DNA of 64,000 nucleotides from Mobula hypostoma (lineage: Eukaryota), in the NCBI RefSeq assembly GCF_963921235.1, contig NC_086097.1, positions 107,510,001 to 107,574,000 on the forward strand, written 5' to 3'. The translations under genes were made by a program, and so were the position numbers. Under the pieces are notes generated by a model that saw only the letters and a list, made by a program, of their open reading frames with translations, ran no database searches and was not told the origin of the DNA. This document shows, piece after piece, positions 1 to 64,000 of the stretch (position 1 is its first letter; every line of letters starts with the position of its first letter).

Positions 1-420
1 TCTAGCTCCCCTGCACTTCCCCCAGCCCCCCGCACTCTTCCCCCAGCCCCCCGCACTCTTCCCCCAGCCCCCCGCACTCTTCCCCCAGCCCCTCCACACT
101 CTCCCCCTAGCCCCCCAGCACTCTCTCTCTCTACCCCTCTCTACCTTCTCTGTCTCTCTGTCTACTCTATCTCCTCTCTCTCTATCTCCCCTCTACCCCC
201 CCACTCTCCCTCTGCCCCCCACTCTCCCTCTACCCCCACACGCTACCCCTAACCCCCACAATCTCTCCCTATCTCCCCCTATAGCTCCCCGCACCCCCTC
301 TAGCCCCTCAACGTTCCCTCTCTAGTCCCCCACACACTCCCCCTATCTCCCCATCCCCCTGATCTCTCCCCCATCCCCTGCACTCTCCCCTATCTCACCC
401 ATCCCCCCTGCACTCTCCTT
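1..420. repeat. C/T-rich low-complexity degenerate minisatellite (CCCCAGCCCCCCGCACTCTT-like units, then CT-rich)
   Basis: Repeated ~20-bp units at 1-120, then pyrimidine-rich low complexity sequence. Confidence 0.85.
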
Positions 421-1352
421 GGATTAGTAAGTATGCAGATGATACTAAGATAAGTGGCCTTGTGGATAATGAAGTAGGTTTTCAAACCTTGCAGAGAGAT
501 TTAGGCCGGTTAGAAGAGTGGGCTGAAAGATGGCAGATGGAGTTTAATGCTGATAAATGTGAGGTGCTACATTTTGGTAGGACTAATCAAAATAGGACAT
601 ACATGGTAAATGTAGGGCATTGAAGAATGCTGTAGAACATTGGGATCTAGGAATAATGGTGCATAGTTCCCTGAAGGTGGAATCTCATGTGGATAGGGTG
701 GTGAAGAAAGCTTTGGTATGGTGGCCTTTATAAATCAGAGCATTGAGTATAGGAGTTGGGATGTAATGTTGAAATTGTATAAGGCATTGGTGAGGCCAAA
801 TTTGGAGTATTGTGTACAGTGCTGGTCACCGAATTATAGGAAAGATGTTAATAAAATTGAGAGAGTACAGAGGAGGTTTGCCAAAATGTTGCCTGGGTTT
901 CATCTCCTAAGTTACAGAGAAAGGTTGAACAAGTTAGGTCTTTATTCTTTGGAGCGTAGAAGGTTGAGAGGGGTCTTGATAGAGGTGTTTAAAATTATGA
1001 GGGGGAATGATAAGGAGACATGGATAGGCTTTTTCCATTGAGAGAGGGGGAGATTCAAAGAAGAGGACATGAGTTGAGAGTTAAAGGGCAAAAGTTTAGG
1101 GGTAACATGAAGGGGAACTTCTTTACTCAGAGAGTGGTGGCTGTGTGGAATGAGCTTCCAGCAGAAGTGGTTGAGGCAGGTTCGATGTTGTCATTTAAAG
1201 TTAAATTGGATAGATATATGGACAGGAAGGGAATGGAAGGTTATGGACTGAGTGCAGGCCGGTGGGACTAGGTGAAAGTTGGAGTTTGACATGGACTAGA
1301 AGGGCCAAGATGGCCTGTTTCCGTGTTGTAATTGTTATATGGTTATATGGTT
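421..1352 (+). mobile_element. CR1-type LINE 3' fragment (RT C-terminus and 3' UTR), frameshifted
   Basis: ISKYADDTK at ~424; ORFs 718-1041 and 1020-1271 give LYKALVRPNLEYC...FFTQRVVAVWN; ends in TATATGGT repeats. Confidence 0.9.
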
Positions 1353-1477
1353 AAATGGGTCTTCCAAATGGACAATGACAATAAACGCAAGCATACCTCT
1401 AAAGTTGTGGCAAAATTTTTTAAGGACAACAAAGTCAAGATATTGGAGTGGCCATCACAAAGCCCTGACCTCAATCT
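1353..1477 (+). mobile_element. Tc1 (Sleeping Beauty/salmonid-type) transposase fragment, second D of the DDE region
   Basis: [38 protein letters not shown] nearly matches the recalled SB sequence [39 protein letters not shown]. Confidence 0.85.
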
Positions 1478-1483
1478 CTTGTC

Positions 1484-1745
1484 CTGTATTTCCCCCGCTA
1501 AGGTAGAGCATTTCCATGAAACCTTTTGTGCTGAAATGGCGTAAAGCAAAGGAGCAATTACCATTAATTTATATGGGAAAAATTTTTGAGCATTCCCAGA
1601 CCCAAAAAATGACCTACCAAATCATAGCAAATAACACATAAAACCTAAAATAACTCTCACATATAATAAAAGCATTAATGATACGATAATTACACAGCCT
1701 ATATAAAGTAGAAATAATGTATGTACAGTGTAGTCGGGAAGATTA
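1484..1745 (-). mobile_element. Tigger/pogo-like element right-end fragment
   Basis: Reverse-complement similarity to the right part of the element at 12800-14416 (CAGCCTATATAAAGTAGAAATA, AATAACACATAAAACC). Confidence 0.65.
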
Positions 1746-1889
1746 AGCCAAAACCAATTTATGAAAAAAAATAGGCACATACGCACATGCGCATGTCACA
1801 TATGCGAATGTCACGCATGCGCACACAGATGCCCGTGCAAAGCTTCATGCCCATGGTAGTCTTTTTTGGGGTAAACACAAAGAGTCCAG

Positions 1890-1986
1890 TCAACACACAC
1901 AAAAATTGCTGGTGACCGCAGCAGGCCAGGCAGCATCTATAGGAAGAGGCACAGTCGACGTTTCGGGCCGGGACCCTTCGTCAGGA
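1890..1986 (-). ncRNA. Penelope-like pLTR fragment with minimal hammerhead ribozyme core
   Basis: Minus strand CTGACGA-AGGGTCCCGGCCC-GAAACGTC-GACTGT; the 5' strand of stem I is truncated. Confidence 0.7.
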
Positions 1987-2163
1987 TTTGTCTGCTACTT
2001 TTGTCCCTTATTTGGGAGTGAGAAAGTTGGCAACCTTAACTCTAAAAGATATGTTGAAGTGAGTTTAACCCTACTTGAACCCCCCTCCCCGGGTTGGTCG
2101 GTCCGCAAGAATATTGTCAATATTAAACCGGTCCGCGGTGCAAAAAGGGTTGGGGACCCCTGT

Positions 2164-2273
2164 CCTAACTGACCTAAGACAGGGAATGTTTCTAGGATTA
2201 AATGTCAGGAATTGTGAAAAACTGAGTTTAAATATATTTGGTTAAGGTGTATGTAAACTTCTGACTTCAACTG
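2164..2273 (+). mobile_element. Right terminal inverted repeat (outer part) of a Sleeping Beauty-type Tc1 element, followed by TA
   Basis: CCTAACTGACCTAAGACAGGGAAT...TAGGATTAAATGTCAGGAATTGTGAAAAA...AAGGTGTATGTAAACTTCTGACTTCAACTG|TA matches the recalled SB right IR/DR end with only scattered substitutions. Confidence 0.85.
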
Positions 2274-2305
2274 TACCTCACTTGGAAGATAAATGCCTTT
2301 TGTGA

Positions 2306-3142
2306 TGTTACGTACCCCATAACTGGGTTGCCAAACCAGCAGAAATGGACCACTTTGTTGGAGTCTGGATTACTGGAACTAAGAAAGTTTTATTAAAGAA
2401 AGAAGTAACACAGTACTCTAAACGTAAGGATATAAATGCAACGGGTTAGCAATGATAAAACACAGATGTACACAGAACTAGGATAATAGGAATCAATCAA
2501 GCTCCATAGCAGTCTAGGGGTAAAATGATCAGTTTCAAGTGACGCGCAGTTCAGTTCAATTCAGTTCGCAGTAATGGCTATTGTGCCGTTGGGGAGAGAG
2601 GGAGAGAGAGAGAGCGAATGATATTCAAATCGGATTCAAGCACACCTTTGATATTCCTTGCAGTTAGCTTTTGAGCGAGCCCTTTGTAATGTCTTCTGAG
2701 GTCACCGACTGTGACCCCTCCGTTCCAGATATGATCGTTCTTCCGCGGTGAACCCGGCACCCAGGCAAGGGCGGACACACACACCAGGTTTCCGCTGATC
2801 GTACCTTTCCACCCTGTGCGTCTATGGTCGGTCCCGCGACCAGACCTCCAAAACTCCCACCAACTTATGGGGGGGGGCTCAAAGCACTTCCAGGGTCTTG
2901 TTATCTCGTGGTGTCATGGTGTGCCCTTTGCCTTAGCGAACCTGTTCCTTCTAAACCCCTGCTGGGGTATCGCCTGTCCATCAAACTTCAAACAGTTCAG
3001 GTTCAAAGCAACCAGTCTGACAATACTCGGAACTGTGTCTCTTTTCGTTAATCTCTCTCATCTCTCATATTAGCATTTTGAATGTTTCCCCATTGTCTCT
3101 TTTATCGGCATCAATCTTCTGATAACTTGGTCTTTTGTCACA
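2306..3142 (-). repeat. 3' LTR of Gmr1-like element
   Basis: Direct repeat of 6419-7253; preceded on the minus strand by purine tract GAAGGGTAGGGG (3143-3154). Confidence 0.93.
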
Positions 3143-3199
3143 CCCCTACCCTTCAAAGGATTTTTACCGGGGTAAAAATTATAGGCATGAATACACTAT

Positions 3200-4130
3200 T
3201 AGATACACACAAATATACATGTTCGTCAGCTATTTGGCTAATACAGAGAACTTTAAGTTGTCAACACCTTGACAGACAGTCAGCAATCACATTTTCCGTT
3301 CCTTTTATATGTGTTATTTTAATAATCCTCTAAGACCAGGCTCCAACTTAGCAATCTTTTGTTTTTATCTTTCATAGTGGCCAAAAACACTAATGAGTTG
3401 TGATCAGTGGTTTTCGTCCCGGACACAGATAACAAAGGTCGTCCCACACCAACTTAGCATTCTTTGGCAAGGGCTTAGTAAGAGGGTGGGTAATATCCGC
3501 AAAATAAGTTTTTGCAAAACTTCCGATAGTACCCCACCATCTCCAAGAACCTTCTCAGGGCTCTCTTGTCTGTCGGGGTGGGGACTTCAGAGATAGCCCG
3601 CACCTTAGCTTGCATCGGAGCCAGCTGCCCCTATCCTTCCACAAATCCCATATTAGTGACTTTTGCGTGGCCGAATTCACTTTTTGCGAGGTTCACTGTC
3701 AGGCTGGCTTCAAACAGCCGTTTAAACAGCGCCACACTGTGCTCCTCCCACGTGTCACTCCAGACCATTACATGGCCAATATACGCTTCTGCGTTCTTTA
3801 GCCCTTTTGTCACTGAATTAATCATCCTATAGGAGCTCACTAGGCTGACCTGATGTGACGACAACACCATATCCTGGCTCTTTGCATCGCCTCTGGACAT
3901 CCGGACATACGTGTGTGTGCCGTTTAATTAGCTCTCTTAGCGGGTCGCTTTGTTCAGGGATTAAGGGAGAGACCTTATCAGCAAAGCTGGCCAAAACAAT
4001 AGACTCCTCCCATCTGGTCGACACCATACTTATCTTTTCAAAATGGGTTTTCCCCTTATCAGGTGGCACCCTAGCCTCATTAATTTCCGTGATAACACCG
4101 ACTAGGTTTGTTCACCTATCGTGGCAAGCT
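3200..4130 (-). pseudogene. Deleted and degenerate RT and RNase H remnants of the Gmr1-like element
   Basis: RMINSVTKGLKNAEAYIGHVMVWSDTWEEH...LTVNLAKSEFGHAKVT (decayed YIDD region, 3631-3900); RNaseH-end-like ENVIADCLSR near 3265-3300. Confidence 0.7.
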
Positions 4131-4131
4131 G

Positions 4132-6319
4132 TTAGCATACCAAAAGCCTGTAACTGTGTTCGCTCACGTCTACAATAGTCAATAACATCCTTCCTCCTGT
4201 GTGGCCAGTAGATTCCGCCGACTGTTTTCCTCCCCCCAAAATGTCCACCGAGGGGTATCTTGTGGGCCAGGTTAAGAATCTCATCCCCATAAATTTTGGC
4301 ACCACCCCCCATTCCTCATCTGCAGGCACGGTACTTGGTCTCCATTTCTTCCTTAGCATTCCCTCCTCCACACAATAGCCCACTGGCTCCGTTTTTAATT
4401 CTGCTTTGGAGAGAGCTGTCTCCGTCAAAACCATCAGCTCCTCGTCTCGCTCCTGTGCCTGTACAAATTCCTTCCTTGCTAATGATAAATCCACCTTAAT
4501 TTCCGTTTCACTATGCTGCTCCTCACTTTCTAACCCCTTCTGATACAAGGCTGGTAAAAACGTCTCAGCCAAAGTTATATTCACTTCGGCAGCCTTTCTG
4601 GACATGCGCCGAGTCACTGCGCAAACGGGATAAACCTGAGAGTCCATGGGCGGGGCCTCAATGCTGGCAGACAGGCCTGTCAATCTTACTGCTGGGTACA
4701 CCTCTCCGCCGGCGAGGTCATTACCGAGTAAGACCTCCACGTCTTTCATCGGTAGTTCGGGCCTCACCCCGATCGTGACCGATCCAGAGACCAAGTCGCT
4801 TTTTAGGTGTATCTGGTGCAAAGGTACTGCTTCAGTTCCTTTTCCAATGCCTTTTATGACCCTGACCTCCCCAGTCTGAGTCTCTGAACTAAAGTCTAAC
4901 ACAATCTTTAATATGAATGACTGACAAGCTCCAGTGTCTCTCCAGATCCGTACTGGAACTGGGTTTAACCCCTCCTTCACCAACACCAATCCGGCCGAGA
5001 TAAACTTCTCGCACCCTTCCTGAACTTTATCAGACCTCTTCTCTCCTAGCGGTTTGCTTACCAGCTCAGTACAGCCAGTCGGAACCGTTGTTTTCCCTTT
5101 TCCTGTCTCCTTCTTTGGGGCAAAGCACCTGGACACAAAGTGTCCGACTTTCCCACAATTATAGCATACGACCCCAGGAGACTTCCTACCAAACTGCTCC
5201 CTGTCTACCTTATCCTTCTCACTAGTCCCCGGCTTACTTTCTGACTTTTCTGGCGGACTCTCCCCGCCGTCCTGACTACCCTTCTGGTAGCCTTTACTCG
5301 GGGTAAACTTCGTTTTATGTGTCAACGCGTACTCATCCGCTAATTTAGCAGTTGCGGCTAAAGTGTCTGCCTCTTTATCGTCTAGGTAGGGTCTCATAAC
5401 TTCAGGGACACAACCTTTAAACTGCTTAATCAGGATGAGCCGTAGCAGTCTGTCATAATCCCCATTGACCCCTTTTGAGGCGCACCAACGCTCACAATAT
5501 GTCTGCAGCTCACGGGCAAACTCTAAACACGTGCGGCCCCACTGCTTCCTCGCATTCCGGAACCTCTGCCGGTATGCCTCCAGGACCAACTCATAAATCC
5601 TGAGTATGGCCTCTTTCACCACCTCATACCTCTGGGCATCTTCTGCAGACAAAGCCGAGTAAACTTGTTGGGCTTTTCCTTTAAGTACACTCTGAAGCAA
5701 AACAGCCCACTTATCCCTCGGCCAGTCCTGACTTGCAGCAACTTTTTCAAAATGGAGAAAGTACCGATCAACATCGGTCTCGTCAAATGGGGGAACCAGC
5801 CTAACCTCCTGGGTCGCCCTGAACCCTCCACCTTGGTTCGGCATGGGCCCCTGCGCTGCCATCATCTTTAACTTCTCCAGCTCAAATTCCCTTTCCCTCT
5901 GTTTCTCCAACTGCCTCTCTTCTCGCTCCAAACTGCCTCTCTCTCTCTTTCTCCTGCCATTCTAACTGCTTCTCTCTCTCTTGCCATTCTAACTGTTTCT
6001 CTCTGTCTTGCCGTTCTAACTGTTTCTCTTCATGTTCTAGCTGTCTTACCCGGAACTTGTGCTCGAGTCTCAATTTTTCCATCTGCACCTGTACTGCGTC
6101 TCCACCAGGTTTTCCAATAGATATCACCTCCAGCTCCCCTTGGGGAAACACACCTTTAGATACATAATGCTCTATGATAGCTCTGTGCATCTCCTCTCTC
6201 CTCACTGTCGACTTCCCCTTAAAAAGATTCAACCGTTTGGCCCCAGCTGCCAATTCTGATTTCCTGGCATCCTCTAATGCTTCCAAGGTCGGTGCCTTTA
6301 GAAATTCCTCAATCTCCAT
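4132..6319 (-). pseudogene. gag-protease-(integrase N-terminus) polyprotein, frameshifted near 5900 and 4300
   Basis: Coiled-coil repeats; PPFDETDVDRYFLHFEKVA...AYRQRFR capsid/SCAN-like region; CYNCGKVGHFVSRC knuckle; WRDTGACQS protease; HKIPLGGHFG zinc-binding start of integrase. Confidence 0.88.
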
Positions 6320-6395
6320 TTCTGCTGTTTGCCTTTTCTTTCTTTTGGAAATGTTAACCCAATCAATTTACCCCGTCTCAAATTTAGCGTTCAAA

Positions 6396-6414
6396 ATCCC
6401 GGATGAGAACCCCA
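6396..6414 (-). promoter_or_regulatory. Primer-binding site resembling the tRNA-Pro type
   Basis: Minus strand TGGGGTTCTCATCCGGGAT just inside the 5' LTR; the canonical tRNA-Pro PBS is TGGGGGCTCGTCCGGGAT. Confidence 0.7.
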
Positions 6415-6418
6415 CTTA

Positions 6419-7253
6419 TGTTACGTACCCCGTAACTGGGTTGCCAAACCAGCAGAAATGGACCACTTAGTTGGAGTCTGGATTACTGGAACTAAGAAAG
6501 TTTTATTAAAGAAATAAGTAACACAGTATTCTAAACTTAAGGATATAAATGCAACGGGTTAGCAATGATAAAACACCTGTACACAGAACTAGGATAATAG
6601 GAATCAATCAAGCTCTATCGCAGTCTAGGGGTAAAATGATCAGTCTCAAGTAACACAGAGTTCAGTTCAGTTTAGTTCAGTTCGCAGTAATCGCTGTTGT
6701 GCCGTTGGGGAGAGAGAGAGAGCGAATGATGATACTCAAATCGGATTCAAACAGACCTTTGATATTCCTCGCAGTTAGCTTTCGGGCGAGCCCTTTGTAA
6801 TGTCTTCTGAGGTCACCGACTATGACCCCTCCGTTCTGGATACGATTGTTCTTCTGCGGTGAACCCGGCACCCAGGCAAGGGCGGACACACACACCAGGT
6901 TCCCGCCGATCGTACCTTTCCACCCTGTGCGTCTATGGTCGGTCCCGCGACCAGACCTCCAAAACTCCCACCAACTTGTTGGGGGGGGCACAACGCACTT
7001 CCAGGGTCTCGTTATCTCGTGGTGTTGTGGTGTGCCCCTTGCCTTAGCGAACCTGTTCCTTTTATCCCCCTGCTGGGGTATCGCCTGTCCATCAAACTTC
7101 AAACAGTTTAGGTTCAAAGCAACCGGTCTGACAATACTCGGAACTGTGTCTCTTTTCGTTAATCTCTCTCATCTCTCATATTAGCATTTTGAATGTTTCA
7201 CCATTGTCTCTTTTATCGGCATCAATCTTCAGATAACTTAGTCTTTTGTCACA
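6419..7253 (-). repeat. 5' LTR of Gmr1-like element
   Basis: Direct repeat of 2306-3142, adjacent to the PBS. Confidence 0.93.
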
Positions 7254-7257
7254 GTGA

Positions 7258-7901
7258 GAGGAGAAAATGGCGGCGCGACACAGCGCGCTGCCACTCTAGT
7301 GATAAATATCTGTTATTTGTCAAGTAGGGTGCCATGCACAATTCTGATTTGATGGAGAGAGACGTGAGAGCATTGAGGAACATCTGGTGAAACTTCTGAA
7401 ATGCCTGTTCCTCTGCCGCTGCTACTGTGTGATCCAAAATCTCCGGAGAGGAAGGCCCCGAATCCTCAGCTTTGCTTGTTGCTCAGCGGTTGGGGTGGGG
7501 TCGAAGCGCTCGGCAGAGATGGTGCTCGGTGTCAGAGGGCTGGTCGGAGGCTCGAAGTTTTCGGATGAACTCAGAGTCGGACTATGGTCGGGTGCTTCCA
7601 GGATGCTGCATCGGCAAGTTTGCGGCGCTGGAGGCTCATGGTAGGGAGAGTTTCTCCCTGCTACCATCTGTGAGAGATGTTGGGGCTATTGGGACTTTCA
7701 GACTTTTTTTTAACCGTGCCCATGGTCTGCTCTTATCAAATTATAGTATTGTTGTAACTATATGTTAGAATTATGTGGTTTTAGTTTTGGTCTGTCCTGT
7801 GTTTCTGTGATATCATTCTGGAGGAACATTGTACCATTTTTTAATGCATGCATTTCTAAATGACAATAACGAGGACTGACTGTCCTCATAATCTAATCTA
7901 A
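7258..7901 (+). mobile_element. ~640-bp non-autonomous retroelement (SINE-like) starting AAAATGGCG with (TAATC)n tail
   Basis: Related copy in reverse at 39294-39925; no convincing ORF; tandem-repeat 3' tail. Confidence 0.65.
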
Positions 7902-8372
7902 ATGCACTTTCAAGTTGAATACAAGAAGGTAGAATACCGTATTTAGTTTCCACATCACCTGAACTCAACCTCTGAAGCTTTACTGGGTAAATCATTGGCT
8001 TTAGGGTCTTGGACTAAAGAAGAGGGAAAATCTTTGCCAGAGCTGTAGCCTCCCAGTAAGTCTGTTATGTTTGTCAGATGATAAAATGGGATTGATTTGG
8101 CCAATTAAAACAAAAAATGGCAGATGCTAGAAACTTGAAATAACCCAAACTTAAAACCGTGGTGATAATCAAGTGGAGTATTTTCAGCACTTGGTTTACA
8201 TATATCTTTGTAAAATTGGTTTATAGTTTGAATGGACAGATTTACAAATCACTAAAGGCAACTTGGATGAGGTGACAAAAGGGAACCGGGGCTGATAGAA
8301 TGAAAAAGTAATGAGGGGGAAATGGACTCTGAGCACCCTGTGAGGTAGCCAAAAAGAGGTAACTGTAAGTAG

Positions 8373-11230
8373 TATCATAGAAAATAGGTGCAGGAGTAGG
8401 CCATTCGGCCCTTCGAGCCTGCACCGCCATTCAGTATGATCGTGGCTGATCATCCAACTCAGAACCCTGTACCAGCCTTCCCTCCATACCCCCGATCCCT
8501 TTAGCCACAAGGGCCATATCTAACTCCCTCTTAAATATAGCCAATGAATTGGCCTCAACTGATTCCTGTGGCAGAGAATTCCACAGATTCACCACTCTCT
8601 GTGTGAAGAAGTTTTTCCTAATCTCGGTCCTAAAAGGCTTCCCCTGTATCCTCAATCTGTGACCCCTTGTTCTGGACTTCCCCAACATCGGGAACAATCT
8701 TCCTGCATCCAGCCTGTCCAATCCCTTTAGGATTTTATACGTTTCAATCAGATCCCCGCCCTCAATCTTCTAAATTCCAGCGAGTATAAGCCTAGTTCAT
8801 CCAGTCTTTCATCATATGAAAGTCCTGCCATCCCAGGAATCGATCTGGTGAACCTTCTTTGTACTCCCTCTATGGCAAGGATGTCTTTCCTCAGATTAGG
8901 GGACCAAAACTGCACACAATACTCCAGGTGTGATCTCACCAAGGCCTTGTACAACTGCAGTAGTACCTCCCTGCTCCTGTACTCGAATCCTCTTGCTATA
9001 AATGCCAGCATACCATTAGCCTTTTTCACTGCCTGCTGTACCTGCATGCCCACTTTCAATGACTGGTGTATAATGACACCCAGGTCTTGTTGCACCTCCC
9101 CTTTTCCTAACCGGCCACCATTCAGGTAATAATCTGTTTTCCTGTTTTTGCCACCAAAGTGGATAACTTCACATTTATCCACATTAAATTGCATCTGCCA
9201 TGAATTTGCCCACTCACCTAAACTATCCAAGTCACCCTGCATCCTCTTTACATCCTCCTCACAGTTAACACTGCCGCCCAGCTTCGTGTCATCTGCAAAC
9301 TTGGAGATGCTGCATTTAATTCCCTCATCCAAGTCATTAATATATATTGTAAACAACTGGGGTCCCAACACTGAGCCTTGCGGTACCCCACTAGTCACTG
9401 CCTGCCATTCTGAAAAGGTCTCGTTTATTCCCACTCTTTGCTTCCTGTCTGCTAACCAATTCTCTATCCACATCAATACCTTACCCCCAATACCGTGTGC
9501 TTTAAGTTTGCACACTAATCTCCTGTGTGGGACCTTGTCAAAAGCCTTTTGAAAATCCAAATATACCACATCCACTGGTTCTCCGCTATCCACTCTACTA
9601 GTTACATCCTCAAAGAATTCTATGAGATTTGTCAGACATGATTTTCCTTTCACAAAGCCATGCTGACTTTGTCCAGTGATTTCACCGCTTTCCAAATGTG
9701 CTGTTATCACATCTTTGATAACTGACTCTAGCAGTTTCCCCACCACCGATGTTAGGCCAACCGGTCTATAATTCCCTGGTTTCTCTCTCCCTCCTTTTTT
9801 AAGAAGTGGGGTTACATTAGCCAACCTCCAATCCTCAGGAACTAATCCGGAATCTAAAGAGTTTTGAAAAATTATCACTAATGCATCCACTATTTCTTGG
9901 GCTACTTCCTTAAGCACTCTGGGATGCAGACCATCTGGCCCTGGGGATTTATCTGCCTTTAATCCCTTCAATTTACCGAACACCACTTCCCTACTAACAT
10001 GTATTTCCCTCAGTTCCTCCATCTCACTGGACCCTCTGTCCCCTACTATTTCCGGAAGATTATTTATGTCCGCCTTAGTGAAGACAGAACCAAAGTAATT
10101 ATTCAATTGGTCTGCCATGTCCTTGCTCCCCATAATCAATTCACCTGTTTCTGTCTGTAGGGGACCTACATTTGTCTTAACCAATCTTTTTCTTTTCACA
10201 TATCTGTAAAAGCTTTTACAGTCAGTTTTTATGTTCCCTGCCAGTTTTCTCTCATAATCTTTTTTCCCCTTCCTAATTAAGCCCTTTGTCCTCCTCTGCT
10301 GAACTCTGAATTTCTCCCAGTCCTCAGGTGGAGCCACTTTTTCTGGCTAATTTGTATGCTTCTTCTTTGGAATTGATACTATCCCTAATTTCCCTTGTCA
10401 GCCACGGGTGCACTACCTTGATTTATTCTTTTGCCAAACTGGGATGAGCAATTCTTGAAGTTCATCCATGCAACCTTTAAATGCTTGCCATTGCGTATCC
10501 ACCGTCAACCCTTTAAGTGTCATTTGCCAGTCTATCTTAGCTAATTCACGTCTCATACCTTCAAAGTTACCCTTCTTTAAGTTCAGAACCTTTGTTTCTG
10601 AATTAACTATGTCACTCTCCATCTTAATGAAGAATTCCACCATATTATGGTCACTCTTACCCAAGGGGCCTCTCACGACAAGATTGCTAATTAACCCTTC
10701 CTCATTGCTCAAAACCCAGTCTAGAATAGCCTGCTCTCTAGTTGGTTTCTCGACATGTTGGTTCAAAAAATCATCCCGCATACATTCCAAGAAATCCTCT
10801 TCCTCAGCGTCCTTACCAATTTGGTTCACCCAATCTACATGTAGATTGAAGTCACCCATTATAACTGCTGTTCCTTTATTGCACACATTTCTAATTTCCT
10901 GTTTAATACCACCCTCAACCTCACTACTACTGTTAGGTAGCCTGTACAGAACTCCCACCAGCGTTTTCTGCCCCTCAGTGTTATGCAGCTCTACCCATAT
11001 CGATTCCACATCTTCCCGGCTTATGTCCTTCCTTTCTATTGTGTTAATCTCCTCTCTAACCAGCAACGCCACCCCACCTCCTTTTCTTTCATGTCTATCC
11101 CTCCTGAATGTTGAATATCCCTGAATGTTGAGCTCCCATCCTTGGTCACCCTGGAGCCATGTCTCTGTGATCCCAACTATATCATATTCATTAATAACAA
11201 TCTGCACTTTTAATTCATCCACCTTGTTAG
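8373..11230 (-). mobile_element. CR1-type LINE, 5'-truncated, ORF2 (APE endonuclease + RT) with frameshifts
   Basis: ORFs 10413-11264 (ITETW, GDFN, SDH), 8748-10337 (KSPGPDG, DFQKAFD, GVPQGSVLGP, FADDTK) and 8431-8721; 3' UTR at 8373-8460. Confidence 0.95.
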
Positions 11231-12140
11231 TAAATGCTTCCTCTGTAAAATGATTACCTGGCATTGCTTTATGCCAGTTCTCTCTTTCTATTTTAAAGAA
11301 GCATAATTATGGTATTTATTTATTCATAGGATTTAAGCATTACTGACAATAAGTTTTTTTCCTGAATGTTGCTGAAGCCATTTCTTACAGTAATCTCTAG
11401 TAATGTCTTTCTTTTTGGATGGCAACAGTAGTAGCCAGCTATTGCAGTCCAACAGATGTTCAGTAACTAATTGTAATGATCAGTGCCTTGGGAAGCCACT
11501 GCCTCGTTGTGTTAATCCCTGATAGAAACTGTTTCATCCTGGCAGTCTATTTCTGCTGACTTTCAAGAATGATGCAATTGGAGATCTCCAAAGAGCTGAT
11601 TTGTCCTTGATTGCTTCATTTTTGATAATGGTCTCTGATACTGCAAGTGATGTCTCATTTCTAGAGCAGCAACTTTGATACATTTGATGAATGCAGAGAG
11701 ATTAATCTGCCTCTTGGCCAAAGCACACTGACTTACTATATTTCACGGATATTTTTATCAAATGAAGAATAGATTATCCATGTTCACATACCTAAAAGTA
11801 AAGTTTGATGTTTGCTGCTTCTGTCTCCTCGTCCAGACAGGTTTCTTTGACCATCACACACTTGTCAAAGTACTGTAAGTTCTAAACATCAAAGAATCTC
11901 TTTTTTGAGAGCCTAAATGCAATGAATGAAATTTTCTGAACATTATTGGTGTTCCTGTCTTACAATGGACCAGATGGAACACTATAATTCTTAGATGTGT
12001 TCATTAATCTACACATTATTATCCAGAGGTTTAGTTTCCAGGGATCCTTTCGAGATATCCACTTGATCAGCATGAAAAGTGTAATGGCTTATAAGAATGG
12101 ATGTGGAGTAGACCAATAAGTATCTGTTATACTGCTAGCT

Positions 12141-12452
12141 CAGTGGTCCCCAACCTCCGGGCCGCGGACCGATACATTGCCGCGAAGAATGCAGCAGTGC
12201 AGCAGTGGCTGGGATGCACCCAGCACATCTTTAAGAAAAAAAACAAAATAAACAAGCTAATTAATTTGGTGCTGCCCGGCACGCAAATGTCGGCCCAGAT
12301 CAGCGGCAACACAATTGGCAATCGCCTCTGGCCTGGGCTGACATTTACGTGCAGGGTGGCACCTAATTAATTAGCTTGTTTATTTTGGCTTTTTTCTTAA
12401 AGATGTATCGCGGCAATGTATCGGTCCGCGGCCCGGAGGTTGGGAACCACTG
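12141..12452. mobile_element. hAT (Charlie-like) palindromic MITE
   Basis: Termini CAGTGGTCCCCAACC...GGTTGGGAACCACTG, long internal inverted repeats, flanking duplication of (TG)CTAGCT. Confidence 0.85.
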
Positions 12453-12799
12453 CTAGCTGACACCTACAAGATCAATTACGTTAAGGAATTGTCAGGGCTT
12501 CCCTTGTAATGAAAAAAATTGTGCTGGTTGGTTTTTAGCAAAGAGACAGATTTCAGGGGAAGGTTCTTTCGTTGCCAATTGAACCTATGTTTTGATGAAA
12601 GTGTTTAGGAACCTCAGAGTAGCATTTTTCACGTGAATATAGTTGCTTCCATGGATAATGATGTCTATTATTTAGAATCTACTGTTATCGGCCTTTTGTG
12701 GATATTATTATATTACTTCTCAGCTAAGTCATTTTAGCAGTTTTGATCTCTTTGATGCATATCAAAGAGAGATTGGGTGCTATGGTACTGTAGCGGTTA

Positions 12800-14416
12800 C
12801 AGGTGTCCCCCGCTTTTCGAACGTTCGCTTTACGAAGCCTCACTGTTACGAAAGACCTACATCAGTTCCCTGTTTTCCCTAACAGAAGGTGTTTTCACTG
12901 TTATGAAAAAAGGCAGCGCGTGGGAAAAGCAGCGCGCAAAAAAAGGAACGCATGAAAAAAACAGTGCACGCCCCAAGCAGCTGCTCTCCTCCGGATTCAG
13001 AACGGCATTTCTGGCTGGCATTGCTTTAACACGTACCTGTGAGCATCTGTGCTTTATCTTGATTTATCTTGAGCATCCGTTTGCAAGATGAGTTCTCAGA
13101 TGTCGGAAAAGCCTCAAAGAGCTCGTACCGGTGTTATACTTAGCGTAAAACTAAACATAATTAAGTGTTTCGATCGTGGTGAACGAAGTAAGGACAAAGT
13201 GAGTTTGGCATGTGAAAGTTGACAAAGATGATGTTGAAGAGGTTTTGGCATCCCATGAACAAGAACTGATAGATGAAGAGCTGATGCAATTGGAAGAGGA
13301 AAGGATAACAATTGAAACCGAAGCAACTGCGTGAGATTTTCACTGCAATGATAAAGTAAGACTTTAATTTTGAAAGGTTATGTCGGTTTAGGGCATATTT
13401 ACAAGATGGTTTACAAAGAACTGTATGATAGAAAAATGCGCGAGGCTAAGCAGTCAAGCATACTGTCATTTTTCAAGCCTTCCACATCAGCCACAGCAGA
13501 CGACGAACCTCGACCTTCGACATCGAAGCAGGCAGACATAGAAGAAGATGACCTGCCCACCCTGATCGACGATGAGAAGACACCCCAGTGTCCCACCACC
13601 CCAACCCCCGGGTCGCGGACAGATAACGATTCGTGGAGAATGCAGCGGTAGCCGGGAGGCACCCAGATCGTCCTTAAGAAAAAAGCGGAAATCAACAAGC
13701 TAATTAATTAGGTGCCACCTGGCACGTAAATGTCGGCTCAGATCAGAGCCGATTGCGTCGCCTGTGATCTGGGCTGACATTTCCGTGCCGGGCGGCACCT
13801 AATTAATTAGCTTGTATATTTCAACTTTTTTTTTAAAGATCTGCTGCGTGTTCCTGGCCACTGCTGAACCCCTGCATGCTTCGCGGATCAGTATTGGTTC
13901 GCTGCCCGGAGGGTGGGGACCACTGCACCACCCCAACCTCCGACGACTCAGTCGAACACACCATCATCAGTGGGCTCGGCGCTGTCTTCCTGATTCCCGT
14001 AAGTGATACTACACTGTACATACATTATTTCTACTTTATATAGGCTGTGAATTTTTAGGTGTTATTTGGTATGATTTGGCAGCTTCATAGCTTAAAGGTT
14101 ACTGGAGAGTGTTTTTGCCAAGAGCGCTCGCGTGAGATTTTCGCTATGGAGAACAGTGCAGCAATGATTGTGGAAAAGTATTTCTACTTTATATAGGCTG
14201 TGTATTTATCATATCATTCCTGCTTTTACTATATGTTACTGTTATTTCAGGTTTTATGTGTTATTTGGCATAATCTGGTAGGTTATTTTTGGGTCTGCGA
14301 ATGCTTACAAATTTTTCCCATATAAATAAATGGTAATTGCTTGTTTCCTTGACAACATTCCAGCTTACGAACCATTTCATAGGAAGGCTCTACCTTCGGA
14401 TGGCGTGGGAAACCTG
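12800..14416 (+). mobile_element. Tigger/pogo-like DNA transposon, internal deletion derivative
   Basis: TA|CAGGTGTCCCCCGC...GCGTGGGAAACCTG|TA; N-terminal MSSQMSEKPQRARTGVILSVKLNIIKCFDRGER (~13088) and C-terminal YKELYDRKMREAKQSSILSFFKPSTS; DDE core missing. Confidence 0.8.
13599..13925. mobile_element. hAT MITE (same family as 12141-12452) nested in the Tigger element
   Basis: Shared AACAAGCTAATTAATTAGGTGCC arms and GGGGACCACTG end; left TIR partly lost. Confidence 0.8.
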
Positions 14417-14472
14417 TATTGTGATATTATTACTGCCTGGGCATTGGAGTTCAGAGTCCATTTCTGATACTA

Positions 14473-15309
14473 AACACAAAATAATCTGCAGATGCTGGGG
14501 TCAAAGCAACACTCACAACATGCTGGAGGAACTCAGCAGGTCGGGCAACATCCGTGGAAATGATGAGTTGACGTTTTGGGCCGGAACTCTTCGTCAGGTC
14601 TATAGGGGGAAGGGGCAGAGGCCCTATAAAGAAGGTGGGGGGAGGGTGGGAAGGAGAAGGCTGGTAGGTTCCAGGTGAAAAACCAGTAAGGGGAAAGATG
14701 AAGGGGTGGGGGAGGGGAAGCAGGGAGGTGATAGGTGGAAAAGTTGAAGAAGGAATAGGGGAAAACACAATAGGTAGTAGAAGGAGGTGGGACCATGAGG
14801 GAGGTGGTAGGCAGCTGGGGAAGGGGCAGAGTGACATAGGGATAGAGGAAGGGAGGGGGAGGGAATTACCAGAAGTTGGAGAATTCTATGTTCATACCAA
14901 GGGGCTGGAGACTACCTAGACGGTATATGAGGTGTTGAACATAGAATTCTCGAACTTCCGGTAATTCCCTCCCCCTCCCTTCCCCTATCCCTATGTCACT
15001 CTGCCCCCTCCCCCAGCTGCCTACCACCTCCCTCATGGTCCCACCTCCTTCTATTGTGTTTTCCCCTATTCTTTCTTCACCTTTCCTGCCTATCACCTCT
15101 CTGCCTCCCTTCCCCCACCCCTTTATCTTTCCCCTTACTGGTTTTTCTCCTGGAACCTACCAGCCTTCTCCTTCCCACCCAACCCCACCTTCTTTATAGG
15201 GCCTCTGCCTCTTCCCCCTACAGTCCTGACGAAGGGTTCCGGTCCGAAATGTCAACTCATCGTCTCCACCGATGCTGCCCGACCTGCTGAGTTCCTCCAG
15301 CATGTTGTG
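14473..15309. mobile_element. Penelope-like element remnant as an inverted pair of pLTRs
   Basis: 14515-14900 is the reverse complement of ~14940-15309; flanked by 13-bp duplication ATTTCTGATACTA (14460-14472, 15310-15322); encodes HLIYRLGSLQPLGMNIEFSNF (end of GIY-YIG ORF). Confidence 0.85.
15221..15257 (+). ncRNA. Minimal hammerhead ribozyme motif (PLE-type)
   Basis: CAGTC-CTGACGA-AGGGTTCCGGTCC-GAAA-TGTC-AACT. Confidence 0.6.
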
Positions 15310-15540
15310 ATTTCTGATACTATCTGTAAGGAGTTTGTACCTCCTCTCCATGGTCTTTCCCCGGTTGTTTTCTCCAGGTGCTGTGGTTTCCTCCCATGGT
15401 CCAAAGGTGTACAGGTTAGAAAGTTAATTAGTCATTGTAAATAGTCCTGTGATTACGCTAGGATTAAATAGGTGGGTTGCTAGGCGGTGCGACTCGCCAG
15501 GCTGGAAGGCTCTGTTCCATACCGCATCTCTAAATCTGTA
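15310..15540 (+). mobile_element. V-SINE/HE1-like SINE (5' part at ~14420-14472, split by the PLE insertion)
   Basis: GGAGTTTGTAC...GGTTTCCTCCCA..GTCCAAAG.TGTACAGGTTAG...TTGTAAAT resembles the V-SINE core. Confidence 0.55.
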
Positions 15541-15789
15541 CCATTCATAGTTTTCCTAACTTCACAGATAGTATTAGAGAGGACTTCCTGGACACAATAC
15601 ATCCAAGTATATGACTGGGTTATTGTTAACAATCACATGGTGCAGAGTATATGGTCAGAGTTTTGAGAGTTTCTAGTAAAATTGTACGCTATTATCACTC
15701 CTTGCATTTAGGGCTTAATCTAATATTGATGCCAATATTTGGGTCTTATTTTATGCTTAATTTTTTATGGGAATATTGATTTATAGCAC

Positions 15790-16215
15790 AGGTATCCTAC
15801 CTGCCCATTATGCTGTTGGCTTTAAGGAGAGCAATGAAGGTCCTCCATCTCTGGTGGTGTTTAGGGCTTCCTTCATCTTGCCAGTAGTTTCCACTTGGTT
15901 TTCACAACTCTCAGCCACGCAAGTCCCAGGTGGAGACTCAGGAAAACCATCACACGCAGATGTAGAAAGATTCTTCATTGCTGTTTCCATAAGAGTTTTG
16001 TTTTACCATTCAGGGTTGTTAGCCCTGAGATGAACCTCTGAACCTGAGAGGACCAGTGGACCACTCTTAGTCTGTCCTCTACCTTTTAACCTGTTTGGCA
16101 TGGGTGACCCTACCAAGAGCCAAAGCATAAGGGCCTGATTCCAGCCAACATAGCTCTCCAAGTCTTTAGGGCACACAGATCTCCAAACCACGACAAGGTT
16201 GTGGTCCTCTTGGAG
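15790..16215 (-). mobile_element. Probable RTE-related non-autonomous fragment
   Basis: TGTTTGGCATGGGTGACCCTACCA...CCAGCCAACATAGCTCTC...CCACGACAAGG resembles the reverse of RTE 5' regions; from recall only. Confidence 0.35.
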
Positions 16216-17291
16216 GATAGAACAGGTACAGTGTGCATAAAAGTGTTCCTGATGGAGATGATAGTTAGCAATATGTAGCAACTGTTGTAAGAAGAGTGAT
16301 TGGATTGGTCAGATCTGTTTGCATAGTTTAATCATTGAGGCTACAATCTCAGAATACACACTAAAATGAAAGACATTTAAAACTGACATAGGAAGGAATT
16401 CCAGAGAATGCTAAGCCTGTGGAATTAGCTACTTAAGAACACACTGGAGGCCAAGTCATTGAACATACTTAAGGAGGAACCAGATACTACAATGGCAATC
16501 AATGCCAATGAGAAAAGACAAGAAAATGGTATTGAGTTAGCTGATGAACCATGATAGTTCAGGCCAAAAGGGTCAAATAACTGAGTCCTACTTTCAATGT
16601 TCCTTTGATTCTCCATAATCTCTTCACTTGCAACATAACTGTCAGCTTGAACTTTCATCGTCCTATAAGCATCAGTCAGAAAAGCCTAATTCTGCACATC
16701 TCTGAACTGTACAACTCTAACTCTTTTTCTGTATTAGCAAATCCAATTAGTTCATATCAACACACCTTAGCTCCAGGCTACTATTATGAGATTCCAAATT
16801 TATTTCCCTGGAAAGATATGTGGATGGCAACCCTAAGACATTAGCTTCCAAGTCGAAACATTTTACATTCAACAACCACATAGTAACACCCTCCCTACAT
16901 ATAATCAGCCGCCACCCCTTCTACTCACCACCACCACCCTGCCCCCCGATGCTGGTTGGCAAAATATCACTGAACACATAGGTAGAAATCAAAATCAGAT
17001 ATTCAGAAGTTTGACCCACAGTACTGTGCCTTTCCTCCAGAAAGGACATGCAGAACTGTACTGCAGTGACTCGCTGCATGCTACACTCCACAGTCAAACC
17101 AAGGGAAGCAAGTAGGACACAGACAAAAATAAAGAAACATGCTTAAATAAGACCAACATCTTCACCTCAAGGACAAACCTTTGGTCTTGCTAACGTAAAT
17201 GCTGTGTAGTAGATGCAGGAAAATTACTGGTGACTATTGGTTCAATTACAACAGAGCCAATGGCAACCAGTGAACCAGAGATCACTGACTT

Positions 17292-19800
17292 GATCATAAG
17301 ATATTGAAGCAGAATTTGGCAACTCAGACCATCAAGTCTGCTCTGCCATTCCATCATGGATGATTTATTATCCCTCTCAAGCCTATTCTCCTGTCTTCTC
17401 CCCGTAATCTTTGGTACCCAGGCCAACCAAAAACCTACCAACCTTCACTTTAAATATACTCAATGACTTGGCCTCCACAGCCCTCCATGTTAATGAATTA
17501 AATAGATTCACCACCCTCTGGCCAAAAAAATTCCTTCTCATCTCTTCTAAATAGACATCCCTCTATTCTGAGGCTGTGCCCTCTGTTCCTCGACTCACCC
17601 ACTATAGGAAACATCCACTCCACGTCCACTCTATCTAGTCCTTTCAATACTCCGTGGGTTTCAATGTGATCCCCCCACTCCCTCGTTCTTCTAAACTCCA
17701 GCAAGAACAGGCCCAGAGCCATCAATTGCCTCTCATATGTGAACAACTTTCATTTTTGGAATCATTCCATGAATGTCCTCTGGACCCGCTCCAATGCCTG
17801 CACATCTTTTCTGAGAAAAGTGACCCAGAACAGCTTAGAGTACTCTAAGTGCTGTTTAACCATAGTCATAGTCATACTTTATTGACCCCGGGGGAAATAA
17901 CCATTGCCTTATAAAGCCTCAACGTCACATTCTTGATCTTATATTTTAGTCCTGCACAAAGCCTTCTGATTTTGCACTTCTGATTTTTGAATTTTCTCCC
18001 CATTTATAAAATAGTCTATGCCTTTATTCCTTCTAACAAGTTGCAAGACTATTCACTTCCCTACACTATATTCTATCTGCCACTTTGCCCATTCTCCTAA
18101 TCTGTGTAAATCCTTGTGCAGACTCCCTGCTTCCTCAACACTACCTGCCCCTCCCCCTATCTTTCTATCATCTGCAAACTTGGCCACAAAGCCATCAATT
18201 CCGCCATCCAGATCATTGACATATAACGAGAACTGGTCCCAATACTGACCCCTGCGGAACACTACCAGTCACCGGCAGCTAACTACTATAGACCCTCTTT
18301 ATTCTGAATCTTTGCCTCCTGCCAGTCAAGCAATCTTCTATCCATCATCTTTCCTGTAAAACCATGGTCCCTTTTCATGTTAAGCCACCTCATGTGTTGC
18401 ACCTTGTCAAAGGCCTTCTGAAAATCCAAGTGAACAACATCTACTGACTCTCCTTTGTCTATCCTGCCTGTTATTTCCTTAAGGAATGCCAACAGTTTTC
18501 TCAGGCAATATTTCACCTGAAGGAAACCATGCTGAATATGGCCTACTTTATCATGCACCTTCAAGAATCCCAAAACCTCTTTCTTAGTAATGGACTCCAA
18601 CTACTGAATTCAGGCCATCAGGCCTATAATTTTCTTTCTTCTGCCTCGCTCCCTTCTTAAAGAGTGGAGTGACATTTGCAATTTTCCAGTCCTCCAGAAC
18701 CATTCAAGAGTCTACTGATTCTTGAAAATTCATTACTAATGCCTCCACAATCTCTTCAGCTACCTCCTTCAAAACCCTGAAGTATAGTCCATCTGGCACA
18801 GGTGACTTATCTACACTCAGACCTTTCAGTTTCCCAAGCACCTTCTCCCTAGTATTAGCAACTGTCTTCAATTTCTAACATATTGCTAGTGTCTTCCAGT
18901 GAATACTGAAGTAAAATACATATTAAGTTCGTCGCCATTCCTTTGTCCCCCATTAATAATTCTCCAGCGTCATTTTTCTGTGGTCCAATAACCACTCTCG
19001 TCTCCTTTTTACTCTTTATATATCTCAAAAACTTTTGGTACCCTCCTTGATATTATTAGCTAACTTCCCTTCATATTTCATCTTTTCTTTCCTTATGTTT
19101 ATTTTGGTTGCGTTCTGTTGTTCTTTAAAAGCTTCCCAATTCTCTTAACTTCGACTTATCTTTGCTATATCTTATGCCCTCTCTTTTGCTCTTATACTGT
19201 CTTTGACTTCCTTTGTCAGTCATGGTTGCCTCATTCTCCCATTAGAATACTTATTCATTTTTGGGATATATATACTGTATATATCCTGCGCCTTCTAACT
19301 TGCTTCCAGAAATTCCAGACATTGCTGCCTTGCCATAATCTCTGCTAATGTCCCCTTCCAATCAGCTCCTCTCTCATCTCCCTTTACTCCACTGCAATAC
19401 TGATACATCTGACTTTATCTTCTCCCTCTCAAACTGCAGAGTGAATTCTATCATATTATGATCATCCACCCCTAAGGGTTCCTTTACCTTAAGCTCCCTA
19501 ATCAATCCAAAATTGCCTTTGCCACTGCAACCACAAGCTCAACCACAAGCCACTGTAAAAATCCATCTCATAGGCATTCTACAAATTCCACCTCTTGGGA
19601 TCCAGCCTGATTTTCTGGTATGACTATCTGCATATTGAAATCTGTCATGACTATCATAACATTGCCCTTACCTCATGCCTTCTCTACTTCTTGTTGAAAT
19701 TTCTATCCCACATCCTGGCTACTGGTCGGGGCCTGTATATAACTCCCATCAGGGTCTTTTTACCCTTGCAGTTTCTTAACTGTACCTACAAGGAATCTAC
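17292..19800 (-). mobile_element. Degenerate CR1-type LINE (EN-RT-3' UTR)
   Basis: Fragments VHLDFQKAFDKV (18286-18600), FVAKFADD (18053-18262), GLDRVDVE (17498-17746); many stops. Confidence 0.85.
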
Positions 19801-21786
19801 CTACGTAACACCCATACCCAATTCTTCTCAACATTTTGCTCCCTCTCATCCAATGTTTCTTCAGTATCTAATCAATCCTAGTCAACTGCTGATCTGTTCC
19901 CCTATTCAGTTTCAACTTCTCAATTTCTCTACCAGTAACACCAACTGTACGGTGTGGTCTTTGCCATACAGTAAGTCTTGCTTTCACTGAAATAGAACTT
20001 GAAAACCTTTCACTCAAAGGCCAGACTAACGAGGCACTGAAAACAGTCACATTTTAAAAATTGATAACATCATGAAAGCATGAATCACAGCTATAGCTTT
20101 TTACATTATTTATACCAGATATTTTCTTAAGTTGAAATCGTATAATATCTGTACTTAGGCCTCTAACTATCTATACTTTAACATCTGTTAATTTTTATTT
20201 GATTCTTTATTATAATTAATGAATGTTGTTGTTTTGTTGCATGTCACCACACCTAATTCCTAATACATGTAAATGCATATGGTGAATCAAGTTGATTCTT
20301 GATTTGTCAACAATATTGACTTCTCCAATTTAATGGTAGCCATAATTCTGCTCATTTGCAAGACCAAAGATTCAAAGTACATTAATTGTCAAAGTATGTA
20401 TACAGTATACAACCCTAAGATTCATCTTCCCACAGACAGCTTGAAACAAAGAAAACCACAAAACCCATTCAAAGAAAAATATCAAACCCACAATCATGTC
20501 ATCGACAAAAAATGACCAAAAATCACATCGAACTACAAAGTCAATAAAAAGTCCAGGAATGTTCAGTTTCAGCTCAGTTCAGTTCAATCTAGCACTCTGT
20601 TGTTAATCAACTGCAGGCCGCAGAACCAGTCTGCGCTGATCAAAATCACACAAAATTGCAACAAAGTGAAAAAGCGACCAGAAATCAAAAACACATCATC
20701 ATCACAGTACAGTTCACAAACTGTGTTGCGTAAACCTTGCCCAAGACCCAAAACTCTGGCACCCATTCTCCAGCAGCAATGTGAGACAGAGAGAGACAGA
20801 TCAATCAATCTCTAATGCAGGCACCTTCTTCCAGCAGCAATGAGCGAGAGTAAGAGGAACTTGCAGGCAGATGACACTGAACATCTGCTCAACTACTGCT
20901 GTTGTCCTCATTGATTTCAATTGTCCTTGACACTTTAATTAGCAAGATTTGTGAGAAATGGGGAAGATTGCAGGCTTCTTGGCCTACAGGCCACACACTT
21001 CGCTCAAAACCTCTCCGAACTCCCTTGGAGTTAGCAAAGCGCAGGTTGCTCAATCGGCCTAAAAACACACCATCAAAATGTAGATCACAGTCTCCAATAG
21101 TAGATGAATCATATTTGAAAGAAGTAGTAGCAAAGGAAGTAAAAGAAGTAATTTCATGAACTGTCTGAAGGACATCACTTTCAGTTGCATTATTCGTTAG
21201 CGCCATCTTCTCCATTGCCTCGATTTGTAAACACTATTAACTTCTCCAATTCAAAGGCAGCCATAAATGTGCTCTTTCACAAAACCAAGGATGTTCCATG
21301 TTCATTGTCCCACCTATTACAAAGTATCACAAAAAATCTGAAAAATATATTTGTATAAGACGGTTGTTTGAATACTGAGCAGCAATTCAGTCTGCTGCAG
21401 GTACTTCCCTCAGTTGGAAACATGGATTAATAAAGGTTTTGCTTATTTTCTCAAGAAAAAAAAATGAATTAGATATCTAACTTCCGCACCTGGGTTTCTT
21501 ATCTGTCAATAGATAGTGTGAGATGGTAGAATTGTCAGGACAGAGCTGGGCAAAATAGTTGCTTGGCTGTTATAATTTATGGTATCTGATCACTTCTGAA
21601 TCAATCCATTACACATAGGGATACTGATATTTAGCGACAGTTCAACATTCAGATTTCCTAATGACACTATAACATTGAAATTGCGAAATATGATAGCAAC
21701 AAAGTTATAAGGCAAACTGGATTATGATCTGAGTTAAGTTTTCCTAAACTTTACAAACTAATTAAATATTCTTGAATTGAATCCGG

Positions 21787-22353
21787 AGTGGCCACTTTAT
21801 TAGGTATACATGCACCTGATCATTATTGCAAACATCTAATTAGCCAATCATGAGGCAGCAGCTCAGGGCATAAAGCATGCAGACATGGTGAAGAGGTTCA
21901 GTTGTTGTTCAGGCCAAACATTAAAATGGGGAAGAATTGTGATCTCAGTGACTTTGACCATGGAATGATCATTGGTGCCAGTCAGGGTGGTTTGAGTATC
22001 TCAGAAACTGCTGATCTCCTGGGATTTTCATGCAAACAGTCTCTGGAGTTTACAGAGAATGGTGTGAGAAACAAAAAAAGAACATTCAGTGAGCAGCAGT
22101 TCTGTCAGCAAAAATGCCTCGTTAATGAGAGAGGTCAGAGGAGAAATAGCCAGACTAGTTCAAGCTAACAGGAAGGCGACAGTAACTCGGATAGCCATGT
22201 GTTGAAATAATGGTGTGCAGAAAAGCATCTCTGAATGCACAATATCTTGAGCCTTGAAGTGGATGGGCTGCAGCAGCAGAAGACCACAAACATACACTCA
22301 ATGACCACTTTATTAGGTACAGGAGGTAGCTAATAAAGTGGCCACTGAGTGTA
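21787..22353 (+). mobile_element. Tc1-like non-autonomous element
   Basis: GAGTGGCCACTTTATTAGGTA ... TAATAAAGTGGCCACTGAGTG|TA; transposase HTH remnant MGKNCDLSDFDHGMIIGA...SISETADLLGFS. Confidence 0.8.
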
Positions 22354-23109
22354 AATTATCCTACAAACTGATGAAAAAATTGACCTGTGCAAAAAACTAT
22401 ACAAACTCAAGACTGCACCTATAACCTCCAGACTAATTCTAAGAAAAAAAAGGTCCACAAAAATAAGGTAGAATTTCTAATTCTAATTAATTTCTTCCAG
22501 AAATGAAAAATAGGATTACCATTTGTGGGGGTAGGAGATCACAAATATTAAACAACAGCAGAGCAGGGAAAATAGGATGCTGGTTTTCTTCAGCAATAAG
22601 CTGCACTAAATTCTAATAAACAACTACACAGATGGAGATGAAAAGCGCAGTTCCAACATTATAACTTTATTATTCAAAGCAATTTAAATGAGCTACCAAC
22701 AGCATCTCAATGATAAACTCAATCTGGAGAGCCTTGCAATACTAAGTGTCTTACACAATCTATATGCCCCAAAACTAGAGATAACACAACCTGATAGATA
22801 AACCCATTTCTACACAAATTCCATTTGTAGTTGTGTGGGTGACAGCCCATACCAAAATGCTACTAGTTTGTTTGCTGTACTAGGAATACATCCTTTCTCC
22901 CTTTCCACTTAGGATTCACAGTAACTGTAATGCATTTACTTTCATGCCTAAATAACCATGTCATCTTTTGCCCTCACTAACCAATTCAGACCTCGGGTTT
23001 CTGATGTCACAAATGAAGAAACCAATTCTTTTTTGAAAAATGAATACTAATTCAAAATTATGGTAAACTTATTTTTTCAAAGAATTCTCTGCAAAGTTGA
23101 TCATTGTGC

Positions 23110-23460
23110 CCCAATAACAATCTCCGACACAGTTCTATACAGAAAAAAACTGCAATTGAAATCCCCAAACCCCTCCACCACAGAAAAAACAGCACGAACA
23201 ACAACACTAACCTCCTCCCTCAGAAAAAAACAGCTATAACAATCCCCAACCCCTCCCCTCAGAAAAAAACAGCAATAACTATCCCTGACCCTCTCCCCCA
23301 CAGAATAAAAGAGCAATAACAATCTCTGACCCCCTCCCCACTGAAAAAATAGCAACAATATAATCTGCAATACAATCACTCAGAGACAACAGCAACACAT
23401 CCACAATCGCTTTCCCACAGAAAAAAATGTGACCAACCCCTTCAAATGCAAAAAAGAACA
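23110..23460 (+). repeat. Degenerate ~40-bp tandem repeat (CAGAAAAAAACAGCAATAACAATCCCCAACCCCTCCC)
   Basis: Several imperfect copies seen directly. Confidence 0.7.
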
Positions 23461-23464
23461 GCGA

Positions 23465-26400
23465 CAGCCCCCACGACCCCCCCCAGCCCCCACCACCCCC
23501 CAGCCCCCACGACCCCCCCAGCCCCCACGACCCCCCCAGCCCCCACCACCCCCCCAGCCCCTACGACCCCCCCAGCCCCTACGACCCCCCCAGCCCCCAC
23601 CACCCCCCCCAGCCCCCACCACCCCCCCAGCCCCCACGAACCCCCCCAGCCCCCACGAACCCCCCCAGCCCCCACCACCCCCCCCAGCCGCCACCACCCC
23701 CCCCAGCCCCCACCCCCCCCAGCCCCCACCACCCCCCCAGCCCCCACGACCCCCCCCAGCCCCCACGAACCCCCCCCAGCCCCCACGACCCCCCCAGCCC
23801 CCACGACCCCCCCCAGCCCCCACCACCCCCCCCAGCCCCCACCACCCCCCCAGCCCCCACGAACCCCCCCAGCCCCCACCACCCCCCCCAGCCCCCACGA
23901 CCTCCCCAGCCCCCACGACCCCCCCAGCCCCCACGAACCCCCCAGCCCCTACGACCCCCCCCAGCCCCCACCACCCCCCCAGCCCCCACGACCCCCCCAG
24001 CCCCCACGACCCCCCCAGCCCCTACGACCCCCCCCAGCCCCCACCACCCCCCCCAGCCCCCACCACCCCCCCAGCCCCCACCACCCCCCCCAGCCCCCAC
24101 GAACCCCCCCAGCCCCCACCACCCCCCCCAGCCCCCACGACCTCCCCAGCCCCCACGACCCCCCCAGCCCCTACGACCCCCCCCAGCCCCCACCACCCCC
24201 CCAGCCCCCACCACCCCCCCAGCCCCCACCACCCCCCCAGCCCCCACCACCCCCCCCAGCCCCTACGACCCCCCCCAGCCCCCACGACCCCCCCAGCCCC
24301 TACGACCCCCCCCAGCCCCTACGACCCCCCCCAGCCCCCACCACCCCCCCAGCCCCTACCACCCCCCCAGCCCCCACCACCCCCCCAGCCCCCACGAACC
24401 CCCCCCAGCCCCCACGAACCCCCCCAGCCCCCACGACCCCCCCAGCCCCCACGACCCCCCCCAGCCCCCACGACCCCCCCAGCCCCCACCACCCCCCCCA
24501 GCCCCCACCACCCCCCCCAGCCCCCACCACCCCCCCCAGCCCCCACGACCCCCCCAGCCCCCACGACCCCCCCAGCCCCCACGACCCCCCCAGCCCCTAC
24601 GACCCCCCCAGCCCCCACGAACCCCCCCAGCCCCTACGACCCCCCCAGCCCCCACCACCCCCCCAGCCCCTACGACCCCCCCCAGCCCCCACCACCCCCC
24701 CCAGCCCCTACGACCCCCCCAGCCCCCACGACCCCCTCCAGCCCCCACCACCCCCCCAGCCCCCACGACCCCCCCCAGCCCCCACCACCCCCCCCAGCCC
24801 CCACCACCCCCCCAGCCCCCACGAACCCCCCCAGCCCCCACGAACCCCCCCAGCCCCCACCACCCCCCCAGCCCCCACCACCCCCCCCCAGCCCCCACCC
24901 CCCCCAGCCCCCACCCCCCCCAGCCCCCACCACCCCCCCAGCCCCCACCACCCCCCCAGCCCCCACGACCCCCCCCAGCCCCCACCACCCCCCCAGCCCC
25001 CACCACCCCCCCAGCCCCCATGAACCCCCCCCAGCCCCCACGACCCCCCCAGCCCCCACGACCCCCCCAGCCCCCACGACCCCCCCAGCCCCCACGACCC
25101 CCCCAGCCCCCACCACCCCCCCAGCCCCCACGAACCCCCCCAGCCCCCACCACCCCCCCAAGCCCCCACGACCTCCCCAGCCCCCACGACCTCCCCAGCC
25201 CCCACGACCCCCCCAGCCCCCACGAACCCCCCAGCCCCTACGACCCCCCCCAGCCCCCACCACCCCCCCAGCCCCCACGACCCCCCCAGCCCCTACGACC
25301 CCCCCCAGCCCCCACCACCCCCCCCAGCCCCCACGACCCCCCCCAGCCCCCACCACCCCCCCAGCCCCCACCACCCCCCCAGCCCCCACCACCCCCCCAG
25401 CCCCCACCACCCCCCCAGCCCCCACCACCCCCCAGCCCCTACGACCCCCCCAGCCCCTACGACCCCCCCCAGCCCCCACCACCCCCCCAGCCCCTACGAC
25501 CCCCCCCAGCCCCCACCACCCCCCCAGCCCCCACGACCCCCCCCAGCCCCTACGACCCCCCCAGCCCCCACGACCCCCCCAGCCCCCACGACCCCCCCAG
25601 CCCCCACCACCCCCCCCAGCCCCCACCACCCCCCCAGCCCCCACCACCCCCCCCAGCCCCCACCACCCCCCCAGCCCCCACCACCCCCCCCAGCCCCCAC
25701 GACCCCCCCAGCCCCTACGACCCCCCCCAGCCCCCACGAACCCCCCCAGCCCCCACGACCCCCCCCAGCCCCCACCACCCCCCAGCCCCTACGACCCCCC
25801 CCAGCCCCCACCACTCCCCCAGCCCCTACGACCCCCCCAGCCCCCACGACCCCCCCAGCCCCCACCACCCCCCCAGCCCCCACCACCCCCCCAGCCCCCA
25901 CCACCCCCCCAGCCCCCACCACCCCCCCCAGCCCCCACGACCTCCCCAGCCCCCACGACCCCCCCAGCCCCTACGACCCCCCCCAGCCCCCACGACCCCC
26001 CCCAGCCCCCACCACCCCCCCAGCCCCCACCACCCCCCCCCCCCCCCCAGCCCCCACCACCCCCCCAGCCCCCACCACCCCCCCCAGCCCCTACGACCCC
26101 CCCCAGCCCCCACGACCCCCCCAGCCCCCACGACCCCCCCCAGCCCCTACGACCCCCCCCAGCCCCCACCACCCCCCCAGCCCCTACGACCCCCCCCAGC
26201 CCCCACGACCCCCCCAGCCCCCACGACCCCCCCAGCCCCCACGACCCCCCCCAGCCCCTACGACCCCCCCCAGCCCCCACCACCCCCCCAGCCCCTACGA
26301 CCCCCCCCAGCCCCCACCACCCCCCCAGCCCCCACGACCCCCCCCAGCCCCCACGACCCCCCCAGCCCCTACGACCCCCCCAGCCCCCACGACCCCCCCA

Positions 26401-27335
26401 GCCCCCACGACCCCCCCCAGCCCCCACCACCCCCCCAGCCCCCACCACCCCCCCCAGCCCCCACCACCCCCCCAGCCCCCACCACCCCCCCCAGCCCCCA
26501 CGACCCCCCCAGCCCCTACGACCCCCCCCAGCCCCCACGAACCCCCCCAGCCCCCACGACCCCCCCCAGCCCCCACCACCCCCCAGCCCCTACGACCCCC
26601 CCCAGCCCCCACCACCCCCCCAGCCCCTACGACCCCCCCCAGCCCCCACCACCCCCCCAGCCCCCACCACCCCCCCCAGCCCCCACGACCTCCCCAGCCC
26701 CCACGACCCCCCCAGCCCCTACGACCCCCCCCCAGCCCCCACGACCCCCCCCAGCCCCCACGACCCCCCCAGCCCCCACGACCCCCCCAGCCCCCACCAC
26801 CCCCCCCAGCCCCCACCACCCCCCCAGCCCCCACGACCCCCCCAGCCCCCACCACCCCCCCCAGCCCCCACGACCCCCCCCAGCCCCCACCACCCCCCCA
26901 GCCCCCACCACCCCCCCCAGCCCCCACGACCCCCCCCAGCCCCCACGACCCCCCAGCCCCCACGACCCCCCCAGCCCCTACGACCCCCCCCAGCCCCCAC
27001 CACCCCCCCAGCCCCCACCACCCCCCCCAGCCCCCACGACCCCCCCAGCCCCCACGACCCCCCCAGCCCCCACGACCCCCCCCAGCCCCTACGACCCCCC
27101 CCAGCCCCCACCACCCCCCCAGCCCCCACCACCCCCCCCAGCCCCACGACCCCCCCAGCCCCCACGAACCCCCCCAGCCCCCACGACCCCCCCCAGCCCC
27201 CACCACACCCCCAGCCCCTACGACCCCCCCAGCCCCCACCACCCCCCCCAGCCCCCACGACCCCCTCCAGCCCCCACGACCCCCTCCAGCCCCCACGACC
27301 CCCCCCAGCCCCCACCCCCCCCAGCCCCCACCACC
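23465..27335 (+). repeat. ~3.9 kb C-rich minisatellite, 18-21-bp unit CAGCCCC(C/T)AC(G/C)ACCCCCC(C)
   Basis: About 200 tandem units (length divided by unit size) with variable C-runs; ORFs in multiple frames on both strands. Confidence 0.97.
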
Positions 27336-27494
27336 TACACATGAAGAACTTACAGATCACCCACCTGCCAATCAGCACAATAAAAAAATGCCAAAAATTG
27401 AAGGAGGAGTGTATAGTCCAATCACATAAACCTCAGAACATCGAACAGTTCATCCGTGACTCAGAACTCACACTTGGTTCAAACAGTGGCCTCT

Positions 27495-27675
27495 GCTGGG
27501 AGCGATCGCTGACCCTCTGGCCTCTGTTGGGAGCGATCACTGACCCTCTGGCCTATATTGGGAGTGATCGCTGATCCTCTGGCCCCATTGGGACCAATCG
27601 CTGACCCCTTGGCCCTGTTGTGAGCAATCACTGACCCTCTGGCCTCCATTGGGAGCGATCACTGACCCTCTGGCC
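27495..27675 (+). repeat. ~30-bp tandem repeat GGAGCGATCACTGACCCTCTGGCC...
   Basis: About six imperfect copies. Confidence 0.85.
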
Positions 27676-28029
27676 GAACACCTTCACCTCTGTGCTTCAA
27701 TCTTCTTTGACGCTTTGAGGTGAATTTGCTCATGACACCACGTCCCATCTTTGGTTTTGTTCCATGAGTCAGCTTGTGTTCTTTGTCCTTTTTGGGTTCT
27801 CATCTCTGATCTCCACGAGGTTGCTTTCTGGACATAGCACCACACTGGATCCTTCAGTCAAGATCCAAACAATACATCACAGGCAGCAACAGTTTCTATA
27901 ACACAAACAATACAAAAAGAACAAGCAGAAGGTGTAGAAAATGATTTAAAAGATTTGCTGTCTGAAAGATGTCATCCGAGGAATCATTGTTCACTGGTGC
28001 CATCTTGACCAGCTCACCCTTCAGGACAT

Positions 28030-28450
28030 GGGGACCTGAGATATAGGGAAAGGCTGAATAGGTCAGGACTTCATTTCCTAGAGGTAGGAAAATTAGGGAG
28101 ATTTGAAAGAGGTATACAAAATTTGGTGGGTATAGATAGGATAAATGCAAGCAGGCTTTTTCCACTGAAGTTGGGTGGGTCTACAAGTAGAGATCATGGG
28201 TTAAGGGTGGAAGGTGAAACGTTTAAGGGAAACTTGAGGGGGAATTTCTTCACTCAGTAGGTCGTGAGAGTGTGGAATGAACTGCTTGCGGAAGTGGTTT
28301 GATTTCAACATTTAAGAGACATCTGGATGGGTACATAGATGGGAGGGCTATGGCCTATGAACAGGTCAATGAGACTAGGCAGATTAATAGTTTGTCACAG
28401 GCTAGATGGGCAAAGGGCCTGTTTCTGTGCTGTAGTGTTCTATCACTCTA
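28030..28450 (+). mobile_element. CR1 3' fragment
   Basis: Degenerate match to CR1 C-terminus (TTCTTCACTCAG..GTCGTGAGAGTGTGGAATGA) and 3' UTR. Confidence 0.7.
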
Positions 28451-29909
28451 TCAATATCTGATTCCATCACATTCTCCGGCAAAAACTGCCAATACCCACC
28501 ATTCTCTGCATAAAATATCCCCTTATAGTCCTCATGTCCCCTTTAAAACTCCTTCCTTTCACCTTAAACCTCTGCCCTCTTGAATCCCTCACCCAGGGAA
28601 AAATTCTGAACATGTACTCTATTTACACTTATATACACCGATCAGGTAACCTCTCAGCCTCCCTTGCTCTATCAAATCTCTCCCCTTAATTAAAGCCCTT
28701 CCTTCCAGGCAAAAGCTTGATAAATCTCCTCTGCCTTCTCTCTAGCACAATCAGATTCTTTGTATCATGTGACAACCAGAATTGCATATGTACTCCAAGT
28801 ATGGTCTAACCATTGGTTTGTAAAGTTACAATGTCCCAACTTATTTATTTCATACTCCAAACTTTGAAAAAAAAGCCCTCTTCACCACCTTATCAACCTG
28901 TGTTGCCACTTTCAAGTTACTATAGACATAAATCCCAAAGTCATTACAGTTCATCAGCATATCTCAGTGCATTATCACACTATACATTCTAGCTCTATTT
29001 GACTTCCCAAAATGCATCACTTTGCACTTGTTGGGAGCACATTCTGTCCAACATTACAACTGTATCTATATTGTGCATTTTCTGTAGGCAATCTTCCTTT
29101 GTCTTCACAACACCAACAAATTTTCATGTCATCAGCGCACTTACTAATTATTCTTCCAGACTTGTAGATATAAACAGAAAATAAATTGAAAGCACAGCTT
29201 AAATAAATACTCAGAAGATATCAGCAACACTCCAATGAAAAAGACAACACAAAAGATGAAATGAGACATAATACTTCAACAATAAAATAGTACATGCTAG
29301 ACAACCGACAGAGAAGAATGTTTCAAGCACTTGACAAGTCAAGAGGACAGAATTGATGTCTTTAGTTAATAGTCCCTCATTAGCCTGAGGAAAATGACAA
29401 AACGCATGTTAAACTAGAGATAGAGGGAGAATGAGGACAGCAGAGTGAATCATTGTGATAGGGGACAGATGAAAGTTGTTAAGGATACAATTACTCTCAA
29501 AACTGACAATCAGATATAAAAACATAACGGAAGTTACCACCACATCTGTTGGGAGAGATGCCTTTGTGAGCAGAGAGCTGCAAGTTCGGTTAGGGATTCA
29601 TAGATCTGGAGATGTTAAGAGAGTAGAAGAATTCCAGCTGGAATGTGAATTCAGCAGACAGTTCACAGCATGAGGGATATGAAGGGTCTCGGCCCGAAAT
29701 GTCAGCTGGTAACACTTTTCCATATATGCCGCCCAGCCTGTTGAGTTCCTCTAGCATCTTGTGTGTGTGTTACCTAGATCTCTGGTGCTGTGAGGCAACA
29801 GCACTAGAGCCATAGATTCATAAAGCAATACTTCATGCATACAGGCCACTCAGTCCAATCAAGCCTGCTGAGTGAAAATGACTGTTCTGATGGACCTATC
29901 ATGCTGTCC

Positions 29910-30180
29910 TCACGCACCACAAAGCCGTGTGCTCAGCTCCCTGCTCTACTCACTTTATGCTTATGACTCTGAGGTTCCAATGCCATGTTTAAATTTGCTG
30001 ATGAGACCACTGTTGTTGGCCAAATCAAAGGTGGTGACAACTCGACATATAGGAGGGAGATTGAAAATCTGGCTGAATACCATAACAACAATCTCTCACT
30101 CAACCCAGCAAAACCAATGAGCCTATTATTGACTACAGGAGGAAGAAACCAGAGGTCCATGAGCCAATGTTCATCGGCAG
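29910..30180 (+). mobile_element. Rex1/Babar-like RT fragment
   Basis: APQSRVLSSLLYSLYAYD and KFADETTVVGQIKGGDNSTYRREIENL. Confidence 0.7.
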
Positions 30181-30189
30181 TCTTCAATC

Positions 30190-32793
30190 ATCATGAGCAC
30201 TTGGTTGTTGTAGAGGCAATGCAAGGTTTTAAAAAAAAGCCCAGGGCTATTAGGAATTTTTCAGCAGGCTTCAATCATCAAGAGCATTTATTTCTCAGAG
30301 GGGAGGGGCAAGGTTTAAAAAGAGTTTAAGATGCTCTGGAACTTTTCAGTAGGCTTCAATCATTATTATCTATTCGGCACTTGGCAAAGGCAAATAAAAA
30401 AAAGTGAAGTGTAAGTAGAGTGACTGTTGCGTGAGTGGACCAGTGTTAGAGTGGTCAGTTTCGGACTTTGGTTCAAGAGGCTTGGGAGACAAAAGGCAAA
30501 GGCTCTGTTTCTATTAAGTTGTTTTTTTCTTCTTTCTCAATTAGTGCATAGGGAGTGCAGTGAGAATGGGTCCATGGTCAGTGGTTGTTCTTCAGGTGAG
30601 ATGTGGGAACTCTGGTAAACCACCAGTCTCCCTGAAAACTACATTTGCATGAGATGTGACCAACTGCAGCTCCTTACAAACAATATTAGGGAACTGGAGC
30701 TGCAGCTCACATGGGAGAATGAGGAGGTGGTAGATAAGAGCTACAGGGAGGTAGTCACCCCATGTTGCAGGAGGCAGGTGGCTGAGTGACTGTCATAAGA
30801 GGGAAAAAGAAAAGACATCCAGTGCAGAGTACCCCTGTGGCTGTTCCCCTCAAAAATAAGTACACCGTTTTGGGTACTGTTGAGGGGGTACCCTACTAGG
30901 GAAAAGCTACAATGACTGGCTCTCTGGCACTGAGTCTTGCCCTGTGGCTCAGAGGGGAAGGGAGGAGAAGAGGACTGCAGTAGTGATAGGGGATTCCATA
31001 CTTAGAAGAGCAGACAGAAGATTCTGTGGACATTTGCCTCCCAGGTTCCAGGGTCAAGGACCACAACATTCTAAATGAGGAGGATGAATAGCTGGAAGTC
31101 ATGGGACATATTGGTAAAAGTGACATTGGCAGGAAAAGGGATGCGGTCCTGAAGAGAGAATAAAGGGAATTAGGTGGAAATCTGAAAAGCAGGACCTCCA
31201 GAGTATTGCTGCCTGTGCCATGTCCCAGTGAGGGTAAACATAAGATAACCTGGCACATGAATATATGACTGAGAAATTTGCAGCTTTCAGATTTCTGAAT
31301 GATTGCAGTCTCTTCTCAGGAAGGGATGACCTGTACAAAAAGAATGGGTTATACACAAACTCAAGGGGAACCAATATTCCTGTAGGCAGTTTTGCTAGAG
31401 CTGTTGAGGAGGGTTTAAATTAATTTGGCAGGAGGATGGGAAACAGAATGACAGAGATGAGGATGGGGCAGTTGGTATACAATTAGATGTAGTGTGTAGT
31501 GAGGCAGTGAGGAAAGATGGGCAGATGATAGGGCAACATTGCAGTCAGTGGGATAAGTTAAAGTGTAACATGGGGGCAAAATCAAAATAGGTGATGAATA
31601 CAGGACCAAAGGTAATAAATTTGAATGCATGCATTATCCAGTGTTGGATTCTAATGTTTTGATCCAAGGTTCTTTCAGAACTCAGGAAAAAGGCAAAAAA
31701 CTTGTTGCTTCATGATCATTTTATTAAGAGTTGATGGGACAAGGAAAATTGAAACAAACTGTGATAGAGGTCTACTAACAAAAGAAAGAGGCCAGAAAAC
31801 TAGGGTGGTGCTGCTTTGTGGTCGGCTATCTTTTTTACTACAGAGAAAAGGAAAATTCCATTTAAATTTGTAGATAGAGTTAACCAATAAGAAAGCACTT
31901 ATTCAAATACTGAAGTACAAAGAAGCCTCTAGAGCTTTCCAGAATAATACTTTGTATAATATCTAGAGGCATGTTAAACTTGCATATACATAATATTATG
32001 ACCACGAGGAAGCATACTAGACAGTTATTTGTATACTGAAAGATTCAAAGTACATATATTATCAAAGTATGTATGCAGTATACAACTCTGAGATTCTTTA
32101 CCCACAGACAGTCACGAAAGAAAGAAGAACTTCTTAAAATAATAATTGTTGTAAATAATTAATTGTTGAACTGGAAAGAAAATATCAATTAAGCATTCTA
32201 ATCTAAGAATTAACAGAATAAGGTAAATGATATTCCAGTGCAATTAGACATTGGGAGGTGTGACAATATCATTGGAAGGCATCACTGAGTTGTGGCAAAA
32301 AGAAGAATATAGTTGAGAGCATAACATTGTATCAATATGACAGGCAGGTAGGCAGAGAGGGTGGGTGGCTCGGTGGGTAAAAGATGAAATCAAATCCTTT
32401 AAAAAAGGTGACATTAGATCAGAAGATGTAAAATCCTTATGGGCAGAGTTAAGAAACTGCAAGAATACAAAGACCCTAATGGGAGTTATACACTGGCCTC
32501 TGAACAGTAGCCAGGGTGTGAGTACAAATTACAATGGGAAATAGAAAAGGCATGCAATATTACGATAGTGGTGGGGGATTTCAATATACAGGTAGATTGG
32601 GAAAATCAGATTGGTGCTGGATCCCAGGAGATGGAATTTATAAAATGTCTATGAGTTGGCTTTTTAGAGCACCTTGTGGTTGAGCTCACTAGGGGAAAGG
32701 CAATTCTAGATTGAGAGTTGTGGAATGAATCAGGTTTGATTAGGGAGCTTAAGGTAAAGGAACTGTTAGAAGACGGTGATTAGAATATGTTAG
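30190..32793 (+). mobile_element. Degenerate CR1 5' portion (ORF1 remnant and start of EN), interrupted; resumes at 36400
   Basis: ORF1-like sequence 30565-31420 (CAGCTCCTTAC...GAACTGGAGCTGCAGCTC; GATGACCTGTACAAAAAG); EN remnant 32240-32793 including GGGGATTTCAAT. Confidence 0.75.
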
Positions 32794-32991
32794 TGGTCTA
32801 TCTGGCCTACAGTATAATAAGGGACTACTTTATGTTGTAGGGACACGTCGTCGCATGAGCTATTAGGCACATATCGATCTGTTCGTTTGTGCTGGGTTCA
32901 GTTTCTGCCAGTAAAGAACCATGAACCTTAGCTCCCATCTCCAGCATTTTTATTAATAGCATTGTTGTGTAACCAGGCCACAAACACAACA
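32794..32991 (+). repeat. 5' LTR (~200 bp), followed by PBS-like TGGGCGACGAGG
   Basis: TGGTCTATCTGGCCTACAG...CAGGCCACAAACACAACA; repeated at 36000-36399. Confidence 0.88.
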
Positions 32992-33312
32992 AATGGGCGA
33001 CGAGGTTAATGAACCTACATCGTATTGGAATGATAATGACACTCAGAGGAACAGCCCAAGAAGCGAGCTAAGGAAGCGGGAGCACAGACGGTATCAGGAA
33101 TGTCGAGAGACCAAGAGGCACAGTCGGAGCTGCAGCACGTCCAGGCGAGACCACAGCCGGCACTGAACTCCAGGGCTGGGGGTCTGCCTGCCCCAGAAGG
33201 GAGATAAAAAGGAGCAACACATGCACATCTAGACGAAGTGCACTCGTGACGCTAGCAAAAGGTTACGTGAGTCCAAAAAAAGGGAGAACAGGGCTAAATT
33301 AACGTAACAAAG

Positions 33313-34494
33313 ATGGCGATGACTGGAACCATCACAGCATTTGATAGCAGCATTGAAGACTGGGCAATTTACATTGAAAGAGTGGAGTTAGATTGTGATG
33401 CTAACGATGTTAATGATGAAAAGAAAGCCAGTATTTTACTTAATATTATGGGAGCAAAAACATATGGACTGCTACGGAGTTTGTTAATCTCTGAAAAGCC
33501 AGCTGACAAAATGTTCAAGCAAATAGTAGACACTCTCCAACAGCATTTTACAATCGGAATCAGAGCAAAAATGAAAGCATTTCTGAATATTGAGCTGGAT
33601 TGCACAAATTATCCAAACATTTGTCAATTTGGAGCAGGTCTATCGGACGCATTGAGGGACAGGTTAGTGTGTGGCAAGCGCTGTGAAACCACACAGAAGA
33701 AGCTTCTGTGTGAAAGGGACCTTACATTAGAGGAGGTGCTGAACATTGCAATATCAACGGAAACAGCCGCAAGGGGTGCTTCCAGGATACAACAAAAATC
33801 TCTGGAATATACCACAAATAAAATGCAACTGAACGGAAATGAAGGAAAGAAATGTTACCATTGTGGGAACAGGTCACATAACCCGGATGACTGTTGGATT
33901 AAAGACAAAGAATGCAGGAACTGTGGCAAACAGGGCCACATTGGCAGAGTATGCAAAGCTAGTCAACAGCAGAAAAAGGGCAAAATACAGAGAAACAAGA
34001 AACCCCAGAAAGGAAAATACAACAAGGTACACAAAATGAAAGAAGGCAGTTCTGATGAAAGCAGCTCTGACGAAAACGACTCCGACGAAAGTGAATTGTC
34101 TTGTTGGCAACTTCACAGCATGAAAGAGACAGATGATCGAAGAGTAATATGGATCACTCCACAAGTGGCGGGTGTGAGACTGAAAATGGAGTTGGACACA
34201 GGCTCAGCTTTAACAGTGATCCCTGTGCACAACTACAAATGACTGTTTTCGCATATACCTCTGAAACGAACTAAACTTCTACTAAAGACTTACACAGGAC
34301 AGAAAGTGCATCCCGAAGGCAAAATTAAAGTGGTAGTAACCTACGGAGATAAAACACAGCAACTGAACCTCTATGTACTGAAAAACGGAGGACTACTGTT
34401 GCTGGGACGTGAATGGCTCAGGAAAATCCAGTTGGATTGGCACACCATCAAGGCACTCGGTGTGTCGACAAAGGAGGGCAGCTCGGTGGGTAAG
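33313..34494 (+). pseudogene. Gypsy gag-protease, one in-frame TGA at 34240 plus a locally shifted segment near 33550-33620
   Basis: FDSSIEDWAIYIERVE, LRDRLVCG, two zinc knuckles (CYHCGNRSHNPDDC, CRNCGKQGHIGRVC), protease LKMELDTGSALTVI...LLGREWL. Confidence 0.9.
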
Positions 34495-35424
34495 ATGTCC
34501 GCAGCTCTCCTCTCACCAATTGCCGACTAATACAACAACGAGGAGGAGCTAGACAGTGTCGATGATGAGGACGAACGCAGTATCCGTGGCTGCGACTCAG
34601 ATGAAGATACAGAGGATGCAAGGAAGACAGATATTGCCAAAAAGCAGGATGATGAATACTACCTGGAAGTAAAAGAGCAGATGTACCAGGAGAAATTGAC
34701 ATCTCTCAAAAGACAGCTACAGCAGTTACAGGAAGGCACTTTGCAGGAATATCAGAAAAAGATGAAGAAACTAGATCAACAATACAAGGAAAGACTACGA
34801 AATGCAGAGCTTTTTCTGCAACTGGAGACAGAACAAGTGGAAAGGAATTATATTAAAGAGAAGAAAGCAGCAGTGAAGGAATTTGAAGATCAAAAGATAG
34901 AGTTAGAAGAAAAAGATGATTGAGAATGAGAGGCTAACAATGGAACTCACATGAGATTCTATGGCGGTAAAGCCAGTAACGACTAGGAAACTAAGGAGAA
35001 GACCTAATGACCCTGCTCCAATTACAGACAAAAGACGAAAACCTGCACCTACGCAGTTAAATTACTTGTTAACAGATGAACAGATAATGGAAGATCCGCA
35101 AACTCTGAATAAGCTTAAAATGCCGAAAAGACCAGCATCTCTGTCTCTCCTGAACATCTTCCCAGCACTCCTGCTGAATCACCAGCACAAAGATATGAAG
35201 CACGAATAGAAGCTGGAAAGTTATATTATGTTAAGAAATGGTATCATAAAGGTCAGGCTATCTATTTGGAATCTAAGGAGAATACGAAGATTGGCTGTGT
35301 AATTAGCTCAGTTGGAACAAATGAGATATGGGTAAGGAAGACAAATGATAGCACAAAGATGCGTATATATCTAGGACAGCGGCAAATAGGAATCTTCATT
35401 ATACAGAGACGATCTGCTGCCTAG
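34495..35424 (+). pseudogene. SUDS3: Processed (intronless) pseudogene of SIN3-HDAC corepressor subunit SDS3
   Basis: MSAALLSP...DEDTEDA...[73 protein letters not shown]...[11 protein letters not shown]...[14 protein letters not shown]...[17 protein letters not shown]...RRSAA*; colinear with recalled SUDS3 from start to stop; stops at 34528 and ~34952, frameshifts near 34905 and 35145. Confidence 0.95.
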
Positions 35425-35999
35425 AATTCTTAGCAAGTTGGAAGCGCACATCTCTTAACTTCCTATGCTCAGAGGTCAACTTTTCATGACCTTTATATGG
35501 AAATCTGTATTAAAACAAACAAGTTTATTGTCAGACTGAAGAACACACTATTTAAAGACACTTTTCAATGCCATCTCAGTTTTGATGATTGTACATATCT
35601 TTAAGAATAAGATTCACCTTTTCACGGATTTCACTTTGCTTTCGTCATCTTTGCAAGATGGAGGTGACTACTCTTTATGGCTGGAACCTGCCAATTTGAG
35701 GATTGTTCAATTTATTCCAGTCAATAGAGGGCAGACCTATTTGCTTCAGTGTCGGACAATCTAGAGAAGACACCCCCCTCCCCCCAAGACTTGAGTTATA
35801 AATGGGTCTTAGACCAAAAGTAAAAAAAAAAGGCTTGTTATAATTCGATATTATTACGTGACTTTGTTATAATTTGATATTATTAAGTTACTAAGTAAAC
35901 AAATGGTAGGCTTTTGTATGTTAAGGGTAGACATATTTGATTAGCATAGTGACCCAGTAAAAAAAAAGTTGATACACTATTAAAATAAAAGGGGAGGAG

Positions 36000-36399
36000 T
36001 GTACTGTATGGCCTACAGCAGTGGTCCCCAACCTCCAGGCCACGGACAGATACTGATCCGCGAAGCATGCAGTCTGATCTGGGCCAACATTTACGTGCCG
36101 CGCGACACCTAATTAATTAGCTTGTTTATTTCGGCTTTGTTCTTAAAGATGTGCGAGGTGCATTCCAGCTACCGCTGCACTCCTGCCTGCTTTGTGGATC
36201 GGTATCGGTCCGTGGCCCAGAGGTTGGGGACCACTGGCCTGCAGTATAATAAGGGTTGTTGCATGTGCTATTAGGCACGTATTGTTCTGTATGTGTGTGC
36301 CGAGTTCAGTTTCTGCCAGTAAAGAACCATGAACCTTAGCTCCTGTCTCCAGCATTTTTATTAATAGCATTATTGTGTGACCAGGCCACATACACAACA
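36000..36399 (+). repeat. 3' LTR (with MITE insertion), preceded by PPT AAAAGGGGAGGAG
   Basis: TGTACTGTATGGCCTACAG...CAGGCCACATACACAACA. Confidence 0.88.
36019..36236. mobile_element. hAT MITE inserted in the 3' LTR
   Basis: CAGTGGTCCCCAACC...GGTTGGGGACCACTG flanked by 8-bp TSD GCCTACAG/GCCTGCAG; absent from the 5' LTR. Confidence 0.9.
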
Positions 36400-37145
36400 G
36401 ATAGAATTCACCTTGCAGTTTGAGAGGGGAAGCAAGCCATGATCATAATAAATGGCGGTGCAGGCTCGAAGGGCTGAATGGCCTACTCCTGCACCTATTT
36501 TCTATGTTTCTATGTTTCTATCAGTATTACAATGGAGTAAAGGGAATTACAGAAGTGGAAGCTGGTCGAAGTTGATTGGAAGGGGACACTAGCAGCGATG
36601 ATGGCAGAATAACAATGGCAGGAATTTCTGGGAGAAATTTGGAAAGTGTAAGATAGATAAATCACAAAGATAAAGTAGTATTCTAAAGGGAGGCTGACGC
36701 AACCTTGGCTGACAAAGGTAGTCAAAGCATAAAAAGAAAAGAGAGGGCATTTAATACAGCTAAAATTAATGGAAAGTTAATTAATGGAGGACTAGGAAGC
36801 TTTTCAGAACTAACAGAAGGCAACTAAAAATGCAATAAGGATAGAATGGATGAAATATGAAGGTAAGCTTGTCAATAATATAAAAGATGATACCAACAGA
36901 TTTTTCAGATACACGAAGAGTAAATGAGTGTTGTGAGTAGCCATTGGACCACTGGAAAATGACGCTGGGGAGTTGATAATGAGGGGCAAAGAAATAGCGG
37001 CTGAATATCTTGTATTCGTCTTCACTGTGGAAAACACTAGCTTGAAATTCAAGAGGGTTGGGGGACAGTAGTGAGCATAGCTGCTATTACTAAGGCAAAA
37101 GTGCCTGGGAAGTTGGAATGTCTGAAGGTCGATAAGTCATCTAGA
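36400..37145 (+). mobile_element. Continuation of the degenerate CR1 ORF2
   Basis: ATAGAATTCACC resumes the EN end (NMIEF) interrupted at 32793; later GTTGATTGGAAGGGG...CAACCTTGGCTGACA. Confidence 0.75.
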
Positions 37146-37199
37146 GGTAGTGCGTAAAAAGAGCTACCTTTTAATCAGGAAGGCGACTGAGATTTCAAA

Positions 37200-38390
37200 G
37201 GCAGAGTTTTGTGGCACTTTCTCTGGGTTGAGGAGAAAGCTAGAGGGATTCATTATAAAGGGCAAATAAAAATAATTCAAGTGCAAGCAGAGCGGCCATT
37301 CTTGTGAATGTACCTGTGTTTAGAGTGGCTTTGGTTCATCAGGCTTAGGTGAGATCAGGCTTGGGTGAGGTCGATTGTTTCTCACTGTCCTTATTTGTTC
37401 ATTCCTCATCTGTTAGGGCATAGTAGATTAGTGAGAATGGCTTCAGGGGCAGTGTTTTGTCCTTTGTCTGGGAGACCTCTGATAAAACAGGAGCTACAGG
37501 GAGGTAGTCACCCCTAGATTGCAGGAGGCAGGTAACTGGGTGACTGTTAGGAGAAGGAGGGCAAATGCACAGTCAATACAGAGTACTTTTTTCCCCTCAA
37601 TAATACAACCTTAGGTACAATTGAGGGGGCAACATACCAGGGGGAGCAGTGCCACAGTAACTGGGTCTCTGGCACCGAGTTTGATGCTGTGGCTGAGGAG
37701 AGCAGAGAGGTGAAGAGGATTGCAGTGTTGGTAGGAGATTCCTTAGGCAGAGGAACAGACACGAGGTTCTGAGGGCATAATAGAGATAGCTGGATGGTAA
37801 ATTGTCTCCCTGGTGCCAGGATCAGGGACATCTTGACATTCTCAAGGGTGAGGGTGGCACCAATGACATAGGTAGACAAGGTGAGGAGGCCTGAAGAGCG
37901 ATTTTAGGGAGCTAAGTAGAAAGCTGAGAACCAGTACCTCCAGAGTAGTAATTTCTGGATTGCTGCCTTGCCACATGCCATTGAGGGAAAGAATAGAATG
38001 ATTTGGCAGGTGAATATGTGGCTGAGGAACTGGGGCAGAGGGCAGGAGTCCATATTTATGGATCATTGGGATCGCTTCTGGGGAAGGTATGGACATGTAC
38101 AAAAGGGATGGGTTACATCTGAACCTGAAGGGGTGCAATATCCTTGCAGGCAGGTTAGCTGGAGGTGTTTGGGCAGATTTAAGTGAATTTGGAAGGGAGA
38201 TGGGAACTGGAGTGATAGTGCTGAAGATGAGGTGGGTTTACAAGCTGAGGCAATCTGTAGTCAGACTCCCAGCAACGAGAGGCTGGTGACAGGGCAAAGT
38301 TGCAGTCAACAGGATGAGTTGCAATGTAAAAGGCGGACAAAATCGAATAGGATAAATAGAGGACTGAAGGTGTTATACTTGAATGTTTGC
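37200..38390 (+). mobile_element. Degenerate CR1 5' region / ORF1 esterase remnant
   Basis: VGDS-like block, NMWLRNW...FMDHWDRFWG, YKRDGLHLN. Confidence 0.75.
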
Positions 38391-38697
38391 AGGAGACTCC
38401 CGGAACTTCTGGGAGAGGTGAGATGTCTGTAATACAGTAGATCCTTAGCAGTTTGCCAGCTAGTTTAAATAGCGTTAGCTGTGCTAATGAATGAATGACA
38501 CCTGTTAATCTCACCTCAACATGTCTTTTACAGTTTTAACCCACAATGGGCAATAGAAAAGTCACTGTTGCAAACAGTGCAGCGAGCAACACTGTCATTA
38601 ATTTTGACCCCTATTAGGCAGGGGTACACTTCAGGGTAGTCTGGGGTGACGTACGTTTTATATTTTCTTTTTCTGGAACACTCTGCCATGGCCCACA

Positions 38698-38990
38698 CGC
38701 TCTCTCTCTCTCTCTCTCGCGCTCTCTCTCTCTCTCTCTCATGGTTGCTCTCGCATTCACTCTCTCTAGCGCGCTCTCTTGCTCTCTCTCACGCTCTCTC
38801 TTGCTCACTCTCTCGTGGTTACTCTCGCGCTTGCTCTTTCTCACACTCTTGCTGTCTCTCTCTCTCTCTCTCTCTCGTCACTCTCGTGCTCGCTCTCTCT
38901 CTCTCATGGTTGCTCTCTTGCTCTCTCTCACGCTCTCTCACTCTCGCTCTCTCATGCTCTCACTTGCTCTCTCTCTCTCTCTCTTGCTCT
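38698..38990 (+). repeat. (CT)n-rich imperfect microsatellite
   Basis: Direct observation. Confidence 0.9.
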
Positions 38991-39097
38991 CAAAAAAATT
39001 GATTTCCGGGACATTGTATATAATTCGCGGGCATCAGAGAGCCACTATTAATATACGGGAGACTCCTGGAACTTCCAGAAGAGGTGGGATGTCTGTT

Positions 39098-40840
39098 ATA
39101 GGAAAGTTACTAACATGGTTAGAACAATGGTTGATTGGTAGGAGGCAGCGAGTGGGAATAAAAAGATCCTTTTCTGGTTGGCTGCCAGTGACTAGTGGTG
39201 TTCCACAGGGGTCGGTGTTTGGACCACTTCTTTTTATGCTGCATATCAATGATTTACATGATGAAATAGATGGCTTTGTTGTCAAGTTTTTTCTAGATTA
39301 GATTATGACAACACATAGTCCTCTTTTATTGTCATTTAGTAATGCTTGCATTAAGAAATGATACAATATTCCTCCGGTGTGATATCACAGAAACACAGGA
39401 CAGACCAAGACTGAAAAATTAACAAAAACCACAGAATTATAACATATAGTTACAACAGCGCAACAATACCATAACTTGATGAAGAACAGACCATGGCACA
39501 GTAAAAAAGTTCAAAGTCTCTCGAAAATCCCACATCTCACACAGACGGGAGAAGGAAGAAAACTCTCTCTGCCGTGCCTGACCACAGTCCGACTCTGAGT
39601 CGTCCGAAAACTTCGAGCTCTGATCAGTCCTCCGACACCGAGTACTGAGCGCCATCTCTGCCGAACGCTTTGACCTCAGCCTCGGTCGCCAGCAGCAGGC
39701 AAAGCCGGGGATTTTGGGGCCTTCCCTCCGGAGATTCTTGATCGCACAGTAGCAGCGGCAGCAAACCGGGCATTTCAGAAATTTCTCCAGATGTTCCTCT
39801 GTGCCTCCTCACGTCTGTCTCCATAAAATCAGAATTGTGCACGGTACCCTATTTAACAACTACGATATAATTTCACCGGAGAGCTGCGCGTGCTGCGGCG
39901 CGTCGCCATCTTGTCCTCCCGCCCACCAGTTTGCAGATGATACAAAGATTCGTGAAGGGTCAGGTAGTGATGAGGAAACAGGTAGGCTGCAGAAGGACTA
40001 AGAGAGATTAGGAGAATGAGCAAGAAAGTGGTAAATCAAACACAATGTTGTAAAATGCATGGTCATGCACTTTGTTAGTAGAAATAAATATGCAGACTAT
40101 TTTCTTAATGAGGAGAAAATCCAAAAATCTGAGGTGCTAAGGGACTTGGAGTCCTTGTGCAATCACTTGCAGGTTGAGTCAGTGATGAGGAAGGCAAATG
40201 CAATGTTAGCATTCATTTCAAGAGGTCTTCAAAAGCAGGGATGTGATGCAGAGGCTTTATAAGGCACTGGTGAGGCTGCACCTTGAGTATTGTGCACAGT
40301 TTTAGACTCCTCATCTAAGAAAAAATGTGCTGGCATTGGAGAGCATCCAGAGGCAGTTTATAAGGATAATTTTTCGGAATGAAGGGAATGAAAGGGTTGT
40401 CATGTGAGAAACATTTGATGGCTCTGGGTCTGTACTTGCTGGAGTTAAGAAGGATGGGGGGCATCTCATTGAAACCTTTCGAATGTTAGAAGACCTGGAT
40501 AGAGTAGATGTGAAAAGGATGTTCCCCATGGTGGGATGGTCTAGGACAAGAGGGAACAGCCTCAGGATAGAGGGGCATCCATTTAAAACAGAGATGCGAA
40601 GAAATTTCTTTTGCAAGAGGGTGGTGAATTTGTGGAATTTGTTGCCACGTGCAGCTGTGGAGGCCAAGACATTGGGTGTATCTAAGGCAGAGTTTGATAG
40701 GTTTCTTGTTTGAAAATGGCATCAAAGGTTGCAGGGAGAAGCCAGGGGAATGGGGTTGAGGAGAGGAACAAGAATCAGCCATGATGGAGCAAACTCAATG
40801 GGCCAAATGGCCTAATTCTGCTCCTATGTCTTATGGTCTA
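39098..40840 (+). mobile_element. CR1 RT-3' portion, interrupted at the FADD motif by a SINE-like insert
   Basis: GVPQGSVFGPLLF...FVVKF | ADDTK resumes at ~39928; 3' UTR ending CTTATGGTCT. Confidence 0.88.
39294..39925 (-). mobile_element. SINE-like non-autonomous element (family of 7258-7901)
   Basis: Minus strand begins GGAGGACAAGATGGCG and ends (TAATC)n; AGTTT on both flanks. Confidence 0.7.
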
Positions 40841-41074
40841 ACCTCATTCTCCGGGGTCCCCACACTTACCATATTTTTTTCTGTTCTGAAAGGATATAAC
40901 TGAGGGCCATAAAATAGATCCATGATGGAACAACACGAAGTACTGTAGTTACTGGAAATCTGAACTACAAAGAATGTTGGAAATACTCAGCAGCTTGGAC
41001 AACATCTGTGGAGAAAGGAAAATGGGGCTAATGTTTTAGTTTAATATACTTTTATCAGAACTAGCCAGCTCTAG

Positions 41075-42865
41075 TTTTACTTAATACTTTATTGTCACCA
41101 AACAATTGATACTAGAACGTACAATCATCACAGCGATATTTGATTCTGCGCTTCCCACTCCCTGGATTACAAATATTAAATATTAAAAATGGTAAATATT
41201 AGTAAATATTAAAAATTTAAATTATAAATCATAAATAGAAAATAGAAAAATGGAAAGTAAGGTAGTGCAAAAAAACTGAGAGGCAGGTCCGGAAATTTGG
41301 AGGGTACGGCCCAGATCCGGGTCAGGATCCATTCAACAGTCTTATCACAGCTGGAAAGAAGCTGTTCCCAAATCTGGCCGTACGAGTCTTCAAGCTCCTG
41401 AGCCTTCTCCTGGAGGGAAGAGGGACGAAAAGTGTGTTGGCTGGGTGGGTTATGTCCTTGATTATCCTGGCAGCACTGCTCTGACAGCGTGCGGTGTAAA
41501 GTGAGTCCAAGGACGGAAGATTGGTTTGTGTGATGTGCTGTGCCATGTTCACAATCTTCTGCAGCTTCTTTCGGTCTTGGATAGGACAACTTCCATACCA
41601 GGTTGTGATGCACCCTAGAAGAATGCTTTCTACGGTGCATCTATAAAAATTAGTGAGGGTTTTAGGGGACAGGCCAAATTTCTTTAGCTTTCTCAGGAAG
41701 TAAAAGCGCTGGTGGGCCTTCTCGGCAGTGAACTCTGCTTGGTTGGACCAAGTCAGGTCATTTGTGATATTGACCCTGAGGAACTTAAAGCTTTTGACCT
41801 GTTCCACTTGCGCACCACCAATGTAAGTTAGGTCGTGCGGTTCACTACTCCTTCTGAAGTCAACAACCAATTCCTTCGTCTTGCTGACGTTGAGGTAGAT
41901 CAGTAGAGCTACTAGGACTTGATGTTTCAATCCCTATGGTAAGTTGGCACTCTCGATGTTGGCAGTGGGTTTGGAGTTGTGACAAGGAGGGAGGGTAAGT
42001 ATGTCATTGGGGTCATCAGGTGGGCACCCTCCTTCTTTGACGTTTCATTGATAAGCCCACGACGTCTCCAGAGGGCTCAACGGTGCTACCTGGCATCCCA
42101 GATACACCCCTCTCAGTTCCATACCCTCCTGCCTTCATCTTGCAGCCCAGTTGTTGTCTTTCCTTTTAATCCAAATCCAATGGCTGCTTTCTTCTGCTGC
42201 ATTTGACAAGGACTTGATGGCTTGTTGGAGGGAGTGACCCCTCACCTCCATCTTCTTCAATAGACTGGTCGTAGATGTAGCAACGAATCCCCTGCATCCC
42301 ACTTCTACAGGGAAAATCTTGGTCTTCCAGACATTCTGGGCAGCTTCAGTTGCCAGTTCAGAGTACTTGGTCTTTTTCCTCTCATAAGCTTCTTCAACAC
42401 CATCACCCATGGTACTGTCAATTCCACATAGGTTATTGTCTTTGCACCATGCCACCAGGTTCTTAATGTCCTCTCTGTATTCAGACTCATCATTACCTGA
42501 GATACGGCCTACAATTGTTGTGTCATCAGCAACAATTTGATGAAACTTGCCTACACAGTCATGGATGTACAGTGAGTACAGCAGGGGGCTGAGTACACAG
42601 CCTTGTGGGGCACCGGTGCTCAGAGTGATTGTAGCGGAGAGCTTGTCCCCTATTTTTACAGCCTGGGTCCTGTCTGTGAGGAAATTGAAGATCCAGCTGC
42701 AGATCTGACTGCTAAGGCCCAGGTTCCGGAGCTTAGGAATCAGTTTATTTGGAATGATGGTATTAAAGGCAGAGTTGTAGTCAATGAAAAGGAGCCTTAC
42801 GTATGTGTCTTTATTCTCCAGGTGTTCTAAGGAGGAATGTAGGACCAGAGAGATGGCATCTGCTT
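41075..42865 (-). mobile_element. Rex1/Babar-like non-LTR retrotransposon 3' portion
   Basis: [72 protein letters not shown]. Confidence 0.88.
41900..42430 (-). mobile_element. HERO-like (restriction-like endonuclease) non-LTR 3' fragment nested in Rex1
   Basis: VELTVPW...[14 protein letters not shown]...PVEVGCRGF...[13 protein letters not shown]; splits Rex1 between CKDNN and LNVSK. Confidence 0.75.
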
Positions 42866-43239
42866 TAATGAAAGATCTATTAGAAAATACAAAGATGTTA
42901 AAGTTTACATTAAGCTTCACTTTACCACTGTAAAAGGCTGATAGGCAAGATCAGAGAGGAAGTGGGTTGAAGATCAGGGTTGCCCTTGCTGACTGAACAG
43001 TGGTATTCCACAAAATTATCACTCACTCTGCATTGACTTCCTCCGATGTAATAGCATCGACAACATTACAACGGCAAATGCAGTATGTTAAATCATAAGA
43101 AGTGAACGTGAATCCTTGCTTCAACTAAAGAATATTAAGGGCTGCTGTTAATGGGAAGGGAAAAAGCTTCAACAACTTCAGAGCATTTAGTAGTTCCCTT
43201 CTCACAACAATCAATGTGCACTTTTTGGACAGGTTGACA

Positions 43240-43760
43240 GTTTGGTCCGGTGGCCAAACATTTTAATTCCAATTCCCATTCCAACATAGTGGTCCCTGGC
43301 CTCTTGTGCCAAGATGAGGTTACCATCAGTATGAAGGACCAACACCTTATATTCCATCTGGGTAACCTCCAATGGCATAAATATCAATTTCTTCATCGGG
43401 TAATAAAATCACCATTCCCCACTTTGGCCTCTTACCTGCCTATCACCTCCCCCTGAGTCCACTCCTCCTTCCCTTTCTCTTATCGTCCTCTCTCCTCTTC
43501 TATTAGATTCCTTTGTCTCCAGTTTTACCTTTACCACCCATTTGGCTTCACCTATCACCTTCCAGCTAGCCTCCTTCCTCTCACCACACCTTTCTTATTC
43601 TGGATCCTCCCTCTTCCTTCTAAGTCCTGAAAAAAGGGTCTTGGCACAAAATGGCAACTGCTTATTCATTTCTGTAGATGCTGCCTGACTTGCTGAGTTT
43701 CTCAGCAGTTTGTGCTGTTGCTTTGGATTTCCAGCATCTGTAGCCTTTCTTGTGTTTAAG
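43240..43760 (+). mobile_element. Degenerate Penelope-like 3' end/pLTR
   Basis: VAKHFNSNSHS...KDQHLIFHLGNLQ; decayed hammerhead-like motif at ~43623-43660. Confidence 0.7.
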
Positions 43761-44359
43761 ATATCATTCAGTTTTTTTCATAGTCTTGGCTTTAGAATCT
43801 TGAAAGACAGTATACATCAACTGGTTCTTAAAACATCTTAAACCCATCCAGAATAAGACAGAAAACTTCATGCTCACAGTGTTAGAATGTGAAGCTCTTC
43901 GGAAATATGGCTTCATGTCTTTATATGGATATTTTTCTGATTCAGTTCATTCTTTTAAAGTTTGCTCATCTTCTTTCTGACTTAGTTATCTCTGTTGCCA
44001 CAAATGGAAAATCATCTGGTATTTCCAATCTGAACATCATGTTTTCCCTTTCTTTATCTGAGTTCCTCAACATCAACCATGACTAATGCATTTTATTTCA
44101 ATATTCTATGATTGTATAACTATATTAAGGGAAGAGAATGACTCAACCTTTGTATTATTGACACATCCTTTGTCATCCTTGCTTCAGATAATTGCTAATA
44201 ACGGCTTACAACCTGTAAGCAAAATAAAAGGTCACTCAGTATGAACTTTTCCAATCCTGAGATACTTCCTAATGTAATTTACTCAATATAAGCAGTTGCT
44301 TCACTCTTCATTTTCACGCAGGTGAGAAACTGCTAGAAAGTTCAGCAGTCTAATGAACC

Positions 44360-47300
44360 AGGAAGCAATTAAAAGAGAGAGAGAGTACGGTGTGAGTTGA
44401 GACACGAGCTGGGAAGTCACCATGGTAACAGCTCAGAGTGGTTGATCTAACGGACGCTGGAATTTTGGATGGATTATAAAAAGTTGATCCTTCGGTCTGA
44501 TAATGGCAGAGGAGACAGGACAAGGGAGAACTGTGGAAGCTACCCGAGAATCCACTGGTGGAGTTTAAGACCACCACAAGGGTGGAGGCAACGGACTGAT
44601 TAATTTCGACCCGTGATGACCAGTGCAGGTAAGAGCTTGCCTGTGGGGGTCTGCTGGTAGTGAACCCATGCCATGGGTTAATAGACCATTCCCTAGAAGG
44701 GGCTCTTTCCATCTGTGTCTGTGTGGGGGTCACACGAGGTGACTCTGAAGACTTCGGAAGCAAGAACAACTAAAGCTGCCAACTTGAACATCAACTCAAT
44801 TAACTCTCTCTCTCTCCATCAGTTCAACTTGACGTAACACAAAGTGAACTGAACTGCTTAAACTTACCTGACACCGTAAGACTGATATCTACCTCCTGGA
44901 CTATTATTTTTTGTATCCACATACACATTTATGGATATATATATATAATATAGCGTGTATTGTATTATTCGGTTTAACGGTATTGATTTGTAGTAGTAAT
45001 AAATATAGTCTTAATTTATAGTAAACCAGACTCCATTTCTGCTGGTCCTTTTCAACCCGTCACAGGGTTCATGACAAAATTGGGACCTGCGTCCGGGATC
45101 TGAACAAATTTTGTTGGAGCCAATTTTCGAAATTGGGAGATTGTCTTGATTGGGGAAATCCCTTGTAATCAATCTATGTGTGGAAAACAGCAGAAATGGA
45201 GGCTAGGGAATTTATAGAGAACCCTACTCCTCTGTTTTTGAGGAGTGCCAGAAAGGAGGTTCTATGTGAGATTGCTAAGAAATGGAAACTTTCCAGAATT
45301 CAGAAGAGTATGACGAAGGCAGGACTTCAGAGGAAAATAGCTGAATATTGTGTTGGGAAAGAGTTATTTGAGGAGGAGTCGCTACAGGGGTTTCTGAAAG
45401 GTGATGAAGAGACCCTTTTACGATTAGAACAATTAAGAATGGAGAGACTTAAGTTCGAGGCTGCAGAGGCAGAGAAACAAAGGGAGTTTGAGAGCGAGAT
45501 GCGGCGTCGAGGGTCAATTGTCAGGCTGTGGTGGTGAGAGGGGTGTATCAATTAATGTCAGTCAGGAAATTAAGTTGGTACCTCCGTTTGCTGAAGAAGA
45601 CGTTGATAGGTACTTCCTACATTTTGAGAAAGTGGCTGAGAACAGGAAGTGGCTGAGAGAGGACTGGGCAGTATTGTTGCAAAGTGTGTTAAAGGGGAAG
45701 GCGCAGCAAGCATATTCTGCCTTATCTGTGACCGGGTCAACTAATTATGATACAGTGAAGGGAGGCTGTGCTGAAGGTCTATGAAATGGTGCCAGAAGCG
45801 TACCGACAGAAGTTTTGGGGTTTGAGGAAGTTCGCCAATGAAAAGGAGAGGTACTTTGATTGGTGGTGTGCCTCGAAAGAGGTAGACGGGGACTACCACA
45901 AAGTGAGACAGCTGATGCTGATCGAGGAATTTAAAGAGTGTGTCCCTAGTGAGATACAGACATACGTAGAAGAGAAAAAGGTTGAGATTCTTTCCGCAGC
46001 CGCTAGGTTAGTGGATGAGTTTGCCCTGACTCACAAGATTAAGTTTTTCCCAAGCAAGGGTTATCAGAAGAGTTACCGGTATAATCCGCAGAGTAAAACA
46101 GAAAACAAGGCAGGGGCGAGTGACAGAGGTAAAGCGGAGGGGAAACAGACCAAAAATAAGCTTTCCAATTTTACCTGTTACTACTGCAGAAAGCCTGGCC
46201 ATGTGGCATCTAACTGTCTCATTTGGAAGAAAGAAATGGGAAAGGAGAAGGGGAAAACCCCCGACGCGTGTACGCCGGCGGCTGAGACCACACGAAGGAA
46301 GATGGGCTCTGGCCGAGTTCAGGAAGGGATTGACTGGTTTATTATCAAGGATTTTGTGTCTGTGGAGGAGGGGTCACCCCTAGTTCCAATGAGAATCTGG
46401 CGCGATACTGGAGCCTTTCAGTCACTGATATTAAGTGATGTCTTAGAATTTGATGACGAGACAAAAACGGACCAAGTGAATATTCTGGAAGGTATTGGCA
46501 AGGGAACAGAGGTCGTGCCTTTGCACAAAATAATTTTGAAATGTGACTTAGTGTCTGGACCAGTTGAGATAGGTATATGGCCTAAATTAGCTAACGCGGA
46601 TGTCTTGTTGGGAAATGACCTGGCAGGAAAAGATGTATACCCAGGGTTACAGCTAACAAGCTGGCCTGCTGTTAGTGAGACAAGCGCAGACAGTGAACTT
46701 TATCCCACATGCACGGTCACAAGAAGCACGACAAGGGAGGCTGCAGAAGTGAAGCAATCTGGACGGGAGGGGTCAGGTGCCCGCGATAGCAAAGACAGGG
46801 GTACGGATCCTACTGACTTATCTGAAACTTTTCTACCACCTGTGTTCGACCAGGACCCAGGTAGTGAGGCGGATAAGAGGGGTTTGTCATTGTCCAGGTG
46901 GAAGCTTGTGGAAGAGCAGGATAGGGATCCTGAGATTGCAGTTTTAAAAGAGACAGCTCTTTCTGAGGATGAAATTCAGAGGGAGTCAATGGGTTACTAT
47001 CTGAAGGACGGGGTATTAATGAGGAAGTGGAGGCCTACGACAGTACCTGCCACTGGGGATTGGGCTGTAGTGGTTCCGAAGGGTTACCATACAGAAATTT
47101 TAAAGATGGCTGATATAATGCCTTTAGGGGGACATCTTGGAGTTAGAAAGACAGGGCACGAGATTATGAAAGAATTTCATTGGCCGGGTATAAGGAAGGA
47201 TATGGCAGTTTTTTGTAAAACTTGTCACACATGTCAAGTGGTAGGAAACCCAATCAGACTATCCCAAAAGCACCACTTCGCCCCATACCAGCTTTCGGCG

Positions 47301-47940
47301 AACCTTTCTCCATGGTCATTGTGAATTGTGTTGGCCCACTGCCAAAGACTGCAGGTGGCCACCAATACTTGTTAACCATTATGTGCACTACCTCTAGGTT
47401 CCCAGAAGCAATACCCCTCAGGAACCTAAAGGCTAAAACAGTGGTGAAGGCACTTATTAAGTTCTTCACGTTAGTGGGTCTACCCAAGGAGATACAATCG
47501 GACCAGAGCAGTAATTTTACATCGGGTGTATTCCAACAGCTAGTTACGGAACTGGGAGCGAAACAAATTTTGTCCACGGCATACCATCCCCAATCCCAGG
47601 GAGCAATAGAGAGGTTTCACTCTACCCTCAAAACCATGATTAAAACATGCTGTATGGAAAACGAAAAACATTGGGATGAGAGTATACCTTTACTCCTATT
47701 TGCAATAAGAGATTCGATCCAGGAATCGTTGGGGTTCAGTCCGTTTGAGCTTGTGTTCAGTCATAGGCCTCGAGGACCTTTGACCTTACTGACAGATCAA
47801 TGGTCTGACAAGGAAGTGCAAATTGGTGTATTGGATTATGTCTTAGAGTTTCGAGACAGGCTGAGCAGGGCTTGTGGCCTTGCAAAACACAATCTCCAAG
47901 ACTCCCAGGCTGATATGAAGCGCTGGTATGACGCTTCTCA
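44360..47940 (+). mobile_element. Second Gmr1-like Gypsy element, 3'-truncated after integrase
   Basis: LTR-like region ending ...TTCATGACA (45076, start approximate), PBS-like TGGGACCTGCGTCCGGGAT; gag homologous to 4132-6319; WRDTGAFQS protease; no RT or 3' LTR. Confidence 0.88.
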
Positions 47941-47947
47941 GATATGA
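47080..47947 (+). pseudogene. Integrase directly after protease (frameshift near 47250)
   Basis: GGHLGVRKT...CKTCHTCQ; VGPLPKT; IQSDQSSNF; YHPQSQGAIERFHSTLK; first catalytic D appears as N (IVNCVG). Confidence 0.88.
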
Positions 47948-48399
47948 AGGAGAACATCAAGTCCTAAGCCTTTCCCAGATACAGAATAATGATAATGAAA
48001 TGATTGCTTGCTCAAGTACCAGAGACTCTATAGGTGAAAGGTGGTAATGATGTGGGGCAAACAGTGTCTGCTGAATCCATTTAAAGTGTAAACAAGAGAG
48101 AATCTGCAGATGCTGGAAATCGGAGCAACACCCACAAAATGCTAGAGTAACTCAGCAGGCCAGGCAGCATCTACGGAAAAAAGTACATACGACGTTTCGG
48201 GCCGAAACGCCGCCCTTTTAAAGTGCAATAGATCTTACAAAACTTTTCCAATATTGCTTCAGTATGTGGATGGTTTTATGTTTCCCAAACCTCTGAACAA
48301 GACTTTTAGATTAAAGTACACTGTTTGCAAGACCAAAGAGAGGTCTCATCAGAAATGAGTAGGATGAACCATTTTTGAATTTTTCAGTTTTTTTTCCCG

Positions 48400-51300
48400 T
48401 CGGCATTCAGAGAGGCGGGACTGTGCAGGCGTGTGACGTGGGGCAGTGAAGCTCGGAAGATTTAAAAGGAACAGAGCCTCATACAGTGGGCAGCGGAGTT
48501 TGTGGGTTGCAGAGTGAGCCAGGAGCAGAGTGAAGGCTTAAAGGCTTCGGCTCAACGGGCTTAGGTGGAAATGGGGGAGGCGAAGAGGGTTTGGTATTCA
48601 TTTTTTGTTGTTATTTGAGGAAAGGGGCAGTATGAGTGTGAGGGCAGCTTGTTGTTCTCGGTGTTGGATGTGGGAGGCCCTGGAGTCTCCAAGCATCCCG
48701 GACGTCCACATCTGCGCCAGGTGCGCTGAGATGCAGCTCCTAAGGGACCGCATTAGAGAACTGGAGCTGCAGCTCGATGACCTTTGCCTGGTCAGGGAGA
48801 GTGAGGAATTGACAGCGAGGAGTTACAGGCAGGTAGTCACACCGGGGCCACGGGAGGAAGACAAGTGGGTCACGGTTAGGAAGGGGAAGGATCAGGTACT
48901 AGAGAGTACCCCTGTGGCTGTGCCCCTTGACAATAAGTACTCCTGTTTGAGTACTGTTGGGGGGACAGCTTACCTGGGGGAAGCGACAGTGGCCATGCCT
49001 CCGACACAGAGTCCGACCCTATAGCTCAGAAGGGTAGGGAAAGGAAGAGGAGAGCAGTAATAATAGGGTACTCGATAGTAAGGGGGTCAGATAGGTGATT
49101 CTGTGGACGCAGTCCAGAGACCCGGGTGGTAGTTTGCCTCCCTGGTGCCAGGGTCCAGGATATTTCTGATTGCATCCAAGATATCCTGAAGTGGGAGGGT
49201 GAGGAGCCAGAGGTCGTGGTACATATAGGTACCAATGACGTAGGTAGGAAAAGGGAAGAGGTCCTGAAAGGAGAATATAGGGAGTTAGGAAGGGAGTTGA
49301 GAAAAAGGACTACAAAGGTAGTAATCTCGGGATTACTGCCTGTGCTACGCGACAGTGAGAGTAGGAATGCGATGAGGTGGAGGATAAATGCGTGGCTGAT
49401 GGATTGGAGCAGGGGGCAGGGATTCAAGTTTTTGGATCATTGGGACCTCTTTTGGCGCAGGTGTGACCTGTACAAAAAGGATGGGTTACACTTGAATCCT
49501 AGGGGGACCAATATCCTGGCGGGGAGATTTGCGAGGGCTACTGAGGTGACTTTAAACTAGAATGGTTGGGAGGTGGGAATCAAATTAAAGAGACTAGGAG
49601 AGAGGAGGTTAGTTCACAACAGGGGGATGGGAACAAGTGCAGAGAGACAGAGGGGTGTAAAATGAGGGTAGAAGTAAAAAGTAGTAAGGAGAAAAGTAAA
49701 AGTGACAGGCTGGCAAATCCAGGGCAAAAATCAAAAAGGGCCACTTTTCAACATAATTGTATAAGGGCTAGGAGTGTTGTAAAAGCAAGCCTGAAGGCTT
49801 TGTGTGTCAATGCAAGGAGCATTCGTAACAAGGTGGATGAATTAAAACTGCAGATTGTTATTAATGAATATGATGTAGTTGGGATCAGAGAGACATGGCT
49901 CCAGGGTTACCAAGGATGAGAGCTCGACATTCAGGGATGTTCAATATTCAGGAGGAATAGACATGAAAGAAAAGGAGGTGGGGTAGCATTGCTGGTTAGA
50001 GAGGAGATTAACGCAATAGAAAGGAAGGACATTAGCCGGGAGGATGTGGAATCGATATGGGTAGAGCTGCATAACACTAAGGGGCAGAAAATGCTGGTGG
50101 GAATTGTGTATAGGCCACCTAACAGTAGTAGTGAGGTTGGGGATGGCATTAAACAGGAAACTAGAAATGCGTGAAATAAAGGAACAGCAGTTATAATGAG
50201 TGACTTCAATCTACGTATAGATTGGGTGAACCAAATTGGTAAGGGTGCTGAGGAAGAGGATATCTTGGAACGTTTGCGGGATGGTTTTTTTGAAGCAACA
50301 TGTCGAGGAACCAACTAGAGAGCAGGCTATTCTAGACTGGGTATTGAGTAATGAGGAAGGGTTAATTAGCAATCTTGTCATGAGAGGCCCCTTGGGTAAG
50401 AGTGACCATAATATGGTGGAATTCTTCATTAAGATGGAGAGTGACATAGTTAATTCAGAAACAAAGGTTCTGAACTTAAAGAAGGGTAACTTTGAAGGTA
50501 TGAGATGTGAATTAGCTAAGGTAGACTGGCAAATGATACTTAAAGGGTTGACGGTGGATGTGCAATGGCAAGCATTTAAAGATCGCATGGATGAACTACA
50601 ACAATTGTTCATCCCAGTTTGGCAAAAGAATAAATTAGGGAAGGTAGTGCACCCGTGGCTGACAAGAGAAATTAGGGATAGTATCAATTCCAAAGAAGAA
50701 GCATACAAATTAGCCAGAAAAAGCGGCTCACCTGAGGACTGGGAGAAATTCAGAGTCCAGCAGAGGAGGACAAAGAGCTTAATTAGGAAAGGGAAAAAAG
50801 ATTATGAGAGAAAACTGGCAGGGAACATAAAAACTGACTGTAAAAGCTTTTGTAGATATGTGAAAAGAAAAAGATTGGTTAAGACAAATGTAGGTCCCCT
50901 ACAGACAGAAACGGGTGAATTGATTATGGGGAACAAGGACATGGCCGACCAACTGAATAATTACTTTGGTTCTGTCTTCACTAAGGAGGACATAAATAAT
51001 CTTCCGGAAATAGTAGGGGACAGATGGTCCGATGAGATGGAGGAACTGAGGGAAATACATGTTAGTAGGGAAGTGGTGTTAGGTAAATTGAAGGGATTAA
51101 AGGCAGATAAATCCCCAGGGCCAGATGGTCTGCATCCCAGAGTGCTTAAGGAAGTAGCCCAAGAAATAGTGGATGCATTAGTGATAATTTTTCAAAACTC
51201 TTTAGATTCTGGACTAGTTCCTGAGGATTGGAGGGTGGCTAATGTAACCCCGCTTTTTAATAAAGGAGGGAGAGAGAAACTGGGGAATTTTAGACCGGTT

Positions 51301-52601
51301 AGCCTAACATTGGTGGTGGGGAAAATGCTGGAGTCAGTTATCAAAGATGTGATAACAGCACATTTGGAAAGCGGTGAAATCATTGGACAAAGTCAACATG
51401 GCTTTGTGAAAGGAAAATCATGTCTGACGAATCTAACAGAATTTTTTGAGGATGTAACTAGTAGAGTCCATAGGGGAGAACCAGTGGATGTGGTATATTT
51501 GGATTTTCAAAAGGCTTTTGACGCACAAGAGATTAGAATGCAAACTTAAAGCACATGGTATTGGGGGTAAGGTATTGATGTGGATAGAGAATTGGTTGGC
51601 AGACAGGAAGCAAAGACTGGGAATAAACGGGACCTTTTCAGAATGGCAGGCAGTGACTAGTGGGGTACCGCAAGGCTCAGTGCTAGGACCCCAGTTGTTT
51701 ACAATATATATTAATGACTTAGACAAGGGAATTAAATGCAGCATCTCCAAGTTTGCGGATGGCATGAAGCTGGGCGGTAGTGTTAGCTGTGAGGAGGATG
51801 CTAAGAGGATGCAGGGTGACCAGGTTAGGTGAGTGGGCAAATTCATGGCAGCTGCAATTTAATGTGAATAAATGTGAGGTTATCCACTTTGGTGGCAAAA
51901 ACAGGAAAACAGATTATTATCTGAATGGTGGCCGATTAGGAAAAGGGGAGGTGCAACGAGATCTGGGTGTCATTATACACCAGTCATTGAAAGTGGGCAT
52001 GCAGGTACAGCAGGCGGTGAAAAAGGCGAATGGTATGCTGGCATTTATAGCGAGAGGATTCGAGTACAGGAGCAGGGAGGTACTACTGCAGTTGTACAAG
52101 GCCTTGGTGAGACCACACCTGGAGTATTGTATGCAGTTTTCGTCCCCTAATCTGAGGAAAGACATTCTTGCTATAGAGGGAGTACAAAGAAGGTTCACCA
52201 GATTGATTCCTGGGATGGCAGGACTTTTATATGATGAAAGACTGGATCGACTAGGCTTATACTCGCTGGAATTTAGAAGATTGAAGGGGGATCTTATTGA
52301 AACGTATAAAATCCTAAAGGGATTGGACAGGCTAGAAGCAGGAAGATTGATCCTGATGTTGGGGAAGTCCAGAATGAGGGGTCACAGTTTGAGGATAAAG
52401 GGGAAGCCTTTTAGGACCGAGATTAGGAAAAACTTCTTCATACAGAGAGTGGTGAATCTGTGGAATTCTCTGCCACAGGAAACAGTTGAGGCCAGTTCAT
52501 TGGCTATATTTAAGAGGGAATTAGATATGGCCCTTGTGACTGAAGGGATCAGGGGGTATGGAGGGAAGGCTGGTACAGGGTTCTGAGTTGGATGATCAGC
52601 C
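48400..52601 (+). mobile_element. Near full-length CR1-type LINE (5' UTR, ORF1 zinc finger + SGNH esterase, ORF2 EN-RT), disrupted
   Basis: ORF1 pieces 48632-49560 (CSRCWMWE..HICARC, HIGTND, DGLH); ORF2 pieces 49790-52586; very similar to the copy at 8373-11230. Confidence 0.95.
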
Positions 52602-52706
52602 AATACTGCAAACACAAGGAATTCTGCAGATGCAGGAAATTCAAGCAACACACATCAAAGTTGCTGGTGAAGGCAGCAGGCCAGGCAGCATCTCTAGGAA
52701 GAGGTA

Positions 52707-52745
52707 CAGTCAACATTTCGGGCCGAGACCCTTCGTCAGGACTAA
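52707..52745 (-). ncRNA. Minimal hammerhead ribozyme motif (PLE-type)
   Basis: AGTC-CTGACGA-AGGGTCTCGGCCC-GAAA-TGTT-GACT. Confidence 0.6.
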
Positions 52746-54073
52746 CTGAAAGAAGAGCTAGTAAGAGATTTGAAAGTGGGATGGGGAGGGGGCGTTCCAA
52801 AATGATAGGAGAAGACAGGAGGGGGAGGGATGGAGCCAAGAGCTGGACAGTTGATTGGCAAAAGGGATATGAGAGGATCATGGGACAGGAGGTCCGGGGA
52901 GAAGGGGGGTGGAACCCAGAGGATGGGCAAGGGGTATAGTGAGAGGGACAGAGGGAGAAAAAGGAGAGAGAGAGAAAAAGAATGTGTGTATATAAATAAA
53001 TAACAGAAGGGGTACGAGGAGGAGGTGGGGCATTAGTGGAAGTTTGAAAAGTCAATGTTCATGCCATCAGGTTGGAGGCTACCCAGACGGAATATAAGGT
53101 GTTGTTCCTCCAACCTGAGTGTGGCTTCATCTTTGCAGTACAGGAGGCTGTGGATAGACATATCAGAATGGGAATGGGACGTGGAATTAAAAGTCCAACA
53201 TATTATTCTCCATAACTTCCGCCACCTCCAACGGGATCCCACCACTAAGCATATCTTTCCCTCCCCCCTCTCTCTGCTTTCTGCAGGGATCGCTCCCTAC
53301 GTGACTCCCTCGTCCATTCGTTCCCCCCATCCCTCCCCACCGATCTCCCTCCTGGCACTTATCCTTGTAAGCGGAACAAGTGCTACACATGCCCTTACAC
53401 TTCCTCCCTTACCACCATTCAGGGCCCCAGAAAGTCCTTCCAGGTGAGGCGACACTTCACCTGTGAGTCGGCTGGGGTGATATACTGCGTCCGGTACTCC
53501 AAATGTGGCCTTCTATATATTGGTGAGACCCGACACAGACTTGGGAGATCGTTTCGCTGGACCCCTACGCTCTGTCCGCCAGAGAAAGCAGGATCTCCCA
53601 GTGGCCACACATTTTAATTCCACGTCCCATTCCCATTCTGATATGTCTATCCATGGCCTCCTCTACTGTAAAGATGAAGCCACACTCAGGTTGGAGGAAC
53701 AACACCTTATATTCCGTCTGGGTAGCCTCCAACCTGATGGCATGAACATCGACTTCTCTAACTTCTGCTAATGCCCCACCTCCCCCTCGTACCCCTTCCG
53801 TTATTTATTTATATACACACATTCTTTTTCTCTCTCTCTCCTTTTTCTCCCTCTGTCCCTCTCACTATACCCCTTGCCCATCCTCTGGGTTTTTCCCCCC
53901 TTCCCCCTTTTCTTTCTCCCTAAGCCTCCTGTCCCATGATCCTCTCATATCCCTTTTGTCAATCAACTGTCCAGCTCTTGGTTCCATTCCTCCCCCTCCT
54001 GTCTTCTCCTATCATTTTGGATCTCCTCCTCCCCCTCCTACTTTCAAATCTCTTACTAGCCCTTCTTTCAGTT

Positions 54074-54110
54074 AGTCCTGACGAAGGGTCTCGGCCCGAA
54101 ACTTCGACTG
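54074..54110 (+). ncRNA. Minimal hammerhead ribozyme motif (PLE-type)
   Basis: AGTC-CTGACGA-AGGGTCTCGGCCC-GAAA-CTTC-GACT; stem I AGTC/GACT, stem II GGGTC/GGCCC. Confidence 0.65.
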
Positions 54111-54184
54111 TAACTTCTTAGAGATGCTGCCTGGCCTGCTGCGTTCACCAGCAACTTTGATGTTCATTGAATACCGCAGTCTCC

Positions 54185-55120
54185 TTTCAGCCATGAAACC
54201 TGTGTCTCATGACGATAGTTTACCAGTACCGAAGCCACCAGAGACATGGAGTCCAGAGGAGGCAGACAAAATGCGATAATGCACAGGCCTGGGATGGAAA
54301 ACAATGCTGATACTAATATTGGACCTTTTATGTCACGTGAGCCTTATCTAATAACTCAATCTGAGTTAAGTGACCTCGTCAGAGAGTTGGATCCAAGACT
54401 GCAAGGATGAAATCTGCTGTCACCCGGCACAAAAATTTCTGTGAAGGATTTCGATATTTGAGATAGATGTTTCCCAGAATAACTGGTATCAAGATTAAAG
54501 AAGGAGATTTTGCTGGTCCACAAATCAAACAGGTCATCAATGACAGGCATTTCCAAGAACTTCCAGTGGGGCCAGAGAAAATCGAATGAAAACATTCAAG
54601 AATGTTGTTGAAAATTTTCTTGGCAACTCCAGAACACTAAACCATGTTCAGCTGGTTCAAACATACTTAAAGCATACAAAACCATGAATTGCAACATGTC
54701 ACTAAAGATTCATTTTCTGCATTCCCATTTGAACTTCTTCCCTGCAACTCTTGGCACTGTCAGTGACGAGCATGGTGAAAGTTTTCACCAGGACATTGCG
54801 GTCATGGAGAAACGGTATCAGGGAACTAGAATCCGTTAATATTGGCTAATAATTGTTGAACACAAGTGTGAAGCCTCAGACACTGAGTACCAATGTAAAT
54901 CATCAACAAAATATTTTTAGCTTAGTTGAACTATTGAAACTGTCAACACTGTTTTGCAATTAAACATTATATTCAATAAAAATTAATTTCTTGCTTCTCC
55001 CAGTTTCTTTGTGATACTAATAGTCTGAAATTATATTTATGTTCAGCTTCAAGCAATCTATCATAACCACAAAATAATTCTGAGGATGAAACGCTTTTGA
55101 AAAAAAGATTGCACTCTAGT
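54185..55120 (+). mobile_element. Degenerate DNA transposon, probably Chapaev3/CMC-type
   Basis: PVSHDDSLPVPKPP, ITQSELSDLVREL, CNMSLKIHFLHSHLNFFPATLGTVSDEHGESFHQDIAVMEKRYQG; superfamily assignment from recall. Confidence 0.55.
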
Positions 55121-55477
55121 GTTTTGGGTTACATGTCAAAATCCGTTAATTGTGTTTGTTGTCAAACTACCATGTGATACGTGCGCACCTCAGTTAAAGT
55201 AATCCCAAGTAGATCCACTTTTGCAGACTCCTTTGTCTTCATTTGAATTAATTTAATGTTTTGAAGTTACAAAACGTAACATTGGTGTCAAGGTACTTTT
55301 AAAACAAACCCAACATGGCTACCAGCCTATTAAAATGCAGCGAGATGTTCAAACTAAAGATAACGCAGCGAAGAATTGCAAGTTTAAAAAAAAGCAGTCC
55401 AGCATGTGTGATAGATGATCAAGTTACAAAAAGCAGTGCAGCACATTTGCTTCAGAAGGGAAGATGTGTTCTAGTTT

Positions 55478-56825
55478 TATGGCTGGGGCTACCAAAGAGC
55501 CTGAGCAGCATCGCACTCTATGGACACCACAACAAACTGCAACTGCCCTTCAAATCCTTGGGGGAAGAATTCAAGGTAACAAGAGCCAGAGAAGTGATAC
55601 AGTACAGGGGCTCAAGTGATCCAAAGGTGGCTAGAGCAGGGATCCATGTAAGTACTGGCAGGAAGTGGAGGGCAGAGGAAGCTGTTCAGGAGGCAGAGGC
55701 AAGGCTGCGTCACAGGAGGCTGGTGGGAGTGATCACACGAGGCCGAACTGGGCTAGGATCCTTTCCAACTCCCCAAATGGACACCAGAGGGAAGGAAAGT
55801 TGTCGTCTAGTTCAGGAGGAGGTGAGAGCAGTAGTGGAGGAGACGAGAGCATGCAAGGCGGTGGGAATGAAGCAACAGGGAGCTTGGACAAGATGAGAGA
55901 ATGAGGTTGAGAGGAAAGTGACCTGGGCTGATCTTTGGAAAGTCAAACCACACTGCATCCAATTTCTCATCCAGGCAGTGTATAATGTGCTTCCAAGCCC
56001 ATCAAACCTGCACACATGGGGCAAGGCAGAGTCATCTGTGTACCTGCCGTGCTCCAAGCGAGGAACCCTGGAGCACATCCTCAGCGGCTGCGCAAGGGCA
56101 CTTGGTGAGGGATGGTACTGATGGAGGCATGATCAGGTCCTGAAGACCATCACTGAAGCAGGAGCTGAGTGGGTGAAGTGGTCCCAACTCTCCAGACCAT
56201 TGCCTTTGTCAGAGCTGGGGAGCAGCCAATACCTGCCAAAAGAACATCTGCAGGCATTCTGACCTCTGCAAGGGACTGGCAGCTGTTGGTGGACTTCAAA
56301 CAGCAGCTGAAGTTCCCCAACCATATCGCAGCCACCACCCTGCGACCAGACATTGTCCTAGTGTTTGAGTCCACTAAGCAAGTGGTGCTGCTGGAGCTGA
56401 CAGTCTCATGGGAAGATCGCTTGGAAGGGGCCTTTGAAAGGAAGCTCTCCAAGTACGCAGGACTGGTCAGCAACTGTCAGCAGGCTGGATGGAGAGCGAG
56501 GTGTCTCCCAGTAGAGGCTGGTTGTAGGGGATTTGTAGCCCATTCTTTAGTTAGAGCCTTCAGCAATTTGGGCATCGAGGGAGAGAGGAAGAGGAGAGTC
56601 ATCCGCAATACCACCGATGCGGCAGAGAGGGCCTCAAGATGGCTGTGGCTCAAAAGAGGAGAGCCATGGAGTCATAAGTAGCTAGCCATCTGGACACAAG
56701 CTGGGGTCTGATCATCCATGGCTGGGTCACCTGGAGGAGGGTGTATGATGCTGAAAGACCTGAAACACCCGATGATTTCAGGAACATCACTGAAGATGTG
56801 TCCAGAGGCATCAGGAGATGAATGT
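55478..56825 (+). mobile_element. HERO-like (R2-group, REL endonuclease) non-LTR 3' portion
   Basis: WLGLPKSLSSIALYG, TGRKW, GRTGLG, QGAWT, LPSPSNL, TLEHILSGC, WRHDQVL, LRPDIV...LELTV...ERKLSKY...PVEAGCRGF. Confidence 0.85.
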
Positions 56826-57256
56826 ACACAGAATAATTTAACTAAAATAACTGCACTTAGAAATTTAAAAAAATTAAAATACTTAAAATTATTCTTTTGA
56901 GTGAACTTTGGTGGGACCATCCAACTTGACTTAGCATTTCTCTACGACTTGTCTCAAAGGCAGTACATTGAGTGAGCAGTAAAAGTAAATGAAATTGGTA
57001 AATTATTCTCTGTTCTGACCAGCGGGTTCAGGTTTTGCAATTCACTCACAGGGAACTGAAACTATTCCCACCCACCCTGCAGTTGAGGAAATCTGACAAA
57101 CGAATTGACAATGTGGGATACCTGTTAATGTGAGGAAATGGATGATTTCAGTTTCAATTATTTAGTTTGAGCAATTAACTTCATAAGAAAATGACACTCA
57201 TTGGATGCATGAATAGATCAAAGGGATTATGCCAATGTGCAGAAATAAATTTCATT

Positions 57257-57335
57257 TAGGGGTTCCCATCCTTTTTTATGCCATGGACCTTTCCAATTAA
57301 CAAAGAGATCTGTGGATCCCAAGTTGGGAACCCCA
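57257..57335. mobile_element. Small hAT-like MITE
   Basis: GGGGTTCCCA...TGGGAACCCC inverted termini. Confidence 0.55.
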
Positions 57336-57518
57336 TTTTACCTAGACCTTTGTCATGACCCGAAGATTTAGAGATATTGGACTATTTTTAAAAATGGGTG
57401 GAAATGTTTCCTGCAAAGGAAACCACAGCTTTTCAAAAACTAAATGAAAGGATCAGAAGAATCATGCCTTGAAGTGAAGAATCAGGTCAGAGAATCCATT
57501 TTATAAGGTTCCTTAAAG

Positions 57519-58710
57519 TGTAAACGTAACTTTGCTAGATCAAATAACGACAGCACAAAAAGATCGTTACTTATCTTTTCACCCGTTTATTTCTTCGAGC
57601 TCAGCCGGTGAGTGAACTTAGACCCGACATCAGGGAGAGACCCTTTCTCATCTCCCCGGCGGTTTACAAGTTCACTGCCCAATGTCAGAATTGTCAGAAG
57701 TTATAAGGCCACCGATACAAAAGAACAATCAGTTTGATAACCATTCCGGTCAAGTCAATGGACTATTTATACAAAAGTACAATCAATTTGTTAGACACTC
57801 CAACCATCTTACTTAAAGAAAGGAATGTCCTACCTGGTTTGCTGGAGCCACAACTTCATTACAAAGATAAGAACATCCGTCAAATTTATGCTTTAATTAA
57901 GAAAGGAATGTTCTGTCTAATTTCCATCAGGGACTGCTTTTTGTTAAAATCAAAAGGTGTGAAAAGCCCAGAGACATCTGATGTGGATCTGGGCGAACTT
58001 TAATCATCTTGCTCCAAAGAAGGCATCTGTGATTCATTATTCAAACACACTGCGGTCACAGACATAGTCAGTACTTAATTCATTGTTTACAGGGATTTGA
58101 GAATTCCCCATTCCCTTAAACTTTATCATTCCCTCCTTTTTATCGTTACATGATAACTTTTAAGAACAGATTGTCGCTTCTGCAACATGATACAAAACAT
58201 ATCCAACATACTCCAAATTCTACTTGCTTAGCGTAGGAGGGACAGAAAAGTGTTAACATGGGGGCCTCCCGAAACAGGGGCAGGTCCCCTTAGGGTCATT
58301 TAAATCATCATTAACCAATGCATTTTTCACTCCTTATCAGTTCCGCCAGTAACGAGTTTATAGTCCGTTCGATGTATCCACTGGAGCTGCCCTTCCACCT
58401 TCACTGCAATAGGTGTTGTCAGTAGCACTTGGTACGGTCCTTTCCACCTCTGTTCCAACTTCTTACGATTCCAGTTCTTAATCAGGACAAAATCTCCAGG
58501 CTCAATGGTGGGGTAGTCACCCTCAGGCTGAGTGTCATCCTCTCGAATGCCTGTCATACCTGTGAATGCAAGCTTCGGAGAGTTTTAGTCAACATGCATA
58601 AATATTTTCCCATCTCCTCCCCTTTCAGGAAGGGGAGGTCGGGCCAGATCCGACCCCCATGGGGTTCGCCTGGCCTTCCTGTAGATAATCTTGAAGAGGG
58701 ATAAGTACTC
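57519..58710 (-). mobile_element. Endogenous retrovirus remnant (gamma/epsilon-like integrase C-terminus plus putative 3' LTR), no env
   Basis: IEPGDFVLIKNWNRKKLEQRWKGPYQVLLTTPIAVKVEG..WIH (58327-58557); PPT-like AAAAAGGAGGGAA then TG at 58128; AATAAA on the minus strand near 57590; LTR end approximate. Confidence 0.65.
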
Positions 58711-58716
58711 TGATTT

Positions 58717-59294
58717 ATAGGCCTCCAAACAGCTGCAGTAATGTGGACTACAAATTACAACAGGAAATAGAAAAGGCTTGTCAGAAGGGCAGTGTTATGA
58801 CAATTGTGGGGGATTTTAACATGCGAGTGGATTGGGAAAATCAGGTCGGCACTGGATCTCAAGAGAGAGAATTTGTAGAAAGTCTGCGAGATGGCTTTTT
58901 GGAATAGCTTGTTGTTGAGCCCACTAGGGAATCGGCTGTACTGGATTGGGTATTGTGTAATGAACCGGAGGTGATTAGAGAGATTGAGGTGAAGGAACCC
59001 TTAGGAGGCAGTGATCATAACATGATTGAGTTCACTGTGAAATTAGAAAAAGAGAAGCCGAAATCTGATGTGTCGGTATTTCCATGGAGTAAAGGAAATT
59101 ACAGTGGCATGAGAGAGGAACTGGCCAAAGTTGACTGGAAAGGGACACTAGCGGGAAGGATGGCAGAGCAGCAGTGGTTGGAGTTTATGCGAGAAGTGAG
59201 GAAGGTGCAAGACAGGTATATTCCAAAAAAGAAGAAATTTTCGAATGGAAAAAGGATGCAACCGTGGTTGACAAGAGAAGTTAAAGCCAAAGTT
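58717..59294 (+). mobile_element. CR1 EN fragment, left half of a copy split by the antisense CR1
   Basis: GDFN...GGSDHNMIEF...PWLTREVKAKV; inverted duplicate of ~61070-61650. Confidence 0.9.
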
Positions 59295-62200
59295 AAGACC
59301 ATAAGACCATTCGGCCCATCGAGTCTGCTCTGCCATTTTATCATGAGCTGATCCATTCTCCTATTTAGTCCCTCTGCCCCGCCTTCTCACCATAACCCTT
59401 GATGCCCTGGCTTCTCAGATACCTATCAATCTCTGCCTTAAATACACCCAATGACTTGGCCTCCACTGCTGCCCATGGCAACAAATTCCATAGATTCACC
59501 ACCCTCTGACTAAAAAATTTTTTTCGCATTTCTGTTCTGAATGGGCGCCTTTCAATCCTTAAGTCATGCCCTCTCGTACTAGATTCCCCCATCATGGGAA
59601 ACAACTTTGCCACATCCACTCTGTCCATGCCTTTTAACATTCGAAATGTTTCTATGAGGTCTCCCCTCATTCTTCTAAACTCCAAGGAATACAGTCCAAG
59701 AGCGGACAAACGTTCCTTATATGTTAACCCTCTCATTCCTGGAATCATTCTAGTGAATCTTCTCTGTACCCTCTCCAACGTCAGCACATCCTTTCTTAAA
59801 TAAGGAGACCAAAACTGCCCACAGTACTCCAAGTGAGGTCTCACCAGCGCCTTATAGAGCCTCAACATCACATCCCTGCTCCTATACTTTATTCCTCTAG
59901 AAATGAGTGCCAACATTGCATTTGCCTTCTTCACCACCGACTCAACCTGGAGGTTAACTTTAAGGGTATCCTGTACGAGGACTCGCAAGTCCCGTTGCAT
60001 CTCAGAACTTTGAATTCTTTCTCCATTTAAATAATAGTCTGCCCGTTTATTTTTTCTGCCAAAGTGCATAACCATACACTTTCCAACATTGTACTTCATT
60101 TGCCACTTCTCTGCTCATTCTTCCAATCTATCCAAGTCTCTCTGCAGACCCTCCGTTTCCTCAGCACTACCGGCCCCTCCACCCATCTTCGTATCGTCAG
60201 CAAACTTAGCCACAAAGCCATCTATTCCATAATCCAAATCGTTGATGTACAATGTAAAAAGAAATCCAAATATACAACATCCACTGCATCTCCCTTGTCT
60301 AGCCTACTGGTAATTTCCTCAAAAAATTGTAATAAGTTTGTCAGGCAGGATTTTCCTTTAAGGAATCCATGCTGAGTTCTGCCTATCTTGTCATATGCCT
60401 CCAGGTACTCTGTAACCTCATCCTTGACAATCGACTCCAACAACTGCCCAACCACCGATGTCAAGCTAACAGGTCTATAATTTCCTTTTTGCTTCCTTGC
60501 CCCCTTCTGAAATAGCGGAGTGACATTTGCTATCTTCCAGTCCTCCGGAACCATGCGAGAATCTATTGACTTTTGAAAGATCATCGCTAATGCCTCCGCA
60601 ATCTCCACAGCTACTTCCTTCAGAACACGCGGGTGCATTCCATCTGGTCCAGGAGGTTTATCTACCTTTAGACGATTCAGCTTCCTGAGTACTTTCTCTG
60701 TCGTAATTGTGACTGCGCACACTTCTCTTCCCTGCCAGCCTTGAGTGTCCGGTATACTGCTGATGTCTTCCTCAGTGAAGACTGATGCAAAATACTCCTT
60801 CAGTTCCTCTGCCATCTCCTTATCTCCCATTACAATTTCTCCAGCATAATTTTGTATCGGTCCTATATCTACTCTCACCTGTCTTTTCTCTTTATATACT
60901 TGAAAAAGCTTTTAGTGTCCTCTTTGATATTATTTGCTAGCTTCCTTTCATAGTTAATCTTTTCCCTCTTAATGACCTTCTTGGTTTCCTTTTGTAAGGT
61001 TTTAAAAACTTCCCAATCCTCTGTCTTCCCACTAATTTTTGCTTCCTTGTATGCCCTCTCCTTTGCTTTAACTTTGGCTTTGACTTCTCTTGTCAACCAT
61101 GGTTGCATCCTTTTCCCATTCGAAAATTTCTTCTTTTTTGGAATATACCTGTCTTGCACATTCCTCATTTCTCACATAAACTGCCACTGCTGCTCTGCTG
61201 CCTTTCCTGCCAGTGTCCCCTTCCAGTCAACTTTGGCCAGTTCCTCTCTCATGCCACTGTAATTTCCTTTACTCCACTGAAATACCGACACATCAGATTT
61301 CGGCTTCTCTTTTTCTAATTTCACAGTGAACTCAATCATGTTATGATCACTGCCTCCTAAGGGTTCCTTCACCTCAATCTCTCTAATCACCTCCGGTTCA
61401 TTACACAATACCCAATCCAGTACAGCCGGTCCCCTAGTGGGCTCAACAACAAGCTGTTCTAAAAAGCCATCTCGCAGACATTCTACAAATTCTCTCTCTT
61501 GAGATCCAGTGCTGACCTGATTTTCCCAATCTACTCGCTTGTTAAAATCCCCCACAATTATCATAACACTCCCTTCTGACAAGCCTTTTCTATTTCCAGT
61601 TGTAATTTGTAGTCCACATCCCTGCAGCTGTTTGGAGGCCTATAAATAACTGCCATCAGGGTCCTTTTACCCCTGCGATTTCTTAGCTCAACCCATAAAG
61701 ATTCTGCACCTTCCAATCCTATATCACCTCTTTCTAATGTTTTAATATCATTTCTTACCAATAAAGCCATGCCTCCCCCTCTGCCTACCCTCCTATCCTT
61801 CTGATACACTATGTATCCTTGGACGTTCAGCTCCCAGAGACATGCATCCTTTAGCCAGGTCTCTGTGATGGCCACAATATCATACCTGCCAATCTGTAGC
61901 TGTATGACAAGATCATCCACCTTATTCCTTATGCTGCGTGCATTTAAGTACAACACCTTAAGACCAGTATTTGATACTTTTTGCTTTGATTTCACTGCAA
62001 CTTTATTGCACTGCAACTCATCCCAATGGCTACAAATTTGCCCCATCACCTGCCTGTCTTTCCTGACATCTTTACTGCTCACTATCTTAGATTTATTTCT
62101 GTTTTCCCCTTCCTCCACTCTATCATTCCGGTTCCCATCCCCCTGCCAAATTAGTGTAAACCCTCCCTAACAGCTATTAAATTTTCCCGCCAGGATATTG

Positions 62201-63496
62201 GTCCCCTTCGGGTTCAGGTGTAACCTGTCCTTTTTGAACAGGTCATACTTCCCCCAGAAGAGATCCCAATTATCTAAGAATCTGAAGCCCTGCCCCCTAC
62301 ACCAGTCTCTCAGCCATGCATTCATCTGCCTGATCCGACTACTCTTGCCCTCGCTAGCACGTGGCACAGGTAGCAATCCCGAGATTACTACCCTGGAGGT
62401 CCTGCTTCTCAGCTTCCTTCCTAACTCCTGGAAATCTCTCTTCAGGACCTCCTCCTTTGTCCTATCTATGTCATTGGTACCAACATGTACCAAGACAACT
62501 GGCTGCTCACCGTCCCCCTTTAGAATATTAAGGACCCGATCCGAGACATCCCGTACCCTGGCACCTGGGAGGCAACACACCATGCGGGTATCTCTGTCAG
62601 GCTCACAGAATCTCCCATCTGTTCCCTTGACTATGGAATCCCCTACGACTACCGCATTTCTCTTCTCCCTCCTTCTCTCCTGCACAACAGCGCCAGGCTC
62701 AGTGCCAGAGACCCGGTCACCGTGGGCGTCCTCTGTCAGGTCATCCCCCTCAACAGCATCCAGAACAAGATATTTGTTGCTGAGGGGGACAGCCACAGGT
62801 CTGCTCTCCACTATCCGAGCATTTCCCTTCCCTCTCTTGACAGTGACCCAGTTTTCTGACTCCTGTAGCCTAGGGATGACTATCTCCCTGTAGCTCCTGT
62901 CTATCACCTCTTCACTTTCCCTGATAAGCAGTAGGTCATCAAGCTGCAGTTCCAGATCCCTAACACGGTCTCTGAGGAGCTGCATCTCGGTGCACCTGGC
63001 GCAGATGTGGCCATCAGGGAGGCTGGAGGTCTCCCAGGATTCCCACATCTGACACCCTGAACAAAGCACTAACCCTGCAGGCATTCTACCTAATTCTACA
63101 GGAATGAAACAGGAAAAATAAGTCTACTCACCCACCTACCTCACCAAACGGACGAACTTTTAAAATCGTTAGCTTGTACTGTTAGCTGTGAGAGCCCTGC
63201 TGTTCCTGTCTGTCCGGGCCGATTCGCGAAAGGGGTGGGGGGGAGAAAAAAAGAGTTGATGCCACGCTGTCGCCTGTTCCTGTTTACCGCCGAAGCCCGT
63301 TGAAGCCAAAGCCCTACGCTCTGCTACCGCTCACTCCGCTGCCCGCTGTATAGGGTGGTCTCCTTTTTAAACTCTCCATGCGGTCCTGTTGACGTCATGC
63401 GCCTGCACAGTCTCGCCCTTCTTGCACTGGAAGAAGTTTTGAAAAAAACTGCCTTCCTTCAGAATTCAGCTCCCACGACGCTCTGTAGTCCCGATC
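59295..63496 (-). mobile_element. Near full-length CR1-type LINE, ORF2 frameshifted with an internal RT deletion near 60262
   Basis: GC-rich 5' UTR, ORF1, EN (LNARS, ITETW, GDFN), RT pieces; VVYLDF joins directly to LYINDL; 3' tail GGTCTTATGGTC. Confidence 0.95.
62167..63084 (-). CDS. CR1 ORF1: zinc finger/coiled coil + SGNH esterase (open, 305 aa)
   Basis: CSGCQMWE...HICARC; coiled coil; VVGDS, CLPGA, HVGTND and DRLH esterase blocks. Confidence 0.85.
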   Translation of the reverse strand: MPAGLVLCSGCQMWESWETSSLPDGHICARCTEMQLLRDRVRDLELQLDDLLLIRESEEVIDRSYREIVIPRLQESENWVTVKRGKGNARIVESRPVAVPLSNKYLVLDAVEGDDLTEDAHGDRVSGTEPGAVVQERRREKRNAVVVGDSIVKGTDGRFCEPDRDTRMVCCLPGARVRDVSDRVLNILKGDGEQPVVLVHVGTNDIDRTKEEVLKRDFQELGRKLRSRTSRVVISGLLPVPRASEGKSSRIRQMNAWLRDWCRGQGFRFLDNWDLFWGKYDLFKKDRLHLNPKGTNILAGKFNSC

Positions 63497-64000
63497 CAAA
63501 AGCAAAGGAGAGGGCATATAAGGAAGCAGAAATTAGTGGGAAGACAGAGGATTGGGAAGTTTTTAAAAGCTTACAAAAGGAAACTAAGAAGGTCATTAAC
63601 AGGGAAAAGATTAACTATGAAAGGAAGCTAGCAAATAATATCAAAGAGGATATTAAAAGCTTTTTCAAGTATATAAAGGGTAAAAGACAGGTGAGAGTAG
63701 ATATAGGACCAATAGATAATTATGCTGGAGAAGTTGTAATAGGAGATAAGGAGATGGCGGAGGAACTGAATGAGTATTTTTCATCAGTCTTCACTGAGGA
63801 AGACATCGGCAGTATACCGGACACTCAATGGTGGCAGGGAAGAGAAGTGTGCGCAGTCACAATTACGACATAGAAAGTCTCAGGAAGCTGAATAGTCTAA
63901 AGGTAGATAAATCTCCTGGACCAGATGGAATGCACCCTCGTGTTCTGAAGGAAGTAGCTGTGGAGATTGCAGAGGCATTAGTGATGATCTTTCAAAAGTC
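63497..64000 (+). mobile_element. CR1 ORF2, right half of the split copy (continues past the window end)
   Basis: KAKERAYKEA... resumes where 59294 stopped; KSPGPDGMHPRVLKE near the end. Confidence 0.9.

Follow-up and report, generated by a model that had tools for sequence, protein, structure and literature searches.

The window analysed here is a stretch of 64,000 nucleotides of the Mobula hypostoma genome (NC_086097.1, positions 107,510,001 to 107,574,000). At 32794-36399 it holds an LTR retrotransposon in which the sequence of a spliced host mRNA, encoding the corepressor subunit SUDS3, stands in the place of most of pol. How did a host mRNA come to lie there, how did the resulting chimera spread, and does the element make use of its cargo?

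Anatomy of the element

The element lies inside a LINE fragment, between a left (GTTAG, 32789-32793) and a right (GATAG, 36400-36404) 5-bp target-site duplication (TSD) that differ by one mismatch. At a homologous LINE site without the element (L064), only one 5-mer is present at the insertion point, so the two copies are a true target duplication, imperfect as first described. The 5′ LTR (32794-32991, + strand) is ~198 bp long, runs from TG to CA and has degenerate first 14 bases. It is followed by a primer binding site (PBS, 32995-33005, +), in which 10 of 11 bases can pair with the 3′ end of tRNA-Ser(GCT). The tRNA pattern derived from this PBS had 15 genomic matches, and the three that were scanned were all Ser(gct). 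The gag region (33313-34140, +, end boundary approximate) shows two CCHC arrays in translation. In this copy its zf-CCHC match in Pfam (E = 0.0044) falls below the cut-off, and one of its intervals is 39 nt short of the family mode. The aspartic protease (PR, 34141-34475, +, start boundary approximate) has a DTGS motif at ~34195 and a stop codon at 34240-34242.

Host sequence takes over at a 7-nt switch point (34476-34482, +). It comprises 12 nt of SUDS3 5′ UTR (34483-34494, +), through which the PR frame runs on into the SUDS3 ATG, the spliced SUDS3 coding sequence (34495-35424, +), recognised by PF08598 (E = 9e-10) and by comparison with the host gene, and the first 339 nt of the host 3′ UTR (35425-35762, +). 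Element sequence resumes with the end of pol and the 3′ non-coding tail (35763-35986, +; pol stop at 35799-35801). A polypurine tract (PPT, 35987-35999, +) follows, seen in the sequence and matched by the same motif before the 3′ LTR of sister copies. The 3′ LTR (36000-36399, +) is split by a later insertion, a 218-bp inverted-repeat DNA element (36019-36236) with 54-nt arms and an 8-bp flanking duplication. This insertion is private to the copy, and related copies of it lie inside a SUDS3 intron. The two LTRs are 89% identical over 148 nt (K2P 0.126).

The order and coordinates of LTR, PBS, gag-PR, SUDS3, PPT and LTR given in the preliminary description hold, both in the sequence and in comparisons. 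Its statement that no RT, RNaseH or integrase remains needs a small correction. The full-length relative P0005 matched the element by tblastn in gag-PR only (E = 8e-107; next match, E = 0.67), but about a dozen codons from the extreme end of pol are retained at 35763-35801. The TG..CA LTRs, tRNA PBS, PPT and short TSD are those of a Ty3/Gypsy LTR retrotransposon. The copy at 32794-36399 is one decayed, dead member of a multi-copy family.

Parent gene and captured cargo

The parent gene was located with a splice-site pattern that had one genomic match. Host SUDS3 (G000:C78) has 12 exons over ~59 kb, encodes an intact protein of 319 aa, and its intron 7 is of the AT-AC type. All 11 introns are absent from 34495-35424; the 11 exon joints are contiguous, that of the AT-AC intron included. 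Identity with the host gene is 93.9% over 930 aligned nt. The coding sequence had been described as complete and intronless. It does run intronless from start to stop, but it is broken: stop codons occur at 34528 and 34952, 29 nt are missing near 34904, a deletion that takes in a family-wide 24-nt loss, and 1 nt is missing near 35145. The captured stretch extends from 19 nt upstream of the SUDS3 ATG to 339 nt into the 3′ UTR, which confirms the probable UTR sequence reported earlier.

Among the best matches listed, the named proteins nearest to SUDS3 came from rays (Mobula, Pristis). Ray proteins named 'SDS3-like' were confined to two Mobula species among the best 120 matches listed, and the six that were aligned all have the 8-residue deletion of the family. 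The family thus explains these spurious gene annotations in the two Mobula species. When longer protein forms were searched for the PR/SUDS3 junction, five proteins were found among 957 candidates, none of them a fusion.

Pol-bearing sisters

Pol-bearing elements were searched for with a relative found by protein search, giving 64 matches (46 scored), most of them with stops. In most of 30 pol loci, LTR, leader, gag-PR and tail correspond to those of the element at 32794-36399, and 21 of the 30 passed a gag-PR filter (≥80% identity over ≥700 nt). Two separate parts of the element, gag-PR on the 5′ side and the pol end with tail on the 3′ side, match the same pol-bearing loci. Chimeric and pol-bearing groups differ in gag-PR by a net divergence of 0.004. 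A pol-type junction pattern had 88 exact matches (reversed control 0), from which ~170 copies were estimated.

Own-genome matches are colinear over up to 997 of the 1003 aa of the relative P0002. The domain order PR-RT-RH-IN in P0005 (Pfam) places the helper family in Ty3/Gypsy. Two CCHC nucleocapsid arrays are described as a trait of the Mag clade, found also in Micropia/Mdg3 (PMC2577118), and by this fit the family may be Mag-like within Ty3/Gypsy, which we give as a lead only.

Chimeric and pol-bearing copies were intermixed in a gag-PR tree, with 5-6 changes between the types, four of them forced by supported branches. The bootstrap of this tree was not settled and one long row was misaligned; the mixing is suggestive of recombination between the two types, not proof of it. 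Candidate gag haplotype columns showed no linkage among them and were dropped.

Family size, integrations and burst

The chimera is not confined to one locus: the exact gag-PR/SUDS3 junction pattern occurs 151 times in this genome (reversed control 0). It is matched by 33 of the 73 copies examined, which puts the family at ~330 chimeric copies, a rough estimate since the sample favours well-preserved copies. Family searches returned 45 matches at the DNA level (from 40 scored of 659 candidates) and 150 at the protein level (150 scored of 371 candidates). The 73 copies are the element at 32794-36399 and 72 fetched loci: a first set of 32, obtained via a long-UTR DNA query (28) or from the protein list (4), and a second sample of 40 that ranked high in the protein list.

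Both LTR ends were located in 35 copies. Their TSDs flank the whole element and were perfect in 23 cases, had one mismatch in 7, and had two to four mismatches in 5 (controls 0.3% and 3.4%). The preliminary description had proposed to count copies with different TSDs; 32 different 5-mers were found, and the whole unit has therefore been integrated independently. With pol-bearing sisters present in the same genome, these TSDs support the mobilisation in trans suggested earlier.

A SUDS3 tree of 44 copies was a star, with 2 of 42 inner branches supported and end branches of median length 0.042. LTR pairs had a median K2P distance of 0.10 (n = 34), close to the between-copy distance of 0.114. Together, star tree and LTR divergence point to one burst.

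Misassembly had been named from the start as an alternative, and the same evidence bears on segmental duplication. Exact junctions lie on many contigs and the TSDs differ from copy to copy, while contigs of independent public runs of other organisms (X10 and X14, organisms D and E) bridge the gag-PR/SUDS3 junction. We give an artefact or a duplication practically no chance. One junction-bridging contig came from a run guessed to be RNA, although none of the runs listed is recorded as such; it is possibly an assembly join and was not counted as expression.

Switch points

Alignment to the parent mRNA and to the pol-bearing family, as proposed in the preliminary description, mapped the breakpoints. 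The 5′ joint is identical in 65 of the 73 copies; in the other eight the first match begins within the coding sequence. The changeover lies at GGGCAGC (34476-34482), a microhomology present in both the host 5′ UTR and the pol-bearing sisters. Two 3′ joints were found: a long-UTR type in 37 of 73 copies, including that at 32794-36399, and a short-UTR type in 32, with four copies unclassified. The long-UTR joint has no perfect microhomology. The short-UTR joint lies at UTR+113, has a 7-nt microhomology (GACAGAC) and a pol end 14 bases longer, and is present also in run X14. The rough chance of each 7-nt microhomology is 4e-4.

Copies of both types share the same SUDS3 substitutions, and the 24-nt deletion was present in all copies covering the site (35/35 and 21/21), which suggests a single capture, with another switch at a later time. 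The deletion is flanked by short direct repeats, between which deletions are expected from reverse transcriptase slippage.

These joints also bear on a LINE origin, in which a processed pseudogene would have been inserted into an already pol-deleted provirus and amplified with it. LINE fragments abound in the genome, the element itself sits in one, and the long-UTR joint is without microhomology. However, no poly(A) was found at the cargo end, at either 3′ joint, in the copies examined, and the host 3′ UTR extends past both joints. No TSD surrounds the SUDS3 part alone, in agreement with the first reading, and element sequence is not duplicated around the cargo. The ends of the cargo coincide with those of the pol deletion, and two of the three joints have a 7-nt microhomology. 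A poly(A) tail with a TSD at SUDS3 only, named beforehand as the sign of LINE-mediated insertion, is thus absent, and we consider this origin very unlikely. The shared 5′ joint with its microhomology and the lack of poly(A) instead support the template-switch capture of a spliced mRNA that had been proposed.

A second host insert

In 10 of the 40 copies of the second sample, a shared 950-nt insert occupies the same site, flanked by a 10-nt duplication. It is antisense RNF213 sequence from the RING region (E = 7e-32). A genome-wide search for RNF213-bearing copies yielded 156 candidates, and the 40 that were scored gave 41 matches. In 9 of the 10 copies the insert closes the frame 19 codons past host codon 217, and the sub-lineage has more than 1 kb of sequence after this early stop; the SIN3-interaction segment is untouched. 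As the sub-lineage is numerous, a lineage without the C-terminal third of SUDS3 kept spreading. A linked variant block read as exon skipping proved to be this insert, misaligned.

Reading frame

SUDS3 is in frame with gag-PR across the 5′ joint. The modal spacings from the gag start to the SUDS3 ATG (120, 261, 198, 324, 222 and 81) are all multiples of 3, the last of them being in frame in 28 of 32 copies. At no codon do the chimeras have a majority stop; the commonest stops are at arginine codons that vary as in CpG decay, likewise in pol-bearing copies. Spacings and stops together suggest that the spreading element had one open Gag-PR-SUDS3 frame. The whole frame is open in none of the 73 copies, the longest stop-free stretch being 560 aa, versus ~710 needed.

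Such a frame may have been selected for reasons unrelated to SUDS3, after the same origin. Its translation could have supplied extra Gag-PR for mixed particles, and its stop near the 3′ LTR could have kept the RNA stable. Besides the frame itself, this would fit the ratio of chimeras to pol-type junctions (~2:1) and the share of the short-UTR type in the second sample (29/40, a sample that excluded the long-UTR copies fetched earlier). Against it, the RNF213 sub-lineage spread in spite of its early stop and the long sequence behind it. Reduced length by itself can also favour non-autonomous derivatives. We regard selection for the open frame as possible, but as the weaker expectation by a good distance.

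Decay and selection on SUDS3

Singleton changes in 44 copies gave an omega of ~1.0 (402 non-synonymous and 135 synonymous, versus 404 and 135 expected). For all events in 78 copies, omega was 0.87-0.89, and stops arose at 1.06-1.08 of the synonymous rate. Purifying selection on SUDS3 was thus not seen among copies; the sampled copies decay neutrally after insertion. NG86 pN/pS values of 0.52-0.60 within groups were rejected as a sign of selection, as ~1 was obtained from these SUDS3 data once the counts were corrected by class. Among variants found in 7-10 copies there is a leaning towards synonymous change (6:4 for transitions, p = 0.10).

Family-wide differences from host SUDS3 amount to 12 synonymous and three non-synonymous changes and the 24-nt deletion, unpolarised at the DNA level. 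The three amino-acid changes and the deletion fall on residues conserved in the sawfish, stingray, caecilian, bichir and gar orthologues, which indicates that they arose in the element. Net pS from host to family was 0.064, versus 0.054 expected from the host branch alone, consistent with an element stem that gathered no surplus of synonymous changes. The 8-residue loss lies within the solved dimerisation coil (span of PDB 4ZQA) and is found in every copy covering the site. The SIN3-interaction segment (PDB 2N2H, residues 195-219) has no family-wide changes. Both family-wide events that affect the frame, the 5′ joint and the 24-nt deletion, keep it (~1 in 9 by chance). A fast burst with a short stem leaves little power to detect selection on the master copies.

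The preliminary description had the element carry a piece of the host silencing machinery. Sds3 is described as a scaffold protein to which Sin3 and HDACs bind and whose coiled coil mediates dimerisation (PMC8800102). The SUDS3 moiety, altered in dimerisation and either cleaved off by PR or still attached to Gag, might then act as a SIN3-HDAC decoy that eases silencing of the family. The in-frame, full-length capture and the unchanged SIN3-interaction segment would agree with this. The hits on conserved residues, a host-to-family pS near that of the host branch, and the lack of any copy with an open frame speak against it, and we find it improbable. That a translated Gag-PR-SUDS3 fusion, through its altered SUDS3, interfered with repression by SIN3-HDAC in germ cells of the ray, leading to the burst of chimera and helper, appears no less doubtful. 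If the fusion were functional, a host corepressor would have been turned against silencing, as an anti-silencing factor taken whole from the corepressor complex. Given that the copies decay neutrally, that the dimerisation coil has lost residues and that a sub-lineage with truncated SUDS3 spread, there is no support for the element having used SUDS3.

Proposed origin

The explanation that we consider highly probable joins template-switch capture, a burst mobilised in trans and SUDS3 as passive cargo. A particle of the Gypsy (Mag-like) retrotransposon would have co-packaged a spliced SUDS3 mRNA, and the reverse transcriptase would have switched templates at the 7-nt microhomology just past the protease. 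A return switch at the very end of pol would have replaced RT-RNaseH-integrase (~2.8 kb) by 1.3 kb of host mRNA, in a chimera that retained every cis signal (LTRs, PBS, leader, PPT). Pol-bearing sisters would then have copied the chimera in trans into a few hundred loci within a single burst. The 24-nt deletion, the second 3′ joint and the second host insert of one sub-lineage may stem from additional switches while the burst was under way. SUDS3 would have been passive cargo during the burst, with all sampled copies decaying neutrally afterwards.

Comparison with known systems

Plant TR-GAG elements are non-autonomous, keep gag with or without PR, lack RT-RH-IN, and by definition have no host cargo. 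The SUDS3 family likewise kept gag and lost RT-RH-IN, but it has a host cargo and lives in an animal.

A published description of a SUDS3-carrying family was not found in a literature search, with subscription journals and Repbase/Dfam outside its scope. The accessible text of 10.1101/2024.09.09.611499 and 10.64898/2026.06.24.732306 holds nothing on it, the latter with 0 occurrences of SUDS3. A preprint counts SUDS3 as one of the five leading retrocopy parents in cartilaginous fishes; its accessible text ties non-mammalian retrocopies to LINE/CR1/Tx1 and selective filtering, with no LTR carrier mentioned there (bioRxiv 10.64898/2026.06.26.734816). The LTR family may be the cause of this SUDS3 excess. 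A single capture event is enough for hundreds of processed copies of a single-copy chromatin gene to arise, with neither LINE machinery nor selection involved, and per-parent retrocopy counts may therefore reflect one selfish family.

Maize Bs1, as summarised in PMC5131818, is an LTR element that has no pol, carries multiple pieces of host mRNA and is described as functional. It resembles the SUDS3 family in these pieces, in the lack of pol and in switch points common among copies; it differs in copy number (1-5), in carrying gene fragments and in being from a plant. Crocodilian endogenous retroviruses have captured KIT-ligand (CrocERV29, 9 copies) and nectin3 (CrocERV31, 6 copies), reported to be under purifying selection (PMC4299795). 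There too a whole host mRNA was replicated with a vertebrate LTR element, with shared in-frame deletions. Those carriers are retroviral, with the cargo as a separate ORF near or replacing env, whereas the SUDS3 family is of the Gypsy type, with a cargo that replaces pol and is fused to PR, hundreds of copies, and no purifying selection seen.

The closest parallel is the LTR-mediated retrocopies of animals (Tan et al. 2016, PMC5131818), described as spliced sense mRNA with microsimilarity at switches, secondary retroposition and multi-gene cargo. The SUDS3 family is alike in all of these: spliced mRNA lies between two discontinuous halves of an LTR element, with switch-point microsimilarity (none of it perfect at the 3′ joint of 32794-36399) and without poly(A) or a TSD of its own. 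Such retrocopies are reported as few per genome, whereas the product of one capture is found here at 151 loci or more, contains the complete coding sequence as an in-frame continuation of gag-PR, and is more numerous than its helper. The mechanism is therefore known LTR-mediated retroposition, and the scale and the in-frame full-length cargo are unusual. With parent, helper, switch points, recombinants and a second mRNA in one genome, the family is an unusually complete record of LTR transduction in a vertebrate.

Double-cargo copies and variants of the captured SUDS3

Ten of the SUDS3-bearing copies of the element carried a second host-derived segment, an antisense piece of RNF213 (L133, L134, L139, L147, L150, L152, L160, L161, L162 and L166; in L161 at positions 2049-3001). 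The piece is 950 nt long, lies inside SUDS3 and is flanked by a 10-nt duplication at the ten loci. By the type of 3' joint, at which the SUDS3 3' UTR returns to the element, nine of these copies were short and one was long. Transcripts of the RNF213 piece could act as antisense RNA. Sequence similar to the RNF213 insert also adjoined the SUDS3 3' UTR in loose ends before window positions 35457-35463, in two public sequencing runs (X15 and X17). These ends point to another deletion variant of the double-cargo element.

Codon 43 of SUDS3 (window 34623) varies within the family, and was mostly host-type in organism D (run X10) but mostly derived in organism E (run X14). This contrast suggests that distinct sub-lineages expanded in distinct species. 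A contig from organism F (X17 record 26, window 34409-34904; a run guessed to be RNA) spanned the joint between protease and SUDS3 and continued into host-type sequence, without the 24-nt deletion otherwise found family-wide in the dimerisation coil. Either the assembly joined it to host mRNA, or organism F has a chimera that predates the deletion.

LTR length forms and other repeats

Two LTR length forms, of about 198 bp and about 223 bp, were found among the LTRs of L070-L172 and the window. The form differed between both LTRs of a single copy in 14 of 31 cases, as if independent; a SNP near the LTR start was concordant between both LTRs in 31 of 36 copies. The length discordance may stem from a tandem repeat that has often collapsed since the copies inserted, or from slippage of the reverse transcriptase. 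The 3' LTR of the window copy contains an inverted-repeat element (36019-36236), probably a common MITE, which we take to be hAT-like, judging by its 8-bp duplication. The parent SUDS3 gene has relatives of this element in its intron 1 (L068 5195-5531). Elsewhere in the window, a C-rich minisatellite occupies 3.9 kb (23465-27335), with about 211 copies of an 18-bp unit and 90% matches.

Relatives of the element

In the gag-PR tree, L158 and L117, one chimeric and the other pol-bearing, were sisters with full support and short branches, a pairing attributable to either gene conversion or duplication. In the protein search that retrieved P0001-P0005, the protease region was 69% identical to a K02A2.6-like element of milkfish. 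Such identity is high for a comparison of rays with teleosts, and horizontal transfer is a possibility.

Follow-up and report, generated by a model that had tools for sequence, protein, structure and literature searches.

A spliced SUDS3 coding sequence in frame with gag and protease in a several-hundred-copy Ty3/Gypsy family of a ray genome

Acutely transforming retroviruses carry gag-onc fusions, in which host cDNA is joined in frame with gag, and are replication-defective and helper-dependent. Capture of host transcripts by LTR elements was described by Tan et al. 2016 (PMC5131818), whose account of LTR-mediated retrocopies reports template switching with a median microsimilarity of 6 bp. 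In Drosophila, telomeric TEs of the non-LTR type are described as having captured 140-235 bp fragments of nxf2, piwi or aub, with piRNA evidence (PMC13534243). A preprint (10.64898/2026.06.26.734816) lists SUDS3 among the top cartilaginous-fish retrocopy parents, and its main account explains the rankings by non-LTR machinery and selection. MIPOL1, SDF2L1, SLU7 and ZNF276 are other top parents in that list, and may be element-borne families too. Literature searches found no description of the element analyzed here, and the supplements of the preprint might contain per-species SUDS3 counts.

The DNA analyzed here (the window) is a stretch of 64,000 nucleotides from Mobula hypostoma (contig NC_086097.1, positions 107,510,001 to 107,574,000). 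It contains a Ty3/Gypsy LTR element on the + strand at 32794-36399, in the order gag, protease, intronless SUDS3 CDS (Table 1). The hallmarks of an autonomous Ty3/Gypsy element, i.e. TG..CA LTRs, PBS, PPT and a short target duplication, are present, and LTR lengths across the family are 184-250 nt. The element resembles the 'K02A2.6-like' Ty3/Gypsy single-ORF elements of fishes and invertebrates (P0122-P0174) in its LTRs, PBS, PPT, 5-bp duplication, two-knuckle gag and protease, but carries SUDS3 in place of RT, RNase H and integrase. Pfam domains along the fused frame are, in order, zf-CCHC, gag-asp_proteas and Sds3; the PF13975 match on the X-read-through (E value 1.7e-4) falls short of the curated cut-off. 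Domain search and comparison with RT-bearing relatives revealed no RT-RH-IN beyond the protease in the window element. There is no env ORF and no room for one between its LTRs, and the backbone is that of a Gypsy Gag-Pol. The MITE in the 3' LTR, presumably of hAT type, has a relative in the window, an inverted copy at 12141-12303.

Table 1. Features of the SUDS3-bearing element (window coordinates)
Feature	Position	Strand	Evidence or remark
Left target-site duplication copy, 5 bp	32789..32793	.	1 mismatch vs right copy
5' LTR, TG...CA, 198 nt	32794..32991	+	direct repeat 32847-32994 / 36255-36402, 89%
PBS-like motif directly 3' of 5' LTR	32992..33005	+	seen in 14/15 chimeric copies, 2/2 donors
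Ty3/Gypsy gag, two CCHC knuckles (33853-33894, 33913-33954)	33313..34161	+	56% identity to Gag-Pol P0122, 417 aligned residues
Private compensated gag frameshift (40-nt loss, 1-nt gain)	33545..33620	+	stretch aligns poorly with P0122
Aspartic protease (PR), DTG 34195-34203, stop 34240-34242 inside	34162..34422	+	PF13975 on X-read-through
5' switch point, 7-nt microhomology between donor PR-RT linker and SUDS3 5'UTR	34476..34482	+	donor and host comparison
SUDS3 5'UTR remnant, 12 nt = 4 codons, brings SUDS3 ATG into gag-PR frame	34483..34494	+	
Spliced SUDS3 CDS, all 12 host exons, without introns	34495..35424	+	native stop 35422-35424
Captured SUDS3 3'UTR, truncated, without poly-A	35425..35762	+	92% to host last exon
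Donor-derived pol 3' end and untranslated region	35763..35986	+	matches RT-bearing relatives
Polypurine tract	35987..35999	+	sequence; served to locate 3' LTRs
3' LTR, interrupted by later MITE	36000..36399	+	K=0.133 to 5' LTR
MITE, 218 nt, 54-nt terminal inverted repeats, in 3' LTR	36019..36236	.	8-bp target duplication 36011-36018 / 36237-36244
Right target-site duplication copy, 5 bp	36400..36404	.	sequence

A preliminary description of the locus had placed ORFs starting at 33313, 34306 and 34681 in a common frame, with only two stops intervening. Read-through of stops as X bore out the common frame, which also includes the SUDS3 ATG at 34495, and revealed only two stops before 34921 (X310, TGA 34240; X406, TAA 34528). 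However, the window copy carries four further indels. Its gag has lost 40 nt after 33544 and gained 1 nt at 33620, leaving ~25 codons off-frame, while its SUDS3 lacks 1 nt at 35145 and contains a private 5-nt deletion at ~34906, as a result of which the ORF ends at 34923. SUDS3 itself does not end at 34923, as first described, but continues to its native stop and through ~340 nt of 3'UTR. The window element is a decayed copy.

The family-wide frame was counted over the majority-occupied columns of 30 copies. The distances from the gag ATG to the DTG, the SUDS3 ATG and the SUDS3 native stop are 906, 1206 and 2139 columns, all multiples of three, and 714 codon columns extend from the gag ATG to the native stop. 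Apart from the end, column 318 (window 34240) is the one place where the majority codon is a stop, and the junction shows neither stop nor frameshift in the majority columns. These counts suggest that the progenitor carried a single open Gag-PR-SUDS3 frame, as had been proposed. The junction spacing of 48 nt is unchanged in 82 of the 93 copies measured. TAA 34528 is private (1/105 copies), whereas the column of TGA 34240 is a stop in 40/94 chimeric copies (16/29 and 24/65). We rejected this stop as a subfamily trait, because it is scattered on the tree, lies in a column of the CpG hot-spot type, and occurs in 9/20 RT-bearing copies as well. The protease residues D, T and G are retained in 87/95, 90/96 and 91/96 copies, respectively. 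A stop-free stretch of 690 codons was found in none of 63 well-covered copies, the longest being 560. Because the junction has a single origin, the caveat that a chance join is in frame one time in three stands despite the many copies.

To establish the extent of the family, the 3.48 Gb genome was searched. A DNA query (34200-35000) gave 934 first-look candidates, of which 40 were scored; the 39 besides the window itself all cross the junction, with 90-92% identity, and 30 of these served for the frame alignment. An exon-6 protein query returned the host SUDS3 gene and 149 other matches, from which 80 loci were taken. Although these loci were chosen for SUDS3 regardless of their flanks, the PR-SUDS3 junction is bridged in a single alignment at 71 of them. 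Exact-pattern junction matches numbered 191 for the chimeric type and 102 for the RT type, and calibration (35/80 and 11/20) gave rough estimates of ~440 chimeric versus ~185 RT-bearing copies. The element is not a single-copy locus. The excess of chimeras over RT-bearing relatives (~2:1) could reflect an advantage, or just a shorter element.

The 5-bp target duplications are perfect in 11 of 15 measurable copies and have one mismatch in 2 more; they differ between copies, indicating independent integrations. LTR pairs were measurable in 15/80 chimeric and 2/20 donor copies, with a median K of 0.115 for the chimeric pairs, against 0.133 for the window copy. Divergence from the commonest base of each column has a median of 4.3% (109 copies), and the copy tree is star-like. 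The amplification is an old burst and, given the slow substitution rates of elasmobranchs, tens of millions of years in age. The deleted SUDS3 form typical of the family (see below) is present in sequencing runs of two further organisms (C and E), with summed depths in thousands. Rays (Mobula, Pristis, Hemitrygon) supply the nearest named SUDS3 proteins. The 8-residue deletion of the family is present in 6/6 proteins annotated as 'SDS3-like' from two Mobula species, and in 0/4 of the proteins compared that are annotated as plain 'SDS3'. No annotated Gag-PR-SUDS3 protein occurs among the best 120 of 601 longer SUDS3 matches, nor among 53 gag-PR matches, which is weak evidence.

Twenty RT-bearing relatives from the same genome were taken for comparison, with ~80-89% nucleotide identity to the chimeras over LTR-gag-PR. 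Donor identity stops at 34482 in 12/12 cases, within the PR-RT linker, and donor sequence returns at 35763, with RT-RH-IN in between in the donors. Pol has therefore been replaced rather than interrupted between the two LTRs, and SUDS3 sits where RT begins, in agreement with the preliminary description. The 7-nt microhomology at the 5' junction is shared with the host SUDS3 5'UTR (chance of at least 7 nt, 0.07%), and points to template switching as the probable origin of the chimera. No microhomology was found at the 3' junction of the long-UTR form, to which the window copy belongs. A short-UTR subfamily (36/110 copies by motif) contains letters of the donors that the long-UTR form does not have, joined at another 7-nt microhomology. 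Both alleles of 41/59 common gag-PR polymorphisms are found among the 20 RT-bearing copies, and the RT-bearing donors are interspersed with chimeras on the tree.

The family thus shares with the LTR-mediated retrocopies, as characterized in PMC5131818, an intronless copy of a spliced mRNA that replaces the internal ORF between both LTRs, and microsimilarity at switch points (median 6 bp in that study, 7 nt at the 5' and short-UTR 3' junctions here, none at the long-UTR 3' junction). It also shares secondary non-autonomous retroposition with common switch points (191 exact junctions), and the formation of multi-gene chimeras, here by addition of RNF213. It differs from the cases that paper describes in its hundreds of copies, compared with 1-5 for Bs1, in having a full-length CDS in frame with gag-protease, in being shared by several organisms, and in its subfamilies, which show later deletions, recombination with helpers and a second capture. 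The mechanism is already known from Tan et al. 2016, while what is unusual is the scale, together with a cargo that is full-length and in frame. In comparison with the Drosophila elements of PMC13534243, the likeness lies in carrying a piece of a silencing-related host gene and in being commoner than non-capture relatives, as reported there, and the difference in carrying a whole CDS within an LTR element. The gag-onc-like architecture of a helper-dependent transducing element, suggested earlier, is borne out by the frame, the donors and the traces of recombination. Like the gag-onc retroviruses, the element has a host ORF in frame with gag and appears helper-dependent; unlike them, it is a retrotransposon with no env between its LTRs, spread in the germ line, and shows no sign of cargo selection.

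The host SUDS3 gene (G000:C78:8439639-8380638(-), 12 exons) was found by the exon-6 protein query; a splice-site pattern search for it gave no match. All 12 exons are contiguous in the window. Host intron 7 (G000:C78:8398853-8395737, L043), which we take to be a minor-spliceosome intron, has AT-AC ends with a ATATCCTT donor, and is cleanly absent from the copies. A 24-nt in-frame deletion near 34899 is present in 108/110 copies and removes 8 coiled-coil residues (match to 4zqa over host residues 80-163); 5 copies lack 19 further residues near the SUDS3 N-terminus. The two large shared deletions each preserve the frame. This was set aside as proof of selection, because short repeats in the CDS tend in any case to be spaced in frame (the 24-nt deletion sits on a 6-nt repeat, and 16/27 such repeats are spaced in frame). 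The sole copy without a clean 24-nt gap (L102, G000:C58:4447155-4451655) has ~18 divergent letters at this place, which seem to stem from a local duplication and not from host sequence that was kept. Host residues 195-219 match PDB 2n2h, presumably the Sin3-interaction segment, and the Tudor domain matches 7sxi.

In 32/110 copies, SUDS3 is cut at CDS 677-699 by an antisense piece of RNF213 (E values 3e-20 and 5e-16 to PDB chains), before the Tudor domain and after the 2n2h segment and coiled coil. This capture comprises ~950 nt of the RING region (L003:2437-3389 and 31 other copies), occurs either as an insertion (8 copies) or as a replacement, and gave 156 first-look candidates genome-wide. 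No other shared cargo was found among the 110 copies. RNF213 is not known as a chromatin-silencing gene, and its presence as second cargo suggests opportunistic capture. Retention of the frame as protection against nonsense-mediated decay is disfavoured, since the RNF213 subfamilies stop 14-73 codons past host residue 217, yet multiplied.

The host gene differs from the commonest base of the copies at 15 columns, 12 synonymous and 3 non-synonymous. This contrast was rejected as a sign of purifying selection, because polarisation assigns 10 of the 12 synonymous differences to the host lineage. For polarisation, SUDS3 contigs of a further organism (D) were aligned on copy L025, with sites 787, 795, 802 and 816 read off per-record mismatch counts instead of listed rows. 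The element stem carries 2 non-synonymous changes (CDS 559, 787), no more than 2 synonymous changes (at 93 and at either 795 or 802) and the 24-nt deletion; the synonymous count is an upper bound, as organism D may carry the family itself and so serves as another host lineage, not as a clean outgroup. By itself, the stem (2N:2S) rejects neither purifying selection nor neutrality (p=0.24). The host lineages show 0N:10S in the source genome and 0N:7S in organism D, together 0:17, and hence no accelerated change in the captured region, with the qualification that the whole CDS was captured and leaves no coding control.

Variants shared among copies were counted at non-CpG sites in at least 8 copies, leaving out exon 6, on which the 80 loci had been chosen. 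Shared SUDS3 variants are 10N:1S, or 7N:0S without four sites adjoining the RNF213 junction. The dN/dS comparison proposed earlier for captured SUDS3 was run as N:S counts. Stem and shared changes together are 9:2 (12:3 with the junction-near sites), which matches the rare-variant baseline of 725:223 (3.25:1, p=1.0) and differs from the host lineages (p=8e-6). The power of this test is low, with 11-15 informative changes, and variants found in 8-10 copies may have arisen repeatedly instead of by descent. Change in SUDS3 on the element is thus neutral-like, and at this low power no selection on the SUDS3 protein is apparent in the sequences of 110 copies. Shared gag-PR variants, in contrast, are 29N:30S against a baseline of 1052:326 (p=1e-5), a purifying signal; the difference between SUDS3 and gag-PR is borderline (p=0.055, or p=0.042 with 12:3). 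The gag-PR signal remains in the 18 variants that donors hardly ever carry (7:11), although a sample of 20 donors is too small to attribute it to the chimera.

We consider it fairly probable that this is a non-autonomous Ty3/Gypsy family in which spliced full-length SUDS3 replaced RT-RNaseH-integrase in frame through a template switch, and which was multiplied by the enzymes of its relatives with SUDS3 as an unselected passenger. The chimera likely originated when reverse transcription switched onto co-packaged SUDS3 mRNA, and the enzymes of RT-bearing relatives likely mobilised it in trans to its present copy number. SUDS3 would have been carried along without selection, and any translation of the progenitor RNA would have yielded a Gag-PR-SUDS3 polyprotein as a by-product. 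That the join is in frame would be a one-in-three outcome, tolerated because Gag and protease remain whole. An origin as LINE-made SUDS3 pseudogenes landing in LTR elements, or as segmental or assembly duplications, could draw on the link between vertebrate retrocopies and non-LTR machinery made in the preprint 10.64898/2026.06.26.734816, in which SUDS3 is listed as a top parent. It is nevertheless refuted by the shared junction (71/80 loci) and by LTR-type 5-bp duplications that flank the LTRs. In addition, pol is replaced and not interrupted, there is no poly-A, the copies lie on many contigs at ~4.3% from the column mode, and the family also occurs in runs of other organisms, making such an origin exceedingly improbable.

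The earlier suggestion that the protease releases a SUDS3 variant, which poisons SIN3-HDAC assembly, relieves silencing and places the in-frame form under selection, appears to us distinctly unlikely. Sds3 is described as dimerising through its coiled coil and binding Sin3 and HDAC directly (PMC8800102), and a decoy would fit the frame kept whole over 714 codon columns, the mostly retained protease motif, the purifying signal in gag-PR, the in-frame SUDS3 deletions, RNF213 breaks that leave the coiled coil and 2n2h segment, and the greater number of chimeras than helpers; a dominant-negative, moreover, need not appear conserved. Against it, SUDS3 lacks a synonymous excess, at the low power noted above, 108/110 copies have the coiled-coil deletion, and copies cut by RNF213 multiplied. 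The gag-PR signal may stem from helpers via recombination (41/59 shared), deletions in the CDS are biased to in-frame, no cleavage site for the putative release of SUDS3 was identified, and none of the 63 well-covered copies retains 690 open codons (maximum 560). We also reason that a benefit in trans would aid helpers equally, and so would not select the chimera. Neutral protein evolution would instead be expected if the cargo acted at the RNA level, with SUDS3, and later antisense RNF213, making small-RNA silencing costly for the host or turning it on SUDS3 mRNA, so that the frame is irrelevant; TART-nxf2 of Drosophila is the precedent for such counter-silencing. This possibility accords with a cargo that encodes a chromatin co-repressor subunit, with the ~2:1 excess of chimeras (capture families are likewise reported as higher-copy in Drosophila, PMC13534243), and with copies 90-92% identical to each other, near the reported targeting range. 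It is nonetheless unlikely, as the captured region of host SUDS3 has not evolved fast (10 and 7 synonymous changes, none in amino acids), and the nature of RNF213 suggests opportunism. More broadly, a ray LTR element may have outbred its autonomous parent ~2:1 by using an in-frame SIN3-HDAC subunit, either as a dominant-negative (shortened coiled coil, Sin3-binding segment kept, Tudor later dispensable) or as a small-RNA trigger; we regard this speculation as rather doubtful. The passenger reading remains the one we prefer.

An LTR-captured host gene has here grown into a several-hundred-copy non-autonomous vertebrate family with a gag-onc-like in-frame fusion, and the family shows repeated helper recombination plus a second capture. 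One capture amplified by an LTR element, rather than many selection-filtered LINE events, would be a simpler cause for the SUDS3 retrocopy ranking. The hundreds of dated copies make selection on cargo directly testable.

Several minor observations concern the junction and the remainder of the window. At gag-PR codon column 394 (~34468), chimeras (95%) and donors (95%) are fixed for different amino acids; this position lies in the linker a few codons 5' of the junction, and the difference could affect cleavage. Two records from runs guessed to be RNA (X16 record 13 and X20 record 19) bridge the junction, but were set aside as expression evidence, the former because its patchy, peaked cover resembles reduced-representation DNA, and the latter because its contig has host alleles and could have been merged in assembly. 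The X20 record, a contig of organism D, joins the protease linker to SUDS3 with the 24 nt kept and with D host alleles, which may reflect a merge in assembly, gene conversion or a form older than the deletion. In run X18 of organism D, a joint (34126-34625) connects gag straight to SUDS3 with an 8-nt match. Elsewhere in the window, a long repeat is present in two inverted copies (8489-11229 and 49826-52555, 92-95% identity), and 23465-27335 is occupied by a GC-rich 18/37-bp minisatellite of ~211 units with 90% matches.
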